Part shown: in pieces, positions 1 through 64,000 of the stretch
Numbering within the stretch: the stretch's first letter is position 1
Layout of the letters: each line of letters opens with the position of its first letter
From: a bacterium
GTDB taxonomy: Bacteria > UBA8248
Direction of reading: 5' to 3'
Length of the DNA: 64,000 nucleotides
Assembly: GCA_963692865.2 (NCBI GenBank)
Contig: OY843592.1
Coordinates: forward strand, 2,784,001-2,848,000
Made by a program: the position numbers and the translations under genes
The notes under the pieces: model-generated
Database searches by the model: none
The model's input: the letters and a program-made list of their open reading frames with translations, nothing else
Told to the model about the DNA's origin: nothing

Positions 1-501
1 GGGGCGCATGGAGTCGATCCCGAAATGGACGATCCCCTGATCCGCGAGCCATTCGGTGGCCTCCACGTTCAGGCCGGGGTTGTCCGATCCATACGCTTTC
101 GTGGGGTAGGTGCGTGCGTGATGGCCCGTGCAGAGCAAGATGGTGCCGCCCTTGGGGATCGAGAGGCCGGTCTTCTTCACCGCTTCATCGAGGTCGTTCG
201 AGCTGATTTCCGCCCGGGGGGCGACGTGCTGCAGATCGATGCAGATGCCGCGGACGATGCAGTTCTCGAGCGGGTACTCGTTCATCGGCTGCGCGTCCTG
301 GTGGAAGTGGCGCGGCGCGTCGAGATGCGTGGTGCCGTGCTCGGGCATGGTGACGAAGTTCAGGGCGTTCCCCCAGACGTTGCCCGAATCCTTGAAGGCC
401 TCTTCGTGGTTTTTCCACTCGGCGTAGAGGATGGGCGGCTGGCCCGGGTACGCGGGCGTGCGGTGGTAGATCTCTCGTGAAAGGTCAACGATGGTAGGCA
501 T
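1..501 (-). CDS. Cyclase / kynurenine formamidase family metal-dependent hydrolase (3' end runs off the window)
   Basis: Not in the ORF track; hand translation from ATG 501 (AAGGAG upstream) gives MPTIVDLSREIYHRTPAYPG...MPEHGTTHLDAPRHF...GIVHFGIDSMRP, matching the HxxTHxDAPxH cyclase motif. Confidence 0.88.
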   Translation of the reverse strand, partial: MPTIVDLSREIYHRTPAYPGQPPILYAEWKNHEEAFKDSGNVWGNALNFVTMPEHGTTHLDAPRHFHQDAQPMNEYPLENCIVRGICIDLQHVAPRAEISSNDLDEAVKKTGLSIPKGGTILLCTGHHARTYPTKAYGSDNPGLNVEATEWLADQGIVHFGIDSMRP

Positions 502-521
502 AGATTTTTTCTCCTTTTCGC

Positions 522-1763
522 CTAAACGGTGCAGCGCAATATATGAAGTCCATGGTTCTTGTCCGTCACGTAAACGATCCCGCGCCTGTCCACGATGACG
601 TCCTCGCTCTGGGTAACGAGCGTTTTGGGCAGCATGCCGAGGCGCTTCGCCGGGTCGGCGGGGATGTAGTGCGCGATCTCGCGCGGGTGGATGGGTTCGG
701 AGATGTCGTAGACCCTGAGGCCTGCGTTGAAGTACGTCAGATAGACGCGGTCTTCTCTTTGCTCCAGGCAATCGAGCCCCTGGGGATGGTGCTGGTTGTG
801 CGGGCCGAATCGTCCGCCGCGCTCGCAGAAGCTCTTGTGCGAGTAGCCGGGCGGCGGCTCGGGCACCGGGAAGAGCGACATGAGCCTCGGGTTCTCCTCG
901 TCCTCGATGTCGACAATCGCCGTGTAGTTGAGCGGCTCGTCGCAGTTCTCCTTGAGCGCCTCGCTGTTGATGATGGCGAAACCCCGGCTGAGATAGGGAT
1001 AGGCCGTGTGCACGGCGATGGCGCTGCCGAGCGGCGGGTAGACGTTGAAGCGGCTGACGAGTTTGGGGTTGGCGATATCCTCGATATTCGCGATGACGAA
1101 TCCGCCCCGCGCATAGGGCAGATAGGCGCGCCCGTTCTCCGCATGGGCAGGCCCGTGCTGAAACACGCGCATCCCCTCGCTCCAGTCGTCCGACATATCG
1201 GTCTCCGCCCCCTCCTGTTCGGGCAGCCAGAAGCGGCCCGCCTCCCTGGGGTTTCGGGGATCGGCCAGATCCAGGATGCGGTAGATGTTCCCATCATAAC
1301 CGGGCGCGTAGGCCGAGAGGTGGGCGTAGCGGCCGCCGTTGTAGAAATTGCGGTGCGTGCCGTCGGCCCCCGTCCGCCAGTGGGAGAGAAGCTCCGGCTC
1401 CGCGGGGTCTTTTTTCACGTCCCAGATATAGACGCCCTCTGCCTCGGGCGGGTCCTCTGGCCGCGGCCCCCAGCCGGGGGGGATTCTCTCCAGTGAGGTG
1501 ATGAGCAGTCCATCCGCCACCTGCACCTGAAGCGTCCAGGTGTTGTCGGGACCCTCGATGAACCTGAGGAGTTCGGGGTTTTCGGGATCGGTTACGTCCA
1601 GAATGCTCCAGCCGCTCACCCAGAATTGCGAGAGGTAGAGGTAAAACCGCCCGTCCACCTCCTGAATCGCCGTCTTGAAGGCGGGCCTGTCCTCCAGGTC
1701 GTGGTAGCCGAGCAACTCCATGTTTTCGCTGCTGATTGCCGCAGGCGCCTGCGCGAGACTCAT
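522..1763 (-). CDS. LVIVD-repeat beta-propeller protein, putative metallohydrolase
   Basis: Repeated ILDVTDP / ILDLADP / IVDIEDE / VYDISEP units, His motifs (GTHR, HGPAH, GPHNQHH); start MSLAQ at 1763 with GAGG upstream; 20 bp upstream of the cyclase gene. Confidence 0.82.
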   Translation of the reverse strand: MSLAQAPAAISSENMELLGYHDLEDRPAFKTAIQEVDGRFYLYLSQFWVSGWSILDVTDPENPELLRFIEGPDNTWTLQVQVADGLLITSLERIPPGWGPRPEDPPEAEGVYIWDVKKDPAEPELLSHWRTGADGTHRNFYNGGRYAHLSAYAPGYDGNIYRILDLADPRNPREAGRFWLPEQEGAETDMSDDWSEGMRVFQHGPAHAENGRAYLPYARGGFVIANIEDIANPKLVSRFNVYPPLGSAIAVHTAYPYLSRGFAIINSEALKENCDEPLNYTAIVDIEDEENPRLMSLFPVPEPPPGYSHKSFCERGGRFGPHNQHHPQGLDCLEQREDRVYLTYFNAGLRVYDISEPIHPREIAHYIPADPAKRLGMLPKTLVTQSEDVIVDRRGIVYVTDKNHGLHILRCTV

Positions 1764-1956
1764 CGCATCCTCACTTATGATGTACTCTTTGACTCTTCGC
1801 CAAAATGTGGAAGAGAATGTCCGTCGAATTGTTAGCGGAGCCAAGCCTTATGTACCCCACTACCGCACGGCGGTAAAGCCCCGCAGCGAGTTTGCGCGCG
1901 CGAACGGAATCGCGGCGCGGGGCCATACGCCGGGCGCACTGCAAAGCGGAGAAGAA

Positions 1957-2721
1957 ATGACCTCACCCGGCGTGGATTTGAGCGGCAAGGTAGCCTGCAT
2001 CACGGGCGGCGGCCAGGGGCTCGGCGCATCGATGGCCGTCGGGCTCGCGGAGGCGGGCGCGGACCTCGTCCTCATCGGCAGGCGGCCCGAGCCGATGGTC
2101 GAGACCGCGAAGCGGTGCGAGAAATTCGGAGTGCGCGCCAGACCCGCCGTCTGCGACGTGACGGATTCATCTCGCGTGAACGCCCTGTTCGAGCAGGTCA
2201 ACAGGGAACTCGGCGGCCCGCACATTCTCATCAACAGCGCGGGCGTCTCGCTCCCCAGCCCGATTCTCGAAATGATGGACGAACTCTGGCGCGAGACCAT
2301 CGATTTGAACCTGAGCGGCATGTTCTACTGCTGCCGCGCGGCGGTGCGCCACATGCTCGAGGCGGGAGGAGGCAAGATCGTCAACTTGGGCTCGGGCGCG
2401 GGCAGCCGGGGCCGCCCGAACCAGGTGGCCTACGCGGCGTCGAAATCTGGGGTGCGGGGATTCACCGAGGCGCTCGCCGTCGAGCTTGCGGAGAAGAACA
2501 TCCAGGTGAACAACATCGCGCCGGGCCGCTTCCCTACCCCGATGACGCTCGATCGCATCGCCGACCCGGCGCAGAGCGAGGAATTCCTGCGCTACGTTCC
2601 CATGAAGCGCTACGGCGAAATCGAGGAAATACGGCCGCTCGTCGTCTACCTATGCGGCCCGCAGAGCGACTTCATGACCGGGCAGACGATATACCTCGAC
2701 GGCGGTAGCAACGCGCTCTAG
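1957..2721 (+). CDS. Classical short-chain dehydrogenase/reductase (FabG/KduD-like)
   Basis: TGGGQGLG, NSAG, YAASK catalytic motif, VNNIAPG, DGG; ATG 1957 after GGAGA. Confidence 0.9.
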   Translation: MTSPGVDLSGKVACITGGGQGLGASMAVGLAEAGADLVLIGRRPEPMVETAKRCEKFGVRARPAVCDVTDSSRVNALFEQVNRELGGPHILINSAGVSLPSPILEMMDELWRETIDLNLSGMFYCCRAAVRHMLEAGGGKIVNLGSGAGSRGRPNQVAYAASKSGVRGFTEALAVELAEKNIQVNNIAPGRFPTPMTLDRIADPAQSEEFLRYVPMKRYGEIEEIRPLVVYLCGPQSDFMTGQTIYLDGGSNAL

Positions 2722-3512
2722 GCCCGCACCACGTCGCACCGCCCGCCGTCCACGTTGATGGATTCGCCCGTGATGTTCGAGGCCAGGTCGGAAACCAGAA
2801 ACAACGCCGCGTTTGCGCAGTCCTCGGCCCTTGTCAGGCGGTTCATGGGCAGTTCGGCGCGTCTTTCGGCATCCACTTCATCATAAGTTCGGTTCGTGAT
2901 GTCGGCGATCCGCTTCGTCTGCCGGACGTACCTCGGCGTATCCGTCGTGCCGGGGTTGATGAGGTTCACGCGGATGTTCTCGGGGGCGAGCCTGCGTGCG
3001 AGCTGGTGCTTGTAGGCGGCGAGGCCCGCGTTCGGGATGCAGCCCGAGCCGTGGAATTCCGAGGTGTGGACGTGGCTCAGCCCCGAGAAATAGACGATGG
3101 CGCCCCCGCCCCGCTTTCTCATCTGCGGAATCGCGGCCTTCGTCAGGCGAACGGCGGCGCGGAGCTTGAGGTCGATGGCGAGGTCGATGTCCTCATCCGT
3201 CGTCACGATGGGGTCCGTGCGCCTGCTCACGCCCGCGGCGCTTACGAGAAAATTGATTCCCCCGAGCCGGGCGCAGGTCTCCTCCACCACATGCTCCGTC
3301 CGGCCCTGTTCGGTGAGGTCGCCCGCCAGCACTTCCGCGCGTCCTCCCGCTGCGATGATATCCGAGGCGGTCTGCTTCAAATTTTCCTCGTTCCGGGCCG
3401 CGAGGGCGACGCTCGCGCCCGCGCGCGCCAGCACCACCGCGCACGCCTGCCCGATGCCCTGGCTCGAACCCGTCACCAAGGCGATTTTTCCGCTCAAATC
3501 TATCGCGATCAT
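2718..3512 (-). CDS. SDR family oxidoreductase lacking the YxxxK motif
   Basis: TGSSQGIG, VNLINPG, TGESINVDGG; active-site segment reads HGSGCIPNAG. Confidence 0.87.
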   Translation of the reverse strand: MIAIDLSGKIALVTGSSQGIGQACAVVLARAGASVALAARNEENLKQTASDIIAAGGRAEVLAGDLTEQGRTEHVVEETCARLGGINFLVSAAGVSRRTDPIVTTDEDIDLAIDLKLRAAVRLTKAAIPQMRKRGGGAIVYFSGLSHVHTSEFHGSGCIPNAGLAAYKHQLARRLAPENIRVNLINPGTTDTPRYVRQTKRIADITNRTYDEVDAERRAELPMNRLTRAEDCANAALFLVSDLASNITGESINVDGGRCDVVRA

Positions 3513-3692
3513 CTATTCCCCTTTCCTTGCAATCCGTTCATACTCAAAACTGCGCCTGGATTGAATGCAGACGAAACGTCAACACCGCGACTCTTCAGCC
3601 GGGCGCTGGATTTTCATGACGATTTTTCTTATACACGAGTTGTCCTTCGGCGGCATTCCAGGCGGCGTTGACATTCACTGAGGCGGCGGGCC

Positions 3693-4931
3693 ATGACGAA
3701 GAAAAGCATTTCGGACATCGACGTGCGCGGCAAGCGCGTACTCATGCGGGTGGACTTCAACGTCCCGCAGAGCGCGAATGGCCGCATCGCCGATGACCGC
3801 AGAATCCGCATGGCGCTGCCCACGATCAACCATATCTTGAATGGCGGCGGCCGCCTCGTTCTCATGAGTCACCTGGGGCGCCCGACGGGAGAAGGCCCCG
3901 AGGCCGACGCCAGATGGACGCTCGCGCCCATCGCCGAGCGCCTGGGTGAGCTGCTCGGCGAGAGCGTCTTATTCGCGCAAGACAGTGTGGGACCCGCCGC
4001 CGAGAGCGCGGTCGCGGCACTTGGAGACGGGGAATGCTGCCTGCTCGAAAACCTGCGCTTCCACAAGGCCGAGCAGATCAGGGACAAGGCGGCCTCGGGC
4101 GATGCGGCCTTAAAGAGCGAAAAAGACGCCTTCGCGCGAGGACTGGCGTCGCTGGCTGAAGTATATGTGAACGACGCCTTCGGCACCTGCCACCGCGACA
4201 ACGCGAGCATGCTCACCGTACCCCAGATGATGGCGAATCAACCCCGCGTCGCGGGATTCCTGCTCGAAAAGGAGCTTCAGTACCTGGGCGGCGCGCTCGA
4301 TGCGCCCGAGCAGCCTTTCCTCGCCATCATCGGGGGCAAGAAAGTTTCGGACAAGATGATGGTCATCGAAACTCTGTTGGGCAAATGCGACCGTGTGCTC
4401 ATCGGCGGAGCCATGGTCTACACCTTCATGCGGGCGAACGGCCAGGAGACGGGCGCGAGCCTCGTGGAGGAAGACAGGGTGGACGTGGCCGCTCGGCTGC
4501 AGGCCATGGGGAGAGAAAAACTCGTTCTGCCCACGGACGTCGTGGCCGCGCGCGCCATCGAGGAGGGCGCGTCCTTCGAGGTGTTCCAGGGCGTGATTCC
4601 AGAGGGCCTGATGGGTCTCGACATCGGCCCCGAATCCGCGCAGCGGTTCTCGGAGATGATTTCAGACGCGAAAACCATCGTCTGGAACGGTCCGATGGGC
4701 GTCTTCGAGGTCAAGCCCTTCGACGCCGGCACGTTCACCGTCGCGCGCGCCCTCGCGGAAGCGACGAAAAACGGGGCGACGAGCGTCATCGGCGGCGGCG
4801 ACAGCGCGGCGGCCATCGAGATGGCCGGGCTGAGCGGGCAGGTGAGCCACGTGAGCACGGGCGGGGGCGCGAGCCTCGAGTTCATGGAGGGGAAATCGTT
4901 CCAGGCCGTCGAAATTCTCGATGATTTGTAG
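3693..4931 (+). CDS. pgk: Phosphoglycerate kinase
   Basis: RVDFNVP, SHLGRP, LLENLRF, DAFGTCHR, WNGPMGVFE, GGGDS, STGGGASLE. Confidence 0.98.
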   Translation: MTKKSISDIDVRGKRVLMRVDFNVPQSANGRIADDRRIRMALPTINHILNGGGRLVLMSHLGRPTGEGPEADARWTLAPIAERLGELLGESVLFAQDSVGPAAESAVAALGDGECCLLENLRFHKAEQIRDKAASGDAALKSEKDAFARGLASLAEVYVNDAFGTCHRDNASMLTVPQMMANQPRVAGFLLEKELQYLGGALDAPEQPFLAIIGGKKVSDKMMVIETLLGKCDRVLIGGAMVYTFMRANGQETGASLVEEDRVDVAARLQAMGREKLVLPTDVVAARAIEEGASFEVFQGVIPEGLMGLDIGPESAQRFSEMISDAKTIVWNGPMGVFEVKPFDAGTFTVARALAEATKNGATSVIGGGDSAAAIEMAGLSGQVSHVSTGGGASLEFMEGKSFQAVEILDDL

Positions 4932-5009
4932 AGGCCGCACGGATGCCGCATAATCGTCCCGCAGTATGAGGCTTTCAAGTTTTCAAGCCGTTTTCGAGGG
5001 TGCAAGCAA

Positions 5010-6017
5010 GTGAAGAACAACATTCTGGAGGCCATCGGCGACACGCCGATCGTCAGGCTCAACTCCATCGGCGCAGGCGTCGAATCGGAACTGTTCGTCA
5101 AGGTCGAATACATGAATCCGGGCCTCTCGGTGAAAGACCGCATCGCACAGCTGATCGTCGAGGACGCCGAGAAAAAGGGCGAACTGAAGCCCGGCGGCGC
5201 CATCGTCGAAGCCACCTCGGGCAACACCGGCGCGGGGCTCGCCATCGTCGCCGCCATCAAGGGCTACCGCTGCGTTTTCGTGATGCCCGACAAGATGAGC
5301 CAGGAGAAGATCGACCGGCTGCGCGCGTACGGCGCCAAAGTCATCGTAACGCCCACGGTCGCGCTCGACGATCCCGAAAGCCACTACAGCGTCGCGCGCC
5401 GGATCGTGGAGGAGACGCCCAACTGCATCCTGGCGAACCAGTACAACAACCCGAACAATCCCGAGTCCCACTACCGCATGACGGGGCCCGAGATATGGCG
5501 CCAGACGGGAGGCGAATTCGACGCCTTCGTCACCGGTCTCGGCACGGGCGGCACCATATCGGGCACGGGGAGGTTTCTCAAAGAAAAAAATCCCAATATC
5601 AGGATCGTCGGCGTCGACCCCATCGGTTCGATTCTCTACGGCCTGTTTTACGGGGAAACCGACCCAGAAGCCGGCTCCTACAAGACAGAGGGCATCGGGG
5701 AGAGCTTCAAGCCCAATACGCTCAGTTTTGAGAACATCGACGAGGTCGTCCGCGTGACCGACGGGGAATGCCTCCTGATGGCGCGCAGGCTGGCGAGGGA
5801 AGAAGGCATCCTGGCGGGAGGGTCTGCGGGCGGCGCGGTGGCGGGCGCCGTGCGCTACGCGGAATCGCTCGATAAGCCTAAGAGAATCGTCACCCTTATG
5901 CCGGATTCGGGCATGTTTTACCTCAGCAAGATATTCTCCGACGAATGGATGGTCGCCAACGCGTTCCTCACCGAGGAGGAACTGGAAGAAGAAGCGGCAC
6001 CCAGGAGCGCGTCCTAG
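5010..6017 (+). CDS. PLP-dependent cystathionine beta-synthase / cysteine synthase family (no C-terminal CBS domains)
   Basis: NPGLSVKDRIA (PLP lysine), EATSGNTG, GLGTGGT, YKTEGIG; directly upstream of a cystathionine gamma-lyase. Confidence 0.92.
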   Translation: MKNNILEAIGDTPIVRLNSIGAGVESELFVKVEYMNPGLSVKDRIAQLIVEDAEKKGELKPGGAIVEATSGNTGAGLAIVAAIKGYRCVFVMPDKMSQEKIDRLRAYGAKVIVTPTVALDDPESHYSVARRIVEETPNCILANQYNNPNNPESHYRMTGPEIWRQTGGEFDAFVTGLGTGGTISGTGRFLKEKNPNIRIVGVDPIGSILYGLFYGETDPEAGSYKTEGIGESFKPNTLSFENIDEVVRVTDGECLLMARRLAREEGILAGGSAGGAVAGAVRYAESLDKPKRIVTLMPDSGMFYLSKIFSDEWMVANAFLTEEELEEEAAPRSAS

Positions 6018-6065
6018 AGTTCGACGCCGAAAACAGAAGCCGCCCCCACGCCTACCGGGAGTCCC

Positions 6066-7241
6066 ATGAAAATATCCACCAGAGCGATTCACCATGGAAA
6101 AGAACCCAACGAACTCACGGGCGCCGTGAAGCCCGACATCTGCCTGAGCAGCACGTTCAGGCAGCATACGCCCGGCGACCCGGTGGGCGATTTCGAATAC
6201 TCGCGCTCGGGCAACCCGACGCGTGAGGCGCTCGAGATGAACATCGCGGGTCTGGAGCGTCCCGACGATGCGGACGCCGAGTGCCACGGGCTGGCGTTCT
6301 CATCGGGTCTCGGCGCGACGACCACGATACTCTTCGCCCTTTTGTCTCATGGCGATCACATGCTCTGCTCGGACGACGTGTACGGCGGTACGTTCCGCCT
6401 CATCACGGGCAAGGATTTCAGGGGATTCGAGAAGTTCGGCGTCGCGTGCGACTACGTCGATATGGCGGACGAGGAATCGCTGGCCGGGAAAATCAGGGAG
6501 AACACGCGGCTCATCTGGATAGAGAGCCCCACGAACCCGCTGCTCAAGATGGCCGACATCCAAAGCATCGCGGCGACGTACGGGAGCGACGGCGCAATCG
6601 TCGCCGTGGACAACACCTTCATGAGCCCCTACTTCCAGAGGCCGCTCGCCCTGGGGGCGGACATCGCCGTCCACAGCACGACGAAATACATCGGCGGACA
6701 CAGCGACGTCGTGGGCGGGGCGCTGGTGACGAAAAGCCGGGCGCTCCATGAACGCATCCGGCACTACCAGAACGCGTTAGGGGCGACGCCCGCCCCCTTC
6801 GATTGCTACATGACCATGCGGGGCATCGACACCCTGCCCGTGCGGATGGAGAAACACCAGGAAAACGCCATGAAAATCGCCAGGCATTTTGAGGGGCACC
6901 CCGGGGTGGAGAAAGTCATCTATCCGGGATTGGAATCCCACCCCCAGCATGAACTCGCCAAAAGGCAGATGAGCGGCTTCGGCGGCATGCTGGCGTTTTA
7001 TCTCAAAGGCGGCCTGCCCGAGGCGAGGAGGTTCCTCGAAAACGTCCAGCTCTTCACCCTGGCGGAGAGCCTGGGCGGCACGGAATCCCTCGTGGAGCAT
7101 CCCGCCATCATGACGCACGCCTCGCTCACCGAGGAGAGCAGAGAAGCGCTGGGCATCAGCGACACCCTGATCCGGCTGTCGGTGGGCATCGAGGACGCGG
7201 ACGATCTGATAGAGGATCTGGATCAGGCCCTGAAAGCGTAA
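6066..7241 (+). CDS. Cystathionine gamma-lyase / gamma-synthase (Cys/Met metabolism PLP enzyme)
   Basis: YSRSGNPTR, ESPTNP, VDNTF, HSTTKYIGGHSD, AESLGG, RLSVGIE. Confidence 0.94.
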   Translation: MKISTRAIHHGKEPNELTGAVKPDICLSSTFRQHTPGDPVGDFEYSRSGNPTREALEMNIAGLERPDDADAECHGLAFSSGLGATTTILFALLSHGDHMLCSDDVYGGTFRLITGKDFRGFEKFGVACDYVDMADEESLAGKIRENTRLIWIESPTNPLLKMADIQSIAATYGSDGAIVAVDNTFMSPYFQRPLALGADIAVHSTTKYIGGHSDVVGGALVTKSRALHERIRHYQNALGATPAPFDCYMTMRGIDTLPVRMEKHQENAMKIARHFEGHPGVEKVIYPGLESHPQHELAKRQMSGFGGMLAFYLKGGLPEARRFLENVQLFTLAESLGGTESLVEHPAIMTHASLTEESREALGISDTLIRLSVGIEDADDLIEDLDQALKA

Positions 7242-7327
7242 CCAATGGAAATCCGGCGAACGCTCAGACCGCCTCTACGGAAAACTGGAATTTAATTTCA
7301 CTCACCTTGAGTCGCGCTCCGAAATAA

Positions 7328-7945
7328 CTCCCCCCTTGGGGGTTGTCGAAAAACCCTCCCTGGAGAGCTCCGAAGAAGGGAGGGATTGCCGGTTCTCCCA
7401 CCGCCTTGAACCGGGCGCTTTTTCCTCAACCTGCGCAGCGCTTCTCAACTCGCCTCATCCTGAGTAGCGGCGAAGCCGCATATCGAAGGATGCCCCTCGC
7501 CCCGGCGCGAGGCGTTCGACTCCCCTCGCCCTTCGAAAGGCCCAGGACAGGCCCCTTCGATACAAACGCTCCTTTCTCTGGGCTGTTGAAAAAGCCGGAG
7601 AGAGACAATTTGTTTGTAGGTGACAACCCCTCCTCGGGGTTGTCACACACATTCGGGGTTGTCACACACATATCATGCGACCCTGATTTTCGCCTCCACA
7701 AGGCGGGCCGCATGATATGTCAGACATATATGTCTGACCTACAAAAACCGTTCCTCCCCGGTCGCGTAAAACACTCGTTCATCAGGACTTTTTCAACAAC
7801 CCCTTCTCAGTCGCGTTTGACCTTCGGCGGCTACTCAGGGTGAGGAGGGGTGGTTGTGCGCAAGGGCGGCAAATGCGTCGTCAATTCCGGGCGATGAAGA
7901 AGAAAATACCACCGTCACTCCGGCTTTCGCCGGAATGACGATGAA
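7328..7945. repeat. Composite repeat cluster (MITE-like termini, GTAG-REP and CGTC-REP palindromes)
   Basis: GGGCTGTTGAAAAAG at 7580 and CTTTTTCAACAACCCC near 7788; GTAGGTGACAACCCC..GGGGTTGTCAC; about 7705-7798 nearly identical to about 22650-22742; CGTCA..CCGG..CCGGAATGACG at 7912. Confidence 0.85.
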
Positions 7946-7971
7946 CACTCTCGACGGAGAGCGACAACCCC

Positions 7972-8976
7972 TTACATGAAATACTTCCGGTCGTTCAGGT
8001 CGGGATACATGCCCCCCACCCACTTCGCGTAGCCGTTGAACAGGAGCGTCGGCCTTCTCTCGTTCGTCCCCAGCATGCGCTCGGTGGCCTGGGACCATCT
8101 GGGGTGATGGAACTTCGGGTTGATGTTCGCCCAGAAGCCGTATTCGGTGGGCGCCGCCCGCTCCCAGAACGTGCGGGGCCGCTTGTCGGTGAACTCGATG
8201 GAAACGATGGATTTTATGTTCTTGAAGCCGAATTTCCAGGGAACCACCAGACGCAGGGGCGCGCCGTGCTGCTGCGGCAGGGGATGCCCGTAAATGCCCG
8301 TGCCCATCATCGCCAGCTCGTTCATGGCCTCCTTCATCGTGAGGCCCTCCACGTACGGCCACGGGTACCAGACCTGGAGCTGCCCCAACGCCACCTTGCG
8401 GTTCAGGAAAGTCGTGAATTTGACGTATTTCGCCTTGCTCGTGGGCTCCACCTTCTTGATCAACTCGGAAATCCTGAAACCCGTCCACGGAACGGCCATC
8501 GCCCACGCTTCGACGCAGCGGAAACGATAAAGCCGCTCCTCGAGCGTCATGCCCTTGATCAACTCGTCGATGTCGTAGGTTTTGGGCTTCTTGACGTGGC
8601 CTTTCACCTCCACCTGCCAGGGGCGCGTCTCCATGCGCCTGGCCAGCCAGGAGATAGCCTTGGAGCCGCCGAATTCGTAGAAATTGTTGTACTCGGCCGC
8701 CACTTTTTCATCCGTCAGGGGCCGATCCAGCGTGAAGGCGGGATTCCGGCGCGCCGGGTACAGACCCACCGTTTGATCCTTGGGATGCGCAATCCCTTTT
8801 TTCGCCTGCGCCAGAGCGAGCGGCCCGTCGCGTTCGGGCCAGTAGGGAGGGGTCACCATCTGGCTCAGCATCAGGCCCGCGCCGCCCGCCAAAAACTTGC
8901 GGCGGTTCAAGAACACGGATTCGGGCGTGGCCTCGCGCTCGGGCATCGACCATTCGGGCTTTTTGATGTAATTCAT
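7972..8976 (-). CDS. msrP: Protein-methionine-sulfoxide reductase catalytic subunit (molybdopterin, Tat-exported)
   Basis: LNRRKFL Tat motif, YNNFYEFG, YRFRCVEAW, HGAPLRLVVPWKFGFK, EYGFWANINP, HPRWSQATER. Confidence 0.95.
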   Translation of the reverse strand: MNYIKKPEWSMPEREATPESVFLNRRKFLAGGAGLMLSQMVTPPYWPERDGPLALAQAKKGIAHPKDQTVGLYPARRNPAFTLDRPLTDEKVAAEYNNFYEFGGSKAISWLARRMETRPWQVEVKGHVKKPKTYDIDELIKGMTLEERLYRFRCVEAWAMAVPWTGFRISELIKKVEPTSKAKYVKFTTFLNRKVALGQLQVWYPWPYVEGLTMKEAMNELAMMGTGIYGHPLPQQHGAPLRLVVPWKFGFKNIKSIVSIEFTDKRPRTFWERAAPTEYGFWANINPKFHHPRWSQATERMLGTNERRPTLLFNGYAKWVGGMYPDLNDRKYFM

Positions 8977-9215
8977 TTTATCCCCTTTCGGGTGGCGGCT
9001 GGAGTCGGGTGTATTCTCCAGAACAGGCGAATCGTTTTGAGCAAAGCCCATGGATGCGGATCCGCCTTCCAAGACGGCCTTTGGGAATATATCATACAAA
9101 TCTCACCAAAGTGAGGAAAACCGAGGTTAAGGAATCTTGACAGTTGGACCTGGCGCATACACTGGGCAAGCGTGTCCCACAAGCACAGCGTCCGCCATTC
9201 AATCGTGGAGACCCG

Positions 9216-10274
9216 ATGTCTGAACTACGCTACCCCGTCGAACGCCTGGAGAATTTCATTCACGCCGTTCTCGTGGCGCACGACGTTCTGGATGACCACG
9301 CGCGCATCTGCGCCGTCCGCATGATCGAGGCCGACCTCCACGGGATGCACGGACACGGCATCTTCCGTCTCCCGCCCTATTGCCGCAGAATCCGCGAAGG
9401 CGGCTACAACCTGAGGCCCGACATCCGCGCCGAGCGCGAAACCCCCGTGAGCGCGCTGGTCGACGGGGACAACGGCTTCGGCCAGGTGGTCGTTACGTTC
9501 GCGGCCGAACTCGCCATTCAGAAGGCGCGAGAAAACGGGCTCGCGTGGATCGGCATACGCCACGGAAACCACGCGGGCGCCGCTGGCGTCTACGCCGCCC
9601 TGCCCCTCGCGCACGACATGATCGGGATGTACATGGCCGTCGCCAACGCCAACCACATGCCCCCCTGGGGCGGCGTGGACATGCTCCTGAGCACCAACCC
9701 CATCGCCTACGCCATCCCCGCGGGCGAGGAGCCGCCCTTCCTCCTCGATATGGCCACCACGGAGACTTCCTACGGGAAAGTGAAGGTCTACGCCCAGGAG
9801 GGAAAGCCGATGCCCGAGGGCTGGATGATGACCAGGGACGGAAAACCCCTCACCGACGCCACGCGCGCCGAGGAGGGTTTTCTGCTGCCCATCGGGGGGC
9901 ACAAGGGCTATGGTCTGAACATGATGATCGGCGCGCTCGCCGGCGTACTGAACGGAGCGGCCTTCGGCTCGGACGTGATCGACTTCAACAAGGACTTCAA
10001 GACGCCCACGAACACCGGCCAGGTGTTTTTCGCCATGCGGCCGGACATCTTCCGCGATCCGGAGGAGTTCAAGGCGGAGATGGACATGAGGATCCGCGAG
10101 ATAAGGAATTCCGCGCCCATGGAGGGCAAAGGCCCCATCCGGATCCCCGGCGAGAACCTCGCGCGCAGAAAAGAGCGGATGCGCCGAGAGGGCGTGCCCG
10201 TCGCCGCGCCCGTGCTCGTCCGACTCAGGGAACTGGCCGAAGGACTCGGCCTGGACGACAAACTCGCCGACTGA
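9216..10274 (+). CDS. Ldh_2 family NAD(P)-dependent oxidoreductase (sulfolactate/malate/ureidoglycolate dehydrogenase type)
   Basis: ADLHGMHGHG, DGDNGFG, NHAGAAG, STNPIAYAIP, LDMATT, GGHKGYGL. Confidence 0.9.
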   Translation: MSELRYPVERLENFIHAVLVAHDVLDDHARICAVRMIEADLHGMHGHGIFRLPPYCRRIREGGYNLRPDIRAERETPVSALVDGDNGFGQVVVTFAAELAIQKARENGLAWIGIRHGNHAGAAGVYAALPLAHDMIGMYMAVANANHMPPWGGVDMLLSTNPIAYAIPAGEEPPFLLDMATTETSYGKVKVYAQEGKPMPEGWMMTRDGKPLTDATRAEEGFLLPIGGHKGYGLNMMIGALAGVLNGAAFGSDVIDFNKDFKTPTNTGQVFFAMRPDIFRDPEEFKAEMDMRIREIRNSAPMEGKGPIRIPGENLARRKERMRREGVPVAAPVLVRLRELAEGLGLDDKLAD

Positions 10275-11135
10275 TCACGCGAGGCTGATAAGCGCGCCTC
10301 CCGCGACGATGAAGGCCGCGCCCAGAACCATGAGCGGCGTCAGCGGCTCCATTCCTTGCGGCAGAAACCGTGAGAACAGGAGCACGAACAGGGGCTGCGC
10401 CGAGGTGATCGGCGTCACGACGACGATTCTCCCCTCCTCCAGCGCGAAGAAAAGCGCCGTCAGCGCAGAGAAACTCGCGACGCCCACGAGGATGAAATAG
10501 AACAGTCCCTTTCCGCTAAAATCCTTGCGACCGCTTCTGGAATTCGCAAGAACCAGGGCCATGACGATGCTCGACGTTCCCGCCATCACGAAAATCGCCA
10601 GCGTCTTGTAGGGCACGTCGGGCGAGGAGTAGCGGATGATGAGGTCGCGCATGACCCAGATGAGCGTGGCGCCGACGGCGTAGGCGATGCCGGTGAGCGC
10701 CCAGGAACGCATCTCGTCTTTCCTGATCGACAAGACGACGATGCCGCAGACGATGAGCGCGGTTCCCAGGGCGAGAATCGGCGTGAGCCGCTCGCCGAGA
10801 AGCAAGACGGCCAGCGTGCTGGAGAAGAGCGGCCCGAGACCGCGCAAAATACCCGAAGGCGCCGCCCCGATTCGCTGCACGCCCGCGAACTGAAACGTTC
10901 TCGATATGCTGGGGGTGATCACGCCGAGCCCCACGAACCAGAGCAGGTGCGGGTTTGCGAAAGCGCTCATCGGCACGCTCGCCGCTATCCAGGGCAGATA
11001 GAGCAGCGTCACCGTGGCCGAGGCCACGAACCCGCCGAACACGGGCGTCGCCTCCCGCGTCGCCAGACGCGAGAAGATGAACGTCAGCGCAAAGAAGGCC
11101 GAAGCCGCAACGGCCAGGGGAATTTCCGTCAACAC
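10275..11135 (-). CDS. DMT/EamA family transporter
   Basis: About 10 hydrophobic helices, duplicated EamA repeat, LLGERLT motif. Confidence 0.85.
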   Translation of the reverse strand: MLTEIPLAVAASAFFALTFIFSRLATREATPVFGGFVASATVTLLYLPWIAASVPMSAFANPHLLWFVGLGVITPSISRTFQFAGVQRIGAAPSGILRGLGPLFSSTLAVLLLGERLTPILALGTALIVCGIVVLSIRKDEMRSWALTGIAYAVGATLIWVMRDLIIRYSSPDVPYKTLAIFVMAGTSSIVMALVLANSRSGRKDFSGKGLFYFILVGVASFSALTALFFALEEGRIVVVTPITSAQPLFVLLFSRFLPQGMEPLTPLMVLGAAFIVAGGALISLA

Positions 11136-11162
11136 ATGCCTCGCCTCACAACCAGCATCATG

Positions 11163-11194
11163 AAAAAGCGCCCCCGGCTTCAGGCCAGGGGCGC
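11163..11194 (-). terminator. Rho-independent terminator after the M24 peptidase
   Basis: Minus strand GCGCCCCTGG-loop-CCGGGGGCGC followed by TTTTT. Confidence 0.6.
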
Positions 11195-11214
11195 CGATTC
11201 GACCAAGCGCCTGC

Positions 11215-12453
11215 TCAGTCCTGGATGATCAACTCCTCGCAATAGGGAGCGCGCGTCATGTAGACGGGTTCATCCTCGGTGATGAGAATGTGATCCTCGA
11301 TGCGCACGCCGGCCCCGCCGGGAATGCCGGGCACGAAGATGAGCGGCTCGATGGCGAACGTCATCCCCGGCACGAAATCCACGCTCTCGGCCCCGGGCAT
11401 CACCTCGCCCACGTAGGGCGGCTCGTTGGGCGATATGCCGCAGCCGTGCCCGATGAAGAGCTTGATGAAGTTGTCCTCAAGGCCCGCGGAGCGCGCGACT
11501 TCCAGGAACTCCGCCGCCGAGTCGTCGTTCGTGTAGCCGGGGCGCATCTTTTCGATTCCCGCCTTCAGCGACTTGTAGACGGTCGTATACACCTTCTTCT
11601 GCATGGGATGGGGCGGGCCGCCGGCCACCTTCGCGCGTCCGCAGTCGCCGAAATAGCCGTTCCAGCACGCGCCGATGTCGATGAAAACGATGTCGCCGTT
11701 TCTGATGATCTTATCGGTGGGAAAGCGCGTCGGCGGCGCCATATGCTCGCCCGAGGCGACGAACGGAGACGCCAGGTGCCCGAACTCCCCGCCGTGGGTG
11801 AAGAGCGTCTTCATGGCTTCGGCCGCCACGTCGAACTCGCGCACGCCCGGCTCGGCGTGGTTCAAGGCCGTGATGGTCACGGCGTCGGCGATGGCGCACG
11901 CCTGATGGAGGCAGGCTATCTCGTCGGGCGTCTTCTGCACCCGGCTCATGTACATGAACTGCTCGCCGTCCACGAAGGTGGCCTCGGGGAAGTATTTCTC
12001 GATCATCGCCCGCTGGGTGAACGTGTGCCCGTCCAGCCCGATGGTTCCGCTCGAAACCCCCCACTCGTCGAAACGCTTCTTGATGTCGGTGCCCACCGTG
12101 TGCTCGACCAGGCCCGGCTCCTCCAGGATGCCGATGGGCACGTAGTCGTCTATCCAGGGCATGCACTCCTCGATGCGGTGCGCCTCGCCACTCGAGGCGA
12201 GCAGCGTCGGGTTGCCCTCCTGCCGGAGCAGGACGCCGTAGGTGGTGGAGGAGCGGTACTGAATCATGATGACGCGCGCGCTGGTGAGGTAGCGCACGTT
12301 CTCGTCCTTCCAGAGGATGAGGGCGTCGATGCCCTTTTCCTTCATCGCCGCCTGGGTCTTCTCGACGCGCTCCCGGCGCATGCGATCCATGTCGATGCGG
12401 TGCTCCCAGTCGACCATCATCGAGCCGCGCGCCCACGTGGGGTAGTCCGTCAT
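11215..12453 (-). CDS. M24 Xaa-Pro peptidase / creatinase family hydrolase
   Basis: Creatinase-type N-domain (ENVRYLT); metal ligands IDIG, YFGD, GHGCG, AIEP, VRIED; start MTDYP with GAGGAGG upstream. Confidence 0.9.
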   Translation of the reverse strand: MTDYPTWARGSMMVDWEHRIDMDRMRRERVEKTQAAMKEKGIDALILWKDENVRYLTSARVIMIQYRSSTTYGVLLRQEGNPTLLASSGEAHRIEECMPWIDDYVPIGILEEPGLVEHTVGTDIKKRFDEWGVSSGTIGLDGHTFTQRAMIEKYFPEATFVDGEQFMYMSRVQKTPDEIACLHQACAIADAVTITALNHAEPGVREFDVAAEAMKTLFTHGGEFGHLASPFVASGEHMAPPTRFPTDKIIRNGDIVFIDIGACWNGYFGDCGRAKVAGGPPHPMQKKVYTTVYKSLKAGIEKMRPGYTNDDSAAEFLEVARSAGLEDNFIKLFIGHGCGISPNEPPYVGEVMPGAESVDFVPGMTFAIEPLIFVPGIPGGAGVRIEDHILITEDEPVYMTRAPYCEELIIQD

Positions 12454-12629
12454 TGCGTATTCCTCCTCGAAAAACAAAGATTTCGGCCTGAAAATATCGA
12501 GTCCGCAAACGATTGCTCTGAATATGAAATTCGCGGCGACGCTAGCACCCGCGCCTTTGGCTGTCAAGAAATCGCAGGCTCGGCGGGGTTTCGAGGGCAA
12601 GCGAAAATGCGTGCGCAATCTCCTGCTCA

Positions 12630-12658
12630 TTGACTTACATCCGCCGCCTCGCTACTTT
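12630..12658 (+). promoter_or_regulatory. Sigma70-type promoter for the crotonase gene
   Basis: TTGACT-17 bp-TACTTT. Confidence 0.5.
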
Positions 12659-12712
12659 CGGCGCAAAAGACACGCAACGAGCGCATTCGCCAAATCAATA
12701 TGGAGAAACCCT

Positions 12713-13480
12713 ATGAGCGGCATCTTGTATGAAGTGGAAGGCAGAACCGCCATCATCACCCTCAACCGGCCCGAGAAGCGCAACTCCTACACCGAGGAAA
12801 TGGTGGACGATTTGTACGACGTCTGCCAGAAATTCATGAAAGACAAAGACGTATGGACGGCCATCATCACAGGCGCCGGGGACCGCGCGTTCTGCGCCGG
12901 GCATGACCTCACTTCGGTCGTTGCGAGCGAAGGCCAGTACAATGAGCACGACTCGCCCACAATGTGGTACGGCGAATTCGAGATATACAAGCCCATCATC
13001 GCCGCCGTGAACGGCTACGCCTATGGCGGGGGGTGCTCGATGGCGCTCTCGTGCGACATCCGAATCGCTTCGGAGAACGCCGTTTTCGGCTACCCGCAGC
13101 CCAAGTACGGCGCGATGAGCCTTGGCGGACACCAGCGCCTGCCCAAGACCATACCGCCCGGCATCGCCATGGAGTTCATGCTGACGGGCAGGAACATCAC
13201 TGCGGATGAGGCCGAGCGCTGGGGCATGGTGAACAAGGTGGTGCCCCAGGACGCGCTGATGGACGAGGCGCGCGCCATGGCCGAACTCATCAACCAGAAC
13301 GCGCCGCTGGCCGTGCAGCACACGAAAGAGGCGGTGCTGAAGGGCTTGAGAACGCCCGACGTGCGCGAGGGCATCGCCAACGCCAAACTCATCAGCTACC
13401 GCCTCCAGACCTCCCGCGACACGCAGGAAGGCCTCGCGGCCTTCATGGAGAAGAGAAAACCCGAATGGGAGGGCCGCTAA
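12713..13480 (+). CDS. Enoyl-CoA hydratase/isomerase (crotonase) family protein with non-canonical active site
   Basis: TLNRPEKRN, AFCAGHDL, KPIIAAVNGYAYGGG, EGLAAFMEKRKP; both usual glutamate positions replaced (GGGCS, YPQPKYG). Confidence 0.9.
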   Translation: MSGILYEVEGRTAIITLNRPEKRNSYTEEMVDDLYDVCQKFMKDKDVWTAIITGAGDRAFCAGHDLTSVVASEGQYNEHDSPTMWYGEFEIYKPIIAAVNGYAYGGGCSMALSCDIRIASENAVFGYPQPKYGAMSLGGHQRLPKTIPPGIAMEFMLTGRNITADEAERWGMVNKVVPQDALMDEARAMAELINQNAPLAVQHTKEAVLKGLRTPDVREGIANAKLISYRLQTSRDTQEGLAAFMEKRKPEWEGR

Positions 13481-13553
13481 CAGATATTTGCTGTCCGCCT
13501 CTCCATTCGCTTTAGGCGTAGCGCACATATTTCTTCATACGAGGAACCCATAG

Positions 13554-14591
13554 ATGAACGATTCACCGAAAATCGGCATGGCCTTCATCGGCCTCGGCTG
13601 GTGGGGCGCCGTGCTCGCCGACGCCGCCCTCGCCTCCGGGAAAGTGCAGGTAACCGGCGGCTTCGCCCGCACGCCCTCTTCCCGCGAGGAATTCGTGGGC
13701 AAATACGGCGGGAAGAATTTTTCTTCTATTGACGAGGTGATGGCCGACTCCGAAACAGAGGCCGTCGTCATCGCCACGGCGAACTCGGTACACAAAGAAA
13801 TCGCGCTCGCCGCCGCCCGCGCGGGCAAGCACGTTCACCTGGAAAAGCCGATGGCGCTCAGCGTCTCCGACGCCAAGGCCGTCGAGCAGACGTGCAGAGA
13901 CCACGGCGTCAAACTCCACATGGGGCAGAACTTCAGGCGCTGGCCGATGTTCCGAAGAGCGAAGGAAATCGTGGAGAGCGGGAGTCTCGGCCTCGTGAAC
14001 TACACGGTCGCCACGTTTTCGAACAACCACGGCTTCACCTCGGGTCCAAATAGCATGAGATGGGACGCCACGGAGAACCCGGGCGGCCCGCTCTACAGCT
14101 ACACCATCCACCTGGGCGACGTGATGGAATACCTCTTCGGCGACGTGGAGGAAGTGAGCGGCTCATGCGCCAAGGTGGGCGGCCCCAACCCCCAGGAAGA
14201 CGCCGCCGCCGCCATACTGCGCTTCAAGAGCGGGCTGATGGGTACGATATCGGGCAGCTATCTGGCGCCCTTCCATTTCGCCTTCGACGTGCAGGGCACC
14301 GAAGCGAACCTGAGCCTTTCCACCACCGAGAACCCCACCCTCAAGCGGCCCATCGACCTCATGGGCGGCCTCGAAACCGAAACCGTGGAACTCGAACACG
14401 ACCTGGTGGAGGGGAGACTTCTGGCCAACCGCGAACAATTCGACGATCTGGTCGCCGCGATTCGAGAGGACAGGGACCCCGAAGTCACCGGACGCCACGG
14501 GGTGCGCGCGCTCGCCATCATGCGGGCGATTCTCAAGAGCAACGCCGAGAGGCGCATCGTGTCGATCGAGGAGATTCTGGAGACCGACTAG
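13554..14591 (+). CDS. Gfo/Idh/MocA family oxidoreductase
   Basis: GLGWWG Rossmann motif, GKHVHLEKPMA, GGPLYSYTIH. Confidence 0.9.
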   Translation: MNDSPKIGMAFIGLGWWGAVLADAALASGKVQVTGGFARTPSSREEFVGKYGGKNFSSIDEVMADSETEAVVIATANSVHKEIALAAARAGKHVHLEKPMALSVSDAKAVEQTCRDHGVKLHMGQNFRRWPMFRRAKEIVESGSLGLVNYTVATFSNNHGFTSGPNSMRWDATENPGGPLYSYTIHLGDVMEYLFGDVEEVSGSCAKVGGPNPQEDAAAAILRFKSGLMGTISGSYLAPFHFAFDVQGTEANLSLSTTENPTLKRPIDLMGGLETETVELEHDLVEGRLLANREQFDDLVAAIREDRDPEVTGRHGVRALAIMRAILKSNAERRIVSIEEILETD

Positions 14592-14705
14592 GCCGGAAAC
14601 CAAGCCTCTCGCCACGGGGGCTCGATTCGCGTATAATCTCGACCGTTGGCCCATCGCATGTCTGCGACTTGTTCCGCCCGGACTCGTCCCGGAAACGGTT
14701 TTCCC

Positions 14706-15521
14706 ATGGGCAGGCGCCGCGATACGCCGGATTTCACCCGCTCCAACAAAATCCCGGCGCTCGAATACCAACCCAAAGCCCAGGAGCGCGAACTCACCAG
14801 CAGGCTCATCGCATCCCGGAGCGCGAGCGAGCGCGAGGCGCTGGGCCAGAATCTGCTCGACGGCATCTGCCGCAGCCTCAAAATCTCCCGCGCGCGCCTG
14901 CGCGTGTTCGAAGAGCGCCAACCCCACAAGTTGCGCGGGGGAAGACTCGCCTACAAGCTCTATGGCGTCTATCACTGCGACAGCGCGGTGATCGAAATCG
15001 CCAATCTCACCTCGATCCGCAAACAGGTCGTCGCAGGCAAGACGTTTCTGGATACCCTCATCCACGAACTCATGCACCACATCGACAGAAAACTGCTCCG
15101 AATACCCTCCACGCCCCACGGCCCCGGATTCTACGCGCGCATCGAGGACTTGAAAGCCAAGCTCATGCGTGGGAGGGGCGGGGAGCGGGAAGCTCCGCAA
15201 GAAGCCGCCTGGCAAAAACCCAAGGACCTCACGGCGGCTCTTGAGTCGGCGGCCGCAGACGCCCGGTCGAGAAACGATCATTCGAACCGGGAACAGCCGA
15301 GTGAGGCGGTCTCCGGTGAGAGCCGCGTAGAAACGAGAAATTCGAGATCGGCCCTTCCGGAAGAATCCGACTCCCTGGCACAGGCGCCACTTGTAGATGC
15401 GAACGCAGAGAACCCTCCCCAAAAACCGCCGCGCGCCCGAGGAGAAGAGAGCATTTCTGCGAATCATCCCCCAAAAGACGCTTCGGGAGAGAAGGAGCCG
15501 CAACTGTCGTTTGATTTTTAG
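14706..15521 (+). CDS. SprT/WLM-like zinc metalloprotease-domain protein with disordered tail and C-terminal QLSFDF motif
   Basis: DTLIHELMHH...PHGPGFY (HExxH plus third His); about 110-aa low-complexity tail; TATAAT at about 14632. Confidence 0.72.
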   Translation: MGRRRDTPDFTRSNKIPALEYQPKAQERELTSRLIASRSASEREALGQNLLDGICRSLKISRARLRVFEERQPHKLRGGRLAYKLYGVYHCDSAVIEIANLTSIRKQVVAGKTFLDTLIHELMHHIDRKLLRIPSTPHGPGFYARIEDLKAKLMRGRGGEREAPQEAAWQKPKDLTAALESAAADARSRNDHSNREQPSEAVSGESRVETRNSRSALPEESDSLAQAPLVDANAENPPQKPPRARGEESISANHPPKDASGEKEPQLSFDF

Positions 15522-15732
15522 CAAAATGACAGATTTTGATTCATTAGAAAGTTTTCTTCTGAAACTGTCATTTTAGGAAACAACTATGGTTTCAATATGT
15601 AAAGACAATCAGAACAGAAAAGTCGCGTTCTAAGCCAACATTTAATTTTCCGAGAGCACTCGGCTTTGGGGCAGCTGCGGCGATAGTGTATCCTATGCGC
15701 ATTAGTTGGAAGCGCCATCTGGAGACGTGCCC

Positions 15733-16944
15733 ATGAAATTCATCCACAAACTCGGAATGCGGGGTCTCCTGTCGTTTCCTCCAGACATGGAACCCTTTGA
15801 GCTTCATGACCTCAATGTTCTTATCGGCCCGAACGGCTCCGGCAAATCGAACATCATCGAAGTCATTGAACTCCTTCGCGCCACGCCGACGGATTTCGCC
15901 GCCGCAATCCGGGACGGCGGCGGGGCGGAGGAATGGATTTGGAAAGGGGAAACCAATAACAGGGTTGCTGAAATAGAAATTGAAACCGGTGACATGTCCA
16001 CCGGTCTCAAGACGCCGACCGGGCGGGCTTTACGCTACCGCCTCGAGTTCGTGGACAACAATACTCGCGTCGAAGTACTCGACGAAGCGATTGAAGAGAC
16101 AAAACCTCTCCCTGGCAAAACAGATACTTATTTCTACTACCGTTTCCAACGGGGAAACCCCGCTGTCAACATAAGGGAACATGGCGAAACCATTCAGAAA
16201 GAAAAACCCCCTCGATGGATAGAAAGGCGTGAACTACAACCGGATCAGTCTGCTCTCAAACAAATCAAGGGGCCGGAATTATATCCAGAATTGACTTGGC
16301 TGGGACGACAATTTGAAGAAATCCAGATGCTGCGCGACTGGACCTTCGGGCGCTACACGAAACCACGTGAGGCACAACGGGTGGATTTGCGCGAAGACCG
16401 CCTCCTTGACGACTGCCGCAATCTCGCCCTTATCCTCAACAAAATCGAACACGAGCAGGTTTCACTTGAATTCAACAAGCTTCTCAAGCGCTTCTTTCCC
16501 TGCTTCGAGAATATGTCCACCAGGGTATCCGGTGGCAGGATACAGTTTTATCTGCATGAAACAGGCTTCCGCTCTGCAGTCCCGGCAACGCGTCTTTCTG
16601 ACGGGACGCTCCGGTTCGTCGCGCTCCTCGCCACGCTGCTGACGCCTTCGCCGCCGCCGCTGGTCTGCATCGACGAGCCGGAATTGGGACTTCACCCCGA
16701 CGCAATATCCCTCGTCGGTGATCTCATGGTCGAGGCATCCGAGCGCACCCAACTCATCGTCGCGACCCACTCGGATGCGCTTATCTCCGTCCTGTCCGGC
16801 AAACCGGATGCAGTAATCGCCTGCGAGAGGCTGGGCGAAGGAACGACGCTGCGTCGGCTCGACTCCGATAAGCTCGCGCACTGGCTGGAGGATTATGCGC
16901 TCGGCGACCTGTGGCGCATGGGGGAGTTGGGCGCTAATCCGTGA
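15733..16944 (+). CDS. ABC-type ATPase (AAA_15/AAA_21, AbiEii/RloA-like)
   Basis: Walker A GPNGSGKS, signature LSDGTLRF, Walker B IDEPELGLHP, H-loop ATHS. Confidence 0.9.
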   Translation: MKFIHKLGMRGLLSFPPDMEPFELHDLNVLIGPNGSGKSNIIEVIELLRATPTDFAAAIRDGGGAEEWIWKGETNNRVAEIEIETGDMSTGLKTPTGRALRYRLEFVDNNTRVEVLDEAIEETKPLPGKTDTYFYYRFQRGNPAVNIREHGETIQKEKPPRWIERRELQPDQSALKQIKGPELYPELTWLGRQFEEIQMLRDWTFGRYTKPREAQRVDLREDRLLDDCRNLALILNKIEHEQVSLEFNKLLKRFFPCFENMSTRVSGGRIQFYLHETGFRSAVPATRLSDGTLRFVALLATLLTPSPPPLVCIDEPELGLHPDAISLVGDLMVEASERTQLIVATHSDALISVLSGKPDAVIACERLGEGTTLRRLDSDKLAHWLEDYALGDLWRMGELGANP

Positions 16945-17555
16945 AAATCGCGATCTACATGGAAGGCGGAGGGCCAAAATCCAACTCCCAGGCCATGCTG
17001 CGCCAAGGAATGGATGCGTTTCTAGCGAAAATCAAAGACGCTTACTGCAAGAAGAAATGGAATTGGAAGCTGGTTCCTTGCGGGGGGCGAGACGAGGCGC
17101 ATAAACGTTTTCAAAACGAACGCAGAAACAACAACGCCGACATCATCGTGCTCCTGGTGGATTCGGAAACCAAAGTCTTCAAGAAACCCGCCGCTCACCT
17201 AGCAGCGCGTGACGGATGGAATTTCGACGGCGTCGACGGCGATTTTATCCACCTCATGGTTCAGACGATGGAGACGTGGATAGTCGCCGATCCGGAGGCA
17301 CTCGCTAGTTATTACGAGCAGGGCTTTCAAGCAAACACCCTGCCCCGCCACCAGAATCTTGAAGCGGTGAGAAAACGCGATATCGCACAGGCTCTAAATC
17401 GAGCCACTCAAAGAACGCGAAAGGGGAAATACCACAAAATCCAACATGCCAGACATCTCCTGCAACAAATCGATCCGGTGACCGTGCGCGAAAAGTGTCC
17501 ACATTGCGAACGGCTGTTCGAGATACTCCTCGGGCGCATGGATTCCGGCGTATAA
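16941..17555 (+). CDS. DUF4276 / RloB-like (TOPRIM-like) protein
   Basis: IYMEGG, LLVDSE, MVQTMETWIVAD, YHK, CP motifs; GTGA overlap with the ATPase. Confidence 0.78.
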   Translation: MKIAIYMEGGGPKSNSQAMLRQGMDAFLAKIKDAYCKKKWNWKLVPCGGRDEAHKRFQNERRNNNADIIVLLVDSETKVFKKPAAHLAARDGWNFDGVDGDFIHLMVQTMETWIVADPEALASYYEQGFQANTLPRHQNLEAVRKRDIAQALNRATQRTRKGKYHKIQHARHLLQQIDPVTVREKCPHCERLFEILLGRMDSGV

Positions 17556-17797
17556 ATCAGAATCCTCACTCAGGAGCCGCAACTGTCGTTCGATTTTTGA
17601 TTTCTATAATCTGCTTTAGATAAACGACATTAGAACCTGAAATATAAAGTGAAAAAAATTCAAGCAATACGCCCGCTTGGAGCGATCTCCCGTTTCCCGC
17701 TTCGGGCGGTTGTTTTTCGTCCGGCGATTGGGTAAAGAAGTGATCTGGGCATACGCCATCATACAATCCAGAGCATATCGCAGAGGAGTTTCCCAAC

Positions 17798-18490
17798 ATG
17801 AGACCGGCTAACGATTCCGTCCCGAAACCCTGGGGACCGCTGGCGGGTTTTTGGTCCTGGCAATACCTGAACCTGTGGAAGACCGTCAAACTCGTCACGA
17901 GCAAACGGGTCAAGAGTTTTTACGAGAAATTCCCGGACGTCCTTCCTCCCGGCGCCTCCTTCCCCGACTTCGAGCTCAAGGACATCCGCGGGAACGTCCA
18001 CCGCATGGCGGATTATCTGGGGAAGAAATACGTGGTGATCACCACGGGCGCCATCACGTGACCGCCCTACAGGCGGCAGGTGCCGTTCTATGAGGAGTTG
18101 CAGGAGAAGTACGCGGAGCGCGACGTGGTGGTCTTCAATCTCTACGTGAGGGAACCCCACGCGGGCGAGCGCGGATTCCCCGAGATCAGAAACCACGAAT
18201 CCTACGAGCACAAGCGGAGCTACGCGCAGAAGCTGGCCGAGATCAAGAACATGGGGACCAACATCCTGATCGACGAGATGGACCAGAAGGTGCACGCCAT
18301 GCTCGGTGATTTGCCGAACACCATCTGGCTCATCGGCAAGGACGGAAAAGTCGCCTACAAGTGCACGTGGTCGAACGCCGAGCACGTGGATGAATATCTG
18401 GCCCGGATGGTGAACGAGGACCCCGAGTTCGAGGGGATGCCCGAAATGGAGCAGACCATCTTCACCGCCCGCGCCGGCACGGCCATCTAG
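17798..18490 (+). CDS. Iodothyronine deiodinase-like (thioredoxin-fold) selenoprotein, Sec at UGA 18059-18061
   Basis: ORFs 17798-18061 and 18080-18490 share a frame; read-through gives VITTGAIT-U-PPYRRQ...NLYVREPHAGE...ILIDEMD, matching the deiodinase FGSxT-U-PPF and YIxEAH motifs; SECIS-like hairpin follows the UGA. Confidence 0.88.
18062..18090 (+). promoter_or_regulatory. Bacterial SECIS-like hairpin
   Basis: GGCGGC-AGGT-GCCGTT stem-loop; loop starts 16 nt after the UGA and contains G. Confidence 0.7.
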
Positions 18491-18506
18491 CGAAACCGCT
18501 CGCCTG

Positions 18507-18540
18507 AAAGCGCCCCCGGAGCCGGGGGCGTTTTTCGTTT
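18507..18540 (+). terminator. Rho-independent terminator after the selenoprotein gene
   Basis: GCGCCCCCGG-AG-CCGGGGGCGT followed by TTTTCGTTT. Confidence 0.7.
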
Positions 18541-18567
18541 CCGCCACGAACGGAGGAAAACCCGGAC

Positions 18568-19092
18568 ATGGACGCGCCGACAATCATCAAGGAGCGCCTC
18601 GAAGCCTACGGCATGAGGCTCAGAGAAGTCATGGAAGACGTCACCGATGAAGACCTCATGCTCCAGCCCGGCCCGAACGACAACCCCATGGGCTGGCTCG
18701 TATGGCACATGACGCGCTTCGAGGACAGGACGTTCTCGTTCCTCGGCAAAACCCCGGAACTCTGGATAGAAGGGAAATGGCACGAGCGCTTCGGCATGGC
18801 GCCCGACCCCGAATGCACCGGCGTGGGCTTCACGCTCGAACAGGTCCTCGCGCTTCAGGTCGGCAAGGACGCCCTGATGGGCTATTTCGAAGCGGTGCGC
18901 GGGAAAACGCTCCCCTGCCTCTCGGGGCTGAGCGCGGCGGACCTCGACCGGGAGGAAATCGATTTCTACACCAAGAAACCCATCAAACTCGGCCTCGTCC
19001 TGGGGAGATTTCTCGGCGACCACCTCTCGCACGTGGGGCAGATCTGCTACCTGAGGGGCCACATCGCGGGCTGGGGGCGATATCCCGCATAG
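18568..19092 (+). CDS. DinB/YfiT-like family protein
   Basis: NPMGWLVWHM and HLSHVGQI His triad; GGAGG RBS. Confidence 0.85.
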   Translation: MDAPTIIKERLEAYGMRLREVMEDVTDEDLMLQPGPNDNPMGWLVWHMTRFEDRTFSFLGKTPELWIEGKWHERFGMAPDPECTGVGFTLEQVLALQVGKDALMGYFEAVRGKTLPCLSGLSAADLDREEIDFYTKKPIKLGLVLGRFLGDHLSHVGQICYLRGHIAGWGRYPA

Positions 19093-19096
19093 TTCG

Positions 19097-20098
19097 CTAG
19101 TCGAGTTCTCCCAGTACCTTAAGCGCGCGCTTCACGTCCTCCTCGGGCGTCTCGTCGGGCACGCGGAAAAGCGGCTGCGTGACGCCCGTCTCCCTGAGAG
19201 CGGCCAGCATCTCGTTGCACCGGGATTTGGGGCCGCAGACGGCGAGGTCGTCCACCAGTTCGTCCGAGAGCGCCTCCCCCACCGCCCGGCGGCCGCCCTT
19301 CCGCCAGGCCGCGCGGATGTTGTCGGCGTCCTCCCCGTAGCCCCACCGCGTGAGCTGGGCGTGGTAGTAATCGCCCATCGCGCCGATGTAGAACCCGAGT
19401 TCGGGTTTGACGAGCGAACGCGCGCGCTCCAGATCGTCAAAGGGCGCCGTGTAGACGAAGGGAGCCACGTCGATTTCGGAGACCGCCCTGCCCGCCGATT
19501 CAGCGCCCTCCTCCAGGAATTCAAGCGCGTCCTTCGTCCTCGAAAAAGGAATGCAGAAAGGAATCCAGCCGTCCGCGATCTCTCCGGTCAGCCTCGTGTA
19601 GTTCGGACCATTCGACCCCAGATAAATGGGCAGACGCTCCTGCACCGGCTTTCGCCTGAGCTTGAAGCCGCTCATCCGGTAGATTTCGCCGTCCAGTTCC
19701 ACGCGCTCGCCCCGGAACGCCTGGCGCAGGGCTTCGACCATCTCCCGGGAGCGCTTGAGCGGACTGCCGAAGGGAATCCCGTGCCAGTTCTCGATCACCG
19801 CCTTGCCGCTCGAACCCAGCCCCAGATGGAAACGGCCATCGCTCAACACGTCGAGTTCCGCCGCCGTCTGCGCCATGAGGCCGGGCGTTCTCCCGTAGAT
19901 GTTGAACACCGCGGCGCCCAGCTTGAGCTTGTCCACCGCCTGCGCCGCCATGGCGATGAGTATGCTCCCGTCGCGCACCCAGGTCTCGGGAAACCAGAGC
20001 GAATCGACCCCCGATTCCTCGCACCACCGGGCGAACCGCGGCACGTCGCGCGCGTCGATGGTCTCCTGATGCCACAAAACGACCCCTTTTTTCGTCAT
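19097..20098 (-). CDS. LLM class (F420/flavin-dependent) oxidoreductase
   Basis: LWFPETW, RTPGLMAQTAAELDVLSDGRFHLGLG, PIYLG, GEIADGW. Confidence 0.9.
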   Translation of the reverse strand: MTKKGVVLWHQETIDARDVPRFARWCEESGVDSLWFPETWVRDGSILIAMAAQAVDKLKLGAAVFNIYGRTPGLMAQTAAELDVLSDGRFHLGLGSSGKAVIENWHGIPFGSPLKRSREMVEALRQAFRGERVELDGEIYRMSGFKLRRKPVQERLPIYLGSNGPNYTRLTGEIADGWIPFCIPFSRTKDALEFLEEGAESAGRAVSEIDVAPFVYTAPFDDLERARSLVKPELGFYIGAMGDYYHAQLTRWGYGEDADNIRAAWRKGGRRAVGEALSDELVDDLAVCGPKSRCNEMLAALRETGVTQPLFRVPDETPEEDVKRALKVLGELD

Positions 20099-20142
20099 GA
20101 ACCGACTCCCTTTTGACAACGGCAACTCATCGAGTTTCGCGC

Positions 20143-20171
20143 TTGACAGACGCGAGCATCTTCCCTATAAA
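20143..20171 (+). promoter_or_regulatory. Near-consensus sigma70 promoter of the DEAD-box helicase
   Basis: TTGACA-17 bp-TATAAA, ending 8 nt before GTG 20180. Confidence 0.65.
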
Positions 20172-20179
20172 CACTCACC

Positions 20180-21904
20180 GTGAGAATAATCAAACGTTTA
20201 GCGAGCATCATAAGCTCCAAAAGCAAAGCAGAAGCCCCTGAAAGCCAGTCCAGTCCCAAGGTTCAGGAATCCGCTTCCATGTCATCCGCAGACAATGCCG
20301 CGCGGAAAGACCCGCATTCCGCCTCGACGTCCCCAAATGGTGAATCTCCCAAGAGACAAACCGACCCGCAGGAGACGAAGTCCGCGAAACCGCGCCGCAG
20401 GCGCAGGCGTTCGCGCGCAAAACAAAATAATGGAGAAACCTTGCATAAGCAAAACGCAACGAAAGTAGAATCGAAAAAACCGGAAAACGACGAGCAGCCA
20501 TCCAAAAACCGAAGGAAAAGAAGGCGCCGCAGCAAGAAAAAACCCGCAACAGTCGGAGCGCAGGCCGCGCCGCAATCCCCCCGGAAGGACACGGGCGCAT
20601 CGTATAACGGCATCACCTACCAGAAGGACCCCGCCGACCTCGGCGTAGGCGATTTCGACCCGGCCGAGGCGCCCGAGGGATTCCGGGAACTCGGCTTCAG
20701 CGCGGAGTTGCTCCGCGGGATTCATGCCCTCGGGTTCGGCGCGCCCACTCCCATCCAGCGGGAGGCGATTCCCGTCGCGCGCGAAGGCCGCGACATCATC
20801 GGCTGCGCCCAGACAGGCACGGGGAAAACGGCCTCGTTCGCCCTGCCGACGATCGAGCGGCTGCAAGGCGGGTCGGGGACGCGGTGCCTCGTCCTGACCC
20901 CCACGCGGGAGCTGGCCATCCAGGTCTCGGAGCAATTCCACAGGCTGGGGAAACACATCGAAACCTCGTGCGCCGTCATCTACGGCGGGGTGGACTACGA
21001 GCCGCAGTTCCAGGCCTTTCAGGAGAAAGTGGACATCGTCGTCGCCACGCCCGGCAGGCTGCTCGATCACCTCAACCGGAAATCCGTTCATTTCAGGAAA
21101 CTGGAGATACTCATCATCGACGAGGCCGACCGCATGCTGGACATGGGCTTCGCCGAGGAGATCACCGAAATCCTCAAACGCCTGCCTCAAAAGCGGCAGA
21201 CCATGCTCTTCTCCGCCACCATGCCCCCAAAAATCCAGGATCTGGCGAACCGCGCGGTGAGCGACCCGGCGCAAATCAACATCTCGCCGCCCTCGACCCC
21301 GGCGGAGGGCATCCACCACGGCGTCTACCCCATCAGCATGGCGAACAAGCCGCGCGGCGTGCTGGGCATCATCGACAAATACAACCCCACCAGCGTCCTC
21401 ATCTTTACGAGAACCAAGGCCGGGGCCGATGTGTTGTGCGATTTCCTGGTAAACGAGAAAATTTCCGTCGCCAAAATTCACTCCGACAGAAGCCAGCGCC
21501 AGAGGGAGAACGCGCTGGCGGGCTTTCGCCAGGGCAAGCACCGCATTCTCGTGGCGACGGATATCGTCTCGCGCGGCATCGACGTGACGGGCATCTCGCA
21601 CGTCATCAATTACGACGTGCCCGAATACCCCGAGGACTACGTGCACCGCGCGGGCAGGACGGCGCGCGCGGGCCGCATCGGCTACGCCATGACGCTCATG
21701 TCGCCCGGCGAAATCACGCCCGTCAAGAACATCGAGCGCTTCATCGGCAAGGCGCTGCCCAGGGTCGGCATCGAGGATTTCGCAGACGACATCCACCAGC
21801 AAAATCTCGAGAGTGAACCCAAGCCCCTGGTCGGACAACCCACCGTCGCGCGTTACGAGCGGCTCCGCAAAATGCCGCGCCGCACCGGCCTCTCGCTGCG
21901 CTAG
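20180..21904 (+). CDS. DEAD-box RNA helicase (RhlE/RhlB-like) with long basic N-terminal extension
   Basis: Q motif PTPIQ, AQTGTGKT, PTRELA, TPGRL, DEAD, SAT, RGID, HRAGRTAR; start codon uncertain. Confidence 0.93.
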   Translation: MRIIKRLASIISSKSKAEAPESQSSPKVQESASMSSADNAARKDPHSASTSPNGESPKRQTDPQETKSAKPRRRRRRSRAKQNNGETLHKQNATKVESKKPENDEQPSKNRRKRRRRSKKKPATVGAQAAPQSPRKDTGASYNGITYQKDPADLGVGDFDPAEAPEGFRELGFSAELLRGIHALGFGAPTPIQREAIPVAREGRDIIGCAQTGTGKTASFALPTIERLQGGSGTRCLVLTPTRELAIQVSEQFHRLGKHIETSCAVIYGGVDYEPQFQAFQEKVDIVVATPGRLLDHLNRKSVHFRKLEILIIDEADRMLDMGFAEEITEILKRLPQKRQTMLFSATMPPKIQDLANRAVSDPAQINISPPSTPAEGIHHGVYPISMANKPRGVLGIIDKYNPTSVLIFTRTKAGADVLCDFLVNEKISVAKIHSDRSQRQRENALAGFRQGKHRILVATDIVSRGIDVTGISHVINYDVPEYPEDYVHRAGRTARAGRIGYAMTLMSPGEITPVKNIERFIGKALPRVGIEDFADDIHQQNLESEPKPLVGQPTVARYERLRKMPRRTGLSLR

Positions 21905-22004
21905 CTCGATTCGGAAAATGCGAAAATGGAGAATGCGAGTCCGTATTTTCCGGCGGCCCGATATTGAACAAAGATATAATTCAGGATTTGTGTTCGCCCG
22001 CGTA

Positions 22005-22033
22005 TTGACCTCCGCCGGGGTCTGGGCTAGATT
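22005..22033 (+). promoter_or_regulatory. Sigma70-type promoter of the HU gene
   Basis: TTGACC-17 bp-TAGATT. Confidence 0.55.
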
Positions 22034-22107
22034 AGCCGTCAATTATCCCACAGGTTCAATGAACCCGAGAATTTCTATAAAGCCCGAACGTTCTGGGAGA
22101 CCATGAA

Positions 22108-22383
22108 ATGCAAAAATCCGACCTGATTGAAAAAATCGCCGGGGACGCCGGCATATCGAAAGCAGCGGCGGACCGCGCTCTCAAGTCCCTGCTCGACTCC
22201 GTAACGCAATCCCTGAAGAAGGGGGACCGCGTTTCCCTGGTCGGATTCGGAACCTTTTCTGTTTCCAGGCGCCCCGCGCGCACGGGACGCAATCCGCAAA
22301 CGGGCGAGACAATCTCCATCAAGGCGAGCAAGGCGCCCAAGTTCTCCGCAGGCAAGAGCCTCAAGGACGCAGTGAACAAATAA
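22108..22383 (+). CDS. hup: DNA-binding protein HU
   Basis: [28 protein letters not shown]. Confidence 0.96.
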
Positions 22384-22429
22384 ACGCGGGCTCCTGAGGG
22401 CGGCTCGTACAGGAATCGCTACAGGGTAA

Positions 22430-22478
22430 AACCCCCGACGCTGGAGGTGGAATGTCCCGCGTCGGGGATTTTTATTTT
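22430..22478 (+). terminator. Probable terminator after HU
   Basis: CCCCGACGC...GCGTCGGGG stem followed by ATTTTTATTTT. Confidence 0.55.
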
Positions 22479-22539
22479 CAAAAACATTTTGTGGCGGGCG
22501 CCTTCGCCTTTGCTCGGCATCGTTCTCTCTTCGTCCGTC

Positions 22540-22925
22540 GGGGGCTGTTGAAAAACCCCTCCTCACTCGGATTGACCACCGCCTTCATTGTCGTTTCGAT
22601 TGTAGGGGTCGCATAGTATGCGACCCGTATTGTGAAGGCGGAAAGGCCGGGCCGCATGATATGTCAGACATATATGTCTGACCTACAAAAACCGTTCCTC
22701 CCCGGTCGCATAAAACACTCGTTCATCAGGACTTTTTCAACAGACCTTGTCAGGGGGGTAAGAAAAAAAAACAAAAGCCCCCCAACCCGGCAGGGGGCAT
22801 CGCCTTTTTATGTCCCCCTGACAAGGGGGGTGATTTTAAGCCAACGAGAGGCGTAAAGATGGGTGGTTCTTCAATCGAGAGGAGCGTCCCCTCTACCTAT
22901 GGCAAGGGCTTTTTCAACAACACGA
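22540..22925. repeat. Composite MITE/REP cluster
   Basis: GGGGCTGTTGAAAAACCCC start, two TTTTTCAACA ends (about 22733, 22910), GTAG-REP pair 22602-22686, CCTTGTCAGGGGG/CCCCCTGACAAGG inverted pair. Confidence 0.82.
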
Positions 22926-22948
22926 TTTGGCGCTGCTTGGAAACAACC

Positions 22949-24037
22949 TCAGGCGAGGAAGTCCTTGAACTTCGAGAGGAAGCGCGCATTCTCCGCCTCG
23001 AGTCCGACGGTGACGCGAATCCATCCGGGATGCCCGAACGCGCTGCCGGGACGAACGATGACGCCTTCGCGCATCAGGGCGTCCGTCGCCGCGTCGCCCT
23101 CGCCCACGCGCACGAAGATGAAATTGGCCTGGCTCTCGACGTATTCGAGCCCCATCCCGCCGAACGCCGCATAGAGCGCTTCCCTCCCCGCCCGCACCAG
23201 AGCGACGGCGCGCTCCTTGTAGTCGTCGTCCTCCAGAGCGGCCAGGGCCGCCGCCTGCGCGAGCTGGTTCACGTTGAAGGGATCGCGAACGCGGTTCATG
23301 TACTCGACGACGCCCTCGCGGCTCACGGCGAAGCCCACGCGGAGGCCGGCCAGGCCGTAGATTTTCGAGAACGAGCGCAAAACGACGAGCGGAAAGCGGT
23401 CGATCAGGGAGACGCTGTCGGGATACGCCGGGTCGTCAACGAAATCGCCGTAGGCCTCATCCAGGAGCACGAGGAGGCCTTCGGGCAGTTTTTCGAGAAA
23501 GGAGACGAGTTCATCCTCGGCCAATATCCCGCCCGTGGGGTTGTTCGGCGAACACAGGAACACGATTTTCGTGCGCGCGGAAACGTTGTCGAGAACATCG
23601 CCCAAGTTTATTTTCATGTCCCGCAAGGGAGAGAAAACGACGCTCGCGCCCATCACCCGGCTCACGTGCGCATAGGGGCTGAAGGTGGGCCGGGGGATAA
23701 CCACCTCGTCGCCTTCGTTCAGGAACGTTCTGCCTAGGACGGAGAGCACGTCGTCGCCCCCGTTTCCCATGAACACCCGCGCCGGGGAGACGCCCAGTTT
23801 CTGCGCCAACCGGCCCGCCAGCGCCTTCGCCCCGCCGTCGGGATAGCGATGCAGGCCGTCGAGCGCGCCGCGAATCGCATCCATCGCGCCGGGCACGGGG
23901 CCGAGCGCGTTCTCGTTGCTGGCGAGCTTGACGACCTCGCTCAGCCCGTACTCGGCGGCCACCTCCTCGATGGAGCGCCCCGGAACATAAGCCTCAAGCG
24001 AGGAGACGCCTTTTCTCAGTAACTCTTCCACGTTCAC
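22949..24037 (-). CDS. hisC: Histidinol-phosphate aminotransferase
   Basis: KLASNEN, RYPD, GNGGDD, CSPNNPTG, DEAY, RSFSKIYGLAGLRVG, WIRVTVG. Confidence 0.95.
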   Translation of the reverse strand: MNVEELLRKGVSSLEAYVPGRSIEEVAAEYGLSEVVKLASNENALGPVPGAMDAIRGALDGLHRYPDGGAKALAGRLAQKLGVSPARVFMGNGGDDVLSVLGRTFLNEGDEVVIPRPTFSPYAHVSRVMGASVVFSPLRDMKINLGDVLDNVSARTKIVFLCSPNNPTGGILAEDELVSFLEKLPEGLLVLLDEAYGDFVDDPAYPDSVSLIDRFPLVVLRSFSKIYGLAGLRVGFAVSREGVVEYMNRVRDPFNVNQLAQAAALAALEDDDYKERAVALVRAGREALYAAFGGMGLEYVESQANFIFVRVGEGDAATDALMREGVIVRPGSAFGHPGWIRVTVGLEAENARFLSKFKDFLA

Positions 24038-24149
24038 AGTCTTGCACCTCTCTTTACCGTCTTCGCCTCAAACTCCTCGAACGGCGAACATATAGACCAT
24101 TCAAGGCGATTTGACCATACACTCCCAGACGGGCGCGCACATGGGGTTG

Positions 24150-24640
24150 TTGCCCCCCTGACAGGGATTTTTGAAAAACCTAATTCCGTGAGCGGGCGAA
24201 TTTGGCGCTTCCTCATCAGTCGCGTTTGACCCTCCCTACTCGGTCGAATCAAACCCTCATCTTGCGTGGCTGCCGTATCGATCTCACCCTGAGTAGCCGC
24301 CGAAGGCGGCGTATCGAAGGGCGCTCCCCTTCGATACGTTGACGACAGGCCCTTCGACGTGCTCCTTATGCGCTCCCTCGATACGGCGCGCAAGCGCGCC
24401 TGCTCGGGATGAGGAAGTTAGTACGCGCAAGGGTGGCAAATGCGCCACAGGCGCTTTTCCCTTGATGGGCTTTTTCAACAACCCTGGCAAGGGGGGTGGG
24501 GGTTCGGAGGGAATCACACTTCACCAGCCCCACTCCCTCGGCTTGAAAAGCATCCCCCTTACTGCTCTCGCCTTGAAAGGCAACCCCCCTGTCAGGGGGT
24601 AAAAACGATGCCTCCGGCGAGGGATTTTTTAACAACCCCA
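24150..24640. repeat. Composite MITE/REP cluster
   Basis: CCTGAGTAGCCGCCGAAGGCGGCGTATCGAAGG at 24288, also at 56941; TTTTTCAACAACCC ends; CCCCCTGACAGGG and CCCCCTGTCAGGGGG palindromes. Confidence 0.8.
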
Positions 24641-24767
24641 CATAGAGCCCCCTTACGAAGGAACCGCACATCGTCATACGCCATGAAGCCCGGAATGTCG
24701 ATGCGTTGCCCTCGGTGAGGGGGACGGGATAGAATATCCCTAACCAGCCGTCGAACGGAGACTCGTC

Positions 24768-25616
24768 TTGAGCGATGCGAAGCCCGACGTGAAACTGAAA
24801 AGACTCCAGGAAACCCTCGAAGAGATGGGGAGCGTTCTGGTCGCGTTCTCAGCGGGCGTGGACAGCACCTTTCTGGCCAAGGTCGCCCATGAAGTTCTCG
24901 GTGCGGGAGCGCTCGCCGTAACGGGCCGCTCCGTTACCCTCGCGGCGTCCGAACTCGAAGAATCCGGCATACTCGCGGCGCAAATCGGGATTCGCCACAT
25001 CATCGTGGACACCGACGAGATCGCGGATGAATCGTTCGGGAACAACCCGCCGAACCGCTGTTATTTCTGCAAGAACGAGCTTTATTCCGTCCTGAGCCGC
25101 GTGGCGGCCGAGGAGAAGACGGCCGTCATCGTCGACGGCTCGAACGCCGACGACGTGGGCGACCACCGCCCCGGAATGCAGGCGGCGCGCGAGCTGGGCG
25201 TGAGAAGCCCGCTCATGGAAGCGGGCATGACGAAAGCGGACATCCGAAGCCTCTCCCAATCGTTCGGCCTCCCCACCTGGGATAAGCCCGCGCAGGCGTG
25301 CCTCTCCAGCCGGTTCCCCTACGGAGACCGCATCACGCCCGAGAAGATCGCCCAGGTCGAAAAGGCGGAAAGCGGCCTGCGGGCGCTGGGCTTCCGGCAG
25401 TTGCGGGTGCGCCACCACGGCGACGTCGCCAGAATCGAGGTGCCGAAGAACGACATCGCGCGGCTGGTCGACCAGGAGACCTCCAGGCAGGTGATCGCCC
25501 GCATGAAAGAGGCCGGCTTCACCTACGTGACCATCGATCTCGAAGGATTCCGCTCGGGGAGCATGAACGAAGTGCTCAAGTCCGCGCGCGGCTCCGACCT
25601 GCTCATCCTCTCGTGA
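24768..25616 (+). CDS. larE: ATP-dependent sulfur transferase LarE (PP-loop)
   Basis: AFSAGVDST PP-loop, RCYFCK, DGSNADD, RPG, WDKPAQACLSSR, GFRSGSMN. Confidence 0.93.
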   Translation: MSDAKPDVKLKRLQETLEEMGSVLVAFSAGVDSTFLAKVAHEVLGAGALAVTGRSVTLAASELEESGILAAQIGIRHIIVDTDEIADESFGNNPPNRCYFCKNELYSVLSRVAAEEKTAVIVDGSNADDVGDHRPGMQAARELGVRSPLMEAGMTKADIRSLSQSFGLPTWDKPAQACLSSRFPYGDRITPEKIAQVEKAESGLRALGFRQLRVRHHGDVARIEVPKNDIARLVDQETSRQVIARMKEAGFTYVTIDLEGFRSGSMNEVLKSARGSDLLILS

Positions 25617-26371
25617 ACCCGAACCTCATTCTCGAACTCCTCGAACAGGTGAAAGAGGGCCGCCTCGCGCCGGATGACGCCGCTGCGCGCCTTCGGGACC
25701 TGCCCTTCGAGGATCTGGGGCACACGCGGGTGGACCATCACCGCGCCCTCAGGAACGGCTTTCCCGAGGTCGTCTTCGGCGCGGGAAAAACCAGGGAGCA
25801 GGTCGTCGAAATCGCAAGGAGCCTGATGGCGAAAGACCAAACCGTCATGGTCACCCACGCGGGCGCCGAGCAGGCGGAAGCCCTGCTCGAACTCTCTCCC
25901 CGCGCGAACCACCACGAAACCGCGCGCATCGTCGAAATCCCGTGCCAGAACCCGCCCGCTCCGGTCGGCTCGGTCGCTATCGTTTGCGCCGGCACCTCCG
26001 ACATGCCCGTGGCCGAGGAGGCGGCGGTTACCGCGCGCATCCTCGGTTCGAATGTGACGCGCGTCTACGACGTGGGCGTGGCGGGCCTGCACCGCCTCCT
26101 GGCGGAAGTCGAGACCCTGCGCGAGGCGAACGCCGTCATCACGGTGGCGGGCATGGAGGGCGCCCTGCCCTCGGTGGTCGCCGGTCTGGTGGCGCGCCCC
26201 GTCATCGCGGTGCCCACGTCCGTGGGCTACGGCGCGAACCTGGGCGGACTCACGGCGCTTTTCGCCATGCTGAACTCGTGCGCCTCTGGCCTGAGCGTGG
26301 TGAACATCGACAACGGCTTCGGCGCGGCCTGCCAGGCGCACCTCATCAACAGGCAGACGGCCGCCTCGTGA
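25613..26371 (+). CDS. larB: Nickel-pincer cofactor carboxylase LarB
   Basis: DHHRALRNGFPEVV, AGTSD, DVGVAGLHRL, AGMEGALPS, PTSVGYG, VVNIDNGFGAA; GTGA overlap with larE. Confidence 0.94.
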   Translation: MNPNLILELLEQVKEGRLAPDDAAARLRDLPFEDLGHTRVDHHRALRNGFPEVVFGAGKTREQVVEIARSLMAKDQTVMVTHAGAEQAEALLELSPRANHHETARIVEIPCQNPPAPVGSVAIVCAGTSDMPVAEEAAVTARILGSNVTRVYDVGVAGLHRLLAEVETLREANAVITVAGMEGALPSVVAGLVARPVIAVPTSVGYGANLGGLTALFAMLNSCASGLSVVNIDNGFGAACQAHLINRQTAAS

Positions 26372-27603
26372 AGACGATCTACTTCGACTGCTTCGCGGGG
26401 GCGGCGGGCGACATGCTCGTGGGCGCCCTGATAGACGTAGGCCTCGACTTCAAGGCCCTTGAAGGCGAGCTCGCGAAACTCGAAGTCGGGGGCTACTTTC
26501 TTTCTTCCGATAGCGTTATTAAACAAGGAGTTACATCCCGAAAGTTCAGCGTGAACATTACGCAGAAAACCCGCCATCACCATCACGAAGGGCATCATCA
26601 CGGCGCGCACCATCATGGCCGCTCCTACACGCAGATCCGGGAAATACTCGAAAAAGCGCCGATTCCCGAGATTCCCAAAAGCCGCGCCATCCGAGCCTTT
26701 CACCGCCTGGGCGTCGTGGAGGCGGGCATCCACGGCGTCGATCTCGACGCGGTCCATTTCCACGAAGTCGGCGCGGTGGATTCCATCATCGACGTTACGG
26801 GCTATTTTCTGGGCCTCCACATGCTGGGCGTCGAGCGGGTGGCGGCTTCTCCGCTGCCGATGGGGAGCGGGTTCGCGCAGTGCGCGCACGGGCGGATGCC
26901 GGTTCCGGCGCCCGCGACCGCCAAGCTGCTCGAAGGCATACCCGTGGCGAAGAGCAACCTCGAGGGCGAGGCGCTGACGCCCACGGGGGCCCTGCTGCTC
27001 ACGGAGAGCGCGGCGTTTTTCGGCCCCATGCCCGAGATGACGATAACGCGGGTGGGCTACGGCGCGGGCGACAAGGACCAGCCGGACACCCCGAACGCCG
27101 TTCGCGCATTCCTGGGGGAGAGCGAAGCGGGCGCCGAGGGCGACGGGCCACCCAACGCGGTCGCCGTGCTCGAAGCCAACATCGACGACATGAACCCCGA
27201 GCTTTTTCCGCACGTCATCGAAGGGGCGCTCAAAGAAGGCGCGCTCGACGCGTTCTCCATGCCCGTGACGGGCAAGAAGGGAAGGCCCGGGCAACTGCTC
27301 ACGATTTTAAGCCCTCTCGCGAAACAGGACGCCCTCACACGCTTCATGTTCCGCGAAACCTCGACCCTGGGCGTCCGCCGCCGCACGACGCATCGCGCGG
27401 TCGCCGGGCGCGCGTGGGTGGAGGTCGACCTCCCCTGGGGCCGGGTGCGCGTAAAAAAAGGAACCTTCGAGGGTGCCCTCACGAATCTCGCACCCGAATA
27501 CGAGGATTGCAGGCGTCTGGCCGAGGAAAGCGGGGTTCCGCTCAAGGAGGTAATGGAGGCGGCCCTCGCGCGCGCGAGAGAGATGACGGGGAGCGGGTGT
27601 TGA
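26368..27603 (+). CDS. larC: Nickel insertase LarC
   Basis: YFDCFAGAAGDM, His-rich tract, HFHEVGAVDSI, PVPAPAT, TPTG, EANIDD, ETSTLGVR, PEYEDC; uninterrupted frame. Confidence 0.95.
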   Translation: MKTIYFDCFAGAAGDMLVGALIDVGLDFKALEGELAKLEVGGYFLSSDSVIKQGVTSRKFSVNITQKTRHHHHEGHHHGAHHHGRSYTQIREILEKAPIPEIPKSRAIRAFHRLGVVEAGIHGVDLDAVHFHEVGAVDSIIDVTGYFLGLHMLGVERVAASPLPMGSGFAQCAHGRMPVPAPATAKLLEGIPVAKSNLEGEALTPTGALLLTESAAFFGPMPEMTITRVGYGAGDKDQPDTPNAVRAFLGESEAGAEGDGPPNAVAVLEANIDDMNPELFPHVIEGALKEGALDAFSMPVTGKKGRPGQLLTILSPLAKQDALTRFMFRETSTLGVRRRTTHRAVAGRAWVEVDLPWGRVRVKKGTFEGALTNLAPEYEDCRRLAEESGVPLKEVMEAALARAREMTGSGC

Positions 27604-27672
27604 AGGTCCGCATTCTCAGATGATGCGCCGGACGCGGCGCAAGCCCGGTAAGAAAGAGTCGAGAAATCATCC

Positions 27673-27915
27673 ATGAAGATCCGCCTGAAATTGTTCGCCG
27701 ATTTCGCCGATAAAATGCCGCCCGAGCAGGACGCGGAGGGCGTCGCCGAGATCACGCTGCCCGAGGGCGCGAGCGTGTACGACGTGCTCGACCGATTCGG
27801 GATTCCCTACGAGGAGGCCTACATCGTCCTGCTCGACGGGCGGCACGCGAAGAAATCGGTCGTGATACCGGCGGGTGCGGAGCTTTGCGTGTTCCCGCCC
27901 ATCGTGGGAGGGTGA
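27673..27915 (+). CDS. MoaD/ThiS ubiquitin-like sulfur carrier protein
   Basis: 80 aa, IRLKLFA N-terminus, FPPIVGG C-terminal di-glycine. Confidence 0.88.
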   Translation: MKIRLKLFADFADKMPPEQDAEGVAEITLPEGASVYDVLDRFGIPYEEAYIVLLDGRHAKKSVVIPAGAELCVFPPIVGG

Positions 27916-28036
27916 GGAGAGAGGCTGAACAGCATCCGAAGAGGAAAACAGGTCAAACACAGGGGCAAACACGCAGGTTCGCTCTACGTCATTTTTGCCT
28001 TCGATTCTGTTATTTCTTACTTTTCTTCTGCACGAC

Positions 28037-36108: not shown

Positions 36109-39100
36109 TCACCGCCGCGCACGCTTCTCGGTTTGTTTCGTAATTCGCCTGATGGCGATTCGGGCTTTTCGCTTCATTGCGGGATCGTCCACGACCTTTC
36201 TCATCTTCCGGAAAATTCGGAGGGCGAGCGCGCGTTTGCCCGCTTTTTCATACAGTTCACCGGCGCGTCCCAATGCCCGCGCGACCCATATTTTCTGATC
36301 CGGGTATCGATAGGTCAACTTCAAGAACTCAGCCGCTGCGCCCGGACCTCTGCGCTCGGAGTACATCCGCGCGTGCGCGTAGAACGCCTCCGCCGCCAGC
36401 TCCGGCGCTCCAAACCCGACCACGACGCCCAGCGCGCGCTGCGCATCCGCATATTTTCTTCGCTTCCTGTACAATTCGGCCGCCAGGAGCGCGGATTGAC
36501 TTCGCAAGTCTGCGCCTGCGAGTTCATTGTTCACGACCATCACAAGGTGAGAGAGCGCCGCATCATTCTCGGCCAGCCGAACCAGACAGCGCCCCAAGGT
36601 GTACCGAGCCAGCATTTCATAGTCATGGGCCGGGTACGTCTCCAAAAACTCCGTAAGCCTCTGCTTCGCCTCCGCGCACCGCCCGATGCCGGCCAGCGTT
36701 TCCCCGACGCCGAAAAGCCCGTCGGCGCGGAAACCGCCCGCCGGATACCGGGTCAACAAGGTCTCATATGAATCGAGGGCTTTGTCGATATCTTTTTTGC
36801 GTCGATGGATGCCCGCCACCCTTAAGAGGGCATGAGCGGCCAACTCGTTGCCCGGGTATCGCGTGATGACGTCCTTGTACGCCCTCAGGGCTTCTGCCGT
36901 GTCCCTCTGCGTGAGCAGAACCTCGCCGATCTGAAAAGCCAGGGAAATGCTCAGGTTGCTCTCCGGGTAACGGTCCATATACTCACGCGCGCCCGACAAG
37001 AATTTCCCATACTCCCCGAGTTGGAGGTGACTCAGCAAACGGCCATAGACGGCTTCCGAGAATTTCATGTGAGAGGGATACCGATTCATCATGAGACGGT
37101 ACAAGCGGTTCGCTTCTCTGTAGCGCCCCTCGTTGTACGACGAGTCGGCGAGGCTCAAATATCCATCGCCCGCCAGGGGGGAATCCCTGTATGATTCGAG
37201 AAAATGGAGGAGTTTCTCCCGCGCCAGGGAGTAATCGCCCTTTCTGAAAGGCATGAGCGCGAGAATATACCTCACCCCGGCCACCTTCTCGCTCTTGGGG
37301 TAGCGCTTCAAATAGGCATGAAAGTTCTTCTCCGCCGCATCGAAGCGACTGCGCCGGAACAGCAGCCTCGCCTTCTGGTACAATGCTTCTTTGGCGACGT
37401 CGCTTCCCCTGTACTTCTCCTCTACCCTTTCGAAAGACCGCAAGGCGCCGTCGTAATTTCTGAGGTTGAAGCGGGCTTCACCCGCGCGGGCGAGGGCTTC
37501 CGCCGCCAAGGCGCCGCCCGGTCTGGACTCGAAAACGCGATCGAAGGCGAGCGCCGCTTCTTTCCAGTTCTTCCTCCGGTATTGAATCCACGCAAGCCCT
37601 CCCAGGGCGCGGTAAAACTCGGGCGCATTCTCGGGAACCGCCCGGAAGGCGCGAGCGGCCTCATCGAGATCCCCCAATTCGAAGGCCGCCTCTCCATACC
37701 ACAATATCGCCAGACCATCCGGGGAAATCGTGGACCCCTTATCCGGCAAGAAAGCCCAATGCTTGAGTACGTTCAAAGCGCCCTTGAAATCCCTGAGCCG
37801 AAATGCGGCGAAAGCCGTACCCATCGCCGCGGAGCGGGCGGCGTCCTGCTCCGCCAGCCGGTGAACGGAAACCGGCGGGTAGTCGGCGCCCAAACGCAGG
37901 ATCCCGTAGGCGCGCTTCACTTTGCCCAGATGGTAGAGAGAGAGGCCTTCCACGATCCTGGCCGTGCGATAGATTCTGCCGAGCGGAAACTCGTCGCTCA
38001 CCTTTCCCGCCAGGGTTGATGCTTCTCCATACACCCCGATTCGGAACAATTTCCAGGCCAATTGCAGGCGCAAGGCGCCGGCCAGCATTTTTCGGCGATT
38101 GGCGCGGGAGAATCCCAAAAGGCGGGTTTTTAACGTTTTCAACCCTTTCCGGGATTTTCGGATCGACTCGATTTCAGCGGAGAGCAAACCCGCCTGTACG
38201 AAAGCCCCGAGGAGATGTTTCGGATGATTGCGCATGAACAGGGAAAATGCGCGCTTTGCATCCTCGACCCGGCCCAGGAACAATCGCGTCCATCCGGCGC
38301 CGTAAAGCGCTTCTCCCCGAAGCGCCTCATCGGGCTCGCCTCTTCCGGAACCGAGCGACTCGGCCGCCGCATAGCGCTCTTCCGCCCGGGCATAATCTCT
38401 TCTTTGCAGATAGGAATGTCCAAGCGCCACGAGAGCCTGAAGCGCCAGCCGTCCCTTTAGGCTCGCAAGCAACGTCCACGTCTTGAGCGCTTCATCGACG
38501 GAACCCGCCTTGGCTTGCGCCCGGCCTTTCAGGAAAATCGCCTCCTCATAGGCAAATCCGCCTTTCTCCCACGACCCTCCCTCCAGGAGACCGAGGCATC
38601 CCTCATAATCACGCGCCTCGCAACGCTCTTGCGCCAGGGCGTACCTTGCGGCCGCCACGTAGCGAAGACCGCCGGTCAACAGCAATTTCAACAAATTCTC
38701 TCTTCTTTCCCTGGCTTCCTGGACCCTTCTCAAAGTCAGAAGCGTCTCTCCCGCCCAGAAAAGAGAAGCCGCGCGCCAGTAATGAACCTTTGTTTTTTTC
38801 GCCAATGCCTCAAAAAGAGCGAGCGCCTCCACGGGCGAGCCTTTTTGCAAATACGCAAGCGCCGTGTTGAATTGTTCGCTCTCATCGACAAAGTCGTCCG
38901 ACGAACTTCCGAAGAATTGCGTCAGGTCAAGGTCCGGTTTCTTCTCGGGCGGCATCGGGCGAGAGGGCAGACGAACGGGCGGTATCTGAGGCTCCACAAA
39001 AACGGCGGGAAGACGAACACCCAATCGACCGGGAGGAACGGGACGCACGCGCGCGGCGATGAGATGCTCGATGCTGGGCGACTCCACCACGACTTCGGGC

Positions 39101-39243
39101 AAGGAAACCGATAACTGCTTTCCGCCGGCGGCGCCTTCACTCTGCGCCCGCGCGGTATGCGCCGCCCCCAGACAGACACAGCACACGACCGCCAGGCCGG
39201 GCAGGAGACTGCGCCGCAAATGACAAAACGGGAATCGCATCAT
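36109..39243 (-). CDS. Large exported TPR protein (1044 aa)
   Basis: Signal peptide (..AHTARA/Q), many TPRs with YP-S/G turns; LPEVVVES near the mature N-terminus. Confidence 0.88.
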   Translation of the reverse strand: MMRFPFCHLRRSLLPGLAVVCCVCLGAAHTARAQSEGAAGGKQLSVSLPEVVVESPSIEHLIAARVRPVPPGRLGVRLPAVFVEPQIPPVRLPSRPMPPEKKPDLDLTQFFGSSSDDFVDESEQFNTALAYLQKGSPVEALALFEALAKKTKVHYWRAASLFWAGETLLTLRRVQEARERRENLLKLLLTGGLRYVAAARYALAQERCEARDYEGCLGLLEGGSWEKGGFAYEEAIFLKGRAQAKAGSVDEALKTWTLLASLKGRLALQALVALGHSYLQRRDYARAEERYAAAESLGSGRGEPDEALRGEALYGAGWTRLFLGRVEDAKRAFSLFMRNHPKHLLGAFVQAGLLSAEIESIRKSRKGLKTLKTRLLGFSRANRRKMLAGALRLQLAWKLFRIGVYGEASTLAGKVSDEFPLGRIYRTARIVEGLSLYHLGKVKRAYGILRLGADYPPVSVHRLAEQDAARSAAMGTAFAAFRLRDFKGALNVLKHWAFLPDKGSTISPDGLAILWYGEAAFELGDLDEAARAFRAVPENAPEFYRALGGLAWIQYRRKNWKEAALAFDRVFESRPGGALAAEALARAGEARFNLRNYDGALRSFERVEEKYRGSDVAKEALYQKARLLFRRSRFDAAEKNFHAYLKRYPKSEKVAGVRYILALMPFRKGDYSLAREKLLHFLESYRDSPLAGDGYLSLADSSYNEGRYREANRLYRLMMNRYPSHMKFSEAVYGRLLSHLQLGEYGKFLSGAREYMDRYPESNLSISLAFQIGEVLLTQRDTAEALRAYKDVITRYPGNELAAHALLRVAGIHRRKKDIDKALDSYETLLTRYPAGGFRADGLFGVGETLAGIGRCAEAKQRLTEFLETYPAHDYEMLARYTLGRCLVRLAENDAALSHLVMVVNNELAGADLRSQSALLAAELYRKRRKYADAQRALGVVVGFGAPELAAEAFYAHARMYSERRGPGAAAEFLKLTYRYPDQKIWVARALGRAGELYEKAGKRALALRIFRKMRKVVDDPAMKRKARIAIRRITKQTEKRARR

Positions 39244-39250
39244 GCTTCCC

Positions 39251-41914
39251 TCACCTGAGCAGCGGCTTTTGGTTTTTCATTTTCCACTCACGCTCCTTGA
39301 CCGAAGCCAAATAGGACTCAAGCCGGCGAACCCTCAGTCTCGCTTTCTTGATTTCCTCTCCCATCCGCACCGAAGCATGTCCGTTTTCGAGCGCCGCGAT
39401 GCTCCGGTAATGGCGGATGGCCTCGTTCCACTCTCTACGTGATTCACGTATGGCCGCGGCGCGCCAGGCCGCCGAGCGCACCCACTCCTGATGACCTTCG
39501 CCCGAGCGCGTCAACGACTCGAACAGGTCGAGCGCCTTGCCCCTTTCGCCCTCTTCCTCGAAGCGAACGGCGATTTGAAAGCGCGCGGGACCGGAAATGC
39601 TCGGGTCGTTCGATTTTGCGGCGATTCGAAAAGCCGCAGACGCCGCTTCGGGTCTTTTCCTCCGAAGTTCAATCGCCCCAAGACGCAAGGCCACCATACC
39701 CGCTTTGTCGTTTTGGGGAAATCTGGCGAGAAAATCCGTGTAGGCTTGAGCGGCCTTGTCGCTATCCCCCATGTTCTCGAAGGCTTCCCCCAGCCGCAGA
39801 GCCGCCCCGGCGTCATGAGGGGCAAGGGCCATGATTCGGCGCAGCGACCCGGCGAATTCCTTCAAACTCTTCTCTTTCAGAAAACAAGACGCCCGATGCC
39901 GGTGCAATGCCAGTTTCTCCGGCTTCGGCATCTCATATTGCAGCGCCCGTGCGGACGCCTTCACGGCGCGAGCGCAGTCTTTTCGCTCGAACAACACGAG
40001 CGCCCACAGCCGGAGCCCCTCGCCGGGCTCGGGCGGGGCGAGCGCGTCCCAGGAGGTGAAGGCCGCATCCGCGCCCTTCCAGTCCCGCGCGCCGACGGCG
40101 TTGCGCGCCAGGAAATACCAGATCGAGCGCCTCCTCGAGGCGCTCACCGCCGCATCGCCCGCAAGCGGAAGGAGAAACGTCCGCGCATTTTGCAAATCGC
40201 CCCGCGCGCGGTACAGGCTGCCGATTTTGAGGCGCGCCTCGCGCTTGAGTTCCTCGGGAAGATGCGGCAGCACGGCCCGGAAACGCCTCAAGGCCTCTTT
40301 TTCGTCGCCGCGCTTCTCCGCCAACTCGCCCAGACGATACCGCGCCCGGACGGCCAGTCCGGGGCGTCTTGAGCCTGAGGCGACTCGACGATAATGCGCG
40401 CCCGCCGCATCGAATCTTGCGGCCTTCCACGCGCACTCGGCCCTCAGGAAGGCCACCTCCGGGCGCAGGGACCGGGGGACATGCACTTCGGGAACCGCCT
40501 CCACCAGGGCGACGGACCGGGCGCAATCCTTTTGCGCGTTGTGGATGAACGCCGCCCGCAGAACGCCCCGGTATACGGAGCGGACCATCTTGGGATCCGG
40601 CTTTTTCTCCGATCGCTTGAGTCCGTTGAACGACGCCAATATCTGCCGGTAGCGCCGGAGAAGTTCCCGCGTATCCGGATTCGGCTCTTTTTCGAGCGCG
40701 TCGGCGAGGCGCAGGCCGGACATGACAGCCTCGCGCGTATCCGGGCCGCGCCGGATGAGTTCGCCGTATTGGCTCAGCGCCTCTTTCTTCAAGCCCGCGC
40801 CGAGCAGGCAGTCCGCCATCCGGAACCGGGACGCGGAAGGGATCGGCGCGCCCTTGCCGAGGGCGTCGAGCGCAGAGACGAGATATTTCCTGCCCCCTTC
40901 CGCGCAAAGCCCCGCTTTTTCCACGCTTTGCAGGAAAAACAGGAGATAGGCGCCGTCCTTGGGCGGGTTGCGAATCAACCTCTGATAGGCCGGTGCGGCC
41001 TTTGCGTATTCACCGGCGCGCCACCAAGAGGACGCCAGGCCACGCTCCGCCGCCGCGCGCTGCGGTTCCGAAAGTTTCATGCCCAGAACGGCTTCGAACG
41101 CCGCTCCCGCCTTCTTGTATTTCTTTTGCGCGAAAAAGCTCGCAGCCTGGCCAAGCCTCAAATCCGCCCGGTTCTTCTCCCCGGAATTCCCCTGAAACAA
41201 GGAGTCGAACGTCTTCTCCGCCGAACCGAACTTCTTGAGTTCGAGTTGTATCTTCGCCAGCCGCAGCCTGAAGGCATGCGCCCTCGGATTGCGCGGGAAA
41301 CGGCGCACGACCAGGCTGTACGCCTGCTCGGCCTCCCCGATCAGCGGAATGCGGTCCAGGGCGATGGCCCGCTCGAACAGGGCGTCTTCCACGCGGGGGT
41401 CCCTGGGCGCGGCCTCGATGAATTCATCGAGCGCAGCGACCGCGCCGCGCCACTCGCGGGCCGCCAGCCTGAGCGCGGCGACCCGGTAGAGCGCCTCTAT
41501 CCGGTAGCGCCCCGACTTTACGGACCCGTAGGCGCGTATCGCCTCTTTCCTGTCCCCGAGCCTCTCTGCGAGCACGCCTGCCCGAAACCGAACCTCGCCG
41601 GCTCTTGCGTGGCGGGGATGGTTTTTCACGAACGCCCGATAGGCCTCGACCGCCTCTTTGAGCCGCTCGTCGCGGCGCAGCGCCTCTGCGAGGAGATAGC
41701 GCACTATCCAGGCCTCTTTTCCATTCCCCGCAGCTTTGAGATAGGCCCTGAAGGCGTCAATCGCAGGCTCATAGAACCCGTCGCGGTAGGTGTTGAGGCC
41801 GAATTCGAGGTGGGACTGCGGCGTTTCCCTGAACTGCGCGCGAACTGCGGATATCGGCGCGAGCGCGGCCCCCGCGAGAACCAGCGCCGCGATGGTGAGG
41901 AAGCTACGCCTCAT
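39251..41914 (-). CDS. Large exported TPR protein (887 aa)
   Basis: Signal peptide (..AVRA/Q), tandem TPRs; overlaps the panC stop. Confidence 0.88.
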   Translation of the reverse strand: MRRSFLTIAALVLAGAALAPISAVRAQFRETPQSHLEFGLNTYRDGFYEPAIDAFRAYLKAAGNGKEAWIVRYLLAEALRRDERLKEAVEAYRAFVKNHPRHARAGEVRFRAGVLAERLGDRKEAIRAYGSVKSGRYRIEALYRVAALRLAAREWRGAVAALDEFIEAAPRDPRVEDALFERAIALDRIPLIGEAEQAYSLVVRRFPRNPRAHAFRLRLAKIQLELKKFGSAEKTFDSLFQGNSGEKNRADLRLGQAASFFAQKKYKKAGAAFEAVLGMKLSEPQRAAAERGLASSWWRAGEYAKAAPAYQRLIRNPPKDGAYLLFFLQSVEKAGLCAEGGRKYLVSALDALGKGAPIPSASRFRMADCLLGAGLKKEALSQYGELIRRGPDTREAVMSGLRLADALEKEPNPDTRELLRRYRQILASFNGLKRSEKKPDPKMVRSVYRGVLRAAFIHNAQKDCARSVALVEAVPEVHVPRSLRPEVAFLRAECAWKAARFDAAGAHYRRVASGSRRPGLAVRARYRLGELAEKRGDEKEALRRFRAVLPHLPEELKREARLKIGSLYRARGDLQNARTFLLPLAGDAAVSASRRRSIWYFLARNAVGARDWKGADAAFTSWDALAPPEPGEGLRLWALVLFERKDCARAVKASARALQYEMPKPEKLALHRHRASCFLKEKSLKEFAGSLRRIMALAPHDAGAALRLGEAFENMGDSDKAAQAYTDFLARFPQNDKAGMVALRLGAIELRRKRPEAASAAFRIAAKSNDPSISGPARFQIAVRFEEEGERGKALDLFESLTRSGEGHQEWVRSAAWRAAAIRESRREWNEAIRHYRSIAALENGHASVRMGEEIKKARLRVRRLESYLASVKEREWKMKNQKPLLR

Positions 41915-42758
41915 CGTCAGGCTCCAGCAAGATATTGTCGATAAGTCTGGTTTCGCCGATATAGGCCGCCACGGCCATCCGGGCGGCGCCGCTTATTTCC
42001 TCCACCCTTTCGAGCGTCGCCGGGTCCACGATTTCCACGTAATCGACCCGGGAACCGGCATTTTCGAGTTCATCCACGCAAGCCCGGATGACGGCGGCGG
42101 AAATCCGCTCCCCGGACGCCACCTTCTTCTTCGCGTCGAACAAGGCGGCGCTGATGGCGCGCGCGCGCGTGCGCTCCCCGTCCGTTAAATAGGCGTTCCG
42201 GCTGCTGAGCGCCACCCCGTCGTCCTCACGGACTATCGGGCAGGGCGCAATCTCGACGCCCAGATCCAGGTCGCGCGCCATCCGGCGGATCAGGACGAGC
42301 TGCTGGTAGTCCTTCTCTCCGAAATAGGCCCGGTGCGGGAGACACGCGGAGAACAGCTTGAGCACGACCGTGGCGACGCCCCGGAAATGCCCCACTCGAT
42401 GCGCTCCGCAAAGAGGCGCGCCCAGGCCGGGCACGTCCACCCAGGTGTCGTATCCGCCGGGGTACATCGAACTCGCCCTGGGCGCATAGACGATGGCCAC
42501 GCCCATCTCCCGGCAGGCCTCCAAATCCGCCTCGAAAGTTCTCGGATAAGTGTCGTAATCCTCGCCCGCCGCGAACTGGGCCGGGTTCACGAAGATGCTT
42601 ACGACCACGGCGCCGCACTCCGCCGCCGCGCGGGCGATGAGGCTTTTGTGGCCCGCATGAAGCGCGCCCATGGTGGGAACCAGGCCGAGCGGCGCGTCGT
42701 CGCGCCTGAGCGTTTCGGCCAGATCGCGCATATTTCGAGGCGTATCGACGACTTTCAT
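41904..42758 (-). CDS. panC: Pantoate-beta-alanine ligase
   Basis: VPTMGALHAGH, SIFVNPAQF, YPR, GHFRGV, FGEKDYQQ, LSSRN, RLIDN. Confidence 0.96.
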   Translation of the reverse strand: MKVVDTPRNMRDLAETLRRDDAPLGLVPTMGALHAGHKSLIARAAAECGAVVVSIFVNPAQFAAGEDYDTYPRTFEADLEACREMGVAIVYAPRASSMYPGGYDTWVDVPGLGAPLCGAHRVGHFRGVATVVLKLFSACLPHRAYFGEKDYQQLVLIRRMARDLDLGVEIAPCPIVREDDGVALSSRNAYLTDGERTRARAISAALFDAKKKVASGERISAAVIRACVDELENAGSRVDYVEIVDPATLERVEEISGAARMAVAAYIGETRLIDNILLEPDDEA

Positions 42759-42852
42759 CGGAAATCACCGGGGAAACGGGCGGCGTGCGCCTGAGCGGGC
42801 GGCGGTGGGGTATCTTCTCAAAATTTCAATGGGAAAAACAAGGCTAAAAAAG

Positions 42853-43521
42853 AGGGTTGTTGAATATCCCTCTGACGACAGGGAACGGCTTTCTCAATCG
42901 GCATGCGCCTATGAGATGACTCCCCCCTTGAGGGTCGTTTCCGACCGGGTAGCGAAAAACCACTCCTCCCTTGGGGATAAGGCTCAATCAACGAGAGAGG
43001 AAATTCACTCCCCCCTTGAGGGGGAGTCGAAGAGCTGAGGGCGTAAACCCGAAAGCGATTCGGTGGGGGGTAGAATTCGGAATGGCGATAAAACGCATTT
43101 TACCCCCCACCGCATCAGCCTTCGCAAAAACCGCTCGGCTTCATCGTTGGGCTTTCCCCTCGGGAAGCCCAACCCTCAAGGGGGGAGTGGTTCTTCTCTC
43201 TCGTCTGTTGATTCCAAACGCCGAACCACAAAACCGGGACTTTTTCAACAGCCCCGACAAGGGGGGGGTAGGGGGGTTGGTTTTCAGGGCTGAGGAATGA
43301 CGGCGCGTGGCCAGCTCCATCGGCGGATGAAAATGGATTCCGGCTTTCGCCGGAATGACGACGGTGATCGGTTCCGACCGATGAGGAAGGTCGAACCCGA
43401 TTGGTGAATGAGGGTTCGACCAAGCGGGGCCGGCTTTTTCAACAGCCCCCTCAAGAGGGGAGTGAACTTCAAAAGCGTGCGCGCAACCGAAAGCACTTCA
43501 CGGGCTTTTTCAACAACCCCA
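42853..43521. repeat. Composite MITE/REP cluster between folK and panC
   Basis: CTCCCCCCTTGAGGGGGAG palindrome family (about 42920, 43008, 43172), three TTTTTCAACA(A/G)CCCC ends, CGTC-REP at 43335. Confidence 0.82.
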
Positions 43522-43555
43522 AGCAAAGGGTTGTCTCGGCGAGGCGGCGCAGGCT

Positions 43556-44065
43556 TCAGGGGGATTCCGGTTCCAGCTTCTCGACCCAGAAATCCCCGGC
43601 GGGAAGCTCGGCCAGCAGTTCGGAGACGGATTTCCGGATGACGGGATGCACGAAGCCGGGCGCGATTTCGGCCAGGGGCGCGAGGACGAAGCGCCTCTCG
43701 TGAAGTCTCGGATGCGGCGCTTCCAGTCCCTTCTCATCGATGACGGCGTCGCCGTAGAAGAGCAGATCCAGGTCGATCACCCGGGGGCCCCACCGCTCCT
43801 TTCTCACGCGCCCCATCTTTTCTTCAATATCCAGGAGAAGCGCGAGCAGGTCGTGCGGGCCGATTCCGGGTTCGATCTCGAAAACGGCGTTGATGAAGGG
43901 AGGCTGCTCGACGGGACCGACCGGCTGCGTGCGGTACAGGGACGAGGCGCCGAGAAATTTTATCCCCGGGCTTCGGCGCAATTCCTCCCGGGCCTGCCTG
44001 ATCCGGCGGACCGGCTCGCCGAGGTTCGCGCCCGCGCCGATGAAAGCACGCGCCTTATCGTTCAA
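43556..44065 (-). CDS. folK: 2-amino-4-hydroxy-6-hydroxymethyldihydropteridine diphosphokinase
   Basis: [46 protein letters not shown]; TTG start overlaps the dapL stop. Confidence 0.94.
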
Positions 44066-45237
44066 AAGCCCGCCTTCTCGATTCTCTCCAACGCTTCGGT
44101 GAGCCTGGCTTCCGGAACCGTCAGGGCGAAGCGGATATATCCCTCGCCTGAGGGACCGAAGCCGTTGCCCGGAGTAGTGACGACGCCGCAGTTTCTGAGA
44201 ACGTGCGCGGTGAACTCGGCCGACGTGAAGCCCTCGGGACACCGCACCCAGACGTAGAACGTGGCTTTGGGCGTATTCGCCTCTAAGCCAAGTTTTTTGA
44301 GGCCCTCCATCACGACGTCGCGCCTGCCCTGGTAGATCTTCCGCATTTCGGCCACGCAGGCCTGGTCCGCGCTCATCGCCTTGATGCCCGCTTCCTGCAC
44401 CGCGCCGAACACGCCTGAATCCACGTTCGTCTTGATGGCGCCGAGACCGGCGAGGACTTCCGCGTTACCCACCGCGCTGGCGATACGCCAGCCCGTCATG
44501 TTGTAGGTCTTGGAGCACGAGTGGAACTCGACGCCCACGTCCTTCGCGCCCTCCGCGTTCAGGAAGCTGATGGGCTCGTAGCCGTCAAAGGCCATCTCGG
44601 AGTAGGCGTTGTCGCTGCACACGATGATGTCGTGTGAGCGGGCGAACTCGACGAGCTCGTTGTAAAAATCCACTTCCGCGCAGGCGGCGGTGGGATTGTT
44701 CGGGTAGTTGATGAACATGAGCTTCGCGTTTTTCGCCACGTCGGAGGGAATCGCGCCCAGATCGGGCAGAAAATCGTTTTCCGCGGTCAGGGGCATGAAG
44801 TGCACCTTGCCGTCCGCGAAATAGGTGCCTATCTCGTAGACGGGATAGGCCGGGTCCGGCACGAGCACGTGGTCGCCCGGGTCCACGAACGCGAGCGGGA
44901 TGTGGGCGATGCCCTCTTTCGAGCCGATGAGCGAGATGACCTCGGAAGCCGGGTCGAGCGAAACCCCGAAACGCGAGCCGTACCAGTCGGCCACGGCCTT
45001 GCGGTAGGACGGCATGCCCTCGTAGGAGGGATACTGGTGGTTCGTGATCTTGCGCGAGGCCGCGTCGAGCTCTTCGATGATGTGATCGGGCGTCGGCAGG
45101 TCCGGGTCGCCGATGCCGAGGCTGATGATGTCCATTCCGGAGTCTGCGACTTCCGCCTTCATCCGGTCGATTTCCGCGAAGAGATAGGGAGGCAGGCGCT
45201 TCAGCCGGTGCGCGCGTTCGATGTTTATTGACGCCAT
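44062..45237 (-). CDS. dapL: LL-diaminopimelate aminotransferase
   Basis: [51 protein letters not shown]; lysine pathway neighbourhood. Confidence 0.88.
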
Positions 45238-45292
45238 GAAATTCCTCAAGGGTGATGTGGGACAGATATTTTCTTGTTCGTTACTTATGATA

Positions 45293-45305
45293 TATCAATC
45301 AGTTG
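45293..45305 (+). promoter_or_regulatory. IHF-like binding site in the divergent dapL/ferredoxin gap
   Basis: TATCAATCAGTTG matches WATCAANNNNTTR. Confidence 0.45.
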
Positions 45306-45585
45306 CAAGGTTATACTCACACAGTTTCTTGCAAGCTGTTCAGCTTTCCAGATTCTATGAGCCGGAAACCTAGCACGGCTTGAAAATGACGGCAAGGTTT
45401 GGGGGTGGACGAAAGATATTCGTATCTCCCCCCCATTTCTGATCCCCAACCCCAAAAACCCACACCCCATCCCCCGCGCGGATTGTGTTTCCCCGAAAAA
45501 AAGTGCTAACATCCCCGCGTTCAAGTTCGCGCCTTGGAAGCGCGCAGCCCATTCGCCCGGAACCTAGCCTGAGGAGCGCATTCCG

Positions 45586-46554
45586 ATGACCCACGTCATC
45601 GCGGAACCATGCATCGACACCAAGGACACCGCGTGCGTAGACGTATGCCCGGTCGACTGCATCCACGAGGCGGCGGACGGCTCCAGCCCGATGCTCTATA
45701 TCGACCCGGTCGAGTGCATCGACTGCGCGGCCTGCGTGCCGGCCTGTCCGGTGGACGCCATTTTCGAGGAAAGCGACCTGCCCTCCCAGTGGTCGAAATA
45801 CACCCAGATAAACGCGGATTTCTTCGCGGGAGGCGGCGCGGCGGCGCCTGCGGCAGCGGCTACAGGCGGCGGAGCGGCGGCGGCCGCGCCTGCCAAGAAG
45901 GCGGCGCCCGAACCGGAACCCTTGCCCGAGCCTCTGGAGCTCACGCTGGAGGAGATGTACAAGGACCTCTCCGAGATGAGAGAGGACGTGGCCACCAACC
46001 GGGGCAGGGAAGACGAAGGGAGTCCGGCGAAGCGCTCCCCCACCCTCATATTCCTGGCCGCGGCGATCATACTCCTCATGGTCTACGGCATCTCGAACAA
46101 TTTTTCGAAATCCGTGAACACGAGCATCTACGGGAAGCTGAGCGCCTTCGCGCTGGGGGACAGGAAACCCACGCTCTCGGGGGGCGTCTACTCGGTCAAC
46201 CAGACGATCGGCGGCAAGAAATACACGATCGAGGTGTCCGATTCGATATTCGGCGGCAGGACGCTGCGCCTCCAGGCGCCGGCCGGGGCGTTCCAGCGGA
46301 TTTACCACAAGGACGAGAAATTCTTCTCGAACGTCGCGAACCAGTACAGCCGCTACTACTATATGTACGTGGACGAGAAGAGCGACGGCACGGTCGATTC
46401 CATCCTCCAGGTGCGCGAACTCTGGAGCAGGGAGAACCGCTTCCTGGGCCGCTACCACAACCCGGTGACGCCGAACGAGGAACTCCAGAAATCCTACCAG
46501 GAGGCGGCGAAAACGCTCGCCAAACAGATCGGGGTCGCAGAATCCGGCGCGTAG
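45586..46554 (+). CDS. Ferredoxin (FdxA-type) fused via an Ala/Pro linker and TM helix to an unknown domain
   Basis: CIDTKDTACVDVCPVDCI and CIDCAACVPACP; AAAPAAAA linker; IFLAAAIILLMVYGI; GAGGAG RBS. Confidence 0.85.
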   Translation: MTHVIAEPCIDTKDTACVDVCPVDCIHEAADGSSPMLYIDPVECIDCAACVPACPVDAIFEESDLPSQWSKYTQINADFFAGGGAAAPAAAATGGGAAAAAPAKKAAPEPEPLPEPLELTLEEMYKDLSEMREDVATNRGREDEGSPAKRSPTLIFLAAAIILLMVYGISNNFSKSVNTSIYGKLSAFALGDRKPTLSGGVYSVNQTIGGKKYTIEVSDSIFGGRTLRLQAPAGAFQRIYHKDEKFFSNVANQYSRYYYMYVDEKSDGTVDSILQVRELWSRENRFLGRYHNPVTPNEELQKSYQEAAKTLAKQIGVAESGA

Positions 46555-46580
46555 GAGGGGCGCAGGCCTTACGGGCGCTG

Positions 46581-46663
46581 TATGTCGGACATATATGTCC
46601 GACATAAATGCGACCCTGTTTTTTCGCCTTCCAGCCATGGGCCGCATGATATGCGGCCCCTAC
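46581..46663. repeat. GTAG-family REP pair
   Basis: TATGTCGGACATATATGTCCGACATA and GGGCCGCATGATATGCGGCCCCTAC. Confidence 0.8.
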
Positions 46664-46732
46664 AGGCCCAATCCGACAAAGGCGGGATAGAAGCCTTCCT
46701 CAGTTTAGTCGCCCGGCGCGCAGGGCGGGCGG

Positions 46733-47860
46733 CTACAGCGACGCCAATTCCGAGCAGACGGCGCGAAGACGATCCGCCAGAAGGTCCCGGCGCCGAACCG
46801 CTTCCTCGTGCCTGACCGCCCACGCCTGGACGCCCTTGCTCGATACGTCTTCGGCGAAGCCGTCCTTCGAGAACTCGTCCACCCACCTCTCCAGTATCGC
46901 TTGCGACTCGTCGGGGAGTTCGTAGTCGTAGACGGCCGCCCCGAAAGTGAAGTCCCTCGTGCGCATCCATCCGGCGCCCGTCCGCGAATACAGCCAGGCG
47001 ACGCTGATCGGCCTCCGCCAGGCCGGGCATTTCGCCCGGATGCTCACCCCGGACGAGCCATAGAAAATCTCGCCGCCCGATTGCAACGCCGCATCCAGAA
47101 GGCGCTCCGCCACATCTCGCACTTTTACATCCGCAAACCCCTCCAGGAAGGAATCGCGCGTCAACCGACCGGACAGGCCGCGGGCCGGGGCGGCCGACGT
47201 CCTGCCGATGACCCGCGGCACGAGCGTCCGGGACGACCTGCCGTGGAACCGCTTGATCTCGACCGCCAGAACCTCGACGCCGGGCATCTGCGCGTTCAGG
47301 AACGCCACCACCCGCGCGAGCGGGTCGGGTATGGCGTCCGCCACGAACAGCAGGCGCAGACGCCTCGCCGCAAGGTTCGTGGAAACGCTCTCCCAGAAGC
47401 CCTCCACGTCGGGCTCTCCATCCGTCCGGAGCAGCGCCGCCAGCTCGTCCCGCGCATCGCGGCCCTGCGCAGCGGCCTGGGTCTCGAATGCGCCGCGCAA
47501 CTCCTCCGCCGACCAGACCTCCGAGGCGTGCGCCGCATACTCCAGAAGCTGTCCCACGATCGTGCGCCGTATTTCAGTGTTCGAACCGCGCTTCAACTCC
47601 ACCAGCGTCGGCACGGCGTCCTGGTCGATGATCAGGTGATCGACGGCCCACCTGGCGGCTTCGCCCGAAGATTCGGCGATGCCCTTCTCGCGGGTGACGA
47701 GTATCCAGCGGCGCGCGTCTCCGGGGCGGATCTGCTCGCCGTCGAGCAGTTCCGGGTGCTCGGCGATCAGCGCCTGGAAGTCGTCCTCGCTGGCAAACGG
47801 CGTCTCTTCGAGAATCTCCAGCGCGCCGTCATCGACCGATGTATAGATGCGTTCGGGCAT
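46733..47860 (-). CDS. PD-(D/E)XK nuclease-like protein (NucS/EndoMS C-domain-like)
   Basis: SEDDFQ, VDHLIID..LVELKR, GQLLEY. Confidence 0.68.
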   Translation of the reverse strand: MPERIYTSVDDGALEILEETPFASEDDFQALIAEHPELLDGEQIRPGDARRWILVTREKGIAESSGEAARWAVDHLIIDQDAVPTLVELKRGSNTEIRRTIVGQLLEYAAHASEVWSAEELRGAFETQAAAQGRDARDELAALLRTDGEPDVEGFWESVSTNLAARRLRLLFVADAIPDPLARVVAFLNAQMPGVEVLAVEIKRFHGRSSRTLVPRVIGRTSAAPARGLSGRLTRDSFLEGFADVKVRDVAERLLDAALQSGGEIFYGSSGVSIRAKCPAWRRPISVAWLYSRTGAGWMRTRDFTFGAAVYDYELPDESQAILERWVDEFSKDGFAEDVSSKGVQAWAVRHEEAVRRRDLLADRLRAVCSELASL

Positions 47861-47935
47861 AATCCACTCCTCACCTGGACCCGGCGGCGGAATTCATCCT
47901 TGAACGGCGGCGCCAACCGACGGGAGAGTAGAGAA

Positions 47936-48160
47936 CCACCCCCCCTTGAGGGGGCTGTTGAAAAAGTCCTCCTCGGTCGGTCGATTCCTCCCTCATTGGT
48001 CGGAATCGACCACCGCCGTCATTCCGGCGAAAGCCGGAATCCATTTTCAAGCAGAATGACAATGCTCCGGCTTTTCATCTCCTCGCCATTGGCGGGAGGC
48101 AATCAGAAAACAAAAAACAAAGGCAAAACAAATGGATTCCGGCTTTCGCCGGAATGACGG
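47936..48160. repeat. MITE end plus CGTC-REPIN
   Basis: GGGGCTGTTGAAAAAGTCC; inverted CGTCATTCCGGCGAAAGCCGGAATCC pair at about 48017 and 48134. Confidence 0.85.
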
Positions 48161-48203
48161 TAATCTCGACTGGCGCGGTGTCAGGCATTGCCGCTTCCAG
48201 AAA

Positions 48204-48728
48204 TCAAAAATCCACCTTGTCCGCCTCGTCGGTTTCCGGGAAGGGCCCCTCCTTTATCTCGATGGCCTTCGTGCCCGCTTCCAGGAACTCGATGCGGTGG
48301 CCCTCGTACATGAGGATCATGTCGCCGGGCGCAAGCTCCACGTCGGCCGCATGGCCGCCCTCCTTGGCGTAGACGCCGATACGCATCCGGCCCGAGCGGC
48401 ATATCATGATCTGGTGGCGCGTCGTGTTGGCGGGGCGCTCCGTGACCTCATGATAGTGGGGGTTCACGACGGCGCCGGGGTTTCTGTTCAGCATGACGAT
48501 CTGGAGCGGGTTCTCGTCCGGCGTCATGTGGGCCTTCGTCCTCCGCTCGGTTTCGGGGTCGGCGCCCGAGTAGGCTTCCGCCAGATGGGCGCGCTCTTCT
48601 TCCGAATCCAGATAGGGCGGGAAGGCGGCGTAATCGTCAAAATCGTTTCGGATGACCAGCGCCAGCGTCCTCCCGTCCGCGGCCTTCACGTATTCGACGC
48701 CCGCCGCTTCGATTTCTCCAGCCATCAA
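48204..48728 (-). CDS. Cupin-fold protein (WbuC-like)
   Basis: NPHYH...HQIM, GDMIL..GHRIEF, EIKEGP. Confidence 0.65.
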   Translation of the reverse strand: MMAGEIEAAGVEYVKAADGRTLALVIRNDFDDYAAFPPYLDSEEERAHLAEAYSGADPETERRTKAHMTPDENPLQIVMLNRNPGAVVNPHYHEVTERPANTTRHQIMICRSGRMRIGVYAKEGGHAADVELAPGDMILMYEGHRIEFLEAGTKAIEIKEGPFPETDEADKVDF

Positions 48729-48769
48729 CGCATCTCCTCAAGATGTCGTGAACACACGGACAGCAAGCA

Positions 48770-49567
48770 TCAAAGCCCCAGCACGTCCGCCATGCCGTAG
48801 ATGCCGGGGGATTTGTCCGCCACCCAGCGGACGGCGCGAACCGCGCCCGCCGCGAAATTATCCCGGCTGCCGGCGCGGTGGGTGATCTCCACCCGCTCGC
48901 CCATGCCGAAGAAATAGACGGTGTGCTCGCCGGGAACGTCGCCGCCGCGCAGGGTCTGCATGCCGATGACGCCCTCGGGGCGCACGCCGGTATGGCCTTC
49001 GCGGTGAAACACCGCGTCTTCTGGATATTTTTTGCCCGCCACACGGGCGAGGATTTCGCCCATGCGCACCGCCGTTCCCGAGGGGGCGTCTATTTTCTGG
49101 TTGTGGTGAGTTTCGATTACCTCGATGTCGTAAGCCTCGCCCAGGAGCCGGGCGGCCTCTTCTATCAGGCGAAAGGAGACGTTCACCCCCACGCTCATGT
49201 TGGGCGCCAGGACGCAGGCGATTCTGTCGCCGAAGCCCGCTATCTCCTCGCGCTGCGCATCGCTGAATCCCGTGGTGCCGACGACGGCGGCCATCCCCTT
49301 CCCGGCCGCCAGGCGCGCGTGAGCGACGCTCGCTTCGGGGACCGCGAACGAGACGAGCACGTCGCCGCTCAAAGAAGCCGAATCGCTGGTGAGGGCGACG
49401 CCCATTTCCGCGCAACCTGCGTGCGCGCCCGCATCCGCGCCCAAAGCTTCAAACCCCTCGCGCTCCAGCGCGCCCGAGAGGGTGAGGTCGTCCGATGAGG
49501 CGATCTGGTGGATGATGCGGCCCCCCATCCTGCCGCCGGCTCCGGCCACGACGATTCGTATCGACAC
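48770..49567 (-). CDS. dapB: 4-hydroxy-tetrahydrodipicolinate reductase
   Basis: GAGGRMG, GTTG, APNMSVG, ETHHNQKIDAPSGTA, RGGDVPGEH, FAAGA. Confidence 0.97.
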   Translation of the reverse strand: MSIRIVVAGAGGRMGGRIIHQIASSDDLTLSGALEREGFEALGADAGAHAGCAEMGVALTSDSASLSGDVLVSFAVPEASVAHARLAAGKGMAAVVGTTGFSDAQREEIAGFGDRIACVLAPNMSVGVNVSFRLIEEAARLLGEAYDIEVIETHHNQKIDAPSGTAVRMGEILARVAGKKYPEDAVFHREGHTGVRPEGVIGMQTLRGGDVPGEHTVYFFGMGERVEITHRAGSRDNFAAGAVRAVRWVADKSPGIYGMADVLGL

Positions 49568-49598
49568 GGGATTCCCCTTCCCTGCTAAGGAATATCAA

Positions 49599-49611
49599 CA
49601 AGTCATTGATT
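49599..49611 (-). promoter_or_regulatory. IHF-like site in the divergent dapB/ECF gap
   Basis: Minus strand AATCAATGACTTG matches WATCAANNNNTTR. Confidence 0.45.
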
Positions 49612-49643
49612 GTAAAGTATTATACGCTTTACGCCCGAAAGTG

Positions 49644-49671
49644 GGAACCTGCCTGCGTCATAAGGGGTGTT
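49644..49671 (+). promoter_or_regulatory. Possible ECF autoregulatory promoter
   Basis: GGAACC...TGTT upstream of the ECF gene. Confidence 0.3.
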
Positions 49672-49734
49672 GGAAGAGGAAACGCGGAAACGCCCGCTTT
49701 TTGACGGCTTGTTTGATACTATAAGGCGACGAGG

Positions 49735-50358
49735 ATGTTCACTCTGGCGATACCGGCTTGGGGATTGGGACTTTTGGAAGCCCCGCAAGAAGAACACCAG
49801 GAGTCTTTCTGGATCAAGCGCTGCCAGAACGGCGACAGGGACGCTTTCGAGCCCCTGGTTCGCCAGAACGCAGGCAAAATCCAGCGCCTCGTGTGGGGGA
49901 TGCTCGGAGAACGCAGGGAAGACGCCGACGACGTCGTCCAGGAGATATTCATCAAGGCGTATCTCGCATTGCCCAAGTTCCGGGGAGACGCCAAGTTCTC
50001 CACCTGGGTCTACCGCATTGCGGTCAACCATTGCCGCGACTACCTGAAGCGCGGGGGGCCGCTGCCGCTGGAACTGAGCGAAGAGCAAGTCGCCGCTGAA
50101 CCCGCGCCGGAAGACGCGGAAGTGCAGGACGCGTTGCGCGAGATGCAGGAGAGGCGCGCGAGCGATGAACTCCAAAAGCTCCTCGCGCAATTGCCCGAAA
50201 AACATCGCCGGATCCTGGTGATGCGCGAACTCGAGGGAATGAGTTACGATGAGATAGGCGAAGTGCTCGAGATCAGGCCCGGCACGGTGCGCTCGAGGCT
50301 CAACAGGGCGCGCGCGGGTCTCATGCGCGCCGCCGAGAGCGCCCGGGAGGCGAAGTGA
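49735..50358 (+). CDS. ECF sigma-70 factor
   Basis: DADDVVQEIFIKAY, FSTWVYRIAVN, GMSYDEIG, GTVRSRLNRAR. Confidence 0.94.
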   Translation: MFTLAIPAWGLGLLEAPQEEHQESFWIKRCQNGDRDAFEPLVRQNAGKIQRLVWGMLGERREDADDVVQEIFIKAYLALPKFRGDAKFSTWVYRIAVNHCRDYLKRGGPLPLELSEEQVAAEPAPEDAEVQDALREMQERRASDELQKLLAQLPEKHRRILVMRELEGMSYDEIGEVLEIRPGTVRSRLNRARAGLMRAAESAREAK

Positions 50359-50816
50359 TGCGCTGGTGGGAAAACATTCTGGGCAGAGGCCGGAACGCGC
50401 GGGACTGGGACGCTCCACGGCCCGAAGACGAGACGGTCGAGGAGCTCAAGGTCCTCTTCGAGGCCGCCCGCGAGGACGCGCCTGCGCCTGACGAGAAGCT
50501 CTGGGAAAAGCTGCGCCCCCGGCTCGCCGCCCATGAGGCGCAATCCGGCGGCGCCTTCTCCTTCGTCTCGGCATTGGCCGCGACGGGGCCGAGATTCGCC
50601 GCGGCGGCCCTGGGCGTCCTCCTCCTCGTTGCGGGCCTTTTCTGGAGCCAGGGCGTCGAGAGGCAGGCGCGCATCCCGGCTCCCAGGACGAATCTGGCGG
50701 TCAATCTGGACAGAAACCCCCTGAACCCCACCATTGTGATGGTCGGCAGCGCACTGGAAGCGCAATCGGGTCAGGACTTGCTCCGATACGTCGCCTACGG
50801 TTCGACGGGGCGTTAA
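50355..50816 (+). CDS. Putative single-TM anti-sigma factor
   Basis: Overlaps the ECF stop; TM FAAAALGVLLLVAGLFW. Confidence 0.65.
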   Translation: MMRWWENILGRGRNARDWDAPRPEDETVEELKVLFEAAREDAPAPDEKLWEKLRPRLAAHEAQSGGAFSFVSALAATGPRFAAAALGVLLLVAGLFWSQGVERQARIPAPRTNLAVNLDRNPLNPTIVMVGSALEAQSGQDLLRYVAYGSTGR

Positions 50817-50833
50817 CCGATGAGACGGAGACG

Positions 50834-51370
50834 ATGAAAAACTGGTTCACGAAAGATTTCATGAAGGCGTCGGCCGTGCTGTTGATCGTGTTCCTCGCGG
50901 GCGCGGGCACCGGCTACGTCGGCGGACGCAAATACGCGGAATACAAGCTCCACATGGAATACACCTCCCGCGTCCAGCCGTCCCGCATCGAAACCAAGGG
51001 ACTCTCGGCGTCCGGGGCCCGCTCCGTCCGCGCCGAACGCGCCGGAAGCGCAAGACGCCGCTCCAGAGGCGAGAGACGCTTCATGCGCCGGCTGGAGCGG
51101 GACTTGAACCTGAACCCCGCGCAACGCGAAAACGTGGATCGCGCGCTCCAGAATCATTACGAGCGGATACGCGACATCAGACGCAGCATGAGGCCCCGGA
51201 TCAACTCCATCATGCAGGAAATACGCCAGGACGTGCGCTCTTTCCTGGACGATGAGCAGAAAACGTCTTTCGACAGAATGGTCCAGAAATTCGAGGAAAG
51301 ACGCAAAAGGCGATGGAGGAAGTACAGAAAGCACCGCCCAGACGACCCGGCCGGTCAGTCGAGGAAGTAG
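50834..51370 (+). CDS. Membrane-anchored periplasmic helical protein (Spy/CpxP/heavy-metal-sensor-like)
   Basis: VFLAGAGTG anchor; LNLNPAQ and FLDDEQ LTxxQ-like motifs. Confidence 0.7.
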   Translation: MKNWFTKDFMKASAVLLIVFLAGAGTGYVGGRKYAEYKLHMEYTSRVQPSRIETKGLSASGARSVRAERAGSARRRSRGERRFMRRLERDLNLNPAQRENVDRALQNHYERIRDIRRSMRPRINSIMQEIRQDVRSFLDDEQKTSFDRMVQKFEERRKRRWRKYRKHRPDDPAGQSRK

Positions 51371-51436
51371 CAAGACGCAGCAGACGCACAGCGCCGCCAA
51401 AATGAAACACAAACGCCACACCGGAGGAAATCGAAC

Positions 51437-52054
51437 ATGAAACGTCAAAAACACCGCACCCTTTCGACAGCCGTCATGGCCGCCGTGTTGAGCCTCGGCC
51501 TCGCCGGCGCGTCCTGGGCCGCAAACGGAGAATCTTCCCGGGAGGCCGCGCCGAATTTCCCGCAAATGATCGAACAAATGGAAAAGATGATGGAAGGCGT
51601 GCATTTCATGGGTCCCCGCCACCGGGGACGCCGGGGAATGCGCGGCCCGATGCCTTACTCGGCGCGCCCGCTGGTTTCCATCGCGCTGAGGAACCACGAA
51701 GAGCTCAAGCTCACCGACGATCAGGTGAAACGCCTGAAGGACATCCGGGACGCGTTTTCCAAGAAGTCGGTCAAGGAGCGCGCCGAGATGAAGACCCGCA
51801 GAATCGACCTCAAGCGCGCGCTCGACGCCGAAAAGATCGACCTCGCCGGCGTGGAGAAGAAAATACGCGAGATTTCCACGATGCGAGCGGATTTGAGGAT
51901 TGCGCGCCTCAAGGCGATTCAGGAGGGAAGGTCCGTCCTGAACGCGGAGCAGCAGAAGCAGTTGTCGAAGATCGCCCGGAAACGCCGGGGCCCCGGGTTC
52001 CGTAAGCAGATGTTCAAAGGCCCGGACTCCGGGAACCGGCCCCAGACTTACTAG
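51437..52054 (+). CDS. Spy/CpxP family periplasmic chaperone
   Basis: Signal peptide; LKLTDDQ and VLNAEQ motifs; Met-rich N-terminus. Confidence 0.85.
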   Translation: MKRQKHRTLSTAVMAAVLSLGLAGASWAANGESSREAAPNFPQMIEQMEKMMEGVHFMGPRHRGRRGMRGPMPYSARPLVSIALRNHEELKLTDDQVKRLKDIRDAFSKKSVKERAEMKTRRIDLKRALDAEKIDLAGVEKKIREISTMRADLRIARLKAIQEGRSVLNAEQQKQLSKIARKRRGPGFRKQMFKGPDSGNRPQTY

Positions 52055-52065
52055 ACATCCCGACG

Positions 52066-52100
52066 CCCCGGGGCATGGCGTGAAAACCATGCCCCGGGCT
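52066..52100 (+). terminator. Stem-loop after the Spy-like gene
   Basis: CCGGGGCATGG-loop-CCATGCCCCGG. Confidence 0.55.
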
Positions 52101-52333
52101 TCCGGGCCCATCGGTTGGAGCCGCCATGTGGATTTTGATGTATGAGGTATACGCCGGTTACGATCTGCTCGATTTCGCCCTGGCGGGCGCCATCCTCGTC
52201 GTTTCGGGGATGGTTTGCCTTCTCCTGAGAGAACTCCGGCGGGATGATTTCCTGAACGTCGCCTCACCCGAATAGTACGGATCCCCCCCTAAAGAGCTAT
52301 TAAAAAGTCCAATGAAAGAGGATTGCAGGTTTT

Positions 52334-52749
52334 GTAGGGACAGGTCGCGACCTGTCCCTACGGTCGGTGGCGGTCCTTCCCTCTTGGGTCAGAACCGACT
52401 TCTCGGGATCCACGACGAATTTGATTTTGTTCGTCATTCCGGCGCATGCCGGAATCCAGGGACTTTGCCTTTGTTTTTTTGTTTCTTCCGTATTTCCGCC
52501 AATGAGTGGGGGATGAAAGCCGGAGCGTCGCCATTCTCCTCGGCTCTGGATTCCGGCATGCGCCGGAATGACGGCTTCATGGTTCGGTTCGACGCATGCG
52601 CCGGATTGTAGGGATCGCATATATGCGACCCGCATTGTGAAGGCAAAAAGGCAGGGCCGCATGTATGTCGGACATATATGTCCGACCTACACTCACTTGG
52701 GCAAGGCGGAATCCTATTGCCGGCATTGCAGGCTTTTTCAACAACCCCT
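52334..52749. repeat. Composite REP cluster
   Basis: GTAGGGACAGGTCGCGACCTGTCCCTAC (also 57328), inverted CGTC-REPs 52432/52548, GTAG-REPIN 52608-52690 homologous to 22602-22686, TTTTTCAACAACCCC end. Confidence 0.85.
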
Positions 52750-52767
52750 TGAAAACCGGATTGAAAC

Positions 52768-53592
52768 TCACAGCAGCGCCTCTTCCGTCATCTCTCCTTC
52801 GTAGACGAGCCGGGTCTCCCCTTCCATGTAGACGTCGCGCACATCCGCGCCTGCGCCCTCGAAATATATCTTGAGAATCTCGCCGCTTCTTACGTTTACG
52901 TCCACGGGAGCGCTCACCAGCCCGCGCGTAGCGGCGAGTATCGCCGTCGCCACGGCGCCCGTGCCGCATGCCAGGGTCTCGTTCTCCACGCCCCGCTCAT
53001 AGGTTCTTAAGATTACCGAATTCTCCCCGCTCACCCGGGCGAAGTTCGCATTCGCGCCCGCGGGCGCAAAGGCATCGTGCGTGCGGATCGCCCGGCCATC
53101 CGCCACGATCTCGACATTCTCCACGTCGTCGGTGAACTCCACCGCATGGGGGACACCCGTATTCATGTGATCCGCCAGAACTTCTCTCCCGTTGATATCG
53201 AGCTTGATGCCGACGCGGTAATCAAACGGCTGGGTCATCCGCAGCTTGACTTTTGAGCCGTTCATCGTCGCGTCGATGACGCCCGCGATGGTCTCGAACG
53301 ACACCGAATCCGCGGCGATACCCAACTCCCTCGCGAAGCGCGCGGCGCAGCGCCCGCCGTTTCCGCACATCTCGCCCTCGGAGCCGTCTGCGTTGAAGAA
53401 GCGCCACTTGAAATCGGCCCGCTCGCTCGGTTCGATGAACATCAACCCGTCGGCGCCCACGGACTGGCCCCTGCGGCAGACTCTCTTGACGAAATCGATC
53501 ATCTCATCGGCCTGGTGCTCCAGTTTCCTGTTGTCGATGAATATGAAGTCGTTGCCGCTTCCGCTGAACTTGGTGAATGCGATTTTGCTCAC
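52768..53592 (-). CDS. dapF: Diaminopimelate epimerase
   Basis: GSGNDF, GADG, NADGSEGEMCGNGGRC, NTGVPH, TYERGVENETLACGTG; GTG overlaps the lysA stop. Confidence 0.96.
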   Translation of the reverse strand: MSKIAFTKFSGSGNDFIFIDNRKLEHQADEMIDFVKRVCRRGQSVGADGLMFIEPSERADFKWRFFNADGSEGEMCGNGGRCAARFARELGIAADSVSFETIAGVIDATMNGSKVKLRMTQPFDYRVGIKLDINGREVLADHMNTGVPHAVEFTDDVENVEIVADGRAIRTHDAFAPAGANANFARVSGENSVILRTYERGVENETLACGTGAVATAILAATRGLVSAPVDVNVRSGEILKIYFEGAGADVRDVYMEGETRLVYEGEMTEEALL

Positions 53593-54866
53593 GGGATCCG
53601 CCTTTCTTCGATGAATGCCGGTATATGCTCGCCGCGTACGAGGTCGTCGTACGTCTCGCGCTCCCTGATGATATGATACTCCGCCCCGCGCACAAGAATC
53701 TCGGGCGGCCGGGGGCGCGAATTGTAGTTCGACGCCATGGTGAAGCCGTACGCGCCCGAACTCATGACGGCCACCAGATCGTCGCGGTGAAGCTCGGGCA
53801 GATCGCGGTCCTTGGCCAGATAGTCCCCGCTCTCGCATACGGGACCCACCAGGTCCGTAACATGCTTCGGCCTCTCCCGCGCCGCCTCCTCCACGGGCCA
53901 CACGTCCTGGAAGGCCTGATAGAGGCTGGGTCGGATCAAGTCGTTCATGCCGGCGTCGATGATGACGAAGCGTTTCTCCGGGTTTTCCTTCTCGTACAGC
54001 ACGCGCGTGACGAGAACCCCTGCGTTGCCCGTGATGACGCGGCCCGGCTCGAAAATCAGCGTGCATCCCAAATCCTGGAGCTTCGGCAATATGGCCGCCG
54101 CGTAATCTTTCGGCAGCGGCGGCGCCTCGTCGTGATAGGTGATGCCGAGGCCGCCGCCCAGGTTCAGGTAGCGGATGTCGTGGCCGTCGCCGCGCAACTC
54201 ACGCACCAGGCGCGCCACGATTTCCACCGAATCGGCGAACGGGCTGCTCGATGTTATCTGGCTTCCGATATGGCAATGCACGCCGGAGGGTTCAACGCCT
54301 TCGAGCTTCGCGGCCGTCCGGTACTGCTCCCGCGCCCGGTTGATGTCGATGCCGAACTTGCTCTTCTTGAGGCCGGTGGTGATGTAGGGATGGGTCTGGG
54401 GGTCGACGTCGGGGTTCACCCGAATCGCGACCTGCGCCTGCTTGCCCTCCCGGCTCGCCACCGCGGCGATGTTCACCAACTCCTCCTCGCTCTCCACGTT
54501 GAAGAGTAGCACGCCCTTTTCGAGCGCGTAGGCGATCTCCTCGTCCGACTTGCCGACGCCCGCGAACACGACCCGATCGAGGGGCAGCCCGGCCTTCACC
54601 GCGCGGAACAACTCGCCTCCCGAAACGATGTCCAGCCCGCCGCCCATCGCGCCGAACAGCCGGAGAATCGCCAGGTTCGAATTGCTCTTCATGGCGAAGC
54701 AGATGAGGTGCGGGACGGATGCGAACGCCTCGTCGAAGACGCGGAAATGCCTCGTAAGCGTCTCGTGGCTGTAGGCGTAAAAAGGCGTTCCCACCTCCTC
54801 CGCCAGCTGCGTCAGGGATACGCCCTCGGCGCACAACTCTCCGTCTTTGTAGTCAAAATGGTGCAT
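53589..54866 (-). CDS. lysA: Diaminopimelate decarboxylase
   Basis: FAMKSN, VSGGE, SKFG, HCHIGSQ, GGGLG, EPGR, GPVCESGD, MASNYNSRPR. Confidence 0.97.
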   Translation of the reverse strand: MHHFDYKDGELCAEGVSLTQLAEEVGTPFYAYSHETLTRHFRVFDEAFASVPHLICFAMKSNSNLAILRLFGAMGGGLDIVSGGELFRAVKAGLPLDRVVFAGVGKSDEEIAYALEKGVLLFNVESEEELVNIAAVASREGKQAQVAIRVNPDVDPQTHPYITTGLKKSKFGIDINRAREQYRTAAKLEGVEPSGVHCHIGSQITSSSPFADSVEIVARLVRELRGDGHDIRYLNLGGGLGITYHDEAPPLPKDYAAAILPKLQDLGCTLIFEPGRVITGNAGVLVTRVLYEKENPEKRFVIIDAGMNDLIRPSLYQAFQDVWPVEEAARERPKHVTDLVGPVCESGDYLAKDRDLPELHRDDLVAVMSSGAYGFTMASNYNSRPRPPEILVRGAEYHIIRERETYDDLVRGEHIPAFIEERRIP

Positions 54867-54907
54867 TCTGAAAGCTCACTTTCTGAGTCCCGCCAGGTGC
54901 CGGGTTG

Positions 54908-55024
54908 TCATAAACTCCCGGCGACCGGACTCCTGGGAGGTTTCGGCGGTCCCTTGACGCCGCAACCCGCAGCCATGCAGGCAATCGCGACCATCAGGAC
55001 GCCCACCATTAAAATTCTCTTCAT
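54908..55024 (-). CDS. Small lipoprotein of the LptM/YifL (LPAM_2) type
   Basis: MKRILMVGVLMVAIACMAAGCGVKGPP; typical position between argH and lysA. Confidence 0.75.
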   Translation of the reverse strand: MKRILMVGVLMVAIACMAAGCGVKGPPKPPRSPVAGSL

Positions 55025-55028
55025 CACC

Positions 55029-56456
55029 CTATATTCCCAATCGTTTTCTCTCGGCGCGAATCTGCGCCCGTACGCTTCTCCTGGAGGCTCCCCCCGCGCT
55101 GTTTCTCGCGCGCAGGGATTTCTCCAAAGCCGTTTCCGCCAAATCATTCACGTTGATTCGGGAGTCCGCTTCTTCCAGATCCCCGGCGCTCAACTCCCCG
55201 AGGGCCACCCCCTTCTCGACCGCGATCCGCACGGCGCGTCCCGCCGCTTCGTGCGCCTCTCTGAACGGAATCCCGCGCCGCACCATCGCGTCCGCCAGGT
55301 CCGTCGCCGTCATGTACCCGCCCTCCGCCGCCTTGGCCATCGCCTCCGGCCTGAACCGCATGGATTCGACCATGGGCGCCATGACCTCCAGGGAGGCCAG
55401 CAGGGTATCCGCGGCGTCGAACAGGGATTCCTTGTCCTCCTGCATGTCGCGGTTATAGGTGAGCGGCAGCCCCTTCATCAAGGTGAGCAGGGCGATGAAA
55501 TCCCCAACCACGCGCCCGCTCTTGCCCCGGACGATCTCGGCCACGTCCGGGTTTTTCTTCTGGGGCATCAAGGAGCTGCCCGTCGCGAACGAATCCGCAA
55601 GCTCGACGAAACCGAACTCCCCGCTCGCCCATAGGATGATCTCCTCCCCCAGGCGGCTCAAGTGCATCATCGAGATGGCGGCGGCGGACGCGAACTCCAG
55701 CGCGAAATCGCGATCGCTCACCGCGTCCATGCTGTTCTCCGCAACCGAGGCGAACCCGAGCTTTCTCGCCACCATTTTCCTGTCGATGGGGTGGCTCGCG
55801 CCCGCAAGCGCTCCCGCACCCAGCGGCAGGACGTTCACGCGCTCTCGAACTTCGGTGAGACGCTCCCCGTCGCGCCTGAGCATCTGGGAATACGCGAGCA
55901 GATGATGCGCCGGCGAGACGGGCTGCGCTCGCTGTAAGTGCGTGTAGCCGGGCATCACGGTGCCGGCGTGCGCCTCCGCCTGCGCGAGCAGGGCGCGCCT
56001 GAGCGCAAGCAGCGCATCCTGAATCTCGTCGATCCGGCTTCTGAGCCACAGCCTGAGCGAGGTGGCCACCTGGTCGTTCCGGCTCCGCGCGGTGTGCAGC
56101 CTGCCTCCGGCGGGGCCGATGCGCTCCGTGAGCGCCGCCTCGACGTTCATGTGCACGTCTTCGAGCTCGGCACGGAACTCGAACGCGCCCGCCTCCACCT
56201 CTCTTAAAATGACCTTGAGGCCCGTGACGATGGCGCGGGCGTCCTTTTTCGCAATGATTTCCTGCGCCCCCAGCATTTCCGCGTGCGCGATGGAAGCCAA
56301 GACGTCAAACGTCGCCAGGCGGTAGTCGAACGAAACGCTCTCGGTGAAGGCCTCCACGCGCGCGTCCGTACTCCCCTGGAACCTCCCGCCCCAGGGTTTT
56401 CGGGACTTCGTCTTCGGAGACTTCGCAACTCGCTTCGCCATTTTCTTACGTCCCAT
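55029..56456 (-). CDS. argH: Argininosuccinate lyase
   Basis: WGGRF, EDVHM, HTARSRNDQ, PGYTHLQRAQP, TGSSLMPQKKNPD, YNRDMQEDK. Confidence 0.97.
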   Translation of the reverse strand: MGRKKMAKRVAKSPKTKSRKPWGGRFQGSTDARVEAFTESVSFDYRLATFDVLASIAHAEMLGAQEIIAKKDARAIVTGLKVILREVEAGAFEFRAELEDVHMNVEAALTERIGPAGGRLHTARSRNDQVATSLRLWLRSRIDEIQDALLALRRALLAQAEAHAGTVMPGYTHLQRAQPVSPAHHLLAYSQMLRRDGERLTEVRERVNVLPLGAGALAGASHPIDRKMVARKLGFASVAENSMDAVSDRDFALEFASAAAISMMHLSRLGEEIILWASGEFGFVELADSFATGSSLMPQKKNPDVAEIVRGKSGRVVGDFIALLTLMKGLPLTYNRDMQEDKESLFDAADTLLASLEVMAPMVESMRFRPEAMAKAAEGGYMTATDLADAMVRRGIPFREAHEAAGRAVRIAVEKGVALGELSAGDLEEADSRINVNDLAETALEKSLRARNSAGGASRRSVRAQIRAERKRLGI

Positions 56457-56578
56457 TGTGATTCACTCAGCACCCGGAACCTGTGCCCAAGTGCGCAAAG
56501 AGAACTGCTTACACGATAGCGGGCGGTAAGGGCAACCAAGGGAAACGGAAATCAGGGAGGATCGCCCCGCCCCGCTTG

Positions 56579-57412
56579 CGGGCTGTTGAAAAAGTCCCTT
56601 GCGGTTCGTTCACGCAGGTGGCCTTTGATCGTCATTCCGGCGAATGCCGGAATCCATTTGCGGATGCGGGTGAATGAACGACGGCGTTTCATTCCCCACC
56701 GATGCGCGGGAACCCTGATGAAAGGCAAAAGGCATAAAATGGATTCCGGCTTTCGCCGGAATGACGAACAAAATTGCGCCACCTCTTGTAGCGGGCCGTT
56801 CTTGTGAACGGCCCAAGGCCCCCGTGCCTGTCCGCTATGTTTTGCGCCTCTTCTCGTCTGTCCGCCGTATCGCCTCACCCTGGGTAACGGCCCCTTGACT
56901 TCGCTCGGGGCAGGCTCCGCTGCCTCCCGACCTTCCGCACCCTGAGTAGCCGCCGAAGGCGGCGTATCGAAGGGCGAAATTCGCGCCTCCGATGGAGAAG
57001 CTCCTCCCATCCTTCGATACGGCGCTTACGCGCCTACTCAGGACGAGGGTTCGGGGCGCTTTCTCGGGATGAGGGCGTCAAGCGTTCTGCGCAGCCCGAT
57101 GCCGCGCGATGGAGGAATCCCGACCGGCGCGGCTGCGGACTTCGTCCCTGCCTTGCTGCCGGACTTTCCCCTACGGAAGCCCGACCCTCAAGGGGCCGTT
57201 GAAAAACCCCTAGACGGAAATCCTTCGTTCGCGGAGGCGGCCTTTGATCGTCATTCCGGGGGGGCAAAGCCCTCGGAGAGGAAAAGCGGGTTCGTCTGAT
57301 GGCCCTGCGCAGGGCGCGATGGTTTTCTGTAGGGACAGGTCGCGACCTGTCCCTACGGTGAACAATTCGATGATTGGGATGCCCTCCCCCTTGAGGCTTT
57401 TTCAGCAACCCC
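56579..57412. repeat. Composite MITE/REP cluster
   Basis: GGGCTGTTGAAAAAG at 56580, inverted CGTC-REPs 56630/56741, CCTGAGTAG..TCGAAGG and CTTCGATAC..CTACTCAGG pair 56941-57042, GTAG-REP 57328. Confidence 0.85.
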
Positions 57413-57497
57413 GCTTGCGGGCGTGCGCCGCATCTTCTAGGATGCCTTCCGCGAAGCCCATTATAAAACCTTTCGACTGCTCTTTGGGAAAACGCAT

Positions 57498-58778
57498 TTG
57501 GAACGACTACATCGTCTCTTCCCAGCCAGACACTGGATCTTCATCGTCTCCGCTTTCGTTCTCCTGGGGCTCTTTTCGGGCCTCAATTTTCTTTTCGGCG
57601 TTTTCCTCAATCCACTGGTAGATGAATTCGACTGGACCCGCTCGACGGCCTCGGCGGCTTTTTCCATCAACATGTTCATGATTGCGTTCTGCTCGATAAT
57701 TGCGGGCGGTTTCTCCGACAAATTCGGCACGAGGCCCGTGCTGATCGTCGGGATCCTGATCTCCGGCGGTTCGCTGCTTCTCTCCTTCTTCATCCAGAAC
57801 CTGTGGCACTACTTCCTGTTCACCGGCGTGATGGCGGGCACGGGACGCGCCGCCATCGCAACGCCCGTGCAGGCCTTCATACAGCGCAACCTGACGAGAC
57901 ACCGGGGTCTGGCCACCGGTCTGGCCGGCTCGGGCACGGGTCTCGGCATATTGATTCTGGCGCCCCTCACCGGTTATTTCATCAGCAATTACGGATGGAG
58001 AAACTCCTATCTCTACCTCGGCGTCATTTTCTTCGTTCTCGCCATACCCGCGGCCATGTCCCTCAAGCCGCAAAAAAGGCCTCAGGCTACCGGCGGCGAC
58101 TCCGCCGGTTCCCCGGCCAAACCGGAAGAAACCGCCCCGATCCTTCCCGAAGCGTCCTTAGGGATGCGCGAAATCCTCAAACGCAGGCCCTTCTGGATGA
58201 TCATTTCGAGCCACGCCACCGACTGCATCTGCCACTCGGTGCTCATCGTTCACCTGGTGCCGATAGCGATTGAAGCGGGCATCCCCCACATACAGGCGGC
58301 GGGCCTCGTGGGCGTCATGGGTCTGGGGACGCTCATCGGCCGAATCGGCCTGGGCGTACTGGCGGACCGCATCGGGTCGAAATGGGCGTTGTTCACCACG
58401 CTGGTGACGCAGACGCTGCCGGTGCCCCTGCTGCTGTGGACGGATTCTCCATTCGTTTTCTACGTCATCGCCCTCATGGTCGGGACGGGCATGGGAGGCC
58501 ACGGGACGATGTACCCGATGGTCACGCGCGAATACTACGGCACCAGAAGAGTGGGCATCCTGTACGGGGCCTTCATTTCAGGCGCCAGTTCGGGAATGGC
58601 CACGGGCGGATTTCTGGGCGGGCTGCTGCACGATCTGACGGGCGACTACACGCTCTCCATCCTGCTCAGCTTCACGGCCGGAGTCGCCTCGCTGCTGTTC
58701 GTGCTCGCCTACCCTTCCGGAGAAAAACCGATCAGAAAAGGGGACGTGGCGCACACCGTCGCCCAGCCCGCGGGGTGA
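57498..58778 (+). CDS. MFS transporter (OFA/MCT-like)
   Basis: About 12 TM; GGFSDKFGTR and GVLADRIG motif A; HRGLATGLAGSGTG. Confidence 0.9.
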   Translation: MERLHRLFPARHWIFIVSAFVLLGLFSGLNFLFGVFLNPLVDEFDWTRSTASAAFSINMFMIAFCSIIAGGFSDKFGTRPVLIVGILISGGSLLLSFFIQNLWHYFLFTGVMAGTGRAAIATPVQAFIQRNLTRHRGLATGLAGSGTGLGILILAPLTGYFISNYGWRNSYLYLGVIFFVLAIPAAMSLKPQKRPQATGGDSAGSPAKPEETAPILPEASLGMREILKRRPFWMIISSHATDCICHSVLIVHLVPIAIEAGIPHIQAAGLVGVMGLGTLIGRIGLGVLADRIGSKWALFTTLVTQTLPVPLLLWTDSPFVFYVIALMVGTGMGGHGTMYPMVTREYYGTRRVGILYGAFISGASSGMATGGFLGGLLHDLTGDYTLSILLSFTAGVASLLFVLAYPSGEKPIRKGDVAHTVAQPAG

Positions 58779-58821
58779 GGCGCATTTTCGAACCGTCCCT
58801 TGATTCGGATGTGTGTTCTCG

Positions 58822-59004
58822 GTCGTCATTCCACGTCCTACCTGATCCGACAGGCCCCGTCGTCGCATTTACGCCCCAGTGCTCAAGGCCGGTGAAGTCA
58901 ATCCGCCCGGTGAGCGCCTCCAGGTTGATGGTGAGGTCCGCGGCGCCTGCAAGCGATTCCGATTCGGAAGTGAACCCCAGGAGACGTCTTGACCAGCTTG
59001 CGTT
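58822..59004 (-). pseudogene. Remnant of a paralogue of the 28037-29428 lipoprotein
   Basis: Hand translation NASWSRRLLGFTSESESLAGAADLTINLEALTGRIDFTGLE...RTWNDD aligns with SVTWSGALLGIASSARVVVGDSDLTVDLANFDGRLDFTNMQ...TWGDG; no start codon. Confidence 0.75.
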
Positions 59005-59009
59005 AAATA

Positions 59010-59114
59010 CTCTACGCGCAACATTTTAGGGGTTACGCGCCAAATATTTCGCGCATATAGTTGAAAGTTGCGCGTAGATGCTTTAAGTTGCGCGTGTAAA
59101 TATACGCGCAATTT
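59010..59114. promoter_or_regulatory. Array of (T)ACGCGCAA half-sites upstream of the Fic gene (putative operators)
   Basis: TCTACGCGCAAC / GTTGCGCGTAGA inverted pair; TTGCGCGT-8 bp-ACGCGCAA; further degenerate copies. Confidence 0.55.
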
Positions 59115-59124
59115 GGAGAGAAAC

Positions 59125-60525
59125 GTGGCAAGGCAAATTCCAGAAGAAAACCTGCGAGCGATAGAGGAGGTCGTTCGAGGACACCCGGATGACATGACCG
59201 CGCAGCAAATCAGCGAGGCGCTGAAGTCCGCTCCGCCGCGCCGTACCCTGCAATACCGCCTCAAGTCCCTCGTCGACGCCAAGCGTCTGCTCATGAAGGG
59301 CTCGGGCCGCTGGGCGCGCTACGGCGTACCAAGAGAGATTCCGCTGGAGTTCCAAGCGACTGCAGGATTCCCCGAGGTCAAAATGCGGCTCGATGTCCTG
59401 CCGTCACTCTCCGAGCCCGGCGCCGAGATTCAGGAGTATGTTCACCGACCACCCGAGTCACGTAAACCGGTCGGCTATAACCGGGAGTTCCTTTATTCAT
59501 ACAGGCCCAACGACACCTTCTATCTCTCAGAGACAGAGCGGGCGCACCTCCACGAGGTCGGCAGACCGGAGATGGAAACGCAGCCGGCCGGGACCTATAT
59601 CAAGAAGGTTTTGAACAGGCTGCTGATCGATCTGGCCTGGAACTCGAGCCGCCTCGAGGGAAACACCTATTCTCTTCTTGATACTACACGTCTGCTTGAA
59701 CTTGGTGAGGAAGCGGAAGGAAAAGAACGACATGAAGCGCAGATGATCCTCAACCACAAGGAAGCGATCGAGTTTCTCGTCGATTCGGCGGAGGAAATCG
59801 GATTCAATCGCCACACAATTCGCAACCTTCACGCGATTCTCGCGGAGAACCTGCTCGCCGATCCGGATGCGGCGGGCCGACTCCGGAATATCGCCGTCGG
59901 TATCGGAGGCTCGGTCTTCCATCCACTGGAGGTACCACAGCTTATCGAAGAGTGCTTCGATCAGATACTTGCTACTGCCTCCGCGATCATCGATCCTTTT
60001 GAGCAGGCCTTCTTCGTAATGGTGCAGCTTCCCTATTTACAGCCGTTCGACGATGTCAACAAGCGGGTATCGCGACTCGCCGCGAACATTCCGCTGATCA
60101 AAGAGAATCTCTCGCCTTTGTCCTTCGAGGATGTATCCCGGGAACTTTACGCTGAAAGCGTGCTCGGCGTGTACGAGCTCAACCGCATCGAATTGCTTCG
60201 CGACGTGTTTATCTGGGCCTATAAACGCTCCGCCGCTCGCTACGTCGCCGTGCAACAATCTCTAGGTGAACCCGATCCGTTCCGGATGCGGCACCGGACA
60301 TCGCTGCGTGAGGTGGTCGGTGAAGTCGTTCGCGGGCGCATGGATAAGAAGCAAGCCACCGTCCACGTCAGCGCGTGGGCACAGGAACACGTTGACCTGC
60401 AGGAACGCGAACGGTTTCGCGAGGTCGCTGAAAGGGAGCTTCTGGGTCTGCACGAGGGCAACTTTGCGCGTTACCGGATTAGTCCATCGGAGTTCGATAC
60501 CTGGCAACAGGGTTGGAGCAAGTAA
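59125..60525 (+). CDS. Fic family protein with N-terminal winged-HTH
   Basis: PRRTLQYRLKSLV wHTH, SSRLEGN, MILNHK, Fic motif variant QPFDDVNKRVSR. Confidence 0.88.
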   Translation: MARQIPEENLRAIEEVVRGHPDDMTAQQISEALKSAPPRRTLQYRLKSLVDAKRLLMKGSGRWARYGVPREIPLEFQATAGFPEVKMRLDVLPSLSEPGAEIQEYVHRPPESRKPVGYNREFLYSYRPNDTFYLSETERAHLHEVGRPEMETQPAGTYIKKVLNRLLIDLAWNSSRLEGNTYSLLDTTRLLELGEEAEGKERHEAQMILNHKEAIEFLVDSAEEIGFNRHTIRNLHAILAENLLADPDAAGRLRNIAVGIGGSVFHPLEVPQLIEECFDQILATASAIIDPFEQAFFVMVQLPYLQPFDDVNKRVSRLAANIPLIKENLSPLSFEDVSRELYAESVLGVYELNRIELLRDVFIWAYKRSAARYVAVQQSLGEPDPFRMRHRTSLREVVGEVVRGRMDKKQATVHVSAWAQEHVDLQERERFREVAERELLGLHEGNFARYRISPSEFDTWQQGWSK

Positions 60526-60827
60526 AGGACGCAATTGCATCAGCAGCAAAGTCAGCACCTAAAACACTGTGAAGCGGAGAATCGTATCGCTGCATTGCTC
60601 GATAGTTGGAACTTCGGCGATGCTCTTGATACGTACGGCTGTTGCGAGCGAACGACCGATTTGCCCCCGCAACGGCCGCTCACTGCACGACCATCGTCGT
60701 TTGCAGTACTTACAGAGCAGTTGCGAATGTGCGCCGCTGCCCGCGAGGTAAGGCCGATGCCTGCGGCGCATTCACCGCCCCGGCGCGTTATTTCTCGCTC
60801 CCCCCTAAGCAACCCGCTACTCCACTT

Positions 60828-61325
60828 CACCCTGAGTAACGGTCCCTGGACTTCATTCGGGGCAGGGACCGCCATCCCCCAACCTTCCTCACCTCGAGCA
60901 GCCGCCGAAGGCGTTGAATCGAAGGGCGAAATTCGCGCCCGCCAGAGAGATGTACCCCCATCCTTCGATACAGCGCTTACGCGCCAACTCAGGATGAGGG
61001 TTCGGGGCGCTTGATCAGGATGAGGGGGAACCCGTAGTGACAGCTCCTCCTCGGAACTGTCCCACAGGTCCGCGCTCTTTTTCTCATCGACCGAGATAAA
61101 CCACCGTCATTCCGGCGAAAGCCGGAATCCATTTTATGATTTTTGCTTTCGTTTTCGTATTTGATCCCGACTCGCGCGAGGGAGCGCCGCGCCCGAGTCC
61201 GGAACGGATGAGGCGGATATATACGGCGATGTCCGTATCTTCCCCGGCCGGGAGCGAGGACGCCCGGGCGAAGGGCCGAAGACAAAGGCGAAAATGGATT
61301 CCGGCTTTCGCCGGAATGACGATGA
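60828..61325. repeat. Composite REP cluster
   Basis: 60830-61010 homologous to 56878-57060; inverted CGTC-REPs at about 61105 and 61296. Confidence 0.82.
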
Positions 61326-61376
61326 TCTACGGGTCGAGGAGGCGCTCAGCTCCGCGCCCGTCCACTCCCCCCTTCT

Positions 61377-63569
<2,193 letters not shown>

Positions 63570-64000
63570 GTTCCCTCCGGTCGTTTGCGGTATGCTTTGC
63601 AGAAAATTCCATTCCGGGACGATTCTCGCTTGCGCTTCGCCCGGCGCTTCCCGGAGAACGGCGGGCAACTCTCAGGTAGCAGAGGAGAGGGTCGGCGTCA
63701 ATCCGGGGTCCGGCGCAGACTCGGCGCTCACGCATTTGCGTGCGGTTTCAGCCATGGCGAAGGCCCGGAAGCGTGGCGGAATACGCCCGCGAGCCGGTCC
63801 GTTCGGGCCGGGTCGAACCCTCCTTCCTCGATTGGCAGACGCTCTCTCCTCGCTCGCGCCTGATCACCCTCATCGGTCGGAATCGACCCTCGATTATCGC
63901 TCGGGTGAAACCCTCCCTTCCCGGTCGCGTTTAATCTGAAAATATGGATAAAATTGTATAAATTCACGACGTTTTTCGATAAATAACTGAAAATTATCTT

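Follow-up and report, generated by a model that had tools for sequence, protein, structure and literature searches.

Background

In eukaryotes, the metalloproteases Wss1 and SPRTN travel with the replication machinery and remove proteins that have become crosslinked to DNA, and their loss leads to genome instability. Wss1 is a yeast DNA-dependent protease with a WLM domain, and its tail carries SUMO- and Cdc48-binding motifs. In SPRTN (Spartan) of metazoans, a histidine follows the HExxH motif at a distance of about 14-15 residues and the tail bears a PIP box for the sliding clamp PCNA. The bacterial sliding clamp, DnaN or beta-clamp, is bound by peptides with the consensus QL[SD]LF or QLxLxL/F, which are placed terminally or within a flexible stretch. 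Among the established clients of the beta-clamp we know of no protease. Bacteria encode SprT-like proteins of their own (PF10263), such as the uncharacterised SprT/YggI of E. coli, for which no clamp motif is known to us. Other small zincins include the minigluzincins, in whose zymogens C-terminal tails block the active site, and IrrE, which has extra HTH and GAF-like domains.

The available extracts of a 2025 review on the replisome (PMC12593628) tie bacterial crosslinks to papers on excision repair and recombination, and name SPRTN for eukaryotes only, while those of another 2025 paper (PMC13424408) describe the import of a crosslink protease from a nematode. A bacterial protease of the Wss1 fold with a putative sliding-clamp handle would be a concrete candidate for the missing crosslink enzyme. 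Here, we report the computational analysis of a gene for such a protein, located in a 64,000-nucleotide stretch (hereafter, the window) of a chromosome from the phylum Nitrospinota. A preliminary description of the gene had stated that no characterised system of this kind was known, and our full-text literature searches agree with it, having returned no protease among beta-clamp clients and no description of a clamp-tethered protease of this type.

The gene and its homologues

The gene was found to be real, with the HELMH motif, the downstream histidine and the terminal QLSFDF all present as first described (Table 1). Its ATG is at position 14706 and its TAG stop at 15519-15521, within an open frame that spans 14646-15521 (+). 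At this start, M-G/R-R-R-R-D-T-P-D-F is common to all 22 aligned homologues, and 14706 is therefore the better choice. The genome holds a single copy. Upstream, the sigma-70-like site listed in Table 1 matches the consensus at 10/12 positions against a shuffle average of 0.4; it is the only such site in 14450-15750, and both of its hexamers fall within conserved columns in an alignment of 15 upstream regions.

Table 1. Coordinates in the window of the protease gene, its parts and the promoter-like site
Feature	Position	Strand	Basis or remark
Promoter-like site TCGCCA-17-TATAAT, 5' of the gene	14609..14637	+	Consensus match only
Protease CDS, stop included	14706..15521	+	271 aa
Zinc-protease domain, residues 1-156	14706..15173	+	AlphaFold2 pLDDT, structure and profile matches
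HELMH (H120, E121, H124), zinc-binding and catalytic motif	15063..15077	+	Residues 120-124
H138, candidate third zinc ligand, in PSTPH-x-PGFY	15117..15119	+	Conservation
Conserved helix after the domain, residues 175-195	15228..15290	+	Model helix and conservation
Low-confidence, poorly conserved linker, residues 196-265	15291..15500	+	pLDDT, homologue alignment
C-terminal QLSFDF, candidate beta-clamp-binding motif	15501..15518	+	Last six residues

At E ≤ 1e-3, searches with the protease gave 62 close homologues and 436 representatives, and a family of 148 members was aligned. The gene is a conserved chromosomal gene of the Nitrospinota, syntenic among the compared loci and present in 35/41 genomes of the same family and in 21 of the 22 of the same genus. 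In the search of the phylum, one genus with small genomes lacked it (0/4), as did almost all other families, and it is therefore dispensable. A cluster look-up of ten distant members found every one of them named 'hypothetical protein', and the nearest ESM Atlas clusters are unnamed or 'SprT-like', with a few Uroviricota members. The scoring of 7,999 candidates between 514 and 2000 aa long gave no fused or longer forms, which is weak evidence.

The protease domain

Residues 1-155 were modelled by AlphaFold2 with a pLDDT of about 97, and residues 1-160 are basic, with a pI of 10.3. The catalytic motif is intact: H120, E121 and H124 are invariant in all 148 aligned family members, and H125, D127, H138, G141, F142 and R145 are each at least 90% conserved. 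H138, which lies 14 residues past H124 within the PHGPGFY segment (residues 137-143), is on this conservation a candidate third zinc ligand. Residues 1-156 thus appear to form a compact basic domain with an HExxH motif and a downstream histidine, and to be the putative catalytic part of the protein. The N-terminal segment (residues 1-36) is highly conserved and falls outside the range aligned with Wss1 (37-159), and it represents an extra segment relative to the yeast enzyme.

Three lines of comparison agree on the SprT/Wss1 fold that had been proposed for the core, and none pointed to an unrelated one. When the profile of the 148-member family was searched against the PDB, Wss1 was the sole match (5jig, E 0.0039; 5ln5, E 0.52). 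In Foldseek, ranks 1-5 were Wss1 structures from two yeasts (E 5.6e-3 to 2.8e-2, probability 0.99-1.00) and SPRTN took rank 9. The all-against-all aligner VIA-align, run over 48,161 chains, placed Wss1 5xbn first (Z 8.4, rmsd 3.3, 104 aligned residues), SPRTN 6mdx second (Z 7.7, rmsd 3.4, 110 aligned residues) and Wss1 5ln5 third (Z 7.2, rmsd 3.2, 95 aligned residues), with the caveat that best Z values of 7-8 are typical even of models that have no true match. The protein is accordingly predicted to be a small zinc metalloprotease of the SprT/Wss1, or minimal zincin, fold.

In Pfam terms, the protease scored 14.4 bits against SprT-like (PF10263; gathering cut-off 25.6; E 0.034) and 12.8 bits against WLM (PF08325; gathering cut-off 26). 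Since both scores lie below the gathering thresholds, family membership rests on the profile and fold evidence. The likeness to the PF10263 profile, and with it to the bacterial SprT-like proteins, is weak and centred on the HExxH helix; 33/148 family members match SprT-like and 16/148 match WLM at E ≤ 0.01. No protein of the same genome scores above the PF10263 cut-off. The protease belongs to a related, unnamed sister family of SprT-like/WLM and is not itself a Pfam member.

Further down the structural ranking lie other minimal zincins, namely the minigluzincins selecase, projannalysin and proabylysin, and IrrE/PprI (Z 5.7-6.3), the last of which is a zincin protease tied to the DNA-damage response according to the titles of its structure entries. 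All of these score below Wss1 and SPRTN, give no sequence-profile match and have no clamp motif. YbeY-type proteins were also among the neighbours (1oz9, Z 6.4; 7y7o, Z 5.4; 1xm5, Z 5.2), which allows the domain to be read as a zincin-like hydrolase other than a protease, for example a YbeY-like nuclease or another metal enzyme that acts on nucleic acid at the clamp. We regard this as very improbable, because the family has an invariant HExxH with the catalytic glutamate, as in zincin peptidases, because Wss1 and SPRTN rank above YbeY in both structure searches, and because Wss1 is the sole sequence-profile match. The YbeY site is made up of histidines only (H-x3-H-x5-H).

The tail and its terminal motif

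The tail of about 110 residues had been described as disordered. This holds for residues ~196-271, where the pLDDT was 50-59, but not for the helix at residues 175-195, which was modelled with a pLDDT of about 90 and lies in a conserved part of the tail: in 22 homologues W169, P172 and A178 are invariant, and the conservation of L175 and A182 reaches 90% or more. The linker that follows (196-265) varies in both length and sequence among homologues. Residues 161-271 are acidic (pI 4.8), and the tails of other subfamilies are basic. Many relatives have a second tail motif in common, R-x-P-R-W-T-P-P, which is degenerate in the window protease.

The end of the tail was proposed to be a clamp-type motif, to be checked by its conservation in homologues whose tails otherwise diverge, and the counts show that conservation. 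The pattern Q-L-x-[LF]-x-[LF] occurs within the last 25 residues of 54/62 close homologues. Among the more distant representatives with tails of at least 30 aa, 12 of the 37 carry it, compared with 0.05 on average and never more than 2 across 2000 shuffles, and in a tree built from the domain only it is found in at least four clades with unrelated tails. The window protease and all 27 related loci (27/27) keep the Q, the L/M and two hydrophobic positions; motif positions 3 and 5 are variable among the related loci, one of which ends in QLSFDY. The codons of the motif vary synonymously at these loci (CAA/CAG; CTG/TTG/CTA/CTC/CTT; TTT/TTC). Other subfamilies end in the classic pentamers QLSLF, QLDLF and QLRLF. 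Endings of even the loose type Q[LM]x[LFMI]x[LFMI] are found in only 15 of the 24,494 stop-to-stop frames of at least 80 aa in the same genome. Because such endings are rare in the genome, and because the motif is kept where the tails are not, the terminal QLSFDF is more than a product of chance.

Tail-less rows make up 87/148 of the aligned family (~60%), and some tail-less relatives are encoded in viral contigs; the basic job of the domain therefore needs no clamp.

Modelled docking on DnaN

When residues 232-271 were modelled with the DnaN of the same genome, encoded at locus L001:706-1863 on the minus strand, the ipSAE was 0.76 in all three runs, compared with 0.00 for the best of 3 controls. 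The docking mark was reached by 58/80 solved complexes and 2/110 mismatched pairs, counts that hold roughly here because our own alignments were supplied. At least 94% of contacts agreed between runs, and the partner pLDDT was at least 45. Residues 264-271 of the tail contact DnaN residues 173, 175-176, 178, 263-265, 267-268, 298, 300, 339, 363, 365 and 381-385, most of which are invariant DnaN columns, so that the predicted placement of the motif peptide on the clamp, which the preliminary description had raised as a check, came out in its favour. The score may be due in part to the predictor having memorised clamp-peptide complexes, of which many are solved. With established beta-clamp clients such as Pol IV, Pol II, Hda and MutS/MutL the protease shares a motif of one consensus that closes a disordered segment, modelled here on those invariant DnaN positions. 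On this model QLSFDF should be the handle that hooks the protease onto the DNA sliding clamp, and we treat it as a candidate for that role.

The hydrophobic C-terminal peptide is also a plausible substrate mimic, and with projannalysin, proabylysin and selecase among the structural neighbours (Z 5.7-6.3; Foldseek ranks 13-20) one may ask if the motif serves chiefly for something else than clamp binding, as a latency plug in the protein's own active-site cleft, as a degron or as a site at which another partner docks. Such a role seems to us quite unlikely as the primary one: AlphaFold2 leaves residues 267-271 undocked with a pLDDT below 50, the variable and fixed positions of the motif fit the clamp consensus Q-L-x-L/F-x-L/F, the canonical pentamers QLSLF, QLDLF or QLRLF stand in other subfamilies, and the docking on DnaN exceeds its controls as given above. 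The two roles are mutually compatible.

Genomic context

Metabolic genes flank the protease, and neither DNA-repair genes next to it nor a conserved partner gene beside it were found at the compared loci. On the 3' side and the same strand, two genes that begin 185 bases downstream were matched by PADLOC to HEC-01A (1.7e-151) and HEC-01B (6e-69). This proximity, together with a weak structural likeness to ArdC (Z 4.4) and the tail-less relatives in phage contigs, could be taken to mean that the protease is part of the adjacent candidate defence system HEC-01, or of a mobile element, either as a third component or as an ArdC-like anti-restriction protease. However, the protease itself matched no PADLOC family, and the HEC-01 cassette is present in only 4/18 compared loci (the window, L005, L009 and L015) whereas the protease is present in all 18. 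A direct repeat of 27 nt stands on either side of the cassette, whose G+C content is lower, and the cassette is therefore a separate insertion. A role as part of HEC-01 was rejected on these grounds. The mobile-element or anti-restriction reading was likewise rejected, since searches of 50,697 phage and 72,556 plasmid records with the domain (tblastn, E ≤ 1e-3) gave no match, although tail-less relatives occur in 44 IMG/VR viral contigs; PHROG matches were obtained for only 3/148 family members. Taken together, we give membership in HEC-01 or a mobile element hardly any credence.

LexA and RecA are both encoded in the genome. The pattern GAAC-N7-GAAC lies upstream of lexA and, in a single instance, 247 nt ahead of dinB, with 91 occurrences in the genome, and a palindrome, ATTTTCGC-N9-GCGAAAAT, precedes recA. 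Both patterns are missing upstream of the protease gene and no SOS-type operator was recognised there, which is weak evidence against SOS control of the gene.

Comparison with Wss1 and SPRTN and the proposed role

Wss1, the best structural match, and the window protease are alike in having a small HExxH domain of about 120-150 residues and a flexible tail with short partner-binding motifs, at about 20% identity; unlike that of Wss1, the tail of the window protease ends in a bacterial clamp-type motif. With SPRTN, the second-best structural match, it shares the logic of a protease domain that is linked through a disordered tail to a peptide docking on a sliding clamp. The parallel with SPRTN drawn in the preliminary description is supported by the fold, the conservation of the motif and the DnaN model, and none of the computational checks proposed there came out against it. 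The clamp is DnaN and the motif of the QLxLxL type here, compared with PCNA and a PIP box in SPRTN. Moreover, scans of the window protein against Pfam and NCBIfam recognised neither the zinc-binding subdomain, the ubiquitin-binding zinc finger nor the p97-binding motif of SPRTN, and they detected no DNA-binding or zinc-ribbon subdomain; short motifs for eukaryotic partners would not be expected in a bacterial protein. In view of these differences, the SPRTN-like architecture probably arose by convergence, around a catalytic domain that is itself homologous.

That the protein is a clamp-tethered protease we consider probable. In the proposed mechanism, it would be a core chromosomal protein expressed from a promoter of its own, with the conserved helix and then the flexible, fast-evolving linker connecting the catalytic domain to QLSFDF. 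The motif would occupy the hydrophobic cleft in which DnaN binds peptides, in the manner of the motifs of polymerases and repair proteins, and this binding would keep the protease on the DNA, at replication forks and in their wake, where it could cut proteins that have become stuck on the template or have been crosslinked to it. It would then be the bacterial analogue of PCNA-docked SPRTN. This explanation as a whole, a clamp-tethered protease of the SprT/Wss1 fold that clears stuck or crosslinked proteins at replication forks, is the one we favour, if by a modest measure of confidence. The putative substrate may be DNA-protein crosslinks or other roadblocks, and crosslink repair as the specific function is possible, with the balance tilting somewhat against it.

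The same fold, motif and docking would also suit a clamp-tethered protease that regulates the replisome, by cleaving clamp-bound clients or the clamp itself and so clearing or resetting clamps that stay behind on the DNA. Nothing in the data names a substrate, and the lack of damage-repair neighbours and of a recognised SOS site would fit such a housekeeping role. Nevertheless, the characterised enzymes nearest to it in fold, Wss1 and SPRTN, act as crosslink proteases in a DNA-dependent way, the basic domain suggests DNA and not a specific protein client, and the compared loci showed no conserved partner gene beside the protease. We therefore judge regulation of the replisome to be unlikely, and the same doubt applies to the clients that could be envisaged for it, which are stalled or excess polymerases, Hda-like regulators and toxins sitting on the clamp.

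A more far-reaching form of the favoured clamp-tethered protease can be offered tentatively. It would be a replisome-coupled, clamp-riding crosslink protease of bacteria with the Wss1/SPRTN fold, independent of SPRTN, which the clamp both recruits and activates by pulling a substrate-like tail off the active site; phages would carry the bare domain, and several phyla would have added clamp handles repeatedly. If the clamp tethering is true, the protein would be the first protease among the beta-clamp clients, and the combination of a protease, a floppy tail and a clamp peptide would have arisen in two domains of life.

Clamp-type motifs in other proteins of the genome

Five other motif-bearing proteins of the same genome were scanned against Pfam. 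Three had no family, and the only relevant-looking one was a radical-SAM/HhH protein, of DNA-repair type like the polymerases named below, which carries QLSLGL as an ordinary clamp-type motif. A clamp-type motif in a peroxiredoxin is probably due to chance. The two Y-family polymerases of this genome carry clamp-type motifs of their own, QPLLF and QIKLPL.

Gene structure and promoter

The open frame at 14646-15521 (+) includes the ATG at 14706, from which a 271-aa protein ending at a TAG stop is encoded. This start is likely because the N-terminus M-G/R-R-R-R-D-T-P-D-F is common to all 22 aligned protease homologues at the same position; the HExxH core, PHGPGFY and terminal QLSFDF reported in the preliminary description were all located in the same protein. 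The long opposite-strand frame (14163-15524) is a usual by-product of high G+C content. The gene probably has its own promoter, since its sigma-70-like site is the only one in 1.3 kb and both hexamers are conserved across 15 aligned upstream regions. The 68-base stretch from the -10-like hexamer to the ATG (14638-14705) is well conserved among close relatives, lacks an obvious Shine-Dalgarno sequence and contains the imperfect inverted repeat GTTCCG ... CGGAAAC.

Coordinates of features in and around the protease gene (window positions unless a locus is named)
Feature	Position	Strand	Details
Sigma-70-like site TCGCCA-17-TATAAT	14609-14637	+	
HELMH	15063-15077	+	protease residues 120-124
PHGPGFY		+	protease residues 137-143
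QLSFDF	15501-15518	+	last six protease residues, then TAG
HEC-01A gene	15706-16944	+	PADLOC 1.7e-151; AAA_21 ATPase and DUF4276 in cassette
HEC-01B gene	16941-17555	+	PADLOC 6e-69
Alpha/beta hydrolase, 308 aa	L011:6852-7778		Abhydrolase_1 2.2e-31; in 1.28-kb insert

Family and fold of the protease domain

The family carries no name in Pfam, NCBIfam or PHROGs. A word-indexed search returned 62 homologues, the few named ones belonging to Nitrospinota and Tectomicrobia metagenome genomes, and an exhaustive search of 1.84 billion representatives returned 436 at E ≤ 1e-3 (102 at E ≤ 1e-10), most of them of about 150 aa, i.e. the domain alone. A 148-row alignment was built from 12 of the 62 close homologues and 136 of the 147 new proteins among 150 listed representatives (P0064-P0210), chosen for a length of at least 125 aa and an HExxH. 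H120, E121 and H124 are invariant in it, and conservation is 90% or more at H125, D127, H138, G141, F142 and R145.

The protease itself scored under the cut-offs of Pfam SprT-like (E 0.034, 14.4 bits; cut-off 25.6) and WLM (E 0.12, 12.8 bits; cut-off 26), and at E ≤ 0.01 these models matched 33 and 16 of the 148 family members respectively, with Peptidase_M76 matching nine. The 148-member profile had exactly two matches in PDB, both S. pombe Wss1 (5jig, E 0.0039; the E203Q mutant 5ln5, E 0.52). An AlphaFold2 model from the same alignment had a pLDDT of about 97 for residues 1-155, about 90 for a helix at 175-195 and 50-59 beyond it; the disorder earlier attributed to the whole tail would hold past the helix only, the helix itself being conserved. 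Foldseek filled its top five PDB ranks with Wss1 from two yeasts (E from 5.6e-3 to 2.8e-2, probability 0.99-1.00) and had SPRTN at rank 9. A Foldseek-independent aligner run on 48,161 chains, for which a Z of 7-8 is only modestly above background, ranked Wss1 5xbn (Z 8.4), SPRTN 6mdx (7.7) and Wss1 5ln5 (7.2) first to third, followed by YbeY-like hydrolases, minigluzincins and PprI (Z 5-6.4).

The fold call carries weight because three methods concur, with Wss1 placed first by the sequence profile, by Foldseek and by the second aligner; SPRTN is the second-best structural match by the second aligner. The SprT/Wss1-type core proposed earlier is upheld, and on profile and model evidence the domain is a Wss1/SPRTN-like minimal zincin. 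That it is a hydrolase other than a protease is very improbable.

Conservation of the terminal motif

In alignment A1 of 22 homologues the domain hardly varies, the helix is conserved, the linker differs in length and sequence, and the terminal Q-L is at least 90% conserved. The candidate clamp-binding motif, Q[LM]x[LFM](F|x[LF]) within the last 25 residues, is present in 54 of the 62 close homologues (QLSFDF 33, QLTFDF 5, QLTLDL 4, QMSFDF 3, QLALAF 2 and seven others once each). Six of the other eight are shorter (168-219 aa), P0017 has a tail that looks frame-shifted and P0061 has its motif 36 residues from the end. All 27 Nitrospinota and Tectomicrobia loci (L004-L030) and the window have the motif, one ending in QLSFDY; Q, L/M and both hydrophobic positions are kept, with S/T/A/G/L/E/P at position 3 and D/A/E/G at position 5. 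The motif codons vary synonymously among these loci, so the constraint acts on the protein, not the DNA.

Landmarks located the domain in 195 of 209 proteins, 135 of them distant representatives; the 14 in which landmarks failed were excluded, two of these ending in QLMLPF and QPMLPF. A tail of at least 30 aa was present in 37 of the 135, and in 12 of these the final 25 residues include the motif, against a mean of 0.05 (maximum 2) in 2000 shuffles of the distant tails. Several end in the textbook pentamers QLSLF, QLDLF and QLRLF. As background, 15 of 24,494 frames of at least 80 aa in the genome end in a comparably loose motif. The expectation that the motif would be conserved among otherwise divergent tails was therefore borne out.

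On a FastTree phylogeny of the domain only (148 rows), with a looser motif (position 2 may also be P, T or I) and tails of at least 15 aa, all 26 motif-bearing rows fall in one half (61 rows) and none among the 87 of the other. Fifteen of them make up a clade that carries the motif throughout (support 100); the rest are a pair (99), one row on its own and 8 members of a further 14-row clade (95). The distribution requires at least seven changes, four of them forced by well-supported branches, compared with a shuffled mean of 24.3 (0/500 as low). The tails of the different motif-bearing clades cannot be aligned to one another.

Another motif, R-x-P-R-W-T-P-P, often with S-L-F after it, recurs in the tails of many A1 homologues, Tectomicrobia ones among them, and may be a second docking peptide; it is degenerate in the window's protease (R-N-S-R-S-A-L-P-E-E-S, residues 213-225, approximately 15342-15380). 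A subfamily (L033-L035, L038, L040, L044, L046, L047) from Eisenbacteria, Acidobacteriota-type, Bacteroidota, Elusimicrobiota and Gemmatimonadota genomes has a conserved C-terminal extension, Y-Y-P-L-A-W ... G-S-R-x-I-D-W-P-E-T-N-R-R, without a clamp-type motif.

The domain had no match in phage and plasmid records, and PHROGs v4 matched 3 of the 148 family members. Following an ESM Atlas lead, IMG/VR was scanned with an alignment of 22 tail-less members, giving 44 loci (L054-L097) with tail-less members of about 146-152 aa. Many of these viral contigs are 200-550 kb long and low in G+C, and neighbouring genes include HNH endonucleases, a ParB-like protein, a pyrophosphatase and a portal protein. 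As tail-less members occur in viral contigs and clamp-type tails in bacterial homologues, the family has two branches, one phage-borne and consisting of the bare domain, the other bacterial, where such tails are common.

Modelling with the sliding clamp and proposed function

The genome has a single dnaN (product 385 aa). DnaN, aligned with 44 homologues, was modelled with tail residues 232-271; ipSAE was 0.76, 0.76 and 0.77 over three runs, and 0.00 for the highest-scoring of three controls. Among solved complexes 58 of 80 attain the score mark, as against 2 of 110 mismatched pairs; both counts are only rough here because our own alignments were supplied. The runs share at least 94% of contacts, with partner pLDDT of at least 45. 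Modelled as earlier suggested, residues 264-271 are placed against DnaN 173, 175-176, 178, 263-265, 267-268, 298, 300, 339, 363, 365 and 381-385, most of which are invariant (T173, G175, H176, L178, P263, Q267, V268, N339, M381, P382, M383, R384). We take these to form the canonical peptide cleft that E. coli beta structures show between domains II and III. Since many clamp-peptide complexes have been solved, passing the mark indicates likeness to a clamp-binding peptide, not binding.

Other repair-type proteins of the genome with clamp-type motifs are a DinB-like polymerase (QPLLF) and a second Y-family polymerase (QIKLPL). A radical-SAM protein of 446 aa that includes a helix-hairpin-helix region (L101, G000:C1:2985733-2987073, beyond the window) has QLSLGL 27 residues from its end and may be a further, unlisted clamp client.

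We propose a zinc protease whose terminal peptide would bind the sliding clamp and so hold the enzyme on DNA, where it would cut proteins stuck on or crosslinked to the template. Taken as a whole this is somewhat favoured; its core, a clamp-tethered protease, is quite probable, and crosslink repair as the substrate is plausible at less than even odds, a reading based only on what the nearest characterised folds do and on the basicity of the domain (pI 10.3). It is unlikely that the protein acts instead as a regulator, cleaving clients of the clamp or the clamp itself. Less likely still is a tail acting mainly as an autoinhibitory plug, a degron or another docking site; against a plug, the AlphaFold2 model has the tail undocked.

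In the literature searched, with subscription journals largely outside it, we found no description of a bacterial SprT/Wss1-like protease bearing a clamp-binding motif, nor any protease listed as a beta-clamp client, PMC12593628 included. Fold and docking motif are each known; within that literature, what is new is their combination, in a domain of life for which no prior description was found.

Distribution, neighbourhood and insertions

The gene is single-copy in its own genome, where no canonical SprT exceeds the Pfam cut-off, and occurs in 37 of 51 phylum genomes (own genome counted): 35 of 41 others of the same family, 21 of 22 of the same genus, none of four in a genus with 2.0-2.2 Mb genomes, and one of nine, with a weak match, in the other three families. 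Distant relatives come from Acidobacteriota-type, Eisenbacteria, Krumholzibacteriia, Elusimicrobiota, Gemmatimonadota, Myxococcota-type and Bacteroidota metagenome genomes. A low-G+C stretch at 28037-32705 (minus; 0.47 at 30-32 kb) encodes Sel1-repeat and TPR proteins; a 463-aa ORF at 28037-29428 (minus), with no Pfam family at E ≤ 0.001, had a weak SprT-like match under cut-off in the whole-genome scan (19.3 bits).

Relatives share a fixed block of an M24 peptidase (opposite strand), an enoyl-CoA hydratase, a Gfo/Idh/MocA oxidoreductase and the protease, then a 136-aa ORF, a DinB_2-superfamily protein, a luciferase-like monooxygenase and a DEAD-box helicase; no repair genes were found in it. 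Beyond the window, the palindrome ATTTTCGC-N9-GCGAAAAT adjoins repeated GAA[CT]AT[AG]TTTTCGC words upstream of recA (L050), and GAAC-N7-GAAC lies 144 nt ahead of lexA (L049). These are possible SOS operators of this lineage; neither element occurs upstream of the protease gene.

A 2.08-kb cassette of lower G+C (genes 0.54), matching the candidate defence system HEC-01, lies between two direct copies of a 27-nt sequence (15493-15519 and 17572-17598, 26/27 identical) that is made up of the protease gene's final eight codons and stop; the ancestral downstream sequence resumes past the distal copy. Among 18 loci including the window, the same cassette is present in L005, L009 and L015 with longer duplicated protease-gene ends; L004, L011 and L012 have a different 1.28-kb insert at the same spot, followed by a duplicated protease-gene 3' end, and 11 have no insert. 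The cassette is separate from the protease gene. That the protease belongs to HEC-01 or to a mobile element is extremely unlikely, as it has no PADLOC match and the cassette adjoins it in only 4 of these 18 loci. The inserts contain no integrase. With cassette and hydrolase inserts at the same spot, the 3' end of the gene is an insertion hotspot, and each insertion leaves the QLSFDF ending intact.

Follow-up and report, generated by a model that had tools for sequence, protein, structure and literature searches.

Positions 17798 to 18490 of the window (the whole stretch of 64,000 nucleotides that was analysed) are predicted, with a probability of about 0.85, to be one intact selenoprotein gene of the bacterial deiodinase-like family (Pfam PF00837). 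The reading frame starts at ATG 17798, reaches a TGA at 18059-18061 (...ATC ACG TGA CCG CCC TAC...), and then continues to the TAG at 18488-18490. With translation table 11, the locus yields two ORFs of 87 and 136 amino acids. A sequence-only reading had proposed that two short ORFs are joined by TGA 18059 into a hidden deiodinase-like selenoprotein of 230 residues with an in-frame UGA and a SECIS element. It was found that all of the segments named for the read-through protein (TGAITUPPY, YVREPHAGE, IRNHESYEHK, and ILIDEMD) are present in the sequence, and that the HMM matches, the Cys-containing homologues, the selA-D genes, and the conserved TGA all agree with this proposal. The gene and its immediate flanks have the following features.

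17690 to 17719, plus strand: terminator-like hairpin and T-run at the end of the upstream unit (stem 17690-17709, tail TTGTTTTTCG; a consensus match only)
17783 to 17788, plus strand: Shine-Dalgarno-like GAGGAG, 9 nt upstream of the ATG, read from the sequence
17798 to 18490, plus strand: predicted deiodinase-like selenoprotein CDS, 230 amino acids, with Sec as residue 88 and the stop codon TAG at 18488-18490
18059 to 18061, plus strand: UGA codon, predicted Sec (U88), in the motif G-A-I-T-U-P-P-Y
18072 to 18087, plus strand: putative SECIS hairpin (5′ arm 18072-18077, loop AGGU 18078-18081, 3′ arm 18082-18087)
18506 to 18540, plus strand: intrinsic terminator, a GC-rich hairpin of 13 pairs that leads into a U-tract, 16 nt past the stop codon

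The fold of the downstream terminator has a predicted energy of -27.8 kcal/mol (z = -2.33), and 3 of 200 shuffled sequences fold as well. Since a terminator-like site lies upstream and a strong terminator lies downstream, the gene probably has its own transcript.

Is the UGA codon translated as selenocysteine? Four independent lines (the machinery, the codon conservation, the Cys homologues, and the RNA element) agree on the predicted Sec decoding. As for the machinery, all of the selA, selB, selC, and selD genes, which the sequence-only reading had suggested looking for, were found in the source genome (4.15 Mb in 8 contigs), with scores above the curated cut-offs (selD, 334.6 bits; selA, 567; selB, 392; tRNA-Sec, 76.7). 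The selB gene adjoins selA, and the selD gene itself contains one in-frame TGA. In the window, 33 of the 61 stop-to-stop frames with at least 300 amino acids end in TGA, as does the neighbouring AAA_21 gene. Because TGA is thus the commonest ordinary stop codon in the window, the genome does not recode TGA globally.

The read-through protein was searched against all 51 genomes of the phylum, and each of them gave at least one match. The 107 best matches (E ≤ 2.3e-39; counted by hand in the list of matches), which represent the 51 genomes, have exactly one TGA each. Their identities range from 94% down to about 37%, residues 1-230 are matched in one frame, and no Cys variant at the Sec codon was found among these 107. 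The match ranked after them ends at residue 87, at the end of a contig. The source genome has three copies of the deiodinase-like selenoprotein gene. When 54 copies were extracted from 52 loci, the TGA was found at the identical codon in every copy, in the context G-A/S-x-T-TGA-P/A-P. An exhaustive profile-free protein search gave 2133 relatives at E ≤ 0.001; fragments of split genes rank at the top, and full-length proteins with 30-40% identity come after them. A family alignment was made from the query and 122 full-length homologues (123 sequences). The residue opposite Sec88 is Cys in 112 of the 122 homologues, and Ser in five, Gly in three, Asp in one, and Thr in one. Thus, the check for Cys or Sec opposite the UGA, which had been suggested from the sequence, came out in favour of a selenoprotein.

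The same locus might be regarded as a pseudogene, as two separate small genes, or as the result of a sequencing error at the TGA, since gene callers divide the gene everywhere, here into the table 11 ORFs of 87 and 136 amino acids. Such a split had been anticipated for standard annotation, and it was revealed that all 45 close proteins in a collection of 5.8 billion proteins are C-terminal pieces of 127-137 amino acids, the named ones all being called 'hypothetical protein'. N-terminal pieces of 87-112 amino acids also occur among the database relatives, and all 26 named relatives are from uncultured MAGs labelled Nitrospinota, Nitrospinaceae, Tectomicrobia, or 'bacterium'. However, an identical TGA recurs in the 107 best matches (51 genomes) and across three paralogue lineages, where the two halves are both conserved in a single frame, and according to the structural model the catalytic fold would require both halves. 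In addition, a DNA run that is possibly from the source sample shows no difference at the TGA codon at a depth of 39.5, so the codon has the support of reads as well as of the 51 genomes. A broken or divided gene is therefore practically untenable. Rather, because this clade is represented by fragments throughout the public gene calls, surveys relying on these calls miss the gene.

Contigs from the RNA libraries of two studies also span the TGA (X1, 17931-18191; X4, 17962-18151), and no change at the codon is among the differences listed for them. Since RNA libraries can contain DNA, and since 20 more differences lie outside that list, these contigs are weak evidence for a transcript. Coverage by the RNA runs is limited to small fractions of the stretch, and regions without coverage are uninformative. 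In the layout of the reads, the alignment of paralogue contigs to the window is confined to 18047-18085, which comprises the UGA and the core of the hairpin.

The hairpin GGCGGC-AGGU-GCCGUU had been noticed with its loop 16 nt after the UGA; it sits at 18072-18087, and the distance from the UGA to the first loop base is exactly 16 nt. The apical loop is AGGU, or AGUU or AAGU in some copies, so that a G lies within a small loop. According to the available portion of the 2005 paper on the bacterial family (PMC1088965), bacterial SECIS elements are hairpins just 3′ of the UGA with a G in the small apical loop. The element lies inside the coding sequence here, while that of the vertebrate deiodinases is in the 3′ UTR. 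When RNAalifold was applied to 53 distinct copies, the hairpin of 18072-18087 was returned unprompted (consensus columns 24-28/33-37), with 91.8% of the alignment cells paired. Double-sided changes were found in three of its six pairs; they amount to 14 cells, as compared with 2.6 in shuffled alignments, and none of 500 shuffles reached 14, although these shuffles ignore the relatedness of the copies. In one compensatory example, an Arg codon changes from CGG to AGG and is matched by a Pro codon changing from CCG to CCU, both changes being synonymous. A control slid by +1 has a similar covariation score (0.214 vs 0.212), yet just 55.7% of its cells are paired.

At conserved residues, the synonymous-codon diversity (normalised entropy) is 0.45 in codons 84-97 and 0.73 elsewhere (Mann-Whitney p = 5.8e-5), this codon window having been picked after inspection of the data. 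The invariant R-R-Q past the Sec residue was also considered as a trace of the SECIS element, and this idea was dropped: T-R-Q-L-P stands at the corresponding place of Dio2, so the protein itself may need R-R-Q as well, and the synonymous sites were used instead.

Several other folds were assessed. The single-sequence fold of 18059-18110 is no better than shuffles (z = 0.34), and its minimum-energy structure is another hairpin (columns 13-17/23-27). This rival hairpin has 89.4% of its cells paired, but it has only three double-sided cells, a number matched by 22 of 500 shuffles, and it is broken in the paralogues. A lower stem beneath the putative SECIS hairpin (columns 15-22/42-49) is not claimed, with 70.9% of its cells paired. 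A search of Rfam at permissive thresholds gave chance-level matches and no family. The hairpin 3′ of the TGA in the selD gene of the source genome is predicted to fold with a different apical loop, which makes its comparison with 18072-18087 ambiguous.

To which family does the read-through protein belong? Against Pfam, the protein alone matches AhpC-TSA (PF00578) with 43 bits, T4_deiodinase (PF00837) with 39 bits, and Redoxin with 38.9 bits; all of these pass, the gathering cut-offs being 26 bits for AhpC-TSA and 27 bits for T4_deiodinase. Thus, the suggested search with the T4_deiodinase HMM was positive. Among the 123 aligned family sequences, 121 match T4_deiodinase, with a best E-value of 1.7e-37. 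The best NCBIfam match, NF038285 (deiodinase_rel), does not reach its cut-off of 250 bits (71.2 bits, 1e-19) and is aligned solely at profile positions 180-324 of 347, so the protein falls outside that group. Judged by these sequence comparisons, the gene truly belongs to the deiodinase-like selenoproteins of bacteria that were published in 2005, and represents a new clade of this known predicted family.

The AlphaFold model has a thioredoxin/peroxiredoxin fold, with a pLDDT of 83.6 overall and above 90 over residues 50-210. It was also assessed whether the protein might be a thiol-disulfide oxidoreductase of the TlpA/ResA type that merely resembles deiodinases. In a single-sequence search of the PDB, the best matches are indeed ResA/TlpA-like thiol-disulfide oxidoreductases (4k9z, 1.6e-7), and Foldseek ranks the ResA-like 4nmu first, Dio3 second, and Dio2 eighteenth. 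The query-normalised TM-scores are highest for Dio2 and Dio3 (0.60 and 0.58), at an identity of just 20-22%, and the Foldseek comparison of folds does not separate deiodinases from ResA-like proteins. With the family profile, however, Dio3 (9.9e-30) and Dio2 (4.4e-23) come before the next hit, ResA (8e-14), the deiodinases being ahead by 16 orders of magnitude. Moreover, there is no CxxC: the residue at +3 is Tyr or Phe, and a conserved partner Cys is absent. Across the 54 copies, Sec88 is the sole redox residue that never varies; Cys189 is found in 25 of them, and no other column has a conserved Cys. A ResA-like enzyme is thus very unlikely, and I regard the protein as deiodinase-like. The copies also share the conserved N-terminal motif P-x-G-P-L-x-G-x-W-S.

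The active site was compared with those of Dio2 and Dio3 (PDB 9h48 and 4tr3). The T-U-P-P-Y/F of the present clade corresponds to the T-C-P-P-F of the crystal constructs, in which Sec is replaced with Cys. In Dio2, G-S-A-T-C-P-P-F-T-R-Q-L-P aligns with G-A-I-T-U-P-P-Y-R-R-Q-V-P, so the resemblance extends to the R-Q-V/L-P that follows. The Dio2 structure paper, in the portion available (PMC11592359), proposes a proton relay of Ser127, Thr129, Tyr157, Glu160, His162, and His182. Five of these six residues are kept: T87, Y116, E119, H121, and H133 align with Thr129, Tyr157, Glu160, His162, and His182, while Ser127 is replaced with Ala85 (Ala in 52 of 54 copies). Both of the His-containing edges of loop D, an insertion specific to Dio, are present, but the number of residues between the two His is 11 here, 16 in Dio3, and 19 in Dio2, that is, five to eight fewer here. 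This loop borders the catalytic centre of Dio and helps to recognise the thyronine, as described in the same portion of PMC11592359. Position 118 is Arg or Lys here (Arg in 111 of 123 family members) and Asp or Glu in Dio2 and Dio3. The N-terminus is an aromatic amphipathic segment and not an obvious transmembrane helix, in contrast to the vertebrate deiodinases.

From these features, a mechanism can be proposed. UGA 18059 would be read as Sec by the SelA, SelB, SelC, and SelD of the genome, steered by the hairpin at 18072-18087 within the coding sequence. Sec88 would then lie at the start of helix 1 of the thioredoxin/peroxiredoxin-type fold, with Thr, Tyr, Glu, His, and His, the set proposed as the proton relay of Dio2 and Dio3, beside it. 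The enzyme may be a one-selenol reductase in which the selenolate acts as the nucleophile towards an electrophilic atom on a small substrate, which would give a Se-X intermediate (a selenenic acid or a selenenyl halide). Because there is no conserved second Cys, this intermediate would be reduced by an external thiol. I consider this one-selenol scheme, read from the sequence, somewhat more probable than a different chemistry. As for the substrate, an inference from the gene context and from analogy gives a little under half of the weight to a hydroperoxide or a similar oxidant, about a fifth to an organohalogen, and the rest to a disulfide or other compound.

A further possibility, in line with the candidate dehalogenase of the sequence-only reading, is that the enzyme is a Sec-dependent reductive dehalogenase which strips iodine or bromine off halogenated phenolics (halotyrosines and bromophenols, for example) with the chemistry that the animal deiodinases use. 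The contigs of near relatives derive from runs labelled 'sponge metagenome', and sponge-type habitats are rich in organobromines. The U-P-P-Y motif matches that of the Dio2 and Dio3 chains rather than the UxxC given in reviews, the relay is nearly complete, and Sec is invariably kept across the phylum, as might suit an enzyme like Dio, whose selenolate takes up iodine (the same portion of PMC11592359). On the other hand, the annotated neighbours include no gene tied to halogen metabolism by Pfam or NCBIfam, the loop between the relay His residues is short, and most relatives use Cys. Furthermore, the deiodinase homologue of Dictyostelium was ruled out as the enzyme that dechlorinates DIF, according to the available part of that report, and the authors who defined the bacterial family expected 'a redox function', not hormone deiodination (available portion of PMC1088965). 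A dehalogenase is therefore unlikely; it is speculation, for which family resemblance is the one support here.

The gene neighbourhood was analysed in 31 related loci, which are 29 orthologue loci and the two paralogue loci of the source genome. The neighbours in the window are as follows.

18568 to 19092, plus strand: DinB_2 or mycothiol-transferase-like gene, downstream on the same strand as the selenoprotein gene (Pfam DinB_2, 38.5 bits)
19097 to 20125, minus strand: luciferase-like monooxygenase, nearest to F420-class models, downstream and convergent (Pfam Bac_luciferase, 237.6 bits)
Upstream, minus strand: ORF of 453 amino acids without a Pfam family, found in 21 of 31 loci
Upstream: pair of AAA_21 and DUF4276 genes, found in 3 of 31 loci and apparently an insertion

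The luciferase-like monooxygenase gene is the most conserved neighbour, present in 23 of the 31 loci, other genera included; its match to TIGR04024 (264 bits) is under the cut-off of 345. The DinB_2-like gene lies downstream in 19 of the 31 loci, all in one genus; its match to NCBIfam MST_Rv0443 (114 bits) is under the cut-off of 170. The paralogues have other surroundings. The clade-A paralogue lies directly upstream of a gene for an SsuD-like FMNH2-dependent monooxygenase, on the same strand, in all seven same-genus loci, and a flavin reductase gene comes next in both of the annotated loci. The clade-B (third) paralogue lies between the genes of an MFS transporter and a GNAT acetyltransferase in five of the seven loci of that type that were fetched.

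These neighbourhoods lead to the reading that the protein is a peroxidase resembling peroxiredoxins or GPx, which would clear hydroperoxides, possibly those from uncoupled flavin-dependent monooxygenases encoded nearby. The monooxygenase and flavin reductase context of clade A hints at such a peroxiredoxin-like role by analogy. A known counterpart would be the 1-Cys peroxiredoxin LsfA, whose gene presumably adjoins the ssu genes. In Pseudomonas aeruginosa, as far as the available part of the source goes, LsfA is co-induced with the ssu and msu operons; the tie to FMNH2-dependent sulfonate-type monooxygenases is thus co-induction for LsfA and adjacency here. The thioredoxin/peroxiredoxin fold is common to both, the fold matches including 1-Cys peroxiredoxins such as LsfA (7kuu, 6p0w), and both have a single catalytic chalcogen and no resolving Cys. 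The AhpC-TSA and Redoxin cut-offs are passed, and the Arg at position 118 of most family members, in place of the acidic residue of Dio2 and Dio3, also fits a peroxidase.

Several observations stand against this reading. In the peroxiredoxin motif, a Thr lies three residues ahead of the peroxidatic Cys, whereas the Thr lies at -1 to Sec here. With the family profile, deiodinases score better than peroxiredoxins by many orders of magnitude, the match to peroxiredoxin structures being far weaker. The neighbours of the third paralogue are unrelated, and since the monooxygenase gene next to the window gene is on the opposite strand, co-expression is not implied. Nevertheless, the repeated neighbourhood with flavin-dependent monooxygenases, together with the co-induction of LsfA with ssu and msu, makes the removal of peroxide the first choice among the functions considered, with a likelihood slightly short of even.

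How does this clade relate to what has been published? The bacterial deiodinase-like selenoproteins were predicted in 2005 from Sargasso Sea data, as four Sec and six Cys sequences (Zhang, Fomenko and Gladyshev, PMC1088965, in the portion available). The present clade shares PF00837, the in-frame UGA with a G-loop SECIS element, and the Cys-containing homologues with the family as described in that portion. It differs in having up to three Sec paralogues per genome, with differing gene neighbourhoods. Reviews of 2022 and 2026 (PMC9312934 and PMC13188914) still present the family, in the passages available, as computationally predicted and with the motif UxxC. In contrast, the motif is U-P-P-Y/F here; a Cys stands at +3 in just 4 of the 123 sequences of the family alignment, and the 54 copies of the phylum all lack one there. 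The literature searches found no assayed bacterial member of the deiodinase-like family. The BSepDB paper lists MAGs of the GTDB UBA8248 lineage among the richest selenoproteomes, with 48-54 genes, and one UBA8248 MAG named there carries an orthologue with 71% identity. The BSepDB database may already hold the gene; the word 'deiodinase' is absent from the main text of that paper and from its organism-list supplement.

A practical point is that the public gene calls of this clade are wrong throughout. It is rather unlikely, in my estimate, that marine and sponge-associated uncultured bacteria have Sec-dependent reductive dehalogenases acting on natural bromo- and iodophenolics. If this were true, deiodinase chemistry with the U-P-P-F/Y site of the vertebrate type would have arisen in bacteria long before thyroid signalling, and each of the three paralogues would have substrates or a pathway of its own, with one paralogue being coupled to a two-component flavin monooxygenase. 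The family has been predicted since 2005 without a substrate, and the UBA8248 lineage is unusually clean material for solving this problem, as Sec is always present, the active site resembles the vertebrate one more closely than does the UxxC form of the reviews, and a genome has up to three paralogues. The conserved operon partner of clade A, the SsuD-like monooxygenase followed by the flavin reductase, offers a functional lead for that paralogue.

The genome that carries the window has two further Sec paralogues of the deiodinase-like selenoprotein gene, one in clade A and one in clade B. Both lie on contig 1:

L077:2253-5615; contig 1 around 1394982-1395596, minus strand: clade-A paralogue locus
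L088; contig 1 around 3161031-3161642, minus strand: clade-B paralogue locus

The clade-A paralogue is about 41% identical to the window gene and has its own TGA and its own hairpin. At L077, it is followed on its own strand by the genes for an SsuD-like FMNH2-dependent monooxygenase, which scores 331 bits and falls below the cut-offs of 510-518, and a Flavin_Reduct protein. The monooxygenase gene adjoins the clade-A paralogue in all seven same-genus loci, two of which have an HNH endonuclease ORF inserted between the two genes. The clade-B paralogue, with one TGA and an identity of about 40% to the window gene, is flanked by an MFS transporter gene on one side and a GNAT (FR47-like) acetyltransferase gene on the other, an arrangement common to five of the seven clade-B-type loci fetched. 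Furthermore, an orthologue and a clade-B-like paralogue were found in tandem on the same strand in two genomes from another genus (G039 and G038; L065, L066, and L092), about 190 nt apart in L092. The TGA and the hairpin are present separately in each tandem copy in G039 and G038.

The following selenocysteine genes were found in the window's genome:

Contig 1, 65915-66877 (L001), minus strand: selD, with one TGA
Contig 1, 1207504-1207596: tRNA-Sec match 1
Contig 4, 29719-29811: tRNA-Sec match 2

It was revealed that selD itself encodes a selenoprotein (K-A-G-G-U-G-S-K). The two tRNA-Sec matches have equal scores. Since the contamination estimate for the assembly is 6.69%, the pair of matches may reflect a duplicate contig.

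Upstream of the selenoprotein gene, the window contains the following:

14163-15524, minus strand: 453-aa ORF
15706-17555, plus strand: AAA_21 ATPase gene (135.8 bits) and DUF4276 gene (90.4 bits)

The 453-aa ORF matched no Pfam or NCBIfam family. Of the 31 related loci, 21 retain it on the upstream side of the selenoprotein gene; a 394-aa ORF overlapping it on the opposite strand is probably spurious. The ATPase and DUF4276 genes overlap by 4 nt. Because only 3 of the 31 loci have the pair at this site, the two genes appear to form an inserted module, which may serve in defence.

Two features of the selenoprotein itself were noted:

18149-18151, plus strand: codon of residue 118
17828-17857, plus strand: N-terminal P-x-G-P-L-x-G-x-W-S motif (residues 11-20)

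Residue 118 is Arg in 111 of the 123 bacterial family members and Lys in the paralogues. In contrast, the equivalent position in Dio2 and Dio3, within Y-I-D/E-E-A-H, is occupied by Asp or Glu. A basic residue beside the catalytic chalcogen would be reminiscent of peroxiredoxins. The N-terminal motif, which was not found in the consensus of the Cys homologues, is kept in 50-53 of the 54 copies, with each of the three paralogue clades represented. A predicted aromatic and amphipathic helix comes after it (residues 16-32, low pLDDT), and the N-terminal segment may bind membranes.
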